Assembly (NCBI GenBank): GCA_038087875.1
Contig: CM075996.1
Span: forward strand, 3,412,001 to 3,476,000
Length of the DNA stretch: 64,000 nt
Source: Malacoraja senta
Lineage: Eukaryota
Direction of reading: 5' to 3'
This document shows positions 1-64,000 of the stretch, one piece after another (the first letter of the stretch is position 1; the number at the start of each line of letters is the position of its first letter). The position numbers and the translations under genes are program-made. Below the pieces are notes generated by a model, which was given only the letters and a program-made list of their open reading frames with translations, was not told where the DNA came from and did no database searches.

Positions 1-1059
1 AAAGTTGAAGATATTGACTAAGACTGTGGCCAGTTGATCGGCACACAATTTCAGAAATGTCCAGTTACTCCATCCAGGCCAGCCTCCTTCCAAGAGTTTA
101 CCCTCACGAAAGCAGATATGCCACCAAGATATATGGGACTGAGCCAGCAGATGACGAGGGTACACGTTTAAATGGAGCTTTGATTGCCTGCTCAAAGTCA
201 GACATATAAGCTCTTCGAGTAGAGATGCATCTTTGTCAAACTGACTCGACTTTGGCTTGTAGCACATGATAGTGTTCAGTCCCAGTCAGAATCACTTGGC
301 ATCCACTAGATTAAGTAGAGCTTCTAGCTTATTTTGGAAGTCTCTCTTGGCACCCTGACAGCCTTGTGCATCTATTCTCAAATTGATGATAAATAACTAC
401 TTATGTACCTATTTAGGTTAATATCCAGTTATCAAGGCCTCACTATTCTCGACCTGGCTCCATTAATTCTTTATAATCCTCTTTCATAACCATTCAGGTA
501 GTGACATCAAACATAAGATTAATCAATCTAAATGTGAACCCATTCATAGGTACACTGAGAGAAGCTGCAGAATGTATTCAGCAGTTGAGATTTAAGGTTG
601 GTGGGTCCTCAAATGCAGACTACGTTTCAATACAGCTAACCTGTTTCAGTGCACAAACAGGCAAGTCATAAAGGCATAGAAAATGATTTGTTTACCGCAA
701 ATTAGGAAGCTTCAACCCGACACCAGCTAGCGATACAAAATCAGTAACTGAAATCTGTTGAGAATGAATTTCTTAATCAAGTAATGAGATGTTCAAGTAA
801 ATGTTCAAGATGGCTAATGCAGTTTTAAGCCATCTAACTGCATTAGTGATCTTAAGATCACCTGATGGGCCCAACCGACTCAGCAAGTGGAGGCACGGGA
901 TAGACTTCCTTTGAGCAAGAAAACTTGGATACTGGGAAAGACTTCAGGTAAGACTGAAGTGTCAGGGTATGCAATGTCCTTCTCCCTAGCATCCTTCTGG
1001 TCAATGTTCAGTCACTGGAGAAAACAAGGTAGAAGACCTGAGAGCAAGATTGCTGTATT

Positions 1060-2720
1060 GGAGTCATACGAGGGACTGCTGTGTACTCCGTTTCGCAGAG
1101 AAATAGCTCACCCCCAACTCTACAGACACTCCGGATTTTCTTATCCACCACATGGGCTGGATGATGGCACCTTTTAAAGGAAGAGGCGGTGGCGTCTGCT
1201 TCATAATAAATCCGTCACTATGTTCGGAAATGGCAGTCATAACACATTCCTGTTCCCTTGCCCTGGAACAACTGATTGTAACGACTAATCTACCTACCAA
1301 GTTCTCATCTGTCATACCAACTGACAGTTTACATCCCGTCTCATCAGACATCACGCCAGCACTTGAGGAATTGAGTGCCATGATCAACAAGCATTAAATG
1401 GTGTATCCAGGTGCCTTTCAAGCCATTGCTGGGAGACGACAACCAGGCTACCTGCCAAACCAACAACACCAGCAGACCCAACACACGACACACTGCCACA
1501 CCACCATTAGAAACGTCTTTCGCTCCATTCATTGCCTTCACTGAGGAAAATCTCAGACCTGTTCATGCTTCTTCCTGCCTCGACAGAGATTGAAGAGCGT
1601 GGCATGGGGCTAAGAGGACGAAGTGCTTGTCAGGGGAGACAGAGAAGTAGCTGGGGACTGCTTTGAGTCTGTAGATTGGGCCACATTCAAGGATTCATCA
1701 ACGGACCTGAATGAATATGTCACAATTGTCACCCAACATCATAAAGAAATTTTTAGACAAAAATATTCCCAGTCATCCCCAACCAGAAGCCAATCAAGAA
1801 ACTCAATCTGCTGAGGGCTAGACTTGTGGCATTTAAGGCTGGTGATCCATTTTTAGGCAAGTCCAGGTATGACTTCCTGAAAGCAACCAAGGGACTATTT
1901 CATGCTAAGCTGGAGACACAGACGCACGCTGGCAGCAGTGACAGGGATTTTATGCCATTGCCTCATACAAGGCAAAACCACACTGCAGAAGTGACAGTGA
2001 CGCATCACTTCCAGATGATTTCCAACACCTTCATGCATGCTTTGAAAGGGAGAGAAAATGACACACCTACACAAGTCCCCGTAGCCACTAACGACCCTGT
2101 GATCTCAGTCCCTGAGATCGATGTCAGAGCATCATACAAGGAAGTAATAAATCAATTCAAAGTATCCAGCCCAATGTGCCGAGTACTACAAATGTGTGTA
2201 GATCAACTGACTGGTGTTTTCAATGACATATTTGACCTCTCACTTCCATGGTCCGAGCTTGCTACTGCTTCAAAAGGTTATTCAGCGGACTGGTGCCCAA
2301 AAGTAGTGATCTACCTCAATGAACACCATCCAGTAGCACTTACAGCAATCGTAATGAAATGCTTTGAGGTGTTGCTCAAATCAACACCTGCCTTAGAAAT
2401 GGACTGGATCCACTTCAATTTGTCAATTGCCACAACAGGTCAGCAGATGCGACCTCACGGCTCTCCATTCTGCAATGGAACATCTAGTTAACAGAAACAC
2501 ATTATTCAGCCAGTTGATCATCGAACACAGCTTGGTGTTCAATAATATCATCCTCTTAGAATTCATCACCAACTCCCAGACCTGTGCCTTCCTTTACAAC
2601 TGGATCTTTGACTTCCTCATTGGCAGACCTCTGTGTAGATTGGTAACATTTCCTCCTCCCTGACCATCACCACTGATGTACGCCAAGGCTGCATGCTTAG
2701 TTCCCTGCTCAACTCTCAAG
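1060..2720 (+). mobile_element. Degenerate Rex1/Babar-like (L2/CR1 group) LINE ORF2 remnant
   Basis: Broken ORFs carry endonuclease/RT motifs: GRGGGVCFIIN, DCFESVDWATFKDS, PVALTAIVMKCFE, NWIFDFLIGRP; many stops and frameshifts. Confidence 0.8.
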
Positions 2721-3289
2721 TCACTTATGTCAACCAAGCTTTCAGCTCCTTTGACCTAACACACCAGGGAGGGAAGAACATGCACACCCAGCACACATGG
2801 GTTGAACATGTACGCAGTTATCAAGCTTTCCTTCTGGCTGGAAAGGGAGAAGTGTGGCTGCAACTCCAGCAGCAGCACCGTAGTTTCGTTCCCCTTCTCC
2901 CAGACGTCCTGGAGCAGCTTGCTTGAAGTATCCATTGTCTGGGAAGTTCTGAGGTGGTAGACATCCTTAGCCTCAAATTTTCAACTTTCGAGTAGAACTT
3001 TTTTGATGAAAAGTTCCATGGGGAAGAGGTTTCCTTTCACTGAGATCCCTCATTGTCACTCTGACCATGTTGCGAACCCCTCGTCTCCTGAAGTGAGACT
3101 GCAGTCATCCTGAAGAAGCAGGTTATAACATATTTTTTTGTGCTGGAAGGGGGTTAGATTGGCTCCCCCAATTAGCATAGATCCAACTCTGCTTCATCAG
3201 ATTAAGCTCTCATCGGGCAGCCCCTTGCCCACAAGAAGACCGTCGTCTACCTTCTCCTTCTGAAAGATGCGTGTCTGCAGAGATCCAAC

Positions 3290-3655
3290 ACGCACAGAGT
3301 CATGACATGGCTAAGGTAGTGTGGGTCTTTGATGATATTAGTTTCTCGAGGCCACGCTCTCTATAGATTCCTTCTCTAAATGGTGGGGCGGTCAGTACCC
3401 ATGTTGGACCGGGCAATAGCCACCACTTTCTGCAGCAACCGTGCTATGGTACAACCAGTATGTTCTCCACTATGGTACAACCAGTATGTTGACATTCCAT
3501 AGCATATCCAGCAACATGCCGAATCGCTTCAAACTTTTAACGAGCTTCCTTCATGATTACATCAACATGCAAGGTCCAAGACAGATCAGAGATTTATTTT
3601 CCCCAGAAACATGAACCCGTTGACTCTCTCTACCACTGCCCTGCCAATGACGACA
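3290..3655 (-). mobile_element. Rex1/Babar-like LINE 3' fragment
   Basis: Reverse strand resembles the C-terminal region of the same LINE family seen at 27.4-28.8 kb and 36.1-36.8 kb; heavily decayed. Confidence 0.55.
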
Positions 3656-4099
3656 AATGCAATGCGGCTAGGTAACATCTCCTCCTCCCTGACCATCAAC
3701 ACAGGTGTACATCAGGGTTGCTCTACTCTCCAAATGTCATTTATATCAACACAGCCTCCAGTTCCTTTGTCCTAACACACAAAGGAGGCGAGAACATGCA
3801 CATCCAGCACATGTATGTTGAACATCTGCAGTTATCAAGCTTTCCTTCTGGCTGGGAAGAGTGAAGAATGGCTACAACATCAACAGCAGCACTGGAGCTT
3901 CATTCCCCTTTTCCCAGACGTCTGGAGCAGCTTGCTTGAAGCTGGCTTTCCCTTCCTGACGCCAACTAATCAGGTCGTTGGACTTGGTAACATTGAGAGC
4001 AAGATTTTCTGTAATTTTATCAGACCGTATCGAATTGATACGTTCCATTTCCAAATTAATTTGTATAAACTATTTGTTTATTTTGCATGATTTTCAGAT

Positions 4100-4720
4100 T
4101 TTGGGCATCGATGTCTAGGCCATCATTTATTGACTGTTCCTAATTGCACTTGAGGTGGTGTGAACAGACTTCCTGAATCGCCCAACCATTTGGTGAAGGT
4201 GCTCCCACAATGCAGCTGGGGAGGGAGTTCCAAGATTTAGACCCCACAGATGGACGGGCAATAGATTTTGATGCCAGTATGTAGGGAAACTTGAAGGTTG
4301 ATAGTGTTCTGTCACTCCTGTCCTTGTTCTTCTTGACAGTGATGGCCACTGTTTTTGGAAGGCATTGTCAAAACAGCCTGGGTAAGTAACTAAAGTGCAT
4401 ACTGTAGTTGGCAAACACTGCTTCCACCAGTGCTAATCAAGCAGACTGCTTTGTGTTGAATGGTTTTGGACTCCACTGATCCAGGCACGCGTAAAGCATT
4501 CTATCATACACACGATGTGCTTTGTAGTTAGAAGAAAGGCTTTGAAGCTCAGTTACTCGCCACATGATACCTAAACTCTAACCTGCCCGTGACCTCCAAA
4601 TTTCTGAAAGTGGTGCAGTTGAGATTCTGGTCAGTGATCCCCAGGATGTTAATGGTAGAGGAATGGTAATGAATGTCAAGTATAGATGATTAGACCATTT
4701 CTTGTGGGAGATGGTAAGTA
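4100..4720 (-). mobile_element. Old CR1/L2-group LINE 3' fragment
   Basis: ORF 4140..4349 contains SWNSLPSCIVGAPS, the WNxLP motif of CR1/L2 ORF2 C-termini. Confidence 0.55.
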
Positions 4721-5209
4721 CCTGATAAGATGGCAAGTGAAATTCCTTTGATAATGAGATTGAATGTTCTAATGTACTCAGATGCTTTCCAATATTGTTT
4801 ATCAAAAACTGCAGATGATGGGAATTGGTTCAGGGCTATGGTTCAGCAGTTAGATTTCAGAACTGATAAAATTCCAATAAGGGTCTCCAATCTGAAATGT
4901 TAACTCTGTTTCTCTTTCTATCAGACTATTTGATATGCTGAGTGTTTCCAGCATATTTGTTTTTATTTCACAATATTGTTTGTTGTTTTGTGCTCTGAAG
5001 ACTTCCAAAAAGATTCTTCTCCTGGTTTTGTTTCCTTGAAACCCATACTAAGAGCAAAAGTTACTGCTGAATCATAGTCCTACAAGAACAGGGCCTTTGG
5101 CCCACTACATCTGTGCCAACTATCAAGTATCCAACTACATTAATCCCATTTTTCCTCATTCCCTATCCAGATTTCCATACCTACCCCTCCAAATTCTTCT
5201 GCCAACTAC

Positions 5210-5402
5210 AATCAGGGTAATTTACAGTAGCCAATTCCTCTACTAACAAGCATTAAAAAGAACTGGCGCGCCTGGGAGAAACACATGCAGTCAAAAGTTG
5301 AACGTGTGAAGTCCATCCTGCACCACCCAAGGTCAGGATTGAACCTGGGTCTCTGGAGCTGTGTAGCAGCAGCACCAAATTTGCACCACTGTGCTGTCCA
5401 GT
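5210..5402 (-). mobile_element. tRNA-derived HE1/V-SINE-like remnant
   Basis: Minus strand reads ggacagcacagtggtgca...agagacccaggttcaatcctgacc (A/B-box-like head); similar to the copy at 12182. Confidence 0.6.
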
Positions 5403-6129
5403 CTTCACACCAAGTCAAGCCTCAGTCTTCTTAGTGAAAGTTCGTTGTACCTTGGTATCAAGATAAAATTCCGTTTCCATCACCAAAAATGAATTATTCA
5501 CTGATTCTTTCAAATTCTGATTGCAGCAAGTAGTCTTCAGTAAAACAACTTTACAATTTTAGGGTGATTTGTCCATGTCAACAGCATACTCACAAATAAA
5601 TATATTTCCCTTACCATACAAGACTGAGCCTAGTCTGCAGTTTCAAAGTAGAAGCTGAATATTCATGAAAAATTAAACCGAATTGGAATCATCTTAAGGA
5701 TTTCACAATCTACTTTTCATAATGGCTTTTGTTTGTTTGCAATAATACAAATACATTCAATATCTTCATGCAGATAAGCCGTTGAGTGTTGTTTTAAAAT
5801 TACATGGAAATTCACCTTGAAGGACTTAACTTATGAGAGAACAATTTGGCTGTAGATGGAAACACAGGAAGATGAGAAACTGAAATCGTTTGGTTACATA
5901 ACCATGCACTTCTTTCATATTAATCTCCTTGTGTATCCAACTCCTTGCATTACTTCTGCATTGTGGCAATACCAACCACAAATGAAAATAAATCCAACAC
6001 AGAAATCTAAACATTTCTTTTGTTCTGCAGCTTCACGAGCCCAAATGGAGCCGTCCCATGGAGTTTATCTCTCATACAGTATTTTCCATCACAAGAATGC
6101 ATATCTCTGCATTTTTCTGCATTGTATAT

Positions 6130-6976
6130 ATTATGGATATGTCCCCTCAAATCAATGCTACATTACAGGCTTGGATGCTAAAACTGCTGACTTTCTATGT
6201 ACGAAGAACTTTTCGATGAAGATCCATTCGCAGACAAAACAGCTGAGATCAGGAACAGCTCACAGATGGATTCAATGAGGCAAAATGCAGACAATGGTAG
6301 GAGCTAATAGAAACAGACTTACGACATAGCAGCAGGATGGCATGGGGACATTGAGATGTCTCGGTAATGACCCCACCCACAGTAAACCACGTGGAAATAT
6401 GACTGCTAACCAGGTTGCCCACCAGTTGTTGCCAAACAGCTAGAGTAGTGGTTAGAAACCTCCACCCCCAAAGGTTGTTGATGGCAACAACCGAAACTAC
6501 AAATGGTACATCGAACCTTTCACCATGGATGAACTCAACAAAGCCCTGAATGTGATGAAACCTAACAAGGCAGCTGGCTTAGACATCAGAACTGAGATGT
6601 TGCAACATCTGGGTCCCATAGCACGAGAATGGCTGCTGGAAATGTTTAAAATCTGCATAGCAACCATCTCCATTCCACAAGTCTGGCGGAAATCCATGGT
6701 TGTTTACCAAAACCAGGCAAAGATGCCAATCTTCCCAGCAGCTACCGGCCTATATCCCTGCTGTGCCACCCATACAAACTGATGGAAAGATGCATACTGA
6801 ACCGCATCACGCTGGATGTAGACGATGTCTTGATACCTGAACAGGGTGGGTTCCGCCACGGAAAGTCAACAACAGGACCACTGCTGAACCTCACTCAACA
6901 CATTGAAGATGACTTTGAGTGAAAGCTGATCACAGGTACAGTATTTGTAGACTTGTCCGCAGCATATTACACTGTA
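6130..6976 (+). mobile_element. RTE-X-like LINE fragment (pre-RT and RT N-terminus)
   Basis: MDELNKALNVMKPNKAAGLD...IPQVWRKS, then EQGGFRHGKST and VDLSAAYYTV; ends abruptly at the next repeat. Confidence 0.8.
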
Positions 6977-7725
6977 CACCTACCGACTTGCGGCGGAGAA
7001 GCATGCACTGCGTACGATCTCCGCAGAGGCACAGATGTGGCACTGGCTGTGGCAGTGATGGCAGAACGTCGTCTGACACACGAGCGAACAAATTGCTACA
7101 TTGTACATGTTAATGGTGTAAAAAGGATATCTGATGGCATTAATTACTGCAGTACCAGGACGACAATCAGTCGTGTTCTCGAGATTTGATGAATGTATTC
7201 TGACCAAAGAAATACAAAGCTAACTGCAACTCAAATTTTCCTTTCTCAAATAGTCATAACGCTAACAGTCACATAACGTCCAGTAAATTAATGAATGCAT
7301 ATGTGTCTTTTTATAATATTGCACACAAAATTATGACAAAGGGGGTCAAATTTCAAATTCCTTCAAAAAAGTCGACAAGCACTTTATTGGGTTCGAGACT
7401 AAAAAAAATCATGAATAAAATAATATCAACAAAAAATACAAAGATAACATATTGATGGCAAGTTTCTGAAAATGGCATCAGAATACAAATACATTTTGTG
7501 TAACGGTTATCGCATGCTGTGTACACCAGTGACCTGGTACAGATTGATGTGTCGATACTATATGTTACCATACAGATTATGCATGCTGCACATTCCTAAT
7601 GTCACACATACTGCTTGGCACAGTAAGTGCACGTATTTATTCCTTTCTACGTTTAAGTATACCGCATGGAACAATAAAATTGCAAACACCGTTTCCACTT
7701 CATTCACCTGATCATGTAGTAGAAT

Positions 7726-8900
7726 GGGGTTGGGTTGGTATTGATGGCACTGCCCTGAGCTGGTTCATCTCCTACCTCAAAGGTAGGAGTTTCTCGACTA
7801 ACATAGGCAACTCATTCTCCTCCCCAGCTAATCTGTGCTGTGGGGTTCCACAAGGTTCCATCCTTGGCCCCATTCTCTTCTCCCTGTATATGCTCTCCTT
7901 AGGCCAAGTCATTGAAAGGCACGGCATTTCCTTCCATTGCTACGCAGACGATACACAACTCTATCTCCCCCTGAAGCCCAAAAAACAATCAAATCTGTTT
8001 AACCTTACCCACTGCCTCGAGGATATAAAGTGTTGGATGGCCCAGAACTTCCTCCAACTAAACGAGAGTAAGTCTGAGGTCATTCTTCTCGGCCCCTCGG
8101 ACTCAATCAAAATGATAGCAGGCAGCCTTGGAAGCCTTAACCCACTACTCAAACCTCACGTCAAAAACCTTGGCGTGATATTTGAATCAGCACTGAAATT
8201 TGACAAACAAGTCAATGCCGTGGTAAAAGCTAGCTTCTTTCAGCTTCGGACGATAGCTAAAATAAAACAATTCCTCCAGTTTGATGACCTGGAAAAGATC
8301 ATCCACACATTCATCTCCTCCCGCCTAGATTACTGGAACTCCCTTTACACTGGCATCAGCCAATCTTCCCTGTCCCGCCTGCAACTGGTCCAAAACGCCG
8401 CAGCGAGACTCCTGACGGGCACCCGAAAAAGGGACCACATCACCCCGATCCTGGCCTCTCCCTGTGCGGTTCCGTATAAACTTCAAGATCCTCCTCCATG
8501 TCTACAAGGCCCTCAATGGGCTTGCCCCCACCTACATAAAAAGTCTTCTCACCCACCACTCCACCTCCAGGCCCCTCAGATCGGCCGACTTGGGGTTGCT
8601 GAATATCCCACGGTCTAGGCATAAGCTCAGGGGCGACCGCGCCTTTGCGGTTGCATCCCCTAGACTGTGGAACAGCATCCTCTTTCCCATCAGAACCGCC
8701 CCCTCCATCGACTCTTTTAAGTCAAGACTAAAGACTTAACTATACTCCCAAGCCTTTCCTGACGTCCTCTGAGTGAGGGCTACATGTAGATATGTATGTA
8801 GTTTGATTTTGTTGTGCTATTCTTATAACAAATGTAAAGCACTTTGGCCAACGATTTGTTTATTAAATGTGCTATATAAATAAATGTGACTTGACTTGAC
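7726..8900 (+). mobile_element. 5'-truncated L2 LINE with RT domain
   Basis: GVPQGSILGPILFSLY, CYADDTQLY, QLVQNAAARLL, PRLWNS; (TTGAC)n tail; TSD tagaat at 7720-7725 and 8901-8906. Confidence 0.93.
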
Positions 8901-9613
8901 TAGAATACTGCATCTGAGTGAACACTGCAACGCGCGTTACACATCATACACACAAACGTAAGTACGGTGGACACTCCCAGAAAATGAACGTAGCATTATT
9001 AGCGAAAAACAAACATTTTCACCAATGTGATCTAAACAATACATTACCTTATGGATTTGAGCTATATCGATGGCCGTTGATTCCTCAGAACGTTTGATTT
9101 GGGCTGATTTTTTAGTAAGTAAAATGCCTCCGTAACAGTCCGTTGCGGAGCATCCCAAAGATGATACGATGGAACGAAGTTAGTGACTTGGTCCGTACGA
9201 AAGGTAAACAAGAGACAGTGTGTTTCCAAATTGAAGATTGGCTCAGTTTCTTAGTTTTGATGACCAATTTATGCCCCAAAATGTTATTTTGAATTGATTT
9301 TAAAAAGTCAGAAAATATATCGTAAATGGTCGTTGCGTTTTTGACACCACAATATTTTTGATATATTAAATTGGAAAATAAGAAAAAATAATTAACTCGT
9401 CCAAAAATCGCTACTACCATAGGATACTTCGTTGGGTTTTTCAAAAGCAATAGAGGTTTGGAGCCTCCATGATTCAACTTAGAGGTACCGACCACGATAA
9501 CGGTCATTGTGACAATGGACACCAAGCACAACGACCGTTACAGGATCTTTACTGTGCTGTATTAACTTTATGTTACTGTATTTTTCTCCTGGCTTGGATG
9601 AAGATATTTCCCT

Positions 9614-10139
9614 GGGGTGGGGAACCTGTGGCCTTAAGGCCTCATGTGGCCTTCTAGGCCATTAAGTGTGGCCTTTTGAATGAATCCAAATTATGTAGAA
9701 CAAATCCATATATTTTTATTTTATTATGTTTTTGTTTGTCTTTCATTATTTTTAATTTTAATCTTAAAATGGACGCATTTAAAAGAGTAAAAGTAGATTA
9801 AACGAAATAATCCTCCCCGACTGACGGCCACAATTAAAACATAGTTAGACACGAGGGCTATTTTAACACCTGTTATGCTTATGATTTAGTTCTAATGCGA
9901 TTCGAGAATGTACGTTAACCTCCCACAAAAAGCAGTCACAACAAAGTCATTAAAAGGTTAGTTAACTTTAGAATTAACAATTTTTTTTTCATTTTCTTGA
10001 AGTTAGTACATAGTTGTTAGATTTTTACAAAATAATGTAAATTTTGAAGTTTATCCAATTGAAGTTTCTTGGATGTGGCTTTATTAGATTACAGCTAACT
10101 TAATGCGGCATTCCAACATGAAAAGGTTCCCCACCCCTG
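9614..10139. mobile_element. hAT (Charlie-like) MITE
   Basis: TIR ggggtggggaacct ... aggttccccacccctg; right 8-bp TSD ccctagat (10140-10147); left TSD/TIR junction lacks 6 nt; empty site visible in copy 2 near 54479. Confidence 0.85.
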
Positions 10140-10200
10140 CCCTAGATCATTATCAAAACAGATATGTATGATGTGCCCATGTGAAGTTAATTTATGAATT

Positions 10201-11077
10201 CTCCTTCTTGCATTTGAGGCAGTAGAAGTTATGTAACACCCTCCAGTTGTAGCCAGTTCAATGTCCTGCTGTTGAGGGCCGTGAAGTCTACCCCTTCACC
10301 AGGGGGGCGGAGGACAGCACAGTCGAAAAAGATGTGCTGTGCTGGTTGCTGGTCTGCTCCAAACACAGGCTGCTGATGAATGCAGCCCCCAGCGATGCAC
10401 GTTGGCATTGAACGGGCCGACCTCTGTACGGAGCCAGCTCAGGGCAACCCACTCTTTGTGGGGCAAGTCCGAGCCGGATGGGGCTGTGGTGTTCGGTGCA
10501 ACAGTGAATTGAGGAGGTCGCGAAGTCTGTTCCCAGCTGGTTCTCCTAGTGTGTTGAAAACGGAGCCAGAGGGTCGCTGCGTGACGGGAGAAGGGGCGAT
10601 GACAGGCATTGAGGTCCCAGTTGCTGTGAGTCCTGGGAGATGGTGCAAAGGATGTTTGGCGTCTGATGGGCCTTGCACACCAGCCTCTGAGTGAAGTACT
10701 CTCTGCGAAGCTTGGCGGGTGCGATACTTGTGATACAAAAGATCCGTCGGCGTAGGCAGCCGGTGATGATCTGCATGTTGTCCAGCTTGCTAGTATGAGC
10801 ACTGCGGCACCATGCTGGAGTGGTGTACTCAGCAACGGTGTACACGAGTGCAAGAGCACTGGTTCAGAGAGTAGATGGTCACTGGTCTTGGGTACAACAC
10901 TGTGGTTGGCAAGGAATCACACTAAGTGACGATCAGGAATGGTGCAGAGGAGCTTCAAGATCAGGCCCTGGTGCCACACTGTATCGTGGTGCAGTGTCCA
11001 CGATGAAATCCAGCTTGTTCAGAGGATAGTTGAGGGTCGACGTTTGGATCGAGCCGGGCCAGGAGAAGCCGTTCGAG
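10201..11077 (-). mobile_element. Internally deleted RTE-X-like LINE
   Basis: Minus strand encodes LERLLLARL..EQAGFHRG, DTVWHQGL, AEYTTPAWCRSAHT and LPHKEWVALSWLRT; purine tail aagaaggag; TSD gaatt at 10196-10200 and 11078-11082. Confidence 0.85.
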
Positions 11078-12181
11078 GAATTAAATATTCATGCTAAATG
11101 TGGCAGAAGTTTGAATGCCACATTTTTGGTGTCCAAATTGGTGGTAAAACGATGAAGATTTGTCTGGCATGAAAAAAGTTTTTGTCTTTCGGTCTTGAAG
11201 TTATCTAATTTATATCTGTTATTTACAAGGTTTCACATGATGGGTAGATTTTTGTTAAGAACAGTGTATTGGTATAAAAAACTGAATAATAATCTTGTTG
11301 AATCTTCACTTTATACTTTCAGAATTGTAGGCATTAAGTATTGCTGCTACGATTATGATACATTTTCTAACGGGAATTTTTAGTAAAGTACATTTTAATT
11401 AAGTAGATTAGCAAACAAGATGACCTATGTTTTGTTTTAACACTCCAACCAGTCTTCCAGCAGGATTCAACTTCAGCAAGGGTAGTGTTCATCATGTGAT
11501 TAAGTGCACAGACATAAATTTGAATGATTTCACAATAATTAAAATAAACTGAGGAACACCGGTAAATGTTGATCAGGTCCTCCCTCTTGTATAATCCATT
11601 ACATTCTTGACAAGGCAAATACTCTGCAGCACCATGCAATGGCAGCAGAAAAGGCCTGGAGGGAGAGTTTGCAAGCATGTATGCCTGGCACAAGTCAACA
11701 ACAGCCTGCTACCAGTTAAGTCATCATCAGGGTCTTCTTCCTTAATTGCTTTCTCCTGGTGGCCTGAGATGTGCTCTCTAAACCACAATGTGGATTTTTT
11801 TAACATGAGATACATGAACTTCATTATGCCTCAAAATGACTTTGAGAAACACAGGTAGCAGTATCAACAACAAAATAGTCTTTCTCAACCTTTCAAAACC
11901 CTGAATATTAAACAATGACTGTGAAGAATCCTTCTATAATTTGACTCTTCTCCAATTCATTTCCACTCTACGTCATCTACATAATAGCACGGAAACAGCA
12001 ATTCGAACCAATGGATTCACCGCAAACACAATCCTAGCGCAGAGCATGTTCAAAGCTGTCATCATTTCAACACTCCAACTTTATCACTGCAACTTGTAAA
12101 TATCTTCAGATTCTGTACATCACACCTCACTAACAGCATGTCCATGACAAGATCTGAAAATATATTTTTCAAGCTTCCACG

Positions 12182-12452
12182 GGGGGCAGTGACACAGCAG
12201 TATAGCTACTGCTACAATGCCAGAAACCTCTGTTCGATCTTGACCACGGGTGCTGTCTGTATGGAGTTTGTACATTCTCCCTTCCTCCGGGTGCTCCGGT
12301 TTCCTTCCACATTCCAAAGACGTGCAGGTTTGTTGGTTAAATTGTCCCTAGTGCGTAGAATTACCTAGTGTGTGCACGGGTGATGACTGGCCGGCGCGGT
12401 CTTGGTGAGCCAATGGGTCTGTTTCCATGCTGTATCTCCAAACTAAACTAAT
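12182..12452 (+). mobile_element. HE1/V-SINE-like tRNA-derived SINE
   Basis: tRNA-like head (gttcgatct B box), V-domain-like tgtatggagtttgtacattctccc...ccggtttcc, CR1-like 3' end with (ctaaa)n tail. Confidence 0.8.
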
Positions 12453-13868
12453 ATACTAATGATTACTACTTTGTGAGGGTGGACATCGATGATGAAATTC
12501 ACTACCATCTCCAGTGGGCCTGCATTGCCTGAAAATGCCTAAATGAAAGTGTAGGCAGCTATCCTCAATCAGGCACCAAGTACATGGTTTTCTTACCCCC
12601 CCCCCCCCCCCCCCAACTTCAAAAACCGACTATATAGAGCATCTCATATCGTCAGAGGAACCTGCAGTCTTCCAAATCCATCGACAGGAAAATGAGCTAA
12701 CATTAAGAGTTCTTCATCAGAATAACAACCCAGGACTGAGGCTCTCATTATGCTCATCCATTGATGAGAGGAACATATGCTTGCAAGCTCTCAAAACAGC
12801 CATAATAAATTCTGTCATGGCAAGAGATTATCAGGAGCCAAGAGGAAACGCCTCAAGCTTATTCGCAAAGCTTGCTTAGAAAAAATATTGCATCCTTAAT
12901 GACTCATGGAAATCCTTATCCTATAACCAAGACAGAGACGCATCATGGTAACTGAAAATCTAGTCTTTATATCAAAAGTACAAGGATTAGTGAAAACTTT
13001 AAAAGAGCACACCATCTCCTCTACCATCCTTTCACTACAAACATCTCCTGTAGCAGAGTTTGCAGATCATTAACCATCTCAATATAAAAAAAATCATGGA
13101 TCGGAGAGGAAACAATTCACCCTTGAAGGAATGAGCAAGATGAGAACAATTCCTTAATAAAGCTCAAAACAAGTTTGGCAGGTTGGTATTCCTGTTACTT
13201 TAAAGATGTATCCAGGATTTATTGAAACTGATATGGTGGTTAGAACTTTTCAGATAAAAACTCATACCAAAAACCAATAATTGGAAAAAATATGATTTTG
13301 TTTTATCACTTGCTCTCCTAAAATAATTATTTAAACAGTTGATCCAAAAGATGGCATTAATGTTGTTTAACATCTTTTAGAAGGAACATATTTCCTTACC
13401 TAATTGAATTTTGAACTGCATGCTCATTTACTGTTTTATTTGTTTTTTATACCTCAATATTGAAGGTTATGGTACAAAGCGCAGAGGGTATCAGGTAGCT
13501 TATCTAGTCAATATTCAATACAATGACTATAGAATGGTTACAAAATGCATTAAAGTCCTGTTAAACTACATGTTCAATTTAATTAGTTCAACACGCAACC
13601 AGTTAGTATTCAAGTGCTACACATTAATGTCATAAGGTTAATTATATAATAAATCAACAAAAAGCAAACGTGAAGGTCAGCCAACCCCTGATGCATATCA
13701 CTTTAGTGTAACAGCTTTTTCATTACAACTAATTTATTCTGTGAAAATCCATCTTCATGCCACTTTTTAAGCAAAACATGCAACTTAATTACTGATCTAC
13801 TTTTAACAAGCAGAAGGCCTGCTTCTACACAAACCACAGGGCACATTGTCCACTTTGAGTCTTCTTAC

Positions 13869-13883
13869 CGCAAACATTTAAAT
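13869..13883 (-). other. Candidate 15-nt micro-exon
   Basis: Minus strand atttctctttctattag|ATTTAAATGTTTGCG|gtaaga: pyrimidine tract plus AG, consensus donor, length a multiple of 3. Confidence 0.45.
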
Positions 13884-14099
13884 CTAATAGAAAGAGAAAT
13901 TTAAAGAAGTTGTACCGTTATAGCTTTGTTGATTTTTTTTTAAACAAGTATTTACGGCAAAATAATGTGTGTTGAAGCATTCACTTCAGTGTCAAATAAT
14001 CGCAATAGTATTCAGATTATCAGGTAAAATAAAGCATATTTACAAACAAAATACAAACAACCCAAAATCTCAGGATCAATTTAGTGGATTACTACAATT

Positions 14100-14237
14100 G
14101 ATTAGTAAGGGTGTCAGAAATTATGGGGCAAAAGCAGGAGAATGGGGTTGAGGGAAAAATAGATCAGCCATGATTGAATGGCGGAGTAGACCTGATGGAC
14201 CAGATGACCATATTCTGCTCCCAGAATTTATGAACTA
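14100..14237 (+). mobile_element. CR1 3' end fragment
   Basis: tatggggcaaaagcaggagaatgggg...gatcagccatgattgaatggcggag matches the CR1 3'UTR seen at 61400-61515. Confidence 0.75.
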
Positions 14238-14779
14238 ACTATACAGGGCCATCAAGTTCTCCGTTGCATTGTTGAATTTCAGTGAGATTGCATTGGAATA
14301 CCAATTAGCTAAAAACTACTTTAAAAATCACTTGTGTGTGTTTAATACAGTATATGTCTGGCTGCAATGACATGTGCTGTTAACCGTACAGTGTAGTCAA
14401 ATTGCAGGATAATGCCCTTTCAGTTAAACATTAAAAGGTGCCATATCACATGCGTGTATGTATATGAGGTTCACTGGCTTTACAAGTAAAACAATAAAAA
14501 GAGTAAAAGATACTCTCAATAATCCTTGTCTGCATTTTAGTCCTTAATAATATGGCCTTCCCAACTATCATATCATAGTAGTGCAACTGGCATAATAGCA
14601 CATTAAAGACAAGGGCTGGCCAGATATGATGTGAAAGGGTGAAAAGGGCTACAACTACAACTTGACTAAATGCATTAAATAATGGAAACTGAAATCAATG
14701 TAATTATGATGATTAAAGCAATGTTTGCCCTGGGAAAGAGCACAAGTGATAATTTTCTACAATTCTACCAATTGCATTT

Positions 14780-17160
14780 TACCAAACATTTTATTATTGT
14801 CACATGCACCAAGATACAATTGAAACTTTTGATTTGCATGCTATCCCAGTATACACAAGTACATAGGTAGTGCAAAAGAGAAAATAAACAGACTGTAGGA
14901 TATGGTATTACACCTACAAAGAAATGTACAGATTAAAAAAAACCTGCAAGAGCCACAACCAGATAGATTGGAATTCATTCTTAGCATACAAGAGGTCCAT
15001 GCTAGAATCTTATAACACCAGCTAAGAAGCTGATTTAAAATCTGGTAGCTTTCGTGCTTATGTATCTTCTGCCCAAACAGGAGATGCGAAGAGAGAATAA
15101 CCGAGGTGTGAATGATCCTTGATTATGCAGGCTACTTTCCAGAGGCAGCATGGTATCATTGGAATCAATTAGGCCAGAGGTAGGTTAGACTAGTTTGCAT
15201 GGTGGACTTTGCTGCATTCACAATTCTGTAATTTCTTGCAGTTTAGGGCAGAGAAGTTGCCATACCAAACTGTGATGCATCTACTTAGGATGTTTTCTAT
15301 GGTGCATATGTAGAAATTGGTAAGAGTTAATTGAGACATGTTAAATCTTCTTAGCCTTCTGAGGAAGAAGTAAGAGGCATGGGTGGTTTCTTGGCCGCAC
15401 ATCAATGTGGTTGGATCAGGCCAAAGAGTGAATGATATTTACACCTGGAAATTTGAAGCTCTCAACAATCTCTACTTCGGCACCATTGATACAGGCTGTA
15501 GCGTGTACACCACTCAGCTTCCTGAAGTCGACAACTAGTTCCTTTTTTCTGACCTTTTTTTCTGAGAGAGAGAGAGGTGTCTTGACATCGTGTTACTCTG
15601 CTTCCCGTCTCCTTCCTGTACTTCATCTCGTCATTTTTTTGAGATCTGGCCCATTGCAGTAATGTCATTGTAAATGGAGAGTAGAATTTGGCTGCAGAGT
15701 TGTGAATGCAGAGTACAGTGCCCCCCCCCCCCACATAATGTTTGAAACAAAGACCCATTAGTTATTTATTTGTCTCTGTACTCCAGTTTGAGATTTGTAA
15801 TAGAAAAAAAATTAGTTAAAGTGAACATGGTCAGATTTCATTCAAGGCTATTTTTATACATTTTGGTTTCACCATGTCAAAATTACAGCTGCGTTTATAC
15901 ATAGTCTCCCCATTTCAGGGCATCATAATGTTTGTGACACATGGCTTCACAGCTGTTTGTAATTGATCAGGTGTGTTTAATTGCCTCTTTAATGCAGGTA
16001 TAAGAGAGCTCTCAGCACCTAGACTTTCCTTCAGTCTTTCCTTCACCGTTGGAAACTTTTAATGCTGTTTATCAACATGAGGACCAAAGTTGTACCAATG
16101 AAAGTTAAATAAGCCATTATGAGACTGAGAAACAAGAATAAAACTGTTGAGACATCAGCCAAACCACAGGCTTACCAAAATTAACTGTTTGGAACATAAT
16201 TAAGAAGAGAGCACTGGTGAGCTTACTAATCGCAAAGGGACTGGCAGGCCAAGGAAGAGCTCCACAGCTGATGACAGAAGAATTCTCTCTATAATAAAGA
16301 AAAATCCCCAAACACCTGACAGACAGATCAGAAACACTCTTTTGTCACTGACTACTGTCCACAGAAGACTTCATGAACAGAAATACAGAGGCTATACTGC
16401 AGGATGAATCTACTGGTTAGCCACAAAAATAGGATGACCAGGTTAGTTTGCCAAGAAGTACTTAAAGGAGCAACTACAGTTCTGGACAAAGAACTTGTGG
16501 ATGGATGAGACGAAGATTAACATATCAGAGTGATGGCAAGAGTAAAGTATGGAGCAGAGAAGGAGCTGCCCAAGATACAAAGCATATCACCTCATCTGTA
16601 AAACACAGTGGTGGGGGTGTTATAGTCTGGGCATGTATGGCTGCTGAAGGTACTGGTTCATTTATCTTCATTGATGATACAACTGCTGATGGTAGTAGCA
16701 TAATGAATCCTGATGCGTATAGACACATCCTATCTGCTCAAGTTCAAACAAATGCCTCAAAATTCATTGGCCGGCGGTTCTTTCTACAGCAAGACAATGG
16801 TCCCAAACATACTGCTAAAGCAACAAAGGAGTTTTTCCAAAACTAAAAAATGGTGTTGAGAATTATCGCAGATGATTTTTTTTGTCACCTATCCTCATCG
16901 ATTATGGTCTATGTGTCAGGAAGTTAAGGATCTAGCTGCTGACTCCTAGGACCAGGAATTGGAAGACGAGTTTGGCTGGCATTATGGTATTGAAGGCAGG
17001 AATGTAGTCAATAAACGCAGAACTGTAGTCTGACACAGCTGTTATTGTTATCTGGATGTTCCAGGGATGAATGTAGAGGCAAGGAGATGCATCTGTCGCG
17101 TACTTGTTGCAGCAGTAGGTGAATTGCAATGGATCATGGCTGTCTGGGAGGTTGGAGTTG
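14780..17160 (-). mobile_element. Decayed Rex1/Babar-like LINE interrupted by a Tc1 element
   Basis: YFFLRRLRRFNMSQLTLTNFY...TVWYGN (15190-15405) and DYIPAFNTIMPAKLV (16932-17129) flank the Tc1 insertion. Confidence 0.75.
15716..16850 (+). mobile_element. Tc1 transposon, right end missing, transposase pseudogene
   Basis: TA|CAGTGCCC terminus, long IR/DR-type TIR, KHSGGGVIVWACM and QQDNGPKH motifs; same family as 46507-48319. Confidence 0.92.
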
Positions 17161-20100
17161 ATGACTTTTATTCCCTCAAATTCCCATCAACTCTCCATTG
17201 ATTTTGATACTTACTACATGAATGGATAGATTGCCAATTAATCCACCAATGTATCTTTGTGATGTTGACCATCCAGCAGAAACTGGATCCAGTCACAGGA
17301 AGCACATGCAAATTCCACACAGGGCACCCACGATCAAGATCAGCCAGGTCCCTCCAAGTTGCAAAGCAGCAGTGCTATTCTCCCCTCCCCACCCCATGCC
17401 CATGAGGTGTGACGATCAGTGGGCATCAATTTTTGGGCTCATCGCCTTTGACCATCAAAAGACGATTTTCTGAAACCAAAGACAAAAATCATCCGCGAAT
17501 TGCAAGATTGGAGAGTATCAAAATTCTGTCAACCTGGGCAGGTCTTTGGTTTCTCACTACAGCAGCAAATGCAGAGATGTTTAAACAAAGGAAAAGAGCA
17601 AGGCAATTGGAGGCATGTGAGAAGCTTACCTTCCAACCCAAATTAAATTTAGAATAATATTAAACAGCATAAGAAAGGCAAATAATTAAGGACATCAAAT
17701 GGAAATGTTATGATTTGTAAAGTCAATACCCAATCAAGTTTGCTGAAGAATATGTCAGTGAAATAAAATATGATAGAAGGCAAGGTGAATTAGGAAAAAA
17801 CAAATAGAAAAGCAGAAGGAAAACAGTCTTCCACGATCAGCAAGATACAGGTTCTGCACACTCATTTCTTCTTACATGGCAAGTGTTGAGAATAGGAAAC
17901 GAGGCCGAATCAAAAGAGTGAATGCTACCTGTTGTATGGTGCTCACTTAAGGAACAGAACCATTCAAACTGTTTCATTTGCTATATTTGGATTTTCATTT
18001 GGTACAGGCTCTTAAGATTGTATTTTCCTCAAAAAATGTTGCTGCATATCTTTGATGAATACTGCCAAAATTTTGGGCAATAAACCCAGAAGCTCATAAA
18101 TAATGATCACAAGCATGACTTTCCAATCTTCAGTGAATGGTCCTTGAACCCTCCAGCACATCAGCAGTGATCTACATGCATGTTTAATTTTTTTTTAGGT
18201 TATCCAATATAAATATCAGCCCCATTCAACCCCACCCCTAACCTCAAATTGGAGAAATGAAACAAATTGGGAGATTCTGTACAAACCTAACACAGATCCA
18301 GGAAGCATAAAAACAATTTAGTATTTTGTTGAGAGCTGTACAAGTCAGCACTAATAATGGCAGTTAATGAGAAACACAGCTGTGAAGAGAGATCAGGAAC
18401 AAAATATGATAGAGGATGGTTTAATCCCAAAAAGCAAATTTTGCAGATGAATTTCAAATAAAAGCAGAAAAGACCAGAAATACTCAGGTCTGGCAGCATC
18501 TGTGGAGAGAAAAACAGAGTTAATGTTTCAAGTTAATACTCTTTCAACATTCTATTTCTCTCTCCACAGACACTGTCTGTCTTGCTGTGTATTTCCAGCA
18601 CTGTTCAGTTTAATAGTCCAAGGTCAAGGGTTGTAGATGTGTTCTATCTACCCCAAAAGAATGATTTGTGTTTAATTCAAAACCATAAATTCTGTTTGAA
18701 ATAGTAGATGCGGCCAAGTTTACTGGAGCACGAAAGCATGATTTTATCGTTCTGTGCGTTTAGTACTTGGTGCTCACTGGAAGAACAGAAATGGTGCCAT
18801 TTTTGTGATGACCATGTTCCTACAGTATAATCATGCTGAAAATTAAGGGATACTGGTGCTGTGAATGTAACCGTCCATTTAGTGTGCAATTTGAAGCAGG
18901 ATTTGGAGGTACCTTATGTTTCTTGCTCTTTTGCTAATGGGATAAAGTGTAAAAAGGGCACGTTTTAGGTTACAAAATCCGATTCACTTAAATGGCAAAT
19001 TCACACACAAAATAGAAAGGTGCCCAAGTGAAATTCATATGCCCTCTATCTGACGCTAGAATTTTCTTCCTCCTTTCCAGATATGCATTTATTATTCCTC
19101 GATAAGTCAGCAGAATGTTTGAGAAAATCTTACCAAAGCAGGTTAAGTTCCAGGCCAATGAGCGTAACTATTTTTCTGCAGAATTCATGTCCACAGAGAT
19201 GAAGATAAATACATTGGCTGAAATTATATCAAGTCAGAATACATCAGGAATTAAACATGTGACATCCTTGATTTTGCCATTTAACCAATGCTTCATAATT
19301 AAATTAGTGCAACAGCATCCAGAAAGCGGATTTTATAGATATGTTTACACTTTAAATATGGGCATGCAGATGCATTCCATGTGTCAAGGTGCCAGGCCAC
19401 TTTCATGAAAGATCAGAATGGAGATATTTATTTTATAGTGTACTGGCACATGCCGAGACATACTCCATTATGATAAAAGGCTTAGAATGTAGAAAAGTAC
19501 AGCACAAGAATAGGCCTTTTGGCCCATAAAGTGCTAAACATGTCAAACACGATCTCGCTGAACTAATTGCATCTGCCTGTAAGTGATCCATATCACTCCC
19601 TGCATGTCCATTTTACAAAAAAAAAACTCAAATGCCACTTTCGTATCTGCCTCCTCCACCACCCTGGCAGCACTTTCCAGGCACCCATCACCCTCTGTGT
19701 AAAGATCTGCACTGCACATCTCCTTTAAAGTTTGCTTCTTTCACATTAAAGTTATATGCTTTAGACTTTGTGCCACAATTTGCATGGTGGTTCAAAAAAT
19801 AATTAAATGTATCCAATGAAATACTTTTGCTGCTAATGACGTTCATCAACCACACACACCCAATCAAGAAATATATTTTAAACTAGTCTTATGACATGGA
19901 TGCAAAATTCTGTTGCAATGACACAAAAGCATTGATCTTATTTAATGATGATCTCAACATTTTCCCCCAATTTGGACAAGAAGTCATTTTGAATGTCTAT
20001 GAGTCATTTGAAAAGGAAAGAAAATACAGGAGTCTCTTGAACCCAATATTTCCATGCATTAATTTTTCAATCAATTCAGTAAAACATCTGATTAAAGTAA

Positions 20101-20421
20101 GTTTAATTTCTGTATGATTCTTACATACACTGCGAGATTCAAGTATGGAGTAGTTCAATTGTCTGATTGTCCCACAACAGACTCAAATTATTATTTTAAA
20201 AACAATGCCTTTTTTGCTTTTTACTTTTTCCTTCCTCATCTTTGTAAAATACCGTTTTGATTTCAGATAGAAAATGCGTCAAAGTGGAATGGACATCCGA
20301 GTTCAGTTTGGATATAACATGAGTAAATCAGAAGGTGGTCTACGATTCATTCCACCAGTAGCTCCGACAAAGTAATTTCAGATTACTGATCAGTAGAGTT
20401 TCCATTGCACATCACCCATAC

Positions 20422-21000
20422 CTGCATGTTAAAAACCAAACTTCATCCACCGAGAAGATTTTGAATTTCATTTTCCTTATATATCAAACAAGCTTCCTTC
20501 CAACAATAATAACTGGGGACATACATTGACACTACCAATCCAGTTGCTGAAAAAAAGTCCTCAAGAGTTCACATGCAAAAGAGTACAAAAAAACAATTGC
20601 GCTCAAGATATTGCACTTGAAACTCTCCCCAGCCTTTCGCAAGTTAAGATTAACTTCAGAGCACATCTCATTCAATTGAATATGGTGGGTCTGCACTGGC
20701 TCAGCAAATAAATACAATGTATAAAGTACTCAGCCATACAGTCCATGATTTCATCTTTGATCTCAATGGTGATAATTGTGATAATGTTGACCTCACATTT
20801 TTTGCAAACTGGCAAATGTCATTTAGAATCGCTACTTCTGAACACCACCCAGTAATCCATGCTGAAAAGTGAATTAGTGGGACGAGAACAGAAAGAGGTT
20901 CAGAAATGATGCTCTTATCTGGGTTCACACAAATGCCAGTTGAACGGAGGCATGAAAAGGGCACAGGTATGCATAATTTGAGCAGCTCCTTGGTGTCATC
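20422..21000 (-). other. Candidate exon of unidentified minus-strand transcript (3' boundary uncertain)
   Basis: Acceptor atgtttttctctcag|GATGAC at 21001/21000; frame open to TGA at 20701-20703; first good donor I see is CAG|gtatgg at 20422/20421. Confidence 0.4.
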
Positions 21001-21075
21001 CTGAGAGAAAAACATGACACGCTTATGCAATAGCAAATTTTGTTTGCTAACATAAACATAGAAATACTACCGTAC

Positions 21076-21124
21076 CTTTTGGTTTATTTCAAGCAGACCA
21101 TTCAGTGTTACACTTTGGTCCGTC
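21076..21124 (-). other. Candidate 49-nt internal exon
   Basis: tttcccaatttctttcag|GACGGACC...CAAAAG|gtacgg; followed by a 75-nt intron to the acceptor at 21001. Confidence 0.55.
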
Positions 21125-22171
21125 CTGAAAGAAATTGGGAAATAACTTTAGACTCTAACAAAGCATTTTAATAAGCAATATTCCAGAGAATAAACATGCA
21201 ACAGACACGTCTTATTAACACAGCAGCGTCAAGAATATAGTTGAATTTTATTCAAACCACTAACTGTTATTACAGAGTGTTGAGAATATAAAGTTTCACC
21301 AAGTATACCGACTGAGATTCCAAAAACAAACAGCAAAATACAGAAGGACGCTAAAAGTTTAAAATTAAAACAAAAAATACTGAAAGTCAGTCAGCACGTG
21401 CGGAGAGGGAAACAGAGTTAATGTTTCAGATCCAGAACTGTATTTCCCTCTCTCCACAGATGTGGCCAGACCTGCTGAGTAACTCCAGTGTTTTTGTTTT
21501 CACTTGTAATTTTATAAAATCTGGCCTTTCAAATTGTGTTGCTCAATACTGCGCAACAACTATATATAACTTAAATTATTAGTGACTGTTTTGTCCTGTC
21601 TGTTGTGAAGAATTTTCAGTTGTAAACTTTCATTATAGCAAATGAATTTAATTATCTAACTACAAATCACCTGTAAAGTATTTGGATAAAAATTTGGACA
21701 GTAAGAATGTGAGCTTACACGATTTGTCTAAAACTAAAACTTTGATAGATTAGAGCAAATAATGAAATATCGTTGTTACAAATCTCAGGATTAATTTTAG
21801 AGATTTCACTGTATTGATCATACCTGTAAGAATATGGAGTGGAGAGTACCTTCAGGGTATTTTAAAGAATTAAGACAATGGTCACATGTCCTTTACGCAT
21901 CTCAGATGCGTGTCTATAATGCTAGATATCTAACCATACTGTAGAAGTAGAACGCATGTAGTTTGCTTCAGAGTCAGGAACCCCCCCCCCCCCCACCCCG
22001 AAAAATGCCTTATGGTTTTTCTACTGCTAATTGTTAACCACCAGGTGATATATATTTTCCAATGTGGGTATCTTGGATGTCACCAGTGGTTCCAACAGCT
22101 GCCAATATTGACGTGAATTAACAGAAACCACATGGTCTTAAAGACTTGAATCCTAGGAAATATAACCCAGC

Positions 22172-22283
22172 AAATTAGTCAACGGAGTCAGAAATAGGTC
22201 AAAATTGGAGAGCACATGCAACAAAGAAAAATTAGTCAACGAAGTCAGAAATAGATCAAAATTGGAGAGCACATGCAACAAAA
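22172..22283. repeat. Tandem duplication of a ~55-bp unit
   Basis: aaattagtcaacg(g/aa)gtcagaaatag(g/a)tcaaaattggagagcacatgcaacaaa occurs twice head-to-tail. Confidence 0.9.
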
Positions 22284-22404
22284 AATTTCCAATTTAGTTG
22301 AATGACTCATTTTATATGAGCAAAATGCATTCAATACACTTTAATACACCTATCACTATGGATCGATTTGACTTTACATACAAGTTGAAATAATTGTTTT
22401 AAGA

Positions 22405-22910
22405 GTGAGGTTCTTGCCCAACTGAGATTACGTAGCCTCAAGTTTCACTCCAGAGCACATAAATCAGGTGTTCGTAAGCTTATAGTGATAGAAGCAGAAT
22501 TAGGTAATTTGGCCCATCTAGTCTACTCCGCAATTCGATCATGGCTGATCTATCTCGCCCTCCGAACCCCATTCTCCTGCCTTCTCCCGATAACTCCTGA
22601 ACATGTTATAGAAGCACTGTAATACAGAAACTGCCCTTTAAAAAAAAAAAAAATTCAATGGACATTCAATGGAGCTTGTATGGTGGGGGTGATTGCCAAA
22701 AATCCTACTGGGGTCATCTTCAGCCATTTCTTCTAACTAATCTTTAGTCCTCAAACAACTCCATCAATAATAACTTGCCCGCTTACATGCTTGTGCAAAC
22801 TGACTGCCACATTTCCTTTCATAACAGTAGTAACTTCATTACATAGTACTTCTTTGATGTAAAGTGATTAGGAAATGTTCTTAAATCACAGAAAGCCTAT
22901 ATAAATTTTA
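22405..22910 (+). mobile_element. Old Deu-domain SINE (SacSINE1-like) with an inserted antisense CR1 3' end (~22465-22600)
   Basis: gtgcaaactgactgccacatttcc...ataacagtagtaacttca...tgatgtaaagtg resembles the DeuSINE/L2-type tail (recalled consensus, not aligned). Confidence 0.5.
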
Positions 22911-23809
22911 GTTTGCTCTAGGTAATAAATTAATGTCTCTTTTGAATGCAATATCATTCTGCCATTACCACCGCACTGTTTTCAATTCTTTTGTGCTGGT
23001 CTGGGATATGTTATTTTCGCAATAGACAGAGTCGTTAGTAAAATGTTTGGAGGGAAGGTACAAAACTGGCAGGAAAACATATTTTATACAAAGTTGCAGC
23101 TGATTCAATAAGGGAATACTCTTTAGCAGTTACTAGGGAGGTTTCTGAAGATAACTCACCAAATTAAAACAAATCTGGATTTAACAAATAAGCAACATTG
23201 AACAGAGACTTGAGCTTCACAGATCTAAGCAAATGGATTATTGTTGGTCAAACACAGATGTTTCCCCGAGACCCCAAAACGTGCATGTCAAATAATATAG
23301 AACATTTTGTAAATAGAATTTGTTCAACTTTTAAAGTCCATACTGGTATTCAAGGTACAGGAGAGGGGGAATTCAATATTTTTATTTCAAAATTGTATAC
23401 TTTGCTTCTAAATGTAATTCTTTCCAGATTGTAAATTCTGTTAAACAGTTAAAAAGATTAGGAACAAAAAACCCCCACAAGTTTGCAATGTAAATATATT
23501 CTGGTATTTTGCTCAAATTCTTTTGAAATTTCTGTTGATCCTAGTGCAAGAAAAACCTGCTGGAGTAACTCAGGCGAAATGGAAGTCTCACTGAATTCCT
23601 CCAGCAGTTTGGGTTTTTTTTTTGCACCAGACTCCAGCATCTACGATCTCTTGTTGGTACTTGATTTTAAAGATGGTTTCAATATTTTTGAATTAGTTCT
23701 CAGAACATACAAATTTGCAAGAAATATAATGGGCATTTTATCATTATGAACCAAGTTACCATACAATGTCAAACATCTACCAGGAAAATGCATGGGTGTG
23801 GTTGTTCAA

Positions 23810-24230
23810 CAAATGCCCACCAAATGAAGTAAGTTTCTTCAATGTCAGTAATGGACAAAGCCATTCTTAACTTCAAGATATTCAAGATGTACTTTCCAGC
23901 TTACAGAGCACCTTTGAAGCAGTCACCATTGCATTACATGAAATATAGCAGCAGGCTGGCACACATGATCTTAGAAATGGCACTGTGATAATGAACAGGG
24001 AATAAAGCAATATTAATTGATGAGTGCACATTGGGCAGGGCATCAGACATAACAAATTTGCTTGTCCTTGAAAGAGTTGTGGGATTTTCTGACATTTCTG
24101 CAGGAAGTCTTACCGGATCTCAATTGTATACCTCATTCTAAAGGCAGCACCTTCAGTGATGTATTGGAATGTCAATCTTTTAAATCAGATTCAAGGACAC
24201 TCTCAACTGTGCCACAGTTGATATTTACTG
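23810..24230 (-). mobile_element. Old Deu-domain SINE remnant
   Basis: ctttgaagcagtcaccattg...gggattttctgacat...ctcattctaaaggcagcacc resembles the reverse complement of a DeuSINE body. Confidence 0.45.
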
Positions 24231-24649
24231 ATTAACATTATGTTATATTGGGGAAAGTTTTTCAAAGTCCTGCAGAGCGAGACAGACAGAAGTTGGGCCA
24301 TTTAGTCTCTTGGATGTAGTTTCACAGTTTACTGCACATGGCTGATCTCTACTTCAGTCTCACTTACCTGCTCTTGATCCTATCTCACAATATCCTATTC
24401 AACAAGTGACCGTCAACCTCAGTCCTCAAAACTTTCAGTTAAGCCAACACGAACTGCCTTTTCTGAGCTTATCCTAACACTGTTTGCTCACCAAACATTA
24501 AAAAAAAAAAATACTGAAGGGAATGGAAAAAAACTTTTTTTTGATGCTCCATGCCATAGTCTGAATAAGTCTCCCTGAAATTGGCGACATTTGCGGACCC
24601 TTGACGCAAGGCTTAAAAGTCATACAAAATCAATAAGCATGATCCTGAT

Positions 24650-26300
24650 TGTAGATGGTTTATGCATGCAACCAATCACATAGCTACCTCACCACTACTA
24701 ACCCCGCCTTAAGTATCATTTATAATAACGCCTGCTTCTCCTTCTGCGCAGTACAGTAGCAGACTGGAGTCAGTGACTACTCATGTATTGTTTAACTCTG
24801 TATACTTATTAAAGACTATTATAATGTCACACGTGTGTAATGACTATTTACATGGTGTCAGATAGCCCACGCACAATGCCAATTCTACTGGCCAGGAATG
24901 GCTAAGTACATTCGGGACCGTTTCTCGTCTTGCTCTACCTGCAACAGCCTCGCGTCCCACCAGCAAAGGCAGCCCCTTTTGCAACAACCCGCGCCTGCCC
25001 TGGCCTGGACCTCGGTGGCCGCCAACATTTTCGAGTGGCGTGGTAAACACTGCCTCGTCCTTGCTGACTCATACTCGAACTGGTTCGAGGTTGACCTTCT
25101 GACCTCCCTCACGTCCGAGATGGTCATCCGTAAGCTGAGGAAACATTTTTCCACTTTCGGCTCGCCTGTCCGTCTGCAGACCGACAACGGCAGGCAGTTT
25201 ACCAGCCAGGAGTTCAAGAACTTTGCCAACAAGTGGAACTTCCTCCACTTCACGAGCAGCCCCGAGTACCCGCAGAGTAACGGGCTTGCTGAGCGGGCTG
25301 TCCGGAGTGCCAAACTACTAATGGAGCAAGCACGCCTGGCGAACTCCGACTTTTACCTCGACCTCCTGAACCTAAGGAACATTCCCAGGGACGCAACCCT
25401 AGGCTCACCTGCTCAGCGGCTGATGTCCAGAACAACAAGACCACCGATTCCGATTGCTCAACACAAGCTGCTGCCTCGAGTGCTGGAGCCTGCCTCCGTC
25501 CAGATGCGCATTCAGGCTAAGCATGACATCCAAAGACGGTCACATGATAGATCGTGCAAGCCTCTCAAGCCTCTGCTGCCTGGACAGGCCGTTCGTCTAC
25601 ATACTGCTAGCGGATATTCGCGTCTGGCCACCGTGGTTGGCATTGCCGATGCGCCTCGTTCGTACCTTGTGGACTTTGAAGGGACTGTCTACCGCAGGAG
25701 TCGTCAGCAACTGCTTGCAGTTCAGGAGCCGCTCCCGCAGGCAGCCGGACCTTACGCTCCGCCACTGCAGTTCCAGCCATCCGCTGCTGATCCCGTTGCC
25801 GGCCCCTGCATGCCTCAGTCCCCTCGTGTGTTTTGTTCACCTTCGCATGGGTCGCCCATTGCTAACCGTTTTCCTAGCCCTCCTGCACGTTTGTCCCCCA
25901 TGCCGCTTTCGGTTTCCCCTCCGGCTTCGTCGCCTCCGGGTTTGGGTCTTTCTGGTGAGGGGGGGAGGGTTGGTCCGTACGCGCTCGGGCCGTGTCAGCA
26001 AGCCGTCTGTTCGGTATGGTGATTTTGTTTAAGTCGTTGCCATAGTTATCCACCATGTTTAATCATGTGTTCATGTTTAATCTTCTAAGGGGAAGGATGT
26101 AGATGGTTTATGCATGCAACCAATCACATAGCTACCTCACCACTACTAACCCCACCTTAAGTATCATTTATAATAACGCCTGCTTCTCCTTCTGCGCAGT
26201 ACAGTAGCAGACTGGAGTCAGTGACTACTCATGTATTGTTTAACTCTGTATACTTATTAAAGACTATTATAATGTCACACGTGTGTAATGACTATTTACA
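24650..26300 (+). mobile_element. Young internally deleted Gypsy LTR retrotransposon (1651 bp)
   Basis: 203-bp TG...CA LTRs at 24650-24852 and 26098-26300 with one visible mismatch; 5-bp TSD ctgat (24645-24649, 26301-26305); PBS tggtgtcaga; PPT aaggggaagga. Confidence 0.97.
24898..26022 (+). CDS. Gypsy integrase ORF (partial Zn-binding domain plus rve core), probably inactive
   Basis: YWPGM...CSTC, LVLADSYSNW, QTDNGRQF, YPQSNGLAERAV; the first catalytic D position reads N (VAANIF); the typical terminus TRSGRVSKP..RYGD is in another frame. Confidence 0.85.
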   Translation: MAKYIRDRFSSCSTCNSLASHQQRQPLLQQPAPALAWTSVAANIFEWRGKHCLVLADSYSNWFEVDLLTSLTSEMVIRKLRKHFSTFGSPVRLQTDNGRQFTSQEFKNFANKWNFLHFTSSPEYPQSNGLAERAVRSAKLLMEQARLANSDFYLDLLNLRNIPRDATLGSPAQRLMSRTTRPPIPIAQHKLLPRVLEPASVQMRIQAKHDIQRRSHDRSCKPLKPLLPGQAVRLHTASGYSRLATVVGIADAPRSYLVDFEGTVYRRSRQQLLAVQEPLPQAAGPYAPPLQFQPSAADPVAGPCMPQSPRVFCSPSHGSPIANRFPSPPARLSPMPLSVSPPASSPPGLGLSGEGGRVGPYALGPCQQAVCSVW

Positions 26301-26580
26301 CTGATGTTTGTCGAAGGAACACAAAAACTGCAAATGGGTACAAATACAAGGACACTCAAAAACATAGCATTGTACAAGTTGAAAGATTATAATTTTTCCT
26401 GAGTCCCCACGATAATCTGAATAAACACTTAAAGCTGTGAAATAATGAATGTAATTATTTTCTGTGGCCACAAATATTACAGATGCAGGAAAGTCGGCTG
26501 AAATACCAATCTTTCAAAATTTCAAGGACTGAACAAAAGATATGTTGCAAAATAAAAAGTTTCTCACATTTATCAATAAA

Positions 26581-27195
26581 CGAGTTCGGTATTTAGACTG
26601 CGCATGCCCAGGTCATAGGTCACTCACCATACTCATTGTCGTTAGCGGATCTGCTGTGTGTTATCAGACCTTCGTTTCATTCGTATTTTCCAGCTTTGAT
26701 TCTTCTAGGTAAGAAAATACTGCTTTCAACCTATGAATTAGTTGTATTTATTGTTCCCTTGCATAAAGCTACGATGATTTTGTCGTTTTTGTTGCTTAAT
26801 GCTTCGGTGAGTGCTTTATGCTTCGTGCTGCTCCGTGGGGTCGGTGTATGTGGTCGAGGTCGTGTCTCCGGCGCTGCGGGCGCTGTCGAGTTGCTGCTTG
26901 GCCGTCCCGTCCCCTCCTGGGTGTCCCGTCCCTGTCCGGAGGTGTCGAGGTTCGATCCTGGCTGCGGATGAGGTGCGGGTCTGTGTGCGTGCTTCTTCCA
27001 CTCGCATCTGCCCCCTCTCTCGCTGTTACACCCCGCTCTCCCGCTACCTGGCACCCCCGATTAAATATATTTTTACACATTAATTATGAATAAAAATAAG
27101 AACTTATACACAGTTTCTTCAGCCAGCGATTCGTTCGCTTTTTCTTTATGGCATATGACCTTCGATTCCGTGCGTTTTTCAGAATACCGAACTCG
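26581..27195. mobile_element. MITE-like element with 13-bp perfect TIR, superfamily unresolved
   Basis: cgagttcggtatt (26581-26593) and aataccgaactcg (27183-27195); CpG-rich interior; no transposase; no clear TSD. Confidence 0.75.
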
Positions 27196-27239
27196 CTAAC
27201 TGGTTGGTCCCAACCCAATTGCTTCACATTATCACTGAC

Positions 27240-29145
27240 CCCAACTTAATTTACGAATTCGCAGATGACACCACCATAGTGGGCCGGATATCAGATAATG
27301 ATCAGACGGAGTACAAGAAGAAGTTTGAGAAACTCGTAACCTGGTGCCAAGACGAGAACATTTCCCTCAATGTCAGCAAGGCAAAGAAGATTGTAATCGA
27401 CTTCAGGTAGACATGGTTAATATCTTCAAGTTCTTAGGAGTAAATATCACCAGCAACTTGTCCTGGACCAGGCATACTGAAGCAATGGCCAAAAATGCAC
27501 ACCAACACCTCTTCTTCCTAAGAAGGCTTAGGAGGTTCGGCACACTCCCAACAACTCTCACCTATCCGAGTTGACTGTGCCTGAACCCCTCTGTCAGTGG
27601 ATCATCAGCTTCCTGACAGACAGGAAGCAGCATGTGAGGCTGGGAAAGCACATCTCGGACGCGCAAAAGCTCAGCATAGGAGCACCGCAAGGCTCCGTAC
27701 TCTCTCCCCTCCTCTCTCCACACCAACGACTGCACCTCCACAGACACCTCTGTCAAGCTTCTCAAGTTTGCGGATGACACAACCCTGATTGGACTGATCC
27801 AGGATGGGGAGGAATCTGCCTACAGACAGGAAGTGTCACAGCTGGCATCCTGGTGCCATCGCAACAACCTAGAGCTCAATGCTCTTAAGACGGTGGAATT
27901 GATTGTAGACTTTAGGAGAGCTTCCCCTCCCCTCACCCCACTCACCATCAACAACACCACAGTCACATCTCTGGAGTCTTTTAAGTTCCTGGGAACCATC
28001 ATCTCCAAGGACCTTAAGTGGGGGGCTACCATCGACTCCAGTCAAAAAGGCCCAACAGAGGATGTACTTCCTATGCCAGCTGAGGAAGCACAATCTGCCA
28101 CAGGCAATGATGGTCCAATTCTACACGGCCATTGTAGAGTCTGTTCTCACCTTCTCCATCAAGGTCTGGTTTGGCTCAGCCACCAAGCACGACACCCGGA
28201 GGCTGCAGCGAATCGTCCGATCAGCAGAGAAGGTTATTGGTTGCAACCTTCCCTCCATTGATGAACTGTACACTGCAAGGGCCAGGAAGCGAGCGGGCAA
28301 GATCATCTCTGACCCCTCTCACCCTGGCCACAAACTCTTTGAATCACTTCCCTCTGGAAGGCGACTCCGGACAGTCGAAGCTGCCACAGCCAGACATAAA
28401 AACAGTTTTTATCCACGAGTAGTTGCTCTACTCAACAGCCAAAAATCTGTAGCCTCCCTTTGATCTGGTATTTTGTTGGTTCACATGCTTGATCAATGGT
28501 GATTTATCATTAATGTTTTATTATTATTATTAATGTTTAGTGTTTTCCGAGTCATTCGTTACTGTCACTGTATGTCATGTTGTTACTTGTGGGCAGAGCA
28601 CCAAGGCAAATTCCTTGTATGTGAATACTTGGCCAATATACTTACTTACTATGTCTACAGATGGGCTGCAGAAAGCATTTTATGGCAATGCGGCACAGCA
28701 TGGTTTGAGACGAGTTCCATCCAAGATCGCAAAAAATTGCAGAGAATTGTAGACACAGCTCAGACCATCATGCAAACCAACCTCCATCTACACGTGACAC
28801 GACCTCGGCAAGGCCACCAGTATAATTAGTGTCTCCCTCTTCCCCCCTTCCTAACAGGCAAGAGGTACATAAGTAGGAAAGTGCATACCTCCATATTCAG
28901 GGACAGGTTCTTCCCAGCTGCTAACAGACAATTGAACCATTCTATTACCAACTGGAAAGCGGTCCTAACCTACCATCTACCTCATTGGAGACCCTTGGAC
29001 TATCTTTAATCGGACTTTATCTTGCACCAAACTTTATTGTGTATCTGCAAACTGTGGACGGCTTGATTGCAATCATGTAGTCTTCTGCTGACTGGATAGT
29101 GCAACAAAGAGCTTTTCACTGTACCTCGGTACACGTGACAATAAA
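27240..29145 (+). mobile_element. Older Rex1/Babar-like LINE 3' part, split by a younger insertion
   Basis: EFADDTTIVGRI, FKFLGVNI, HLFFLRRLRRFG; resumes at ~28653 (DRKKLQRIV) and ends in gtacacgtgacaataaa. Confidence 0.8.
27566..28648 (+). mobile_element. Young 5'-truncated Rex1/Babar LINE
   Basis: GAPQGSVLSPLL, KFADDT, FKFLGTII, FESLPSGRR; (TACT)n tail; possible TSD ctat (27562-27565, 28649-28652). Confidence 0.9.
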
Positions 29146-29148
29146 CAA

Positions 29149-29680
29149 ATTGATTGATTGATACTTCATTATCATGTGACATGTCAGTGAAATTCTGTTT
29201 TGCAGACCATACACATGGTATGCAGAGTCGCCACGCATAGGGTACTGACAAAGTTACAAAGTATTCATTATATTTCATTATTCAGTCCTCAATGGCCTCT
29301 TTGTTCTCAGCACCATTCACGTGCTGGTCCCACTTTGTTCTTGGTGGCATGTCCTCGACAGACCTCTGGCACCCGTTGCAGACCCATGCGACCTCCGGTA
29401 TCCACCGCGGCCCCGTCCGACCTCTGGCAGTCACCGTGAGCCCGTCCTCAGCTGCCCGCCACCTGGTCCTCTCTTGGATAGCTTAGTGGCGTTCATAGGG
29501 AGCTTTCGATGGCCTTCCTCGCAGACCCAGCGGCCCACCTCACTCTTGGCGGTTGAGAGGGTCTCTCGTCACTCTCACGGGTCCCAACAACGATTATTCC
29601 CTGGCAAGCTGGGTCTACCAGGCGGGTCCGACGTCTGCACCGGGAACATTCCCGGACGGGCTACCCGCCGGGAACTAATC
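29149..29680 (-). mobile_element. GC-rich non-autonomous retroelement fragment
   Basis: Short-repeat tail (aatc)n with a LINE-like 3' end on the minus strand and a CpG-rich body; no recognisable protein. Confidence 0.45.
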
Positions 29681-30149
29681 TAATTTATTTTATGCCCTCA
29701 ACTGACTCAGGAGGAAGATCACTATCCAGATCAGAGGTGGTCTTTTTTCAATGCTTGCTTTTCAGAACGATCATTTCTTACATCATGGCATCACTGATCA
29801 AGATAACCTTCCCCCCCGACCCCAAAAAAAATCATCCATCTTGAATCTGCAAGTAATTCCTTTTCTAATTGTCAAAATGACATTACCATGTGCACATTCA
29901 TCTTTAAAACATTCATATCTTTGAATACTTATACAGCATTAGTATACAATGCAAAACACAACACCTGGGAAATTGCAAATTTTTAGGCTTAATGCAAACC
30001 CATATCAGCCAGTCCAATGCAAATCACAATGATATTGTTACTTTAGCCAGTTTAGAAAAACATACCAATTCATCTCCCTATTTAAATATTCCAATGACCT
30101 GTATAGCACACTTTAAAATACTAGTGCGGGAACTGGCAAGTCTATACGA

Positions 30150-31150
30150 GAGGATTATTCAACCACAATGCTGACTGTATCCAGCTAGAACACTGTCAGT
30201 ATCTGCCAATGCGTGAGAAACATCCAGATATTGAATCTGCTCAAATCTTCTTGCTTGACAGGACCATTGGCTCAATTAGCACAATAGTAAAGAACAGCAA
30301 GTTCAGCAGAACAATACGAATGGTAATTGAGAGTGATGCATTCAGGGAGTGATGCCTTGATATTCAGGGATTAGAAATTCTGATATCCATAACATGCACA
30401 TGTTCTTCAATGTCAACATGGCCATCTATGGCCCTGATGTTTGGGACATAGATCGCCTTGACAGCAGTGAAGAACATGTGCACATCATGGATATCAGAGT
30501 TGCTAATCTACTACACCATCTGTTCTTCTTCCTCCACCATCTGTTCTCTAGATCTTAGGATTTTTGCTGGATCTCCATCTTCCGTGTCTGCAGATCTGTT
30601 TTATTCACCGTGAGGTACAGTACCTTCAACTTTAGGAATGTATTGCATATGCAGTTATTTAGCTCCTGGAACCTCTGGTTATTTTCAAACAAAACCAGTT
30701 ATTTCACAGGTGTCGATCATGGTTGCCCTCAGGGAAGTGCGTTGGTTGTGGATACTGTGCGGTTCCTATTGGCTAGGAGGGCGTTCTTTCTTCAGACCAT
30801 TTTTCTCATGGCAGCATTTTGGAGATATGTTGATGGAGATGACAGAAGAGATGAGGGAGTGATCAGTCCACCTGTCATTGTACAAGTGATGCAGAGATCC
30901 TTATGGTCCTTTACTCAATGATGTAAGCTAATAGGTGCCAGTGTCAGGACAAAGCTATTATCAAGAGATAATATTCTCATCTTTCTAATGAAATAAGGCA
31001 GTGGTTGTGACAATATTGTGCTCCAAACATTTTGCTGATCAGAAATTGCATCTTCATGCTGAAGTTATCCAGGAAGATCAGTTTGTCTCCCTTTAGCTTA
31101 AGGGCCAGACTTCCTCCTTGGTCTGTGTAGGAAGTCCACCGTAGTCATCC
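30150..31150 (-). mobile_element. Very old RTE-like LINE remnant
   Basis: Minus strand near 31070-31100 reads GDKLIFLDNFS (endonuclease GDFN region); the rest is strongly decayed. Confidence 0.45.
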
Positions 31151-31341
31151 AGCTAATTTTATTGTTCGTATCACTTTGTTATCAACCCGTCCACAACCAA
31201 AATTTGACCTTTCCTGGGTCATCGATGCCGGTTCTGATCTGTTCTCTACACTTTCTTGCAGATGTCAAATGCAAGGCCTGTTAATTACTACGCCTCAATT
31301 GAATAAGTCAATTGTGACCTGGAGTTCTGTCTCCAAATGTA

Positions 31342-31507
31342 CAGTGCCCTTCATAATGTTTGGGACAAAGACCCATCGTTTACTTATTTGCGTCTGTACT
31401 CCACAATTTTTTTATTTGTAATAGGAAAAATCACACGCGGTTAAAGTGCACATTAACAGATTTTAATAAAGGCCATGTTTATACATTTTGGTTTCACCAT
31501 GTAGAAG
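31342..31507 (+). mobile_element. Solo Tc1 TIR fragment
   Basis: TA|cagtgcccttcataatgtttgggacaaagaccc matches the TIRs of the other two Tc1 copies. Confidence 0.9.
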
Positions 31508-31997
31508 TTGGCGGACTCTTGCTGGGGACCGACTTTGGGAGCTCCAACCACAGGAACCTGCAGGACCTAACATTGTGGAGCTGGCGATCCCTGTCGGGGA
31601 TCGACCTCGGAAGCTCCAACCGTGGGAGCCTGCGAACTTTAACATCATGGAGCTCATCGTCCCTGGTTAGGGTCCGACCGGGAGCTCCAGGCCGCAGGAG
31701 CTTCGACCACCCCGATCGCGGGAGCTGCGACCGCCCCGACGTGGGGGCTTCGTTCGCCAGTTGTGGGAGCTTCGATCGCCCCGACTGCGATGGTTCAACT
31801 GCCCCGACCGCGGAAAAATAAAGAGGGAAGATTAGACTTGATTGCCTTCTATCAGTGAGGAATGTAGAATCTGCTAAGGTGGATGTTTATGTTAACTTTT
31901 ATGTAGTTGTGTGTCTTGTTGCTTTTTGTATGGCTGTATGGTAAATCAAATATCACTGTACCTCAATTGGTACACGTGACAATAAAATACCTTGAAC
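31508..31997 (+). mobile_element. GC-rich non-autonomous retroelement (3' part)
   Basis: Internal short repeats (gggagct..gac/tcgccccgac); 3' end tcactgtacctc..ggtacacgtgacaataaa shared with the Rex1-like tails at 29120-29145 and 36780-36810. Confidence 0.65.
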
Positions 31998-32277
31998 ATT
32001 CTCTGGAGCCACATTTCGGTGAAGGTTGGCATCAGTGATGAAATATACCACTATCTTCATTGGTTCAGCACAACATTTGGTTGACTGAGAGAACGGGCCT
32101 TAAAAACAAAAATCAAGACTTCAATCATGGCACAAAAATAATTATTTACTACGTATCAGTGCTCCTTGCCCCCTAATGTACCTCAGAGATTTGAAATACC
32201 TACAGCAGGTAATTCAAAGCACTGTCATAGTCTCCACAGATACATATTCTTCAAATTCACTGGAAGGTTGTGGAAAA

Positions 32278-33291
32278 GGTTCCGGAAGTGGCGGCGCTGT
32301 CGTACAGCAGCGGCTCGCCTGCAGTCCGTCTGTTTTTACTTTTTTTGTTGTTTTCTTTTGTCCTGTTTTAGTTAAATTTTAGTTTATTGGGTTGTGTATG
32401 TGTGGGGTGGGGGGGGGTGAAACATGACTTTTGTCTCTTCCTTCAGGGGAATGCGACTTTTTCTTGTCGTATCCCCCTTCTCTGCCTCCGTCTGCGCTGA
32501 GGCCAAAATGGCGGAGCTGCCGGCCTCCAACTCCAACTGCGAGCGACCGACCTCGAGGCTCCGGAGGCAGAGCCAGGACTTACCAGCGCGAGGCTGGCCA
32601 ACTTCGGGGCTGCGGTGGCGTTCCGGCGGTGGCGACCGAGGACACTGGTGGCGACCTGAATCCGGAGGCTCGGCCGCAGCTGGCCCAGTGGACGACATCT
32701 TCGGGAGCGCGAGGCTGGCCAACTTCGGGGCTGCGGTGGCGTTCCGGCGGTGGCGACCGAGGACACTGGTGGCGACCTGAATCCGGAGGCTCGGCCGCGG
32801 GCCCAGTGGACGACACCGTCGGGAGCGCGCAGGTCACAGGTTGGTGACCTGTTTTTCTGGGGCTCCCGCAACTACAGCTGCGTCCGCTGGACTGGAGGGC
32901 GGCAGCTTCGGCAGCTTCGACCACCCCGGGCCGCGGAGTTTGAGCCGGCCCGTCGCGGAGCACGGATTCGGGCCGCGGAGTTTGAGCCGGCCCGTCGCGG
33001 AGCACGGATTCGGCCGCGGGACTGGCTTACCGTCGCCCGGCGGGGTCACAGCATCAGAAGCCTGGATCGCCTCAGCGCAGAGGGAGAACAAAGCGGGAAG
33101 AGACAGAGACTTTAAGACTTTTGCCTCCATCACAGTGAGGAGGTGCCTGGTGAACTCACTGTGGTGGATGTTAATTTGTGTTTATTGTGTGTTTTGTCAT
33201 TTATTATTATATGTATGACTGCAGGCAACGAAATTTCGTTCAGACCGAAAGGTCTGAATGACAAATAAAGGAATCTCGAATCTCGAATCTC
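32278..33291 (+). mobile_element. Young GC-rich non-autonomous retroelement with internal tandem duplications
   Basis: Possible TSD gaaaa (32273-32277, 33292-33296); 121-bp and 42-bp internal repeats; 3' hairpin, aataaa and (gaatctc)3 tail. Confidence 0.75.
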
Positions 33292-36049
33292 GAAAATATC
33301 ATCCAAGGTCAAATTCCCGGCCTTGAGCATAATCACACTCAGTTGGCTCTATCGAGCAGACTATGCAGTTTGTGTCCTTGACATCACAAAACAAATATAT
33401 TATTCCCAACTCTGGCACAGAAAAGAGATTACCAAGCACACGGAATAGATTCAAGGATATTTTCAAACCCTCCTTGCAAATAAAAAGCATCAATCTATGA
33501 CTCATGAGAAGCCTTCTTGATCCAGAACTGTTCAAAGAGATAAGGAGCATTTGGAGTGGCACCGAGTATCCCGAATGACCAATATGTAGGCCATACTCCG
33601 AAATACCATGTAAATTACGGAAAGTATACTACTTTACAAACTATCCACTTGCCCATCCTGCAACCCTTACTCCCTCTGTGAAAGAGTCAGCGGTTCACAC
33701 ATGGTACTCCTCAAATAACTCAGAACCCATGGAACTGGAATAGAAGTCTTCCTCAATATCAAGGGATATTCTAAGGAAGAGGAGCATGTTAAATGCTCTA
33801 TAGTTTATAACAATACTCTCCAAAGACAGTATGGGGATGGTTGGATAATCAGTCGATTCCCTGAGTAACCAAAAATCTATTGACCCATCTTCAATGAATA
33901 TGACTTCAATTCATGAAGATTCACAATTCTTAGGCAAGAATATTTCCCTCAAAGTCCTAAATAGTTAATTCGTTATTCTGAGATAAATTCTTTATTTTAC
34001 TTGACAAATGATCAAACCTGACAAAAATACTGATACATTTATTCCCAAGACAATGTATTTTCAGAATTTCATACATCGAATTTAAATTTATTTGTTCAGA
34101 CATTAGTATTGGGGGTAAAAAAAAAAATTCAAAACTTTAAAATCCCAATACAGATCAGAGTAATATCCTGGATTTAAAGACTTAATTGGGAAAATAGCTC
34201 ATGTCAGGGGGACAAGTAAAAACAATACTGTAGTTCCAATACAAGCCAAGGTTAAACAATTACTTTTCATTTATGTCTGGAAGGAAATGTAAATTAAAGT
34301 CTCTTGTTAAAAATGACCCAAAAGGAACACAATTAATGCTCATTGCATGTCCAAATTATCTGCTTCAGACCTAACTGGAGGAGAACCTATGAACCAGCAG
34401 TTTTTAGCCACCTGACTTCTCAAGCCTCCTCACCAATGAATAAAATCATGGTTCACCTAACTGCATAGTACACTACACAATTCAATTTACAGCAGGAACC
34501 TTTCATTGCCTTGCTTTTCAAGTACCTACCTCCACCTTAAAACAGGTTTCCTCACATGAAAAAAAATTACTCGCTACATCCATCTTATCAAAACTTCTTA
34601 GGATCTTTTATGTCCCCATTACTCTTCCAAACTCAGGTGATGACAAGCCTAGCCTGTCCAACCTTTCCTCATAGGACAACACATCTCTGGAGAACATGGA
34701 TAGGTGACATTTCAGGTCAGGATCCTTATTCAGACTGAGCAGAGATCACGAAGGGAGGGAGAGTTTCACAGAACACACATCAGAGAACTTCTTCAAAGTA
34801 GGCATTCCTTATGCCTCTCATAGCTTTATATGCTTCTATCAGACCTTTATTTTGTCAAAATTGGATACATTTCTATTAGTTACTAATATTTCTATATTTC
34901 ATTTTACGTATACTTTGTACCATCCTTCACCTGTTTGGCTTCAAGATTTAACTTATCAAAGATTTTTTTTCCTCCTAATTACTTCGGATGGGAGCCTTGG
35001 AATAACCCTTCTACGTTGAAATATTATTAACTTCCCTATTAAAAGGTAACGGTATAAATACCACTTTTAAAAAAGCACGGCAATAAATTTGTGCAAGACC
35101 TCAGTAACTTGAAAGTCCAAGTTGAATTTTTTTTAGGACCCACAAAGATAATTACAGAATCATCTATCACCAAAAGTTCATTTTAAGAGCATTGCAAATT
35201 CTGCTGTGCAGTATCTGAACAACATGCACTTTTATACAACAATAGTCATTCCTCCTTACTTGCTCATAGCTTTGACTCGTTTTAGCACTAAGTACTAAGC
35301 AAAAGGGCAGGACAAATACAAGAGATGCTAATCAGCATCCGATTGTTGAGTAGTACGTAAATGATCATGCACCCACAGACATTGCTCAATTCCGCAGCAT
35401 GTGCTGCAACTCCAGTTGCCATTTCTCACGCCCAGCTCAGCTGCACTTCTGCTGCCCCAGGCATTAGTTCCTTTCGTTTCCAGGAGACGGCTGACAGTTG
35501 CTGAGCAACCAGACTAATAATTAGCTCAAAGTAGGCTAAAACAGTTGGGCAGAATGCCATTATTGAACAGAATAAATTCAGTTCTCCAAATCCATTGGCA
35601 GAATAAGCGAACCAGTGTTAGCATCCTCTCCCAAGCCAAGATCTCCACTGTTGAGGTTGTAATTCACTCCCGTGAGAAAACCATGTAGTTCACATGCCTG
35701 ATACCAGGTAACCAAAACAGACATGTATTTGGACCCCATTTCATTTCCTGTTGTGGTTGAGCACAGAGAGATCTTCTCAGAGCCTCTAAGAAAATGTAAC
35801 CACTTCTGATTTGTGGGAGTCACTGATAAATAACTCAGAATAGTGAACAAGCATGGCATGGAGAACTTCAAGTCCATTTCTTGGAGACGCGCAAAGGTCA
35901 AATGTAAATGAAGTGTACCCATTCTCAAACTATCCACATGCGTGCCCATGTCATGACAGTCTGCAGGATCAACAAAGAGGTCAGCCACCTCAGAACGTGC
36001 GATTCTCAACCCTGAGGGACAGCCTAAGAAGTGAACAAGGGACACAAGA

Positions 36050-36825
36050 TTCAGAAGCAAAACATGAGGAAGAAATAAGTGCAAAATATCTTTGAAGAAG
36101 CATGGTGGAATATATGCCCCAATTAGCATTAATTGCACCGAGGAAATGTTTGAGAACTTCAAGTTCGTTCGTGTTAAAATTACCAATGATCTGTCATGGA
36201 CCATCCATATTAATACAACAGTCAAGAAGGCACAGCAACGCCTCTACTTCTGTAGGTGATTGAAGAAATACGACATGCCTCCAATGGCTGTTACAAAATT
36301 CTACAGATCCACCATAGAAAGCATACTGTAAGGTTGCATCACAACTGGGTTTGGGAGCAGCTCTGCCCAAGAAATTAACTGGGAGATATTGCAGAGTTGT
36401 AGATGTAGCCCAGTGCATCACACAGTGTAGAATCCCCATGATCTACGCCATCTATACTACACAATGCTTCGAACAGTCTTGCCCAACCCATATCATTCCT
36501 TCTTCGCCAAAGGTATAGAAGTTTCAAAGCACATCCCACCAAACTCAGAAACAGCTTTATCTGTCATCAGCTTCCATAAGCTAGAGTACTGTCTGATTCA
36601 CCTCTACCCCATTGTAGACATTGGACTTTGTCTAAGGAACTGTTGCGCCACAATGCCAAGAACTATATTCTGTACTTTGTATCTTCCCCTTTGCACTGCC
36701 TAATGTTCTTGAGTTTGACTTGATTGTACTCATGTATTGTATTCTCTGATCTATTTGGAAAGCATGCAAAACTAAGTTTTTCACTGTACCTCAGTACATG
36801 TGACGATAATAAACCTAAACCCAAG
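36050..36825 (+). mobile_element. Decayed Rex1/Babar-like LINE 3' part
   Basis: aagaaggcacagcaacgcctctacttc (KKAQQRLYF) and the shared cactgtacctcagtacatgtgac tail. Confidence 0.75.
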
Positions 36826-38327
36826 CCTTGATGGGAAGATGGAAGGTTGATTTTATAGAAATAACATTTGATATAGACTCCAAGTTGATTCGCCAGATAG
36901 GCTGCAAATGTGACAATTTGAACAGGGAAAGTAGGAGCACAGTAGGCCATCTGACCCCAGTTATAATCGATCATCGCCGTAGCACCATATCTCTGAACTA
37001 TCCCCATATCCCTTCATATAAAGAAATCAAAGTTTTGAATGAACTCAATGATTAAAGTTTCCAAATCCTTAAGGGCAGAAAATCACAAAGATTTACCACT
37101 GCTTAACAAAATCATCCTCATCTCAGTCCTATTTGAAGACTGCAACCTCTATGTTCAAGACTCCTCAATCATGTGAAACATCATCCCCATATTCACCCTA
37201 TTAGTTGTGATCATCATGGAATAGACCATCCTAAAATAGTCGTCTTTGCTACCATACAACAATCCCAATAAAGGGAACAAAGAAATATGCTTCTGGAAAC
37301 AAGTTTGATGTCTTTTTGCTAATTTATCTATTTTTAATATTCAGGACCAGGAAAATAAATTAAGACTTTACCTCATCACTGGTTATGTTATAAATCTGAG
37401 TAACTATTACTTGGTTCCACATACCAAATACTTGAAAAATCACGAGTTACAGCCTCCACTGCCCATAGCTGTTTGACCTTAAACTGGTCTGCCAAAATCA
37501 AAGTTCCAATCTTCAAAACAAGAAAAGATTTAACTCTGCTTTTATGAGGAACACAGCAAACCATGTGCTTCATTTACCATGACAGGTGAGCAGCATTTTA
37601 CTTCCCCTCATCGTCAGACCAAGTATTATAAATTCCTAAATTAAAAATAAATGAAAACACTCAGATATCTAGTGATGCAAGAGGCTGCAGATGTTGGAAT
37701 CTTAAGCAAAATACAAAATGCTGGATGAACTAAGCAGGCCAAGAATGGAAAAGGACAGCTGATGTTTCAGGTCGTGACAATGACTCACAGATGCTGCCAG
37801 GAAGGCCAAACACTTTGTTTTTTTGTTCAACAGATCTCTTGCTCATTCAAATAGTGATTGGAATTATAGCTCAGCTGAGTGGATGAAGTAAATTACAGTC
37901 CTTCCAAACAAGTCTATTCAGAAAATTTCAAATGTATTGATTTTGCTTGATGAACAAATACATGGTTATGCAGAAGCACAAATTAAATTCATTTCAAATC
38001 CAACGAGTTGTATTAAGAAATTCCAGCATAGGACACAATGTGATTCGAAGTAGTATCTGTCCAGGATTTTGGAGCAGATGTAATTTTTTCCTGACCTTCT
38101 TCCTTAACAAAGCCAAACTATTTTGCCTATATCTTCTACATCCTCCTACATTTTGATTGGTCTGCCCTATGTTAAGCAAATTACTTTGTTCCCCAGTAGT
38201 CTCGATGATGTGAGGAAACAGTGATGGAAGATATGGAATCTTAAGTTCTGAAATCCTCACTGCTGACAAATGTATTGTTAAGGATGACACCAGTGGAAGT
38301 GAAAAAGATTAATCTTATATATTAACG

Positions 38328-38422
38328 GTAGGCAAAAATGCTGGAGAAACTCAGCAGGTGAGGCAGCATCTAAGGAGCGATGGAATAGGTGACGTTTAGG
38401 GTTGAGACCCTTCCTCAGACTG
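38328..38422 (-). mobile_element. Penelope-derived short repeat
   Basis: aaaatgctggagaaactcagc...gacgttt..ggttgagaccc; same family at 39312-39402, 46610-46686, 56243-56338 and 61817-61900. Confidence 0.75.
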
Positions 38423-38559
38423 TCAGATGTCTACATGTCAGACAGAAGTTCAATTGGAGATCTAAAATCTAATTCAGTGATTAATTTCTGTAGAATATTT
38501 AATATTGGTCACTTTTTTTAAACCAATGAACAGCGAGTGCTAATGCTGTGGTAAATGTA

Positions 38560-39235
38560 GAGCAGATGGATCAAGGATCATAAATACAAAGTTCCCTGAA
38601 AATGGTGCTGTAGGTAGCTAGGATAGTGAAGAAGTCTTTTGGCACACTGGCTTTCATTAGTTGGTCAAGTGAGTATAGAAGTTGGGATGTTGTGTTACAC
38701 TTGTACATGATGCTGATGAGGTGACTTTTGGAGTATCATGTTCAGTTTTGGTAATCTATGATGTTGGAAAGATTCTATTGAGCTGGAAAGTGTGCAGCGA
38801 AGATTTACGAGGATGTTGGCAGGACTCGGACTGAGATATAGGGAGAGATTGGGCAGGCTGTGAGGTGCATTTACCTTGGGTGCACAGGAGGCTGAGAGTT
38901 GATCTTTTAGAGATGTAAAATCATGAGGACTAGATGGGGTAAATGCACTATTTTTTTCAAGGGGAATTGAGAACTAAGGGGCATAGATTGAAGGTGAGAG
39001 GGGAAGATTTAATAGGAACCTGAGGAACAACATTTTCACAGATGATGGTGAATATATGGAACGAGCTACCTGAAGTAGCTGAGCCAGATACAATTACAAT
39101 GATTAAAAGACATTTCGATAGATATACGGATAGAAAAAGTTCACAGGAATATGGGCCAAATGGGACTAGCTTAGACGAGCTATCTTGGTCAGCACTGATG
39201 GACTGGGCTGATGTTTAGGTGCTGTGTGACTAATA
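38560..39235 (+). mobile_element. Decayed CR1 3' part
   Basis: Colinear by eye with the C-terminal region of the CR1 at 60.8-61.4 kb (gtgcagcgaagatttacgaggatgttg). Confidence 0.75.
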
Positions 39236-39279
39236 CTCCTGTGACTCAAGTTAGTTAATATATAAGATTGAATGTATAA

Positions 39280-39428
39280 GAAAGAACTGCAGATGCTGGA
39301 AAGATCGAAGGTAGACAAAAATGCTGGAGAAACTCAGCGGGTGAGGCAGCATCTATGGAGCAAAGGATTAGGTGACGTTTCGGGTTGAGACCCTTCTTCA
39401 GATTTTTGCAGCATCTGCAGTTCCTCCT
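39280..39428 (-). mobile_element. Penelope-derived repeat with inverted ends
   Basis: gaactgcagatgctg (left) and cagcatctgcagttc (right) enclose the hammerhead-like core at 39374-39401. Confidence 0.75.
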
Positions 39429-42400
39429 TAACCATTCTATCTTTCAATGCTAAGTTTCCAGTGCATGCATCTTAGAATATGACTCTATACTTTATCATTC
39501 AGGCAGCAGAGGAATTGGCTACTGAGTCATAGACAAAGAAAGAATGGACCATATAACATTTCTCATATTTTGCTACATGTCAGTCATGTAATTGAAGCAC
39601 TGGTTCACAATACCTCAAGAATATCAGTTCTAATGCTGGGGAGCAGCTAAGGAGCAGAATCAATACAAGCTGGACACTTTAAAAATAAAGTGCAGAACTG
39701 CAGGTGCTTCATATATAAGGTTAGAAATATTCTTCTAAGGTTTAATATTATCATTTAAAAAAGCATATGATTGACTTCAAAAGTGCTGTTATTTATGGTG
39801 CAGGATTTTCCATTTTGGAAATATGATTTTTAATCATAACGGTTAGATAAATCCATAATCGCTCATCAGGTGAACTCAAAGAACAAGCATACATATTAGC
39901 AAATCATCTGGCACTACGGAGGATAATGATCCTTTGGTAACTTGAACTGCTTTTCCTCAGGAGTACATTAACGAATCTACAAAAAGTTGTACTTTTTTTT
40001 TGAGGTCATTCACTAGGTCAATGCAACATCGTGTAAAATCCAGGCATCTTGTTGTTTATACTCCTGGTCACATTCTATATTACTACTGGAAAAATACATG
40101 CATATGGGAATTTAATAAAAATCCAGGAGTCGAATCAATCAATATTCTATTTTTGAATAGCGTATGATGGTAGCTTTATTTCCAGAGCCACTTTGTATTG
40201 TTTTTTTATTGTGACATCAATAGCATACTAGCCTTAAAGTTGAAGAATGTATGAATTTCCACCACCCCAATCCCTTAAAACTAAAAATAATAAGCATCCC
40301 AGTTCAGCATTCCCATCAAAAGGAACATCATCTTTTAGCATAAATAACTGACATTTGACAAACATACAAATTCCATGAAACAGCATCAACATTACTTCTT
40401 AAATTCCTATTTATAATTCGTGAAATCATCAAAAATGTAACTGTAATACTAGTCATATTTCACCACAATTATTTTGAAGAGAGCGGTTAAACGACTTGAG
40501 GGTACTGATGCCACTTCTTACACCAAAATTTATAAAAGGCAAGTAATAGTCCAAGCACAATTTGAAGTACTGAACCTGTAAATGCTAAATCCTAATGAAT
40601 ATAGAAACTGAGAATAGTGCAACGAAAACCAAGTGTGATTAATTTCATGAAAACAAGTTAAATACAAGAATTATGAATATTTAATGGCTTTATTCTTCCT
40701 TACCTGCAAGCATTACTGCACAATGCTGATTAAATTGGAAATGTTTAACTTATAATTTGAGCATACCATTTAGATAAAATAATATATGCAAGACACAAAA
40801 AGCAAGCACACTGATGTCATAAGAATATGATTTATTCTTTTTCTCAGCTCTTAATGTAGCACAACCACACTAAACATGCCTGTTAGGACATGCATTCTTT
40901 TAGAATGCTCACTGAGCGACCATCTTAAATTTGTAGAAAGTGTGGAGAATTAGAGCAAAAAAAATGTAAGCTGCGTAATTTCTAGTAGTCAAAGCTTTAA
41001 CACAGTAACAAAATTATCAATTCATTGGAAGTTCTGTGTGTGTGTTGTGTGTGTGTGTGTGTACACAGACACACACACAAATAATTCAAATCAGTTGAAC
41101 AGTGTATTTTTATATTTATTGTAATAATGCCGTGGGAGCATTACATGATACGATATATCAGCAGAGTTGGGCTTATCAGTTTATTAGAATTTATTTCCAA
41201 ACATTTCATTTTCCCTTCTTCCTCTGCACTAATCACTACAGAAACCTCATTACCCACATCGAGAAATTCCAGTTTTATTGTGCATAAACTGGCTCATGAG
41301 ATGGTAATCTGGACACTCACTTAACCTCTCTTTTGCTCCTGGACACACAGAAGGCAAGAAAGAGAAAAAAAACACTTCCCTTTGCTGTATTCTATATGCA
41401 TCTCTTGCCGAAAATGTAGAAATTATAATTTCTAGAAAATAAATGAACATGAACTATGCTCATTAGATTATTTACAAAACCTGCTGCTAATGTGCATATC
41501 GCTGATTCAAAACCTGATTGTTCATCTATCTTCAAACCTTCTAGAGCTAAATTAACTAATCATTGGGTGATTTGGCTTGGGAAAGTCAATTGAGATTTAT
41601 GATGCAGGACATTTTACACTCCTGTAGGCAAATATCAACACTTGAAACTTTAGTCATAATTCAAACTAGATGTTATACCAGGTTGTTAATATCAGTGCTT
41701 AAAATTCTTTAATTCATAACGTGTGCAGTTGAGTACAAGCGAGGCATGTTAATATTTCAGATAAATACTTTAGCAAAAGGCTATTAAGAATATAAAGTTC
41801 ATTTTGTGTTACAATGTTCAATAGCAAGGTATGCTATTTAAGTAAGTTATGGGAAAATTCAAATAGAGTAATAACTTTTGCAGCATTCCTAAAACATCTA
41901 TTTTTAAACAAATAAGTTTGCATTTGAATAGAATCATCCAAGGTTATCAGATTGCCAATTACAACTAATGAAGTACTTCTATCTCACTTGTTTGGTCAAT
42001 AATGATTCCTAGAAAATATCACCAAATAATCAATTTTGTAGATTATTTAAAATCATGTGATTGAGATGCTAAAACATTGATTATTAACACCTGGAAGTGT
42101 TACAATCATAATATATAATGTCTCTCAAGTGGATACTGGGGTTAGCTTTCAATGACATTGGTACAAAGATTAAATTGCACATAGTCCTTTAACAACATCA
42201 TCCAGTGATGCTACAGCTTTAGATTTGAACTGGGGTTTGCAAAATTAAATTTAATTGTTATTATGGAATTTATTTTAAATTGAAACATCCTATTAAAATG
42301 AAAGCCTAAATCATCTAACAAAAAAAGTATCCTACATCAGTAATAATGTTAACAAGAATCTTTAATTACAATTTTACCTGATAGTACAAAAAGCAATGTA

Positions 42401-43847
42401 TTTTTATTTTCTTCACAAATGCAATTAATTTTAAAACTACGGGAACCTAAATCATTCACAGAAGTATTACAAATTTAATAACCTGGGGAAAATGAAATGA
42501 AATGCCATAACAGCATTAATAACAATGAAAGCATCAAAGATCTAAAACATAGACAGAACTGGCTCATTGATATTTCATGTTGGCCTTGTGTATTATTTTG
42601 GATAGCTATCAAAATGCCAAATAGGTATCAAAAACACATTTATGAATAACGACAAAAAAAATGCAGCTCTTATTTAGTGTTTTTGCATAAATATTATCCA
42701 AACATTACAGATGCTTTCTGCATTGGTCATTGAAGTATGATCAAGAATGTGTCAACATGGCTGTTAATATGAAATGGTACTGTAGAGGTTATAATCAGTG
42801 AAAGATGAATAGTTAAGTTACCACTAAATAAATACACTTATCATGCCGAAATTTCCAGGTTTCTAAATAACAAAAGATGTACTAATTGGAATGACAAACC
42901 ATTCTAGAAGATTCTTAAATGCAGTTGTATTATAAATGGCTTCTTTTTTCCCTTTGAGATAGAGGACGTAGAATAGGAAGAAAACTATGTAGAGTCTATA
43001 CAAATTATTTTTAAAATTGGGCTTGGCTGTACTACAAAACATTGGATAAAGCAGAAGGTATGACAAAGGATTCTCCCAAAATATTCAAATCAGAGGCAAA
43101 TGAAAGGACACAAGCCAAAAGATTGAATCGACAATAAACATTCAAAAGCAACATTTCGAATTTAACAGGCGACTTTGCCTTTGTATCATGGAGCCAAATG
43201 ACAGATGTGTGCAAAGCATGATGAAAAATTACCACATGGGAAGACTCAAATTAGAAGATCCTGGAGGCTTGAGTGAGACTGAAGCACTGAAGACTGTTGA
43301 GGATCTGGCACCAGCAGTAACATTACGCAAGAGGAAAAGTGAGTGTTTGGTCAACTGGCAAAGGAAGTTTAAGAGAATTACTGACTAAAATACTACCGTA
43401 GTCAAACATTAGACCTCTGGTCTAATATTTGAATACAAGATTTTATTGGCAGCAAGATATAACAACAGGTTAAAACATGACTAGCATAATCTAAGAAGTC
43501 TTAACTCAATAAATTAGCACTTGCCCATCATATTCCCACAATCCCCACCCCCCTCCTCCAAATTTCTATGACAGCTGTAAAACTAATAGTTTGAGTAAAG
43601 TATGGTTTATCTATTCCAAACACAAAGCATCCTGCCATTAAATTTATAGTATTATTTGTTCTGGGGTCGCCCGGATTTCAACATTTGCAGAAAATTCCTT
43701 TTCAAAATAAACCACAAATTAACTACTGAACAACCCATTCTCCCACCAACCACCGCAAAAAGAATCTAGCTTAGTTCTTTGTCAGGGAATTGATTGTGAG
43801 TAAAACAATATTTACCAATCCCTTACATCCTTCCAAAATCAAATCTG

Positions 43848-44760
43848 AAAATGGCCATCATTATTACTTACCAGGGAGGAGTAATAAAAAGGTGCATATT
43901 TGTACCAGTTGAGAATGGGTTAAGTCCTGTGAATGTCACATTGACTTTAGCAGCCATTTTTATAATTGAATATCCCAGAATTTTGGTTAAGTAGGCTCTG
44001 AACCTCCAATTAGCAGCCATTTTGGTCCTTCTGAAGGGTTCCAGTGGACAAAATTCATAACAGTTCGGCACGAAACATTGCAGAATATTTCATGACTTAC
44101 ACGCAGCAGGACAAAACTACACAATTAAATTTAAGATTTTACATCTGAATTGAGCATTAAAATTTTTTAAAAGAAAAAGGAACATTGAACGAAATGAGAG
44201 AAAAACTGGCTTATGTTGGTAAGAGATAAAAAGCAATAGATATCTAATATTGCTTACCTGATTATAAAAGTTGATATGTGATATTTGCACTTCCTTAAAT
44301 AAACCACAGGAACTTGCTCAAGGCATTTTTGCATTTGATTTTGCATAACAAATGTCAGCCATTTTGAGTTTGCCGAGACACAGACAGCTGAGGATACTGT
44401 AGCATCATCCTCCTCCTCACTTTTATATATAAAGAGCTACTTCTCTACAGAGACTTGTTACAAAATGGTTTCCTACCCTGCATCATCTCCCTTCAATGAT
44501 TCATTCATTTTAGCTTTGGTGTGGGTGTGAATGTTGGGGCGTGTGTGTATATGTTGCACAATATTCTTTGCCTGCTACAGTCAGATAGCTGCAAGTACAC
44601 AACCACATAACAACAACAGGACTTACCAGCAGACAGCAAGCTCTGATTGTTGGGTGTGCAACTACAGCATAGCAGATGTGTCTGGAGGCGGCCCCTCACT
44701 GACGTCAACTGCCTGTCAGTCACACTAGGCAATTAGCAAGCAGGATTCTACAGTGCAAGT
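43848..44760 (-). promoter_or_regulatory. Putative internal promoter and alternative first-exon cluster
   Basis: CRE TGACGTCA 44700-44707; TATATAAAAG 44429-44420; YY1-type AAAATGGC x4; donors CTG|gtaagt 44627, CAG|gtaagc 44258 and CTG|gtaagt 43872. Confidence 0.55.
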
Positions 44761-46506
44761 TTACTTGCTGCTTCCTAGAAATCCAGGCCAGAGATTACAA
44801 AACACCAGAGCGAGCCAGACGGCTATTAGAACCACCAGGCACCAGAGGGAGGGGGAAAAACACAAAAGAAGCCCCACTTCAAGAACATACAGGAGGATAT
44901 TGCCAGAACGCAAGATCTCCCTGAGCCCTTGAACCCATTATTTGAATATATCATACAACACAATATATAAATAACTCCTATCTTTTCCAAATCACTTTCT
45001 TCAACATTTATGAATGACATTAAAATTTAATATACAAATAAAGGTGTCCTTTTTTTCTTTCCTGGTTCCCAATGATATCAAATCTCTAATCTTGGCATTT
45101 TCTAGCTATTTAGAAAGAAAATATTCCCCAAATAAACCTCCGACATACAGGGAAAAAGCGTTATACCATCATAAGGTATTTTGAGATTCAATTATTATAA
45201 CAAATTATATCCTACCACCTCAAATTTTATCTCCACAGTTTCATTATGAGTACAATGATCATTATTAAAATATTTAAATTAGTTCAAACTATTATATTCC
45301 CTCCTTCCTGTATTCCATTTCCTCCTCACTATATTAAGCACACAGCCAGCAGCACAATCTGCTTTTTCATTTCACTGGATTTCACTGGCGAGAAAGATCT
45401 AGATGACTCACGCTCACAGCACCCGACAGTTATAACATCTTCACAATTGTGAAATAAAGAGCAGACTGTAGTCGTAATGCATTATCCTCTGCACATGCAC
45501 ATGTGCTCTCTATATGCGTAATTCTTTAAAATGTTGAAATATATTCGTGCATTTTTTTTTAATGTTAGTTCAATCATGTCTCATTACACCTCAAAAAATA
45601 TCCAAAAAAATTGACAGCGGCAGATTTATTATTGTATCAAAGACAATATAGGAAATCTAATATTTCTTTGCAAAATTGGAGACAAACAAGTATAAGTAAT
45701 ATTACACAAAAAGAGAAAAACATACAGGGTACACTTTTGGAAAGTTGCAAGGTCAATTGAAAGACATTGATGAAAACACTCACGGACTTGTCGCCGATAT
45801 GAGAAAAGTATGCTTAAATATTTATGATATTTTAATTACCAGTCATGCTGCAGAATTTCTGCAGATAGTCAATAGATAAAAATCTGAAATAAACGTCAAG
45901 CTGAATCGCGAGCTTTTCCACGGGTGTGGTGAAACTGATAGATGCACAGAACCAACACACAAAATTAAAATTTATTTTAGACATGTTTTTTAATTTGTTG
46001 CCTCCCAAGATTGTAAACCAAAGAAAAGCATTCCAAATTTCCAGAGTTCTAAAAACCTACGCAAAGTATGACATAACTCGGCCTACCTACCCCACAAGCA
46101 ATTTATCTATATGATCAGGAATTTTAAGTAGGTAGAAAGTAAAATCCACCTTTATTCAACCTAATCATGAAAAACATGCAGATTTTAAATGGTCAAAATA
46201 AATCACAAATACTACAAGTAACACTGTCCTTTACTATCACTATATATCCCACAACTTATGCGTTATGTATTTAATAGCTTTCCTGAAAGATAGATGCTTT
46301 AATTATAGAAATAGAGGGGTTTTCTGGCACACATTTCTTCATGTGTGAGAAACAGACTAGATTAAGGAAACAAGTAGAGAAAGGAAGCATCCAAGATTCT
46401 AAGATATGTGTCACGTGATTCCAGCAGCTAAGCTCCTTGTATAATGGAGGAAGTCGAGAGTCCCAGCAGAGTGCACAAAATGGCTGCCTTGTCTGTACTA
46501 CAGCTA

Positions 46507-48319
46507 CAGTGCCCTCCATAATGTTTGGGACAAAGGCCCATCATTTATTTATTTGCCTCTGTAATCCACAATTTAAGATTTGTAATAGAAAAAAAAAATC
46601 ACATGTGGTCAAACTCAGCGGGTGAGGCAGCATCTATGAAGCGAAGGAATAGACGACGTTTCAGGTCGAGACACTTCTTCAGACTAATGGGGGGGGAAGA
46701 AAGGAAGAGGCCGAGACAGTAGGCTGTGGGAGAGCTGGGAAGGGGAGGGGAAGGGATGGGGAAGGAGGGAGAAAGCAATTGGAGGTCAATGTTCACACCG
46801 CTGGGGTGTAAACTACCCAAGTGAAATACGAGGTGCTGCTCCTCCAATTTGCACCTAATTTTTCACTTGGGTAGTTTACACCCTAGCGGTATGGTTGTCC
46901 CACTGCAAAATGTCCTTTATGCAAATATAAGGGAGCTCTCAGCACCTAGTCTTTCCTCCAGTTTTTCCATCACCGTTGGAAACTTTTATTGCTGTTATCA
47001 GCATGAGAACCAAGGTTGTGCCAATGAAAGTCAAAGACCCCATTATGAGACTGAGAAACAAGAATAAAACTGTTAAGACACATCAGCCAAACCTCGGGCT
47101 TACCAAAATCAACTGTTTGGAACATCATTAAGAGGAAAGAGAGCACTGGCGAGCTTACTAATCGCAAAGGGACTGGCAGGCCAAGGAAGTCCTCCACAGC
47201 TGATGACAGAAGAATTCTCTCTATAATAAAGAAAAATCCCCAAACACCTGTCCGACAGATCAGAAACACTCTTCAGTATTTGGATTTGTCAATGACCACT
47301 GTCTGCAGAAGACTTCATTAACAGAAATAGAGGCTACGCTGCAAGATGCAAACCACTGGTTAGCCACAAAAATATGATGGCCAGGTTATAATTTGCCAAG
47401 AAATACTTAAAAGAGCAACCACAGTTCTGGAAAAATGTCTTGTGGACAGATGAGACGAAGATTAACTTATATCAGAGTGATGGCAAGAGCAAAGTATGGA
47501 GGAGAGAAGGAACTGCCCAAGATCCAAAGCATACCACCTCATCTGTGAAACACAGTGGTGGGGGTGTAATGGCCTGGGCATGTATGGCTGCTGATGGTAC
47601 TGGCTCACTTATCTTCATTGATGATACAACTGTTGATGGTAATAGCTTAATGAATTCTGAAGTGTATAGACACATCCTATACGCTGAAGTTCAAACAAAT
47701 GCCTCAAAACTCATTGGCCAGCGGTTCATTCTACAGCAAAACAATGATCCCAAACATACTGCTGAAGCAACAAAGGAGTTTTTCAAAGCTAAAAAATGGT
47801 CAATTCTTGAGTGTCCAAGTCAATTACCCAATCTGAACCCAATTGAGCATGCCTTTAATATGCTGAAGAAAAAACTGAAGGGGACTAGCCCCCAAAACAA
47901 GCATAAGCTAAAGATGGCTGCAATACAGGCCTGGCAGAGCATCACCAGAGAAGACACCCAGCAACTGGTGATGTCCATGAATCAGACTTCAAGCAGTCAT
48001 TGCATGCAAAGGATATGCAACAAAATACTAAACATGACTACTTTCATTTACATGACATTGCTGTGTCCCAAACATTATAGTGCCCTGAAATGGGGGGGGG
48101 GGGGGGGGGGGACACACGTCGGTGGGTGGGCTATGTATAAACACTGGTGTAATTTCTACATGGTGAAACCAAAATGTATAAAAATACCCTTTATTAAAAT
48201 CTGACAATGTGCACTTTAACCACATGTGATTTTTTTTCTATTGCAAATCTCAAATTGTGGAGTACAGAGGCAAATAAATAAATGATGGGTCTTTGTCCCA
48301 AACATTATGGAGGGCACTG
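46507..48319 (+). mobile_element. Near full-length Tc1 (DD34E) transposon, transposase pseudogene
   Basis: TA|CAGTGCCCTCCATAATG ... CATTATGGAGGGCACTG|TA; WTDETK, QQNNDPKH (second D reads N), PNLNPIEH; N-terminal half disrupted. Confidence 0.95.
46609..46893 (-). mobile_element. Penelope-like element 3' end inserted in the left Tc1 TIR
   Basis: EEQHLVFHLGSLHPSGVNID resembles a GIY-YIG C-terminus; followed by a hammerhead-like core; inverted duplication at the 5' junction. Confidence 0.8.
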
Positions 48320-48759
48320 TATCTGCCTTAAATCAACCAAAGCTAACAACATAATTAGCTTCCCTGGAATACTGCTACCAAACATTTATAGAGCCTACTG
48401 ATCGGAAAGGAAACAGTTGACAGAAGACACCAGAGACCCTATGACCAGTGACATGCCCGAGGTCACTTGGAAGATTCTATATGACAACAAAGTCAATCAA
48501 CACCACATTTGCAACCACCTGTGGTGGTATTATGGGTCCAAACTGGGCAACACTTGCTCTGGGATCATCATGGGCATCAGGCTGACTGACCAGCAACCTA
48601 AAGAAGCCCAATTCAGATGGACCATCTGGGACTGTTTTAAAGAAAATGTCTCCCTTCATCCGACACACACGGCTGCAACAGATTGTTCATACCATATTGC
48701 CCAATTTTTCACATACAAGGTGCAAGAATTAGTTCATGCAAACTTACAAGTACTGAAAT

Positions 48760-49140
48760 TTTCTCAATACTAGAAAGAAATCAAAGAGTTGTACATGGAA
48801 GAATGCACTACTGAGAAAAAGTATACTTGTTCAAATGATATATGATCACCTCTCAAAAGCATTAAGATGGCGCTGGAGTGCGGTGACTCTTCGCATGTTT
48901 GTCCCAGAGGATCTACTATCGCCCGATACAATCACTCCTATGTCTATTCTACCTGTAAACCTAGCACAATTTCCAAGAACTGTATTCAGCACACTGTATC
49001 TTTCCCTTTGCTTTATCTATTGTTCCTAAGTTTTGCTTGAATGTATTTATCTATAATATTATCTGATTTGATTAGATATCATGCAAAAGAAAGCTTTTCA
49101 ATGTACCTTGGTACACATGACAATAATAAAGTTAAATCTA
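48760..49140 (+). mobile_element. Decayed Rex1/Babar-like 3' end
   Basis: Ends in aagcttttcaatgtaccttggtacacatgacaataataaa like the other copies. Confidence 0.6.
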
Positions 49141-50854
49141 AACACCACATCAAGAAAATGCGATGACTACCAGAGATACAGTAAGATTAGTATATTTATT
49201 GAGGGTCGATACATTACCCACTGATGCTGAAAACATGATGTATGGTTTCATGATAATGACTCTGGAGACAATGTTTTGCACAGAATTGGCCTCAATTAGA
49301 AGTTAGTGAAAGCAAATCTATCTAGTGCCAAGAATTGCAAACCACATTCCATTAAATTATTCACTCTCAAAACATTAATGATTGTAATCATTTTAATCCT
49401 TGTGTTATTTATACATTTCCCTTAATTTTAGAATATACATATATTTTCTGATAGCCAGTTTAACACCGGAAGTAAAAATATTCAATCAACCAAGATCACA
49501 CCATATATACATGGGACACAAAAAAAAGACACAAAGTGCTGGAGTAACTCAGCAAGCCTGGCAGAGATGTAGCTTGATCTGCTGGATTACTCCAGTACTA
49601 TGTGTTGTTTTGTGAACCAGCATCTGGAGTTGCTTGTTTCTCCATACATGGGATACAACTGTTTTTTTTTAACCTCAAACTCAACTTCATAATGGCTGAA
49701 TGCAAGAGTCGTAAAATGAATTCTAAAAATTTGACATGTAATGATACAGCTCAAAAAGAAAGAATATTTTATGAAACTCTTGTAAACTGCTTACAGGCAG
49801 CTTCTAAAAATTATGACAATATTTGCATTGGTTTTGCTGTGCCAGATTTCATTTAAGGTTAGAATATTGATCAAACATGTTAGCCACAAAGGAATGTGTT
49901 GTAAATGCCAAGTGCAAGTCATATTAGCTTCAGGAAGCCCAAGGCATCTAAGAAACCCTAAAACTATTGAATGTTTTTGAAATTCTTGACAGATATTCTT
50001 CATAGAGTCCAACAGGGTGATTTTACACCACCTTCAGTCAAACACTGCACTATAGCATATGATGCATTGTAAAGATTAACTCAGCAAGTGAATCTTTGAG
50101 GATAGAGAAAAAAAAAGCAAACTTTAAAAAGGTGAAGATAGACAATATTAGCAAGTTGTCCAGCAATGACCGACAGGAATGAGGTCTAATGACCATCTTG
50201 AAAGAGGTTGGAATAGCGTTTTTCACTCTCCAAAATTCTGTAACAGCATTTTAATTAATTGTTACGAGAATCTCTATTAAAAAGAGATGAACTCTGAAAT
50301 TCTTATATGATCAACTGGAACAAAAACATCCAATACAATTTAAGAAATTATGATCATGTACATTTGGATTAACTGGAATAAGATTTTAATCATTACAAGC
50401 AACATTATAATGGTGGTTTCTCCAGCAATGGTAACAGTATGCATATCCAAATAGAATATTGGCTTAAATGCAGTATCTGCTTGGATGTTAACATTGTTGA
50501 ACAATAGTTGCTAGCAGCTTCAAGCATTGTAATGCCCTTTATAGAGAAAAGAATATCAGTAAGGCATTGATTCTCCACAGTAATCCGGATAAAAGAGAAA
50601 TGTACTTCAAGCATACCAAAGGGACAATTAATGCTTTAATTCATCGCATCCTATCAACATGAAATACATACACCACCAGTGCTTACACCAAGTTAATGGA
50701 ATTCCCAGCAAAGGTATGTAGAATGTTCGATACCTACCCAAGGCAGCAGCGCTCATTCTTTGAGGAATACTGGCGTCCACCTGGCAAGAAATTGCAAGAA
50801 TGCCTAGGAACAGTAGCCTTAAAGGCCATCTGCACCCTGGGCAGCGATGTGCTC

Positions 50855-51022
50855 ATATAAGGTCATATGGAATAGTAGTAGAATTAGGCCATTCGGCCCA
50901 TCAAGTCCTGTCATTCAATCATGGCTGATCGATCTCTCCCTCCTAACCCCATTCTCCTGTCTGCTCCCCACAACATCTGACATCTGTACTAATCAAGAAT
51001 CTATCTATCTCTGCCTTAAAAA
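50855..51022 (-). mobile_element. CR1 3' end fragment
   Basis: ggccattcggccca...attcaatcatggctgatc...ccccattctcctg is the reverse complement of the CR1 3'UTR. Confidence 0.75.
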
Positions 51023-52879
51023 TATCCCCATTGCGATGTTACCAAGAGTAGGGTTTACTCTCAATCCTTCATCCAAAATAAAAACAAATATCATCAAACT
51101 ATGATGAAAAAGCAGGCGTAAGAGTGAGGCCTGAAAGGTTTGGATAAGCTGCGTGAAATGAGAAGAGGACATTTCCATCAAGAGAAATTCAGACGTCTGC
51201 ATTACAAAATGAAAAAAGGGATTCTTTCCATTAAAAGACATATCCAAGAAGTATTCTTAAAGAACAAAAAGTTGAAAAGTCTCACACTGGAGAACTGTCC
51301 AAATCTGATATCAAATAACATCACAGGTCTCCCATATCGCCATATTTGCTCAAATAAAATATCAGAAAATATGTTGTGAGGAAGTGCAAAGTCTGCAAAA
51401 GGGATATAGGCAGAATAGGTAAATGAAAAAGGTGGAGTCTAAAGATGCAAAATAGGAGATTCAAAAAAATCTGTTGCAGAAGAATAAAGTTGTGGGAATC
51501 TATATGTTCAAAGGTAGCCTGCTGTCTTTGTACATGTCAAAAGTAATATGGACACAAATACAGATGTATTGTTTCACCTGTATAGGATATCACCTGTCAG
51601 ACCATACTTGAGAACTATGCATCATTTTAGCTTCCATTTCAAAGAATGTTGCAACAAAAGGATGATTAGATTTATTCTTGGTGAGCCAGTTATCCTTTGA
51701 GGATGATGGGCATACACTCAAAAGGAACTTCAAAGAATGAAAGGTAATCTTCTAAAAGGCCATTTTCTAAAAAAAAAAAGAGGGAGAGCATGGTGGCCAT
51801 TTGCCTTGCCTCAAAATAGTAAGCTTAATTACAGGACTGAAATGAAACATTTCTTCAGAGGCACAAAAATCTTTGGAATTTTCCACCGAGTTGATTCTGG
51901 ATACTCAGTCATCAAATATATTGATATGGATTTCAATGGGTTTTGGGATTCTAAAGGAAACAAAGAGGCAGGAAGGGTACTTCAGATAAGGAATCAGCCA
52001 GGATATAGAATACTATAAAGTTTAAACTACCACGTGGTCTATTCCTTCTTGTATTTCTTTTTACGCTGACATGGTAGGTTGTGCCAGATGCTGCATTGAA
52101 GAGAATGGAAATTTTACACTGAGCCATGGTGGTTTTAAATGGACAACAAAAAAGCTTGGCAAGGAGTTAGGATTTTAGGAAACATTACAAAAGAAAAATG
52201 TAGAGTAAAACAATTCCAGAACTTCTGGGCAAGCACTATTTTTAAAATGTATTCTTCAACTGGCACAGTAGTCTCTTCACCCAGACAAACTTAGGAGGAA
52301 TTACAATGAGTTTATGTACTTAAACATCACCAATGTCCAGTAAAAGTCCATAAAAACAAAACTTACAAAAAAAAGAGGAACAGACTTCAATGTTATCTCT
52401 TATTTAATGATTTCCAGGAGCTTAATATCATTCAGGTCCTGGGTTTGGACATTATTTTTCTTTGTTTTTGCCCCAACGTTACAACTAAAATAAGCAGGCT
52501 AATAAGCCTGTAGATTTCCTATTCATATGGGGTTCTTCTCAGTAGCAAACCTGGAGTTATCTTCGAAGTCTCTCACCGAGACAGCGAACAACCATTCTTC
52601 GTTCTCAGACGATGGAAGACCTTGATTGCTCTTCTGGAAATCCAGCCAATTAATCCAGCAGACTCAATAAATCATCAGTACAGTCCCAGCAGACAACACT
52701 GAGACGCATTAATCAACTACACCTTTTTGATAATCATGAAAAAGGTTCTATTGATAATGTAAGCAGGTGCAAGAAGATTCACATTAACAGATTAGAGCAA
52801 ATTGGCCCTTATTTCTTCCAATACAAAGTATCTAGACATATTAAGCAGTTTTAGATTTATTAGAATTTACTGTGCGATC

Positions 52880-54752
52880 CAGTAAACCTCATGTGTCTTT
52901 TTGCAATTCTGCACACAAAAATGTGACAAAGTGGGTCATATTTCAAATTCCTTCAAAAAAGTTGACAAGCACTTTATGAGTTCATGACCAACATAGTATC
53001 AACAAAAAATATAAGAAAAGATAGCATATTGATGGCAAGTTTCTGAAAATGGCATCAGAATACACAATTACATTTTGAGTAACGGTTGTCTCATGGTGTC
53101 CACCAGTGACCTGGTTGGCACAGTAAGTGCACGTATTTCTTATTCCTTTCTATGTTTATGAATACATGGAACAATAAAAATGCAAACACCGTTTCCACTT
53201 CATTCACCTGATCATGTAGTACAGGGGACGGCAAAAAACGGCCCACGGGCCAAATGTGGCCGTAACCCGAAATCATCCGGTCCGCAGGCATTTTTTCCCC
53301 CCGTAATCATCCGGCCCTGCAGATATCCGTCATCTCCGATACATGGAAGGTGAATTTTGGACTGAGGGTCAAGTGAAACACTGTGAAAAAGACGCATTCA
53401 ATCCTGCTGCCCATCGGCCTGCGTGAGGCCAGGCTCCTTCTCCTGTGCCCAGACGTGGTGACGCAAGGAAACCTGCGCTGGCGGCCGCAAAGCCGCCAGC
53501 ACGGCTGCGCACCTTCTGTGTCTGGGCTTCGCTGTCGGGATCGGGGTTGTCAACAGGCCGGGGATGAGAGTGATATTTGAGCCACCGCCTTCAGGACAGA
53601 GCCAAATCAATGGTCCGTAGGTGCGCCATGTTCGTGAGCTCCCGTAACTAGGGGCGGCATCTATGTGAACACGTGATTAGATGCCTACCATCTGGGGCGT
53701 GATCCATGTGTACACGTGATAGATGTGGCCCACCATCCGCTCACAGACATGCCTCCTGGCCACTATGCTGAACAAGGTTGCCAACCCCTGATGTAGTAGA
53801 ATACTGCATCCATCTGAGTGGACACTGCAACGCGCGTTACACATCATACACACAAACGTACGGTTGCGGTGGACATTAAAAGGCTTGGTGTCCCAGAAAA
53901 CGAACGTTACATTAGTAGCGAAAACCAAACATTTTCACCAATGTGATCTAAACAGTACATTACCTTATGGATTTGAGCTATATCGATAGCCGATGATTCG
54001 TCAGAACGTTTGATTTGGGCTGATTTTTTTAGTAAGTAAAATGTCTCCGTAACAGTCGTTGCGGAGCTTCCCGAAGTTGACACGAAGGAATGAAGTTAGC
54101 GACTTGGTCCGTACAAAAGGTAAACAAGAGACAGAGTGTTGCCAAATTGAAGATTGGCTCAGTTTCTTAGTTTTGATGACCAATTTATGCCAATTTTTAA
54201 AATTCATTAAAAAAAGTTGGAATATATATCGTAAACGGCCGTTGCATTTTTGACACCGTGATGTTTTTGATATATTAAATTGGAAAATAAGAAAAAAATA
54301 ATTAGCTCACCCAAAAATCACTACTACCGTCAGATACCTCATTGTGTTTTTGAAAAGCATTAGAGGTTTGGAGCCTCCGTGATTTAACTGACAATGGACA
54401 CCAAGCACAACGACCGTTACGGGATCTTTACTGTAGCTTTGTTACTGTATTTTTCTCCTGGTATCGATGAAGATATTTCCCTAGATCATTACCAAAACAT
54501 ATATGTATGAGGGGCCATATGAAGTTTATTTATGAATTAAATATTCATGACTAAATGTGGCAGAGTTTTTAATGACACATTTTTGGTGTCCAAATTGGTG
54601 GTAAAACGACGAAGATTTGTCTGGCATGAAAACAGTTTTTGACTTTCGTTCTTGAGGTTATCTAATTTATATGTTATTTATACGGTTTTACATGATGGGT
54701 AGATTTTTGTTAAGAACAGTGTATTGGTGTAAAAAACTGAATAATAATCTTG
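52880..54752. mobile_element. Unclassified interspersed repeat, copy 2
   Basis: Colinear and in the same orientation as the host repeat at ~7.3-11.3 kb; provides the empty sites for that copy's insertions. Confidence 0.8.
53222..53790. mobile_element. hAT MITE (569 bp)
   Basis: TIR caggggacggcaa / ttgccaacccctg; perfect 8-bp TSD atgtagta at 53214-53221 and 53791-53798. Confidence 0.92.
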
Positions 54753-56242
54753 ATCCTCAAAATCTCTCCAGTATTGTAAAAAGACACATACAAATTATTT
54801 GCTAACATTGTTCTTGCGATATTGGTATCAGCAACAAGGCAATATTAATTGTCCATCTTTTGAGACTCCTTTGCTTATGTTCTTCACTAGCGTGAAGAAT
54901 ATAAATGTATTACAAACACCTGAAGAGAAAACTACAGAAAAAGGAGCTAATTTCCACCTTGAACGGCATTCACGAGAAAATGTTACTGCAATTTAGCAGC
55001 CTTTAGGTCTTGTTCTAGTCAAAAGCTGTGATGCCAAACCCACATTTATTTAGATTTAGTGAATTCATTTTCATAACTTTTCTTTGCGGTCCAATGCTAG
55101 TCTTAAATAGATCAAAACAAAATGTGTATACACCTACCCCATCAAGCAATGATTTTGAATATGTGACAAATATAGCACTGATTCCACTCGTATCTGTAAA
55201 AAACAGAAAATTGCATCTGAGGGTTGAATTCCCATTAGACAGATCATTGAAAAATATTCCCAGATACTCTGCACCCATTTTGATTTTGTTTCCAATTTAT
55301 AGCATTTTTAGCAATATTTGAAAAGTATTGTATTGCATGGCATAAAAACAAAAAAGTGGCACAGTACTATGATAGATAGTTAATTTCCCAAAGCTGATAA
55401 TTACAGGATTACAGTAGACAGAGCCATTGCTTCCCCCTCCCTAAGAAATGTCAGTGATACACCTCTAAGAAAATGAAAAGCTTCGATAAATATATTAGAT
55501 CTGGTGGAATATGGCAAATGTGTTCATTTGTCACCCAAGATGTTTGGATTAATGCAAAAAAAATGTAATTAAGATCTGCTAGACCTAAAACCTACTGAAA
55601 GTGATCAAACTCAACTTAAAAGCCAAAAACATATTATTTTTTGTTACTCTGCCACGTAGAATCATATGCATCGTAGATGAACTGAGTGAGGGATAACTAA
55701 AAATCAGGTGAGTCTTCCTCCAGGACAGGTGTTGCATGGGCATTAACAATGAGCTTGCATTTTAACATCAAATAAAAATTGCTTACTAACTAAAAAAACA
55801 GCACTCATCCATTATGTCGATAAGTGACCTCAGCATGGACTCATTGTGAAAGTGTGTTCACGGGTATACGAGGGAGGAGGCGATCAGGAATTCTCTGGAT
55901 TCTAAACGATTGCAGCTACAACAATGCAGCAGCACGGCAAGTCAAGTGCAGCGCTGCACGAGTTCATTTGTTGTCATCTTCACCCCCCCCCTCCCGATGA
56001 GAAATTTGCACACGTTAAAAAATCAGAATTGTGCAAACTTCATCAGGGAAAATGTATCTGCACAATTAAAAGGAGGTAACAGTCAATGCTGCGTGTCTTT
56101 TGGATCCTTAAAACTAAAAACACACTTAGACCTACCTTGACGTGAAGCATCCAGCGAAGTTGCCACTCGCTGCAATGGGGGTGGGGGTGGAGGGGGGGGG
56201 GTTAAAAAAAATCCTGCAACCACCGGAGTCAAAATATGCAAG

Positions 56243-56338
56243 ATAGACACAAAATGCTGGAGTAACTCAGCGGGACAGGCAGCATCTCTGGAGAGAAGAA
56301 ATGGGCGACGTTTCGGGTTCGAGACCCTTCTTCAGACT
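56243..56338 (-). mobile_element. Penelope-derived short repeat with intact hammerhead-like core
   Basis: Minus strand CTGAAGA-A-GGGT-CTCGA-ACCC-GAAA-CGTC at 56335-56307. Confidence 0.75.
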
Positions 56339-56465
56339 TCGGAATGAGAGATATAGGGGAAAAAATGAATGAAAGATAAGCCCCAAGAGGAAAAAAAAGT
56401 AATGATGATCATTGCTAGCTGTGGGCTAGGTAGCAGAAAATAAAACGAGTTCTAGGACAATGAAA

Positions 56466-57025
56466 ACTCACCAGGACGACAGTCATAGAGATTGTGTGAA
56501 TGTGAGTGTGTGCTGTGAGCGGCGGTTTGTGGGGCCGGCCGCGCCGCGCGCTGCGCGCAGTCGCACTGGCGCTCCCGTGCAGCGGCTCCAGTGCAGCGGC
56601 TGCAGCTGCTGCAGCGCGCGCGCGGGGCCGCCCCGCAGGGGCAGAAAACACTCGGCGCCAAAAAAAACACACAAACAAAACAGCCGGAGGGAGGGGGGGG
56701 GGGGGGGAGAGAAAAACAAAACAAAACAACAAAAAACTCCCTCACCTCACACAATGAAAGTATTGAAGAGAAAAACAACAACAACAACGAGAGAAAAAAA
56801 CACCCATCAAGGACTTGGAAACTTTCCTTCGCACGACAAATGTAAGATTCGCTTACCTTCGCGTCGAGTTAAAGCGTCGGCTCATCGATTTTTTTTTTTT
56901 TTTAAACCCTCCTCCCTCAAGAACTACCCGCCTTTTGCTCTATTGCAGCCTCCGCAACAAAGATGGCAGCGTGTGTGTGTGTGTTGGGGTTGGGGGGGGG
57001 GGGGGGAAGTATGCAAATTAGCCCG
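56466..57025 (-). promoter_or_regulatory. CpG-island promoter with candidate first exons of an unidentified minus-strand gene
   Basis: Non-repeat CpG-dense block 56515-56660; donors CTG|gtgagt at 56472 and AAG|gtaagc at 56857; YY1-type aagatggc near 56960; octamer atgcaaat at 57011. Confidence 0.65.
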
Positions 57026-57299
57026 ATACCCCCCCCTCACCATAAGACTATTACAAACATATATTTATCCCTAAGTTGGACGAGCAAAAAAAAAAAAATG
57101 CCGGAGGAACGAACGCAGCGGGACGGGCAACATCTGTGGAGAGAAGGGACTGCCTGAGTTGCGTGTCTATTTTCGGCGTAAACCAGCATCTGCAGTTCCT
57201 TCCTACGCATTAACATTTCATCCAGATTCCCCTCAAATGTATTAACTAAAACAACGATGGTTATGTCTTTATTATCAACGGGACATGGCTTTTTTTTTT

Positions 57300-57695
57300 T
57301 TCCCCTTCCCCCCCCCCCTCTATCCCTCCCTTATTCCCTCGTTCCCCATCCCCTCGTTCTCTTCATTTCTTTCCTCATTCCATCCTCTCCCCGCCCCCAC
57401 CTTATTCTCTCCTCTCCCACCTTATTCCCTCCTCAACCCCCCCCCCCTTATTCCCTTCACTCCTCTCCCCACCCCTTATTCCCTCCTCCTCTCCCCACCC
57501 CTTATTCCCTCCTCCTCTCCCCACCCCTTATTCCCTCCTCCTCTCCCCACCCCTTATTCCCTCCTCTCCCCATCCCTTATTCCCTTCTCTCCTCTCCCCA
57601 CCCCTTATTCCCTTCTCTCCTCTCCCCACCGCTTATTCCCTTCTCTCCTCTCCCCACCCTTATTCCCTGCTCTCCTTCGCCCCCGCCCTATCTCC
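57300..57695. repeat. Polypyrimidine minisatellite, ~26-bp unit cccttattccctcctcctctccccac
   Basis: About ten imperfect tandem units; explains the spurious proline-rich ORFs. Confidence 0.92.
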
Positions 57696-60186
57696 TGATC
57701 TGCAGTTCCTTCCTACGCATTATTTGCACAGCAACCTGCTCGGTGTAATTTTCGGCGTTGGCTGTTTTGCAGCGAAGCGGACGCTTGGTTTTCCACGCCT
57801 TTCATTACTCTAATAATAAAGTTCACGTTTGCATCTATTTTATTTTGCATATTGAAAATTATGCATTTGTTTAAGAAATTTTGCAAATTCAAATTACTAG
57901 ATAGCTCCCCCAAAACACTGCATTGAGATGCTAAATTCAACCCTCACTGGGCTAAATATTTGCATCGGCTGTTGCTGACAGCATCGAATGCTTGCATTTT
58001 TCCAACAGTCCCACGCATTTCTGTGGGCGGCCACCAGTGTCGCTGCTGAGCACAACGTGAACGTCGAGCGGCTGCAGAAGTTGCGGTAGAACGAATGGGA
58101 GACACGTGGCAAAGAACAGTTCCTGCGCAAAGTTGCCTTCCGTCCTCTGTGACAACATGCAATTTTACCCACATTTCAAAACAACTTTAAGCATGGACGT
58201 TAGAATTTTATTTTGGCATTGTCTGGAGCTTTGTTAAAGTAAACTAATTTACGAAAATAAATTGTAGACTGCAAATATAACTTGAGAATACAAGTTGATC
58301 AAAATTATTATTTAACATCGTTGTACTCTAACAGGCAATGGAAATCATGTTTTTATTAATAATATCAAGCAACCAAAAGGATAGATTTTTGAAAAGGGCA
58401 GATTTTCAGATATATATTCGATAAAATTCACTTAGATAAAATTCACATTACACTAAAACATGCTTTCTAAAAATAATTCCACAAACTGGGGGGGAGACAA
58501 GTCAACAAAAATACTAATATTAAGGTACACAAAGGGAAAATACCTGCAAATAAAATAAGCAATAACAGCAATAGTTTTACATTTAGAAAGAAGAGTAGGT
58601 TTAAGAGAAATGTGAGCTCTGGAAGAAAGAGCTAAAATAATTAGACATAATTTGTGTCTCGAGGTCCAATATATTCACCACCTCAATTTTTTTAGTGCAC
58701 TTAGGAAATTCTATAGGCATGCCAAGGAATGTCCATTGATTTTATCATTTAAACAGAAAAATTCTCAAAATCTTTTAGTGCGAAGATGAAAAAAGTAATA
58801 AGCAAAGCAGTGAATTTTAATGACCATAAAGGTCTGTTCCATTGCTATTTGAATTACTATCTGCATAGTTTTTGTTTGTATTATTACAACCTTTTTGTTT
58901 CAGCAACCAACACAGTGGACACAGTCCACCTGACATTATCTCACTGAATAAACAGTCAACCATTTACCAACTTTGAAAATAAATTATTTGGTCCTCAACC
59001 TGAAATGTTAGCTGTTTCTCCCACAGATGCAGCCTGACCCACTGACCATCTTCTGTTTTTAATTTAGATTTCCAGCATCTGCAGTTTTTTTCATTTACCA
59101 GATTCCGTGGGGGGGATTTCCATATTTGTCAACTTTCGCAGTGCCTGGTGCTTTTCTTTCGAGTTCCCAACTGGCTGTGGTTGGGCACTCTCTGAATAAC
59201 CATGCTTTTATAGAACTGCTTCATCGGCAGGGACACAACATAAAGGGACAGTCCCCGATTCAAGTGTGACCTAGTGACTGGGAACCAAACTCAAAAAAGT
59301 TTCCATTAATTTAATTAATCATCTACATTATTTCAGGGGGATCCACACCCTCTCAAACTCACATCCCTCTGCTGGTTTCCCCCACCCACTGATTTTTTTT
59401 TACTTCCCCCGTCTCTATATAAAACTCTACCAGGTCACTGCTTCATGAACTCTTGCTGGCATTATCCTAGATTCCAAGTGGCTCCATCTTAGCCTCTCCC
59501 CAACAGTTCTTTTTGAGTATAGGCTTTTTAAGCAAAGGCTGTTCATCAGCCTTGAAACAGTGCTCAAGGACACAGCAGGCGTGGAACTTAAATTTAAATC
59601 TGTAATTAAAAATGAGTCTCAGCAATGAAGACCATGAATCAACTTGATTGTTGTTAATACCCCAACTGGTTCACCGATGTCCTTGAGTGAAGAAAATCTG
59701 CCAACCTTACCCCATCAAGCCTGTTTGCGACTCCAGGTCTGCACCAAAATAGATTACTCTAAAATGGACAAGCAAACTGCTTAGTAAGGCAGTATTGGGA
59801 ACAGATCTACCCAGAGATGTTCATGATCCATGAATAAGCAAACTAAAAGAAAATATACAGTCAATAGCTTCTATCAATCAGGTGATATAATCAGAAAATG
59901 ATGGAAATACTCAGCAGCTTAGCCAGCATCTGTGGTGACAGAAACAGAATAATATTTTAGGTTACTTTCCCCAATTGTGATCACAGATCAGAAAGGCAAC
60001 AGTAATGGACTTTATATAATCTAACTTGATAGTCTCAAGAAGATAAGAAAAAGACAGAGTTAGGTCGTGTGACCAATTTTCAACCTGCTCCCCATTTTAG
60101 GTCAGTGATATGTTTCTCTCTTTACACTACAATGTCCGACCTATTGAGTAACTTCAGTGATTTTGTTTTGTTTTTATTTCTCTCTC

Positions 60187-61519
60187 TAAAAGATGAAATA
60201 GCCGCACATTTGGATAGCAGTAACAGGATCGGTCTGAGTCAGCATGGATTTACGAAGGGGAAATCATGCTTGACTAATCTGGAATTTTTTGAAGATGTAA
60301 CTAAGAAAATGGACAAGGGAGAGCCAGTGGATGTAGTGTACCTGGACTTTCAGAAAGCATGTGATAAGGTCCCACATAGGAGATTAGTGGGCAAAATTAG
60401 GGCACATGGTATTGGGGGTAGAGTGCTGACTTGGATAGAAAATTGGTTGGCAGACAGGAAACAAAGAGTAGGGATTAACGGGTCCCTTTCAGAATGGCAG
60501 GCAGTGACTCGTGGGGTACCGCAAGGCTCGGTGCTGGGACCGCAGCTATTTACAATATACTTCAACGATTTGAAGAAGGGATTCAAAGTAACATTAGCAA
60601 ATTTGCAGATGACACAAAGCTGGGTGGCAGTGTGAACTGTGAGGAGGATGCTATGAGATTGCAGGGTGACTTGGACAGGTTGGGGAAGTGGGCAGATGCA
60701 TGGCAGATGAAGTTTAATGCGGATAAATGTGAGGTTACCCACTTTGTAGCAAAAAACAGGAAGACAGATTATCTAAATGGCGTCAAGTTGGGAAAAGGGG
60801 AAGTACAACGGGATCTGGGGGGTCCTTGTTCATCAGTCTATGAAAGTAAGCATGCAGGTACAGCAGGCAGTGAAGAAAGCGAATGGCATGTTGGCCTTTA
60901 TAACAAGAGGAGTCGAATATAGGAGCAAAGAGGTCCTTCTGCAGTTGTACAGAGCCCTAGTGAGACCATACCTGGAATATTGTGTGCAGTTTTGGTCTCC
61001 TAATTTGAGGAAGGACATTCTTGCTATTGAGGGAGTGCAGCGTAGGTTTGCAAGGTTAATTCCTGGGATGGCGGGACTGTCATATGCTGAGAGAATGGAG
61101 CAGCTGGGCTTGTACACTCTGGAGTTTAGAAGGATGACAGGGGATCTTATTGAAACATATAAGATTGTTAAGAGTTTGAACACGCTAGAGGCAGGAAACA
61201 TGTTCCCGGTGTTGGGGGAGTCCAGAACCAGGGGCCACAGTTTAAGAATAAGGGGTAAGCCATTAGAACGGAGACGAGGAAACACTTTTTCTCGCGGAGA
61301 GTTGTGAGTCTGTGAAATTCTCTGCCTCAGAGGGCGATGGAGGCAGGTTCTCTGGATGCTTTCAAGAGAGAGCTAGATAGGGCTCTTAAAGATAGCGGAG
61401 TCAGGGGATATGGGGAGAAGGCAGGAACGGGGTACTGATTGGGGATGATCAGCCATGATCACATTGAATGACGGTGCTGACTCGAAAGGCCGAATGGCCT
61501 ACTCCTGCACCTATTGTCT
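60187..61519 (+). mobile_element. Young 5'-truncated CR1 LINE (RT domain plus 3'UTR)
   Basis: QHGFTKGKSCLTNL, YLDFQKA, GVPQGSVLGP, KFADDTKL, VRPYLEYCVQFWSP; few frameshifts; ends in cctattgtct. Confidence 0.95.
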
Positions 61520-62507
61520 CTCTTTCAAAATCTCTCTTTTATTTTGCTTTCTGATGATTTTGAAGCTGTTGTTTGTGGCAGGGTATTGGATCACAGTTCC
61601 ATAATCAATTGGCCTTTAGTGTTTGGCCATTCACCAGATCAGGCAGTAACAATCAATTTAATTTCTTACTTGAATGATGGAGTCCAGTACAGCACACTGA
61701 ATAACAGGGTAGCAACTGACAGGACTTTGACCTTGCAGGGGGTTCTACACCACAGACCGAGCACAATTTCAGAAAAGGTAGAAATAAACAACTATAGATG
61801 CTGGATTACGAAAAAAGATACAAAATGCTAGAGTAACTCTGCGGGTCAGGCAGCATTTCTGGATAACATGGATAGGTGACGTTTCGGGTCGGGACTCAGA
61901 AGAAAATCATTTGGGATCAAGGAAAGTGCGCCCTGTTCCACTAATCTTTCCACCACCATGCACAAGAAGCGACAAGACAGATACCATTGTACGCTCTCGC
62001 TGAACAACTAATCATGTGTGTGGACTCGATAAGAAGAAGAAGACCCGTTGAATTACTCCAGCACTTTGAGACTTTCTCAGAAAAAGGTATTTCCCATTGA
62101 AGGAGAAGATGAAGATGAAGTTCTTTTCTCAGATGAATGTGAATCTATCCTGAAGGAGTAATTTAATGTATTCAAAGTGAACATTGAATAGATTTTTAAA
62201 CAATGGGAGTTATGGCGAGCAAGTTTGAAAGTGGACATGAGACCTGCCTCTATTCTTTTTCGAAGGCTGACACAAATGTCAGTTACTGTTGCCTTTCTGA
62301 TCTTTGATCACAGCTGTGGAAAGTTAGTAATAAAACAAGTTTTACACTGTGGAGAAAAGGGGCCAGGATGAAAATAACATAAGGGACAACTTTTGTTAGA
62401 AGTAAGGCAGGACTTGTCAGGGAGATTATAAAGCGTCAACTCACCAAAACTAATGAGATTAGATAACTGCCACTGCTCTCTATGCGCAAGTTAAGTTATG
62501 CAGAAGT

Positions 62508-62670
62508 GCTCTTAAAGATAGCGGAGTCAGGGGATATGGGGAGAAGGCAGGAACGGGGTATTGATTGGGGATGATCAGCCATTGTAGGCTGATCGAGCCA
62601 GCACCGCCACATTGAATGGCGGTACTGGCTTGAAGGGCCGATTGGCCTACTCTGCACCTATTGTCTATTG
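62508..62670 (+). mobile_element. Short CR1 3' end of the same subfamily
   Basis: Near-identical to 61382-61519, with a short extra internal segment after gatcagccatt. Confidence 0.88.
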
Positions 62671-64000
62671 ATATTCTTCTATAAATATTTTAACAAAGAT
62701 AATGCTTGATGTTTTAGAACAATATTGCCCTATGGATATTAATGAATAGTATTGCTGTGTATCCCATATAGCAATTATACCATTCAGTATGTTATGCAGC
62801 AATATAATATTGTGTCCTTTAGTAGTATTTACTCTGGTCTATATTCTAGAAAATGTAAAATTGCAATGTGTACAAAGTAAGACTGCTATGAAAAGACTGT
62901 TATTATACAATAGTATTTGTATATTTTGTGGTAATTACATGGCGTCTTGTATTATTTGTATTACTACTGCTATATGTAAAATAGTAAAAAAAATCTGTCA
63001 TTCAGTAATGATATTGCTGTGAAATAATGTATCGCATGGCTTGATTCATTATACAGTAACACCACTGCATGTATGTGATAGGGTAAAATGTTCTGTGTAT
63101 CATACGCTAATAGCATTGCTGCAACCCTGCAGGCTAATCAGCAATTAAAGTCAGGACAGAAGTGCTTCCAGCTTGCCTTTATTGCTCTGGGCTGACAGTG
63201 GGATAATATGCAAGCCAATCTGACAGACTCGCAGGAACCAGAAACTGCAGCCATTGAACAGATTATCTGACCTTTGCCACAAATTCCAGTCACATCTCCG
63301 AAATCCGCAGCACACAGTAATAACTCACTGGTTAAGATGGCAGCTGAGGTGTCGGCATTAAATAGTTGGTGATGGGAGTTCTTCGTGTATGCATCATGGC
63401 TTTCGGTGGTTCCGGAATTATTAGGAATAAAATGGAGATGAGACAGCAACTGTGGCTGCTCTTTTGTTCTCAGATCAGAGCGAGCTCTTTCTGGATCCTC
63501 TGCTGCCTTATCTCAGAGCTTTGCTGAGCTGTTAATTCCTGAGCCCTGCTCAATATCCCCACCACCTCAACAGAATCGTTCTTTGTTGCGGTACAAAGGT
63601 GCCCTTTGTATCAGAGAAAGCAGAAATATCTCTTTGGCAGAGTTACTCATATCCCAGATTAATGCAGCCTATGCCCCGTATAACACCCTCTGCAATTACA
63701 GTTATTGACTGTATACATAGCATTTTGTAAATAAAGTAGGGGTGTGAAAGAAAGGGTGGAGTGTTGTTAGTGATTTGTCAGGGATATTGGAACTAACTAC
63801 ACTGGTTAAACCTGTTTATAAAAGTGTATAAACACAATTCAGTCCTGCAGATAAAACTCTACAGATGCCAACACAAGCAAAACCACAAAAAAAACAGTCA
63901 CTGTGACAATTCTTCTCATTGTTCATTTGTGTATTTGTTCTTTTTTAAAGACTATACGTATACACAGGCGTCTGGTTATCTCTATGTCTTTGGCTGTTGG

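Follow-up and report, generated by a model that had tools for sequence, protein, structure and literature searches.

TRIM-type families, BARE-2, the mouse IAP 1-delta-1 and ETn elements and Morgane have a common layout of LTR, PBS, internal remnant, PPT and LTR, one that could be moved in trans. Non-autonomous families of this kind are defined by many copies of one deleted structure. Deleted derivatives are frequent and some of them amplify, as in the mouse (IAP 1-delta-1, ETn; PMC6466679); Morgane is named in PMC2844528. BARE-2, without a functional gag, is described in a study of sugar beet, in which 15 of 115 non-autonomous families keep pol remnants, 7 of these without GAG/PROT (10.64898/2026.03.01.708851). 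These seven families make too strong the premise of the original prediction for the locus described here, namely that non-autonomous elements keep gag or nothing. Our partial search of the literature, PMC5753468 included, found no integrase-only LTR family described; the supplementary tables of the sugar-beet study may list INT-only families.

Three further systems bear on the comparison. Of 395 HIV-1 proviruses with a single deletion, 334 were attributed to strand transfers in minus-strand synthesis, a type that spares both LTRs, and further deletion classes arising from aberrant strand transfers start near the PBS (PMC12657518). In Culex, fragmentary copies of the Mag lineage have LTRs that are 99-100% identical (PMC3286476). 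Finally, Ginger1, Ginger2 and the Ginger-derived host genes share integrase-only coding with our locus, and theirs is combined with inverted terminal repeats, 4-bp specific target-site duplications (TSDs) and neither PBS nor PPT (PMC2836005).

The locus lies in a stretch of 64,000 nucleotides from Malacoraja senta, referred to below as the window. It is a derived, internally deleted Ty3/Gypsy LTR copy inserted by an integrase. We compared it with protein collections, with metagenome contigs and with contigs from four of 24 sequencing runs (X1, X2, X3 and X6), where X1 may be the source sample, X2 is another sample of organism A, the one that matches the window best and is taken as its own, and X6 is organism C; the results from these runs rest on the 32 of 6579 pieces and the 24 of 800 loose ends that were listed. 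No RNA run is among the 24, which is silent on expression. The features, in window positions, are the following.

24645-24649, no strand: left TSD, CTGAT, read from the sequence
24650-24852, + strand: 5' LTR, 203 bp, TG...CA, direct repeat
24721 and 24808, in the 5' LTR: a TATAA-like motif and ATTAAA, respectively, motif matches only
24840-24905, + strand: out-of-frame upstream ORF with AUGs at 24840, 24852 and 24876, overlapping the ATG at 24898
24853-24862, + strand: truncated PBS of 10 nt, its start; the same 10 nt occur in three longer relatives, which then diverge
24861-24862, + strand: deletion junction, a 2-nt overlap placed from loose contig ends and from distances in three relatives
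24898-26022, + strand: 374-aa ORF whose ATG is an internal Met of the integrase; it keeps C-x2-C, without the two His of HHCC
25024-25026, + strand: first DDE position, Asn (residue 61); Asp in 214 of 218 aligned homologues
25183-25185 and 25291-25293, + strand: second DDE Asp and Glu, both retained
25957-25969, + strand: G-rich run at which the frame departs from the family frame; indel variation in contigs
26087-26097, + strand: PPT (polypurine tract), AAGGGGAAGGA, 11 bases, adjoining the 3' LTR
26098-26300, + strand: 3' LTR, 203 bp, single mismatch against the 5' LTR
26301-26305, no strand: right TSD, CTGAT, read from the sequence

Direct TG...CA LTRs, whose sole mismatch over 203 bp is 24706 G / 26154 A, and a TSD within the 4-6 bp range are those of a Ty3/Gypsy element, as are the PPT and the start of a PBS, the latter kept as its first 10 nt only. 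A 5-base TSD match would arise by chance with a probability of about 0.001 at the composition of the flanks. Immediately 3' of the 5' LTR stands TGGTGTCAGA, which was labelled as, and is putatively, of the tRNA-Leu type. The only Pfam matches are to the integrase core (rve) and, under the curated cut-off, to the zinc-binding domain, of which the second half (profile positions 29-54 of 59) is covered. Gag, protease, RT and RNase H, which an autonomous Ty3/Gypsy element has, gave no Pfam match in the element. No second copy of the LTR or of the PBS/integrase junction occurs elsewhere in the 64-kb window, and Rfam gave 0 matches there. Much of this had been anticipated: the original prediction had listed the nearly identical LTRs, the 5-bp TSD, the PPT, the in-frame ATG with its 374-aa ORF and the missing gag, protease, RT and RNase H, and all of these stand after the Pfam and frame analyses; the LTR ends and TSD likewise uphold its reading of an integrase-made insertion of a Gypsy LTR element.

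The join connects a point within the PBS to one within the zinc finger of the integrase. Four X2 contigs diverge from the window before 24861, with loose letters that code for the zinc-finger histidines absent from the window copy; record 25 of X6 has 23 unlike letters ahead of 24861, and record 9 of X2 tracks the LTR and departs from the window sequence after 24862. Since contigs diverge either before 24861 or after 24862, these two positions fit both sides and make up the 2-nt overlap. An overlap of this length is expected by chance in 16% of joins and does not tell the mechanism. We examined 9 of 19 related loci on metagenome contigs for PBS and spacing, and 3 of the 9 (L001, L002 and L005) have the same first 10 PBS bases, with PBS-like sequence going on in all three. 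Between PBS base 10 and the site that matches window codon 24862 they have 3026, 3119 and 3020 nt, respectively. Compared with an element of roughly 4.7 kb, the window copy is thus short of about 3.0-3.1 kb, or about two thirds of the interior: the remainder of the PBS, the leader, gag, protease, RT, RNase H and the integrase start, together with both zinc-finger histidines. In two of these three relatives gag starts about 150 nt past the start of the PBS; the leader, absent from the window copy, is about 140 nt in L001 and L002. Two earlier statements have to be given up here: that all cis signals are intact (no more than 10 nt of the PBS and nothing of the leader are left), and that the integrase begins a few bases after the PBS (there is no spacer, and integrase sequence already takes in the final 2 nt of the PBS remnant).

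The integrase is that of a Ty3/Gypsy 'K02A2.6-like' protein, and the closest described elements are of skates and teleosts (Leucoraja erinacea LOC129697104 and LOC129711677; Amblyraja radiata), with 66-85% integrase identity to the skate clade and 50-56% to the teleost ones. These elements have a Mag-like single-ORF architecture; the window copy is without some 3 kb of it and its integrase is broken. There were 163 longer homologues, and the 120 listed are headed by a 697-aa protein that has RNase H and integrase (70%) and one from Leucoraja erinacea (66%); polyproteins of teleosts, about 1350 aa long, come next, at 50-56% identity among the matches listed. A search for proteins of similar length gave 77% as the best among the 120 of 186 matches listed, an Amblyraja radiata protein is 76% identical over the N-terminal part, and the best protein identities to the window are 77-85% overall. 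The homologues carry RVT_1, RNase H, Integrase_H2C2 and rve, with the integrase last in order; integrase downstream of RT and RNase H identifies them as Gypsy Pol proteins. A tree was built from 26 rows, selected for closeness and for a spread of named sources and including no labelled Mag reference; in it the window falls with Leucoraja and skate-like rows (support 100/100). The lineage groups with skate Gypsy elements, and the host is therefore probably a skate or ray. Short LTRs, a full length of about 4.5-5 kb, one ORF and a 5-bp TSD fit the Mag-type sizes given for Culex, a likeness and a placement by architecture only (PMC3286476). The Mag lineage also has a PBS of the tRNA-Leu or -Ser type.

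No window-like protein emerged from the collection: an exact look-up found no identical protein, and a search focused on the junction found 2 of 7 candidate proteins, neither of them window-like. The junction pattern occurred 0 times in metagenome contigs, and 0 of 22 candidate stretches in viral contigs were relatives of the window; both are collections not expected to hold this host. A 15-member cluster (P0121 and P0233-P0246; 141-384 aa) was considered, by its size, as an integrase-only family and rejected, as the His pair is present in 3 of 12 members that we read. Its integrase frames are about 85% identical to the window, lie on contigs of 1.0-2.8 kb and share the same substitutions; the cluster may represent a single decayed copy of a related species, sequenced many times. 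In Leucoraja erinacea LOC129697104 (P0002), a gag start of about 75 aa is joined directly to the region before the integrase, which may be an artefact of the gene model or a further copy, from a sister family, with an internal deletion; we gave it no weight as evidence. Locus L010 (7710 bp) would be a long single-ORF retroelement: it has an open frame of 2284 codons with a distant integrase match, and the first and last 111 bases of the contig are identical.

The parent family is abundant in the same organism. Contigs with upstream zinc-finger sequence and high depth are present, copies that continue upstream with an intact zinc finger are seen in organism A, in the four X2 contigs, and an upstream-intact copy is seen in organism C. 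One X1 integrase contig has a depth of 2089, or 61-90 times that of the flanks, a rough sign of tens of copies of the parent family and not an exact count. A single deletion event had been named beforehand as what a junction confined to this locus among full-length copies would mean; the part concerning longer copies holds, with pol sequence upstream of the junction in the same organism. Among the 32 of 6579 pieces listed none spans the junction, and several pass its site into upstream pol. Contig assembly drops minority alleles, however, and the lack of window alleles in X1 therefore does not prove a single copy. X2 gave no cover of the flanks, and no empty-site joint was found among the 15 of 29 joints listed; this does not speak for or against insertion polymorphism.

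It should be noted that the age of the copy is only loosely bounded. The LTR divergence of 1/203 is 0.49%, with a 95% interval of 0.012-2.7%. Using the epaulette-shark mutation rate of 7e-10 per base per generation (PMC10587355), this corresponds to 3.5 million generations, with an interval of 0.09-20 million; the rate is that of another species and its limits are wide. An interval of this width leaves the description 'very young' unproven. Other repeat pairs in the window are about 69-95% identical, and the copy is young relative to them.

Repeats of other kinds surround the element. Starting 270 bp to its right, a 630-bp high-copy repeat (26575-27202) has imperfect inverted ends of 20 nt and resembles a non-autonomous DNA transposon, and dozens of contigs end at 26574-26575 in all four runs (X1, X2, X3, X6). 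A Tc1/mariner-type element occupies 46501-48325, with inverted ends of about 110 bp (95% complementary over 96 nt) and frames for an HTH (47055-47318) and a 270-aa DDE_3 protein (47392-48204); a decayed relative lies at about 15700-16850 (88%). Fragmented non-LTR reverse-transcriptase frames (RVT_1) at 6650-8618, 27200-28463 and 60033-61307 are presumably L2-, Rex1/Babar- and CR1-like, going by their general resemblance. Tandem repeats of 121 bp and 42 bp occur in a GC-rich region at 32380-33220, where several open frames overlap and none of these has a Pfam match. In the 95 window frames of at least 85 aa, Pfam showed no host protein family. By eye, a GC-rich island at 56430-57100 may contain a first exon on the minus strand, with its end at a GTGAGT donor near 56470; should this exon be real, the gene would have the element in one of its introns, in antisense orientation.

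We think that the element is a one-off, or very low-copy, internally deleted copy of an abundant skate/ray Gypsy family with a single ORF and a length of about 4.7 kb, and we put the probability of this at roughly 0.7; such a loss would be an ordinary sort of accident. A full-length parent RNA would have been undergoing reverse transcription when the nascent DNA switched template between the PBS and the integrase region; the integrase of the parent itself would then have inserted the short product, giving the perfect ends and the TSD. The junction lies inside the PBS, the site of the second strand transfer, which points to an error of reverse transcription. Deleted HIV-1 proviruses are similar in having intact LTRs, one large deletion and a junction in the PBS region, but belong to another virus group, and the second-strand classes described for them begin upstream of the PBS or after a tRNA insert, whereas the window junction is inside the PBS (PMC12657518). 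Alternatively, a full-length copy could have inserted and lost the segment later, in the chromosome, by end-joining repair; a deletion of this kind leaves the same picture, and one copy cannot separate the two routes. Within the reading as a one-off copy we lean towards the template jump, with later loss by end joining the somewhat less favoured route. The ORF would still be open because the cut fell upstream of an internal Met and because little time has passed. For further mobilisation the copy is probably a dead end, because the leader, the gag region, which likely holds packaging signals, and part of the PBS are gone.

It is possible, if rather unlikely, that the element instead belongs to a small non-autonomous subfamily, in which a 1.65-kb form is copied in trans by the Gag and Pol of the parent, with the dead integrase as passive filler. 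Both LTRs, the PPT and 10 nt of the PBS are retained, a potential helper family is abundant in the same organism, and amplification of deleted derivatives is known elsewhere (PMC6466679; sugar beet, 10.64898/2026.03.01.708851); one of these, the mouse IAP 1-delta-1, loses 1.9 kb and, unlike the window copy, keeps a translated gag-pol fusion that helps in cis. Compared with the bulk of the family, the interior also has 13 or more differences over about 1096 sites (1.2%); in the LTRs there is 1 change over 406 sites. The probability of finding at most 1 of 14 changes in the LTRs is 0.075 unweighted and 0.16-0.24 with CpG weighting, a weak hint that the short form may have cycled more than once or may stem from a minor subfamily. 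Against this stand the shortened PBS, the loss of the leader and gag region, the lack of a further copy in 64 kb, and the fact that none of the 32 listed contig pieces spans the junction. Known non-autonomous families have many copies of their deleted structure, and the window copy is known from one locus.

A stronger form of this idea, which we regard as more doubtful, is that the 1.65-kb form is a spreading parasite of its parent: the 10-nt PBS would prime, leader and gag would be dispensable for packaging, and the dead integrase frame may even dampen the parent. If true, we would be looking at a newborn TRIM-like family of a cartilaginous fish, with both its deletion point and its helper identifiable.

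That the protein is useful, either as an integrase supplied to partners or as a dead integrase interfering with the parent family, seems very improbable. The frame is long (374 stop-free codons from the ATG; 392 aa from stop to stop, 24844-26022, the only long frame in the element), and its start codon at 24898 has a good context, with G at -3 and +4; three out-of-frame, overlapping AUGs precede it. HHCC and D,D(35)E are conserved functional motifs of these integrases (PMC5329712). Both His of the former are deleted, and they are present in 147 of the 164 homologues that extend that far (253 of 256 stored homologues were aligned for the ORF comparison). The D,D(35)E triad is broken at its first position, residue 61, which we take to be the first catalytic Asp from its conservation and, in part, from general knowledge of the motif; HMMER alignments to solved retroviral integrases are offset by three residues here and do not pin that Asp. 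The entire contig depth of X1, X2 and X3 differs from the window at this site. The second Asp and the Glu, kept in 243 and 244 of 247 homologues, respectively, are retained in the window copy. At the other end, the terminal RTRSGR...KP motif is in another frame, ending at 26032; of 256 proteins, which include many fragments, 133 have a similar motif within their final 40 residues.

Nor do the substitutions speak for a maintained protein. We took 13 sites within 24862-25957 at which at least 95% of the X1 depth is unlike the window, from 40 of 297 difference rows, leaving out 25965 (in the frameshifted run) and rows of other repeats. Eight of these window-specific differences are amino-acid-changing and five synonymous, with 5 being CpG-type transitions; 5/13 synonymous against a neutral expectation of 30% gives p 0.54, in a small sample with little power. 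The pattern would fit neutral decay, with no sign of purifying selection at this low power. Moreover, an integrase made free of Gag-Pol would not be packaged. A usable integrase ORF is therefore unsupported: with three separate lesions (no His pair, Asn at the first DDE position, tail out of frame), the ORF is most likely a relic and the leftover integrase gene most likely does nothing.

Collapse of a full-length element by the assembler is about as improbable, if not slightly more so. The family is a high-copy repeat, the internal junction is unspanned among the listed contigs, and two X1 flank contigs reach into the LTRs by 22 and 27 letters only, under the 31-letter rule. However, the 2 nt common to both sides of the join are too few for an assembler to merge, the TSD and both LTR ends are coherent, and the X1 flanks match the window with no other letters, at depths of 23 and 34. 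A Ginger-like DNA transposon or a domesticated Gypsy integrase gene can be dismissed: integrase is indeed the sole coding content, as in Ginger elements, but the ends are direct repeats with PBS and PPT rather than inverted repeats of 40-270 bp, a structure that rules out a Ginger transposon, the TSD is of 5 bp rather than CCGG/CCGT (PMC2836005), and the broken enzyme nests among Gypsy Pol proteins bearing RT and RNase H.

As a one-off copy, the element is a dated marker of a Gypsy family that was abundant in a batoid-like lineage, and a neat case of a deletion junction inside the PBS. Should the junction turn out to be multi-copy, 10 nt of PBS, the LTRs and the 3' end would suffice for mobilisation in trans, which would bear on the origin of miniature LTR elements, with the integrase still dead cargo.
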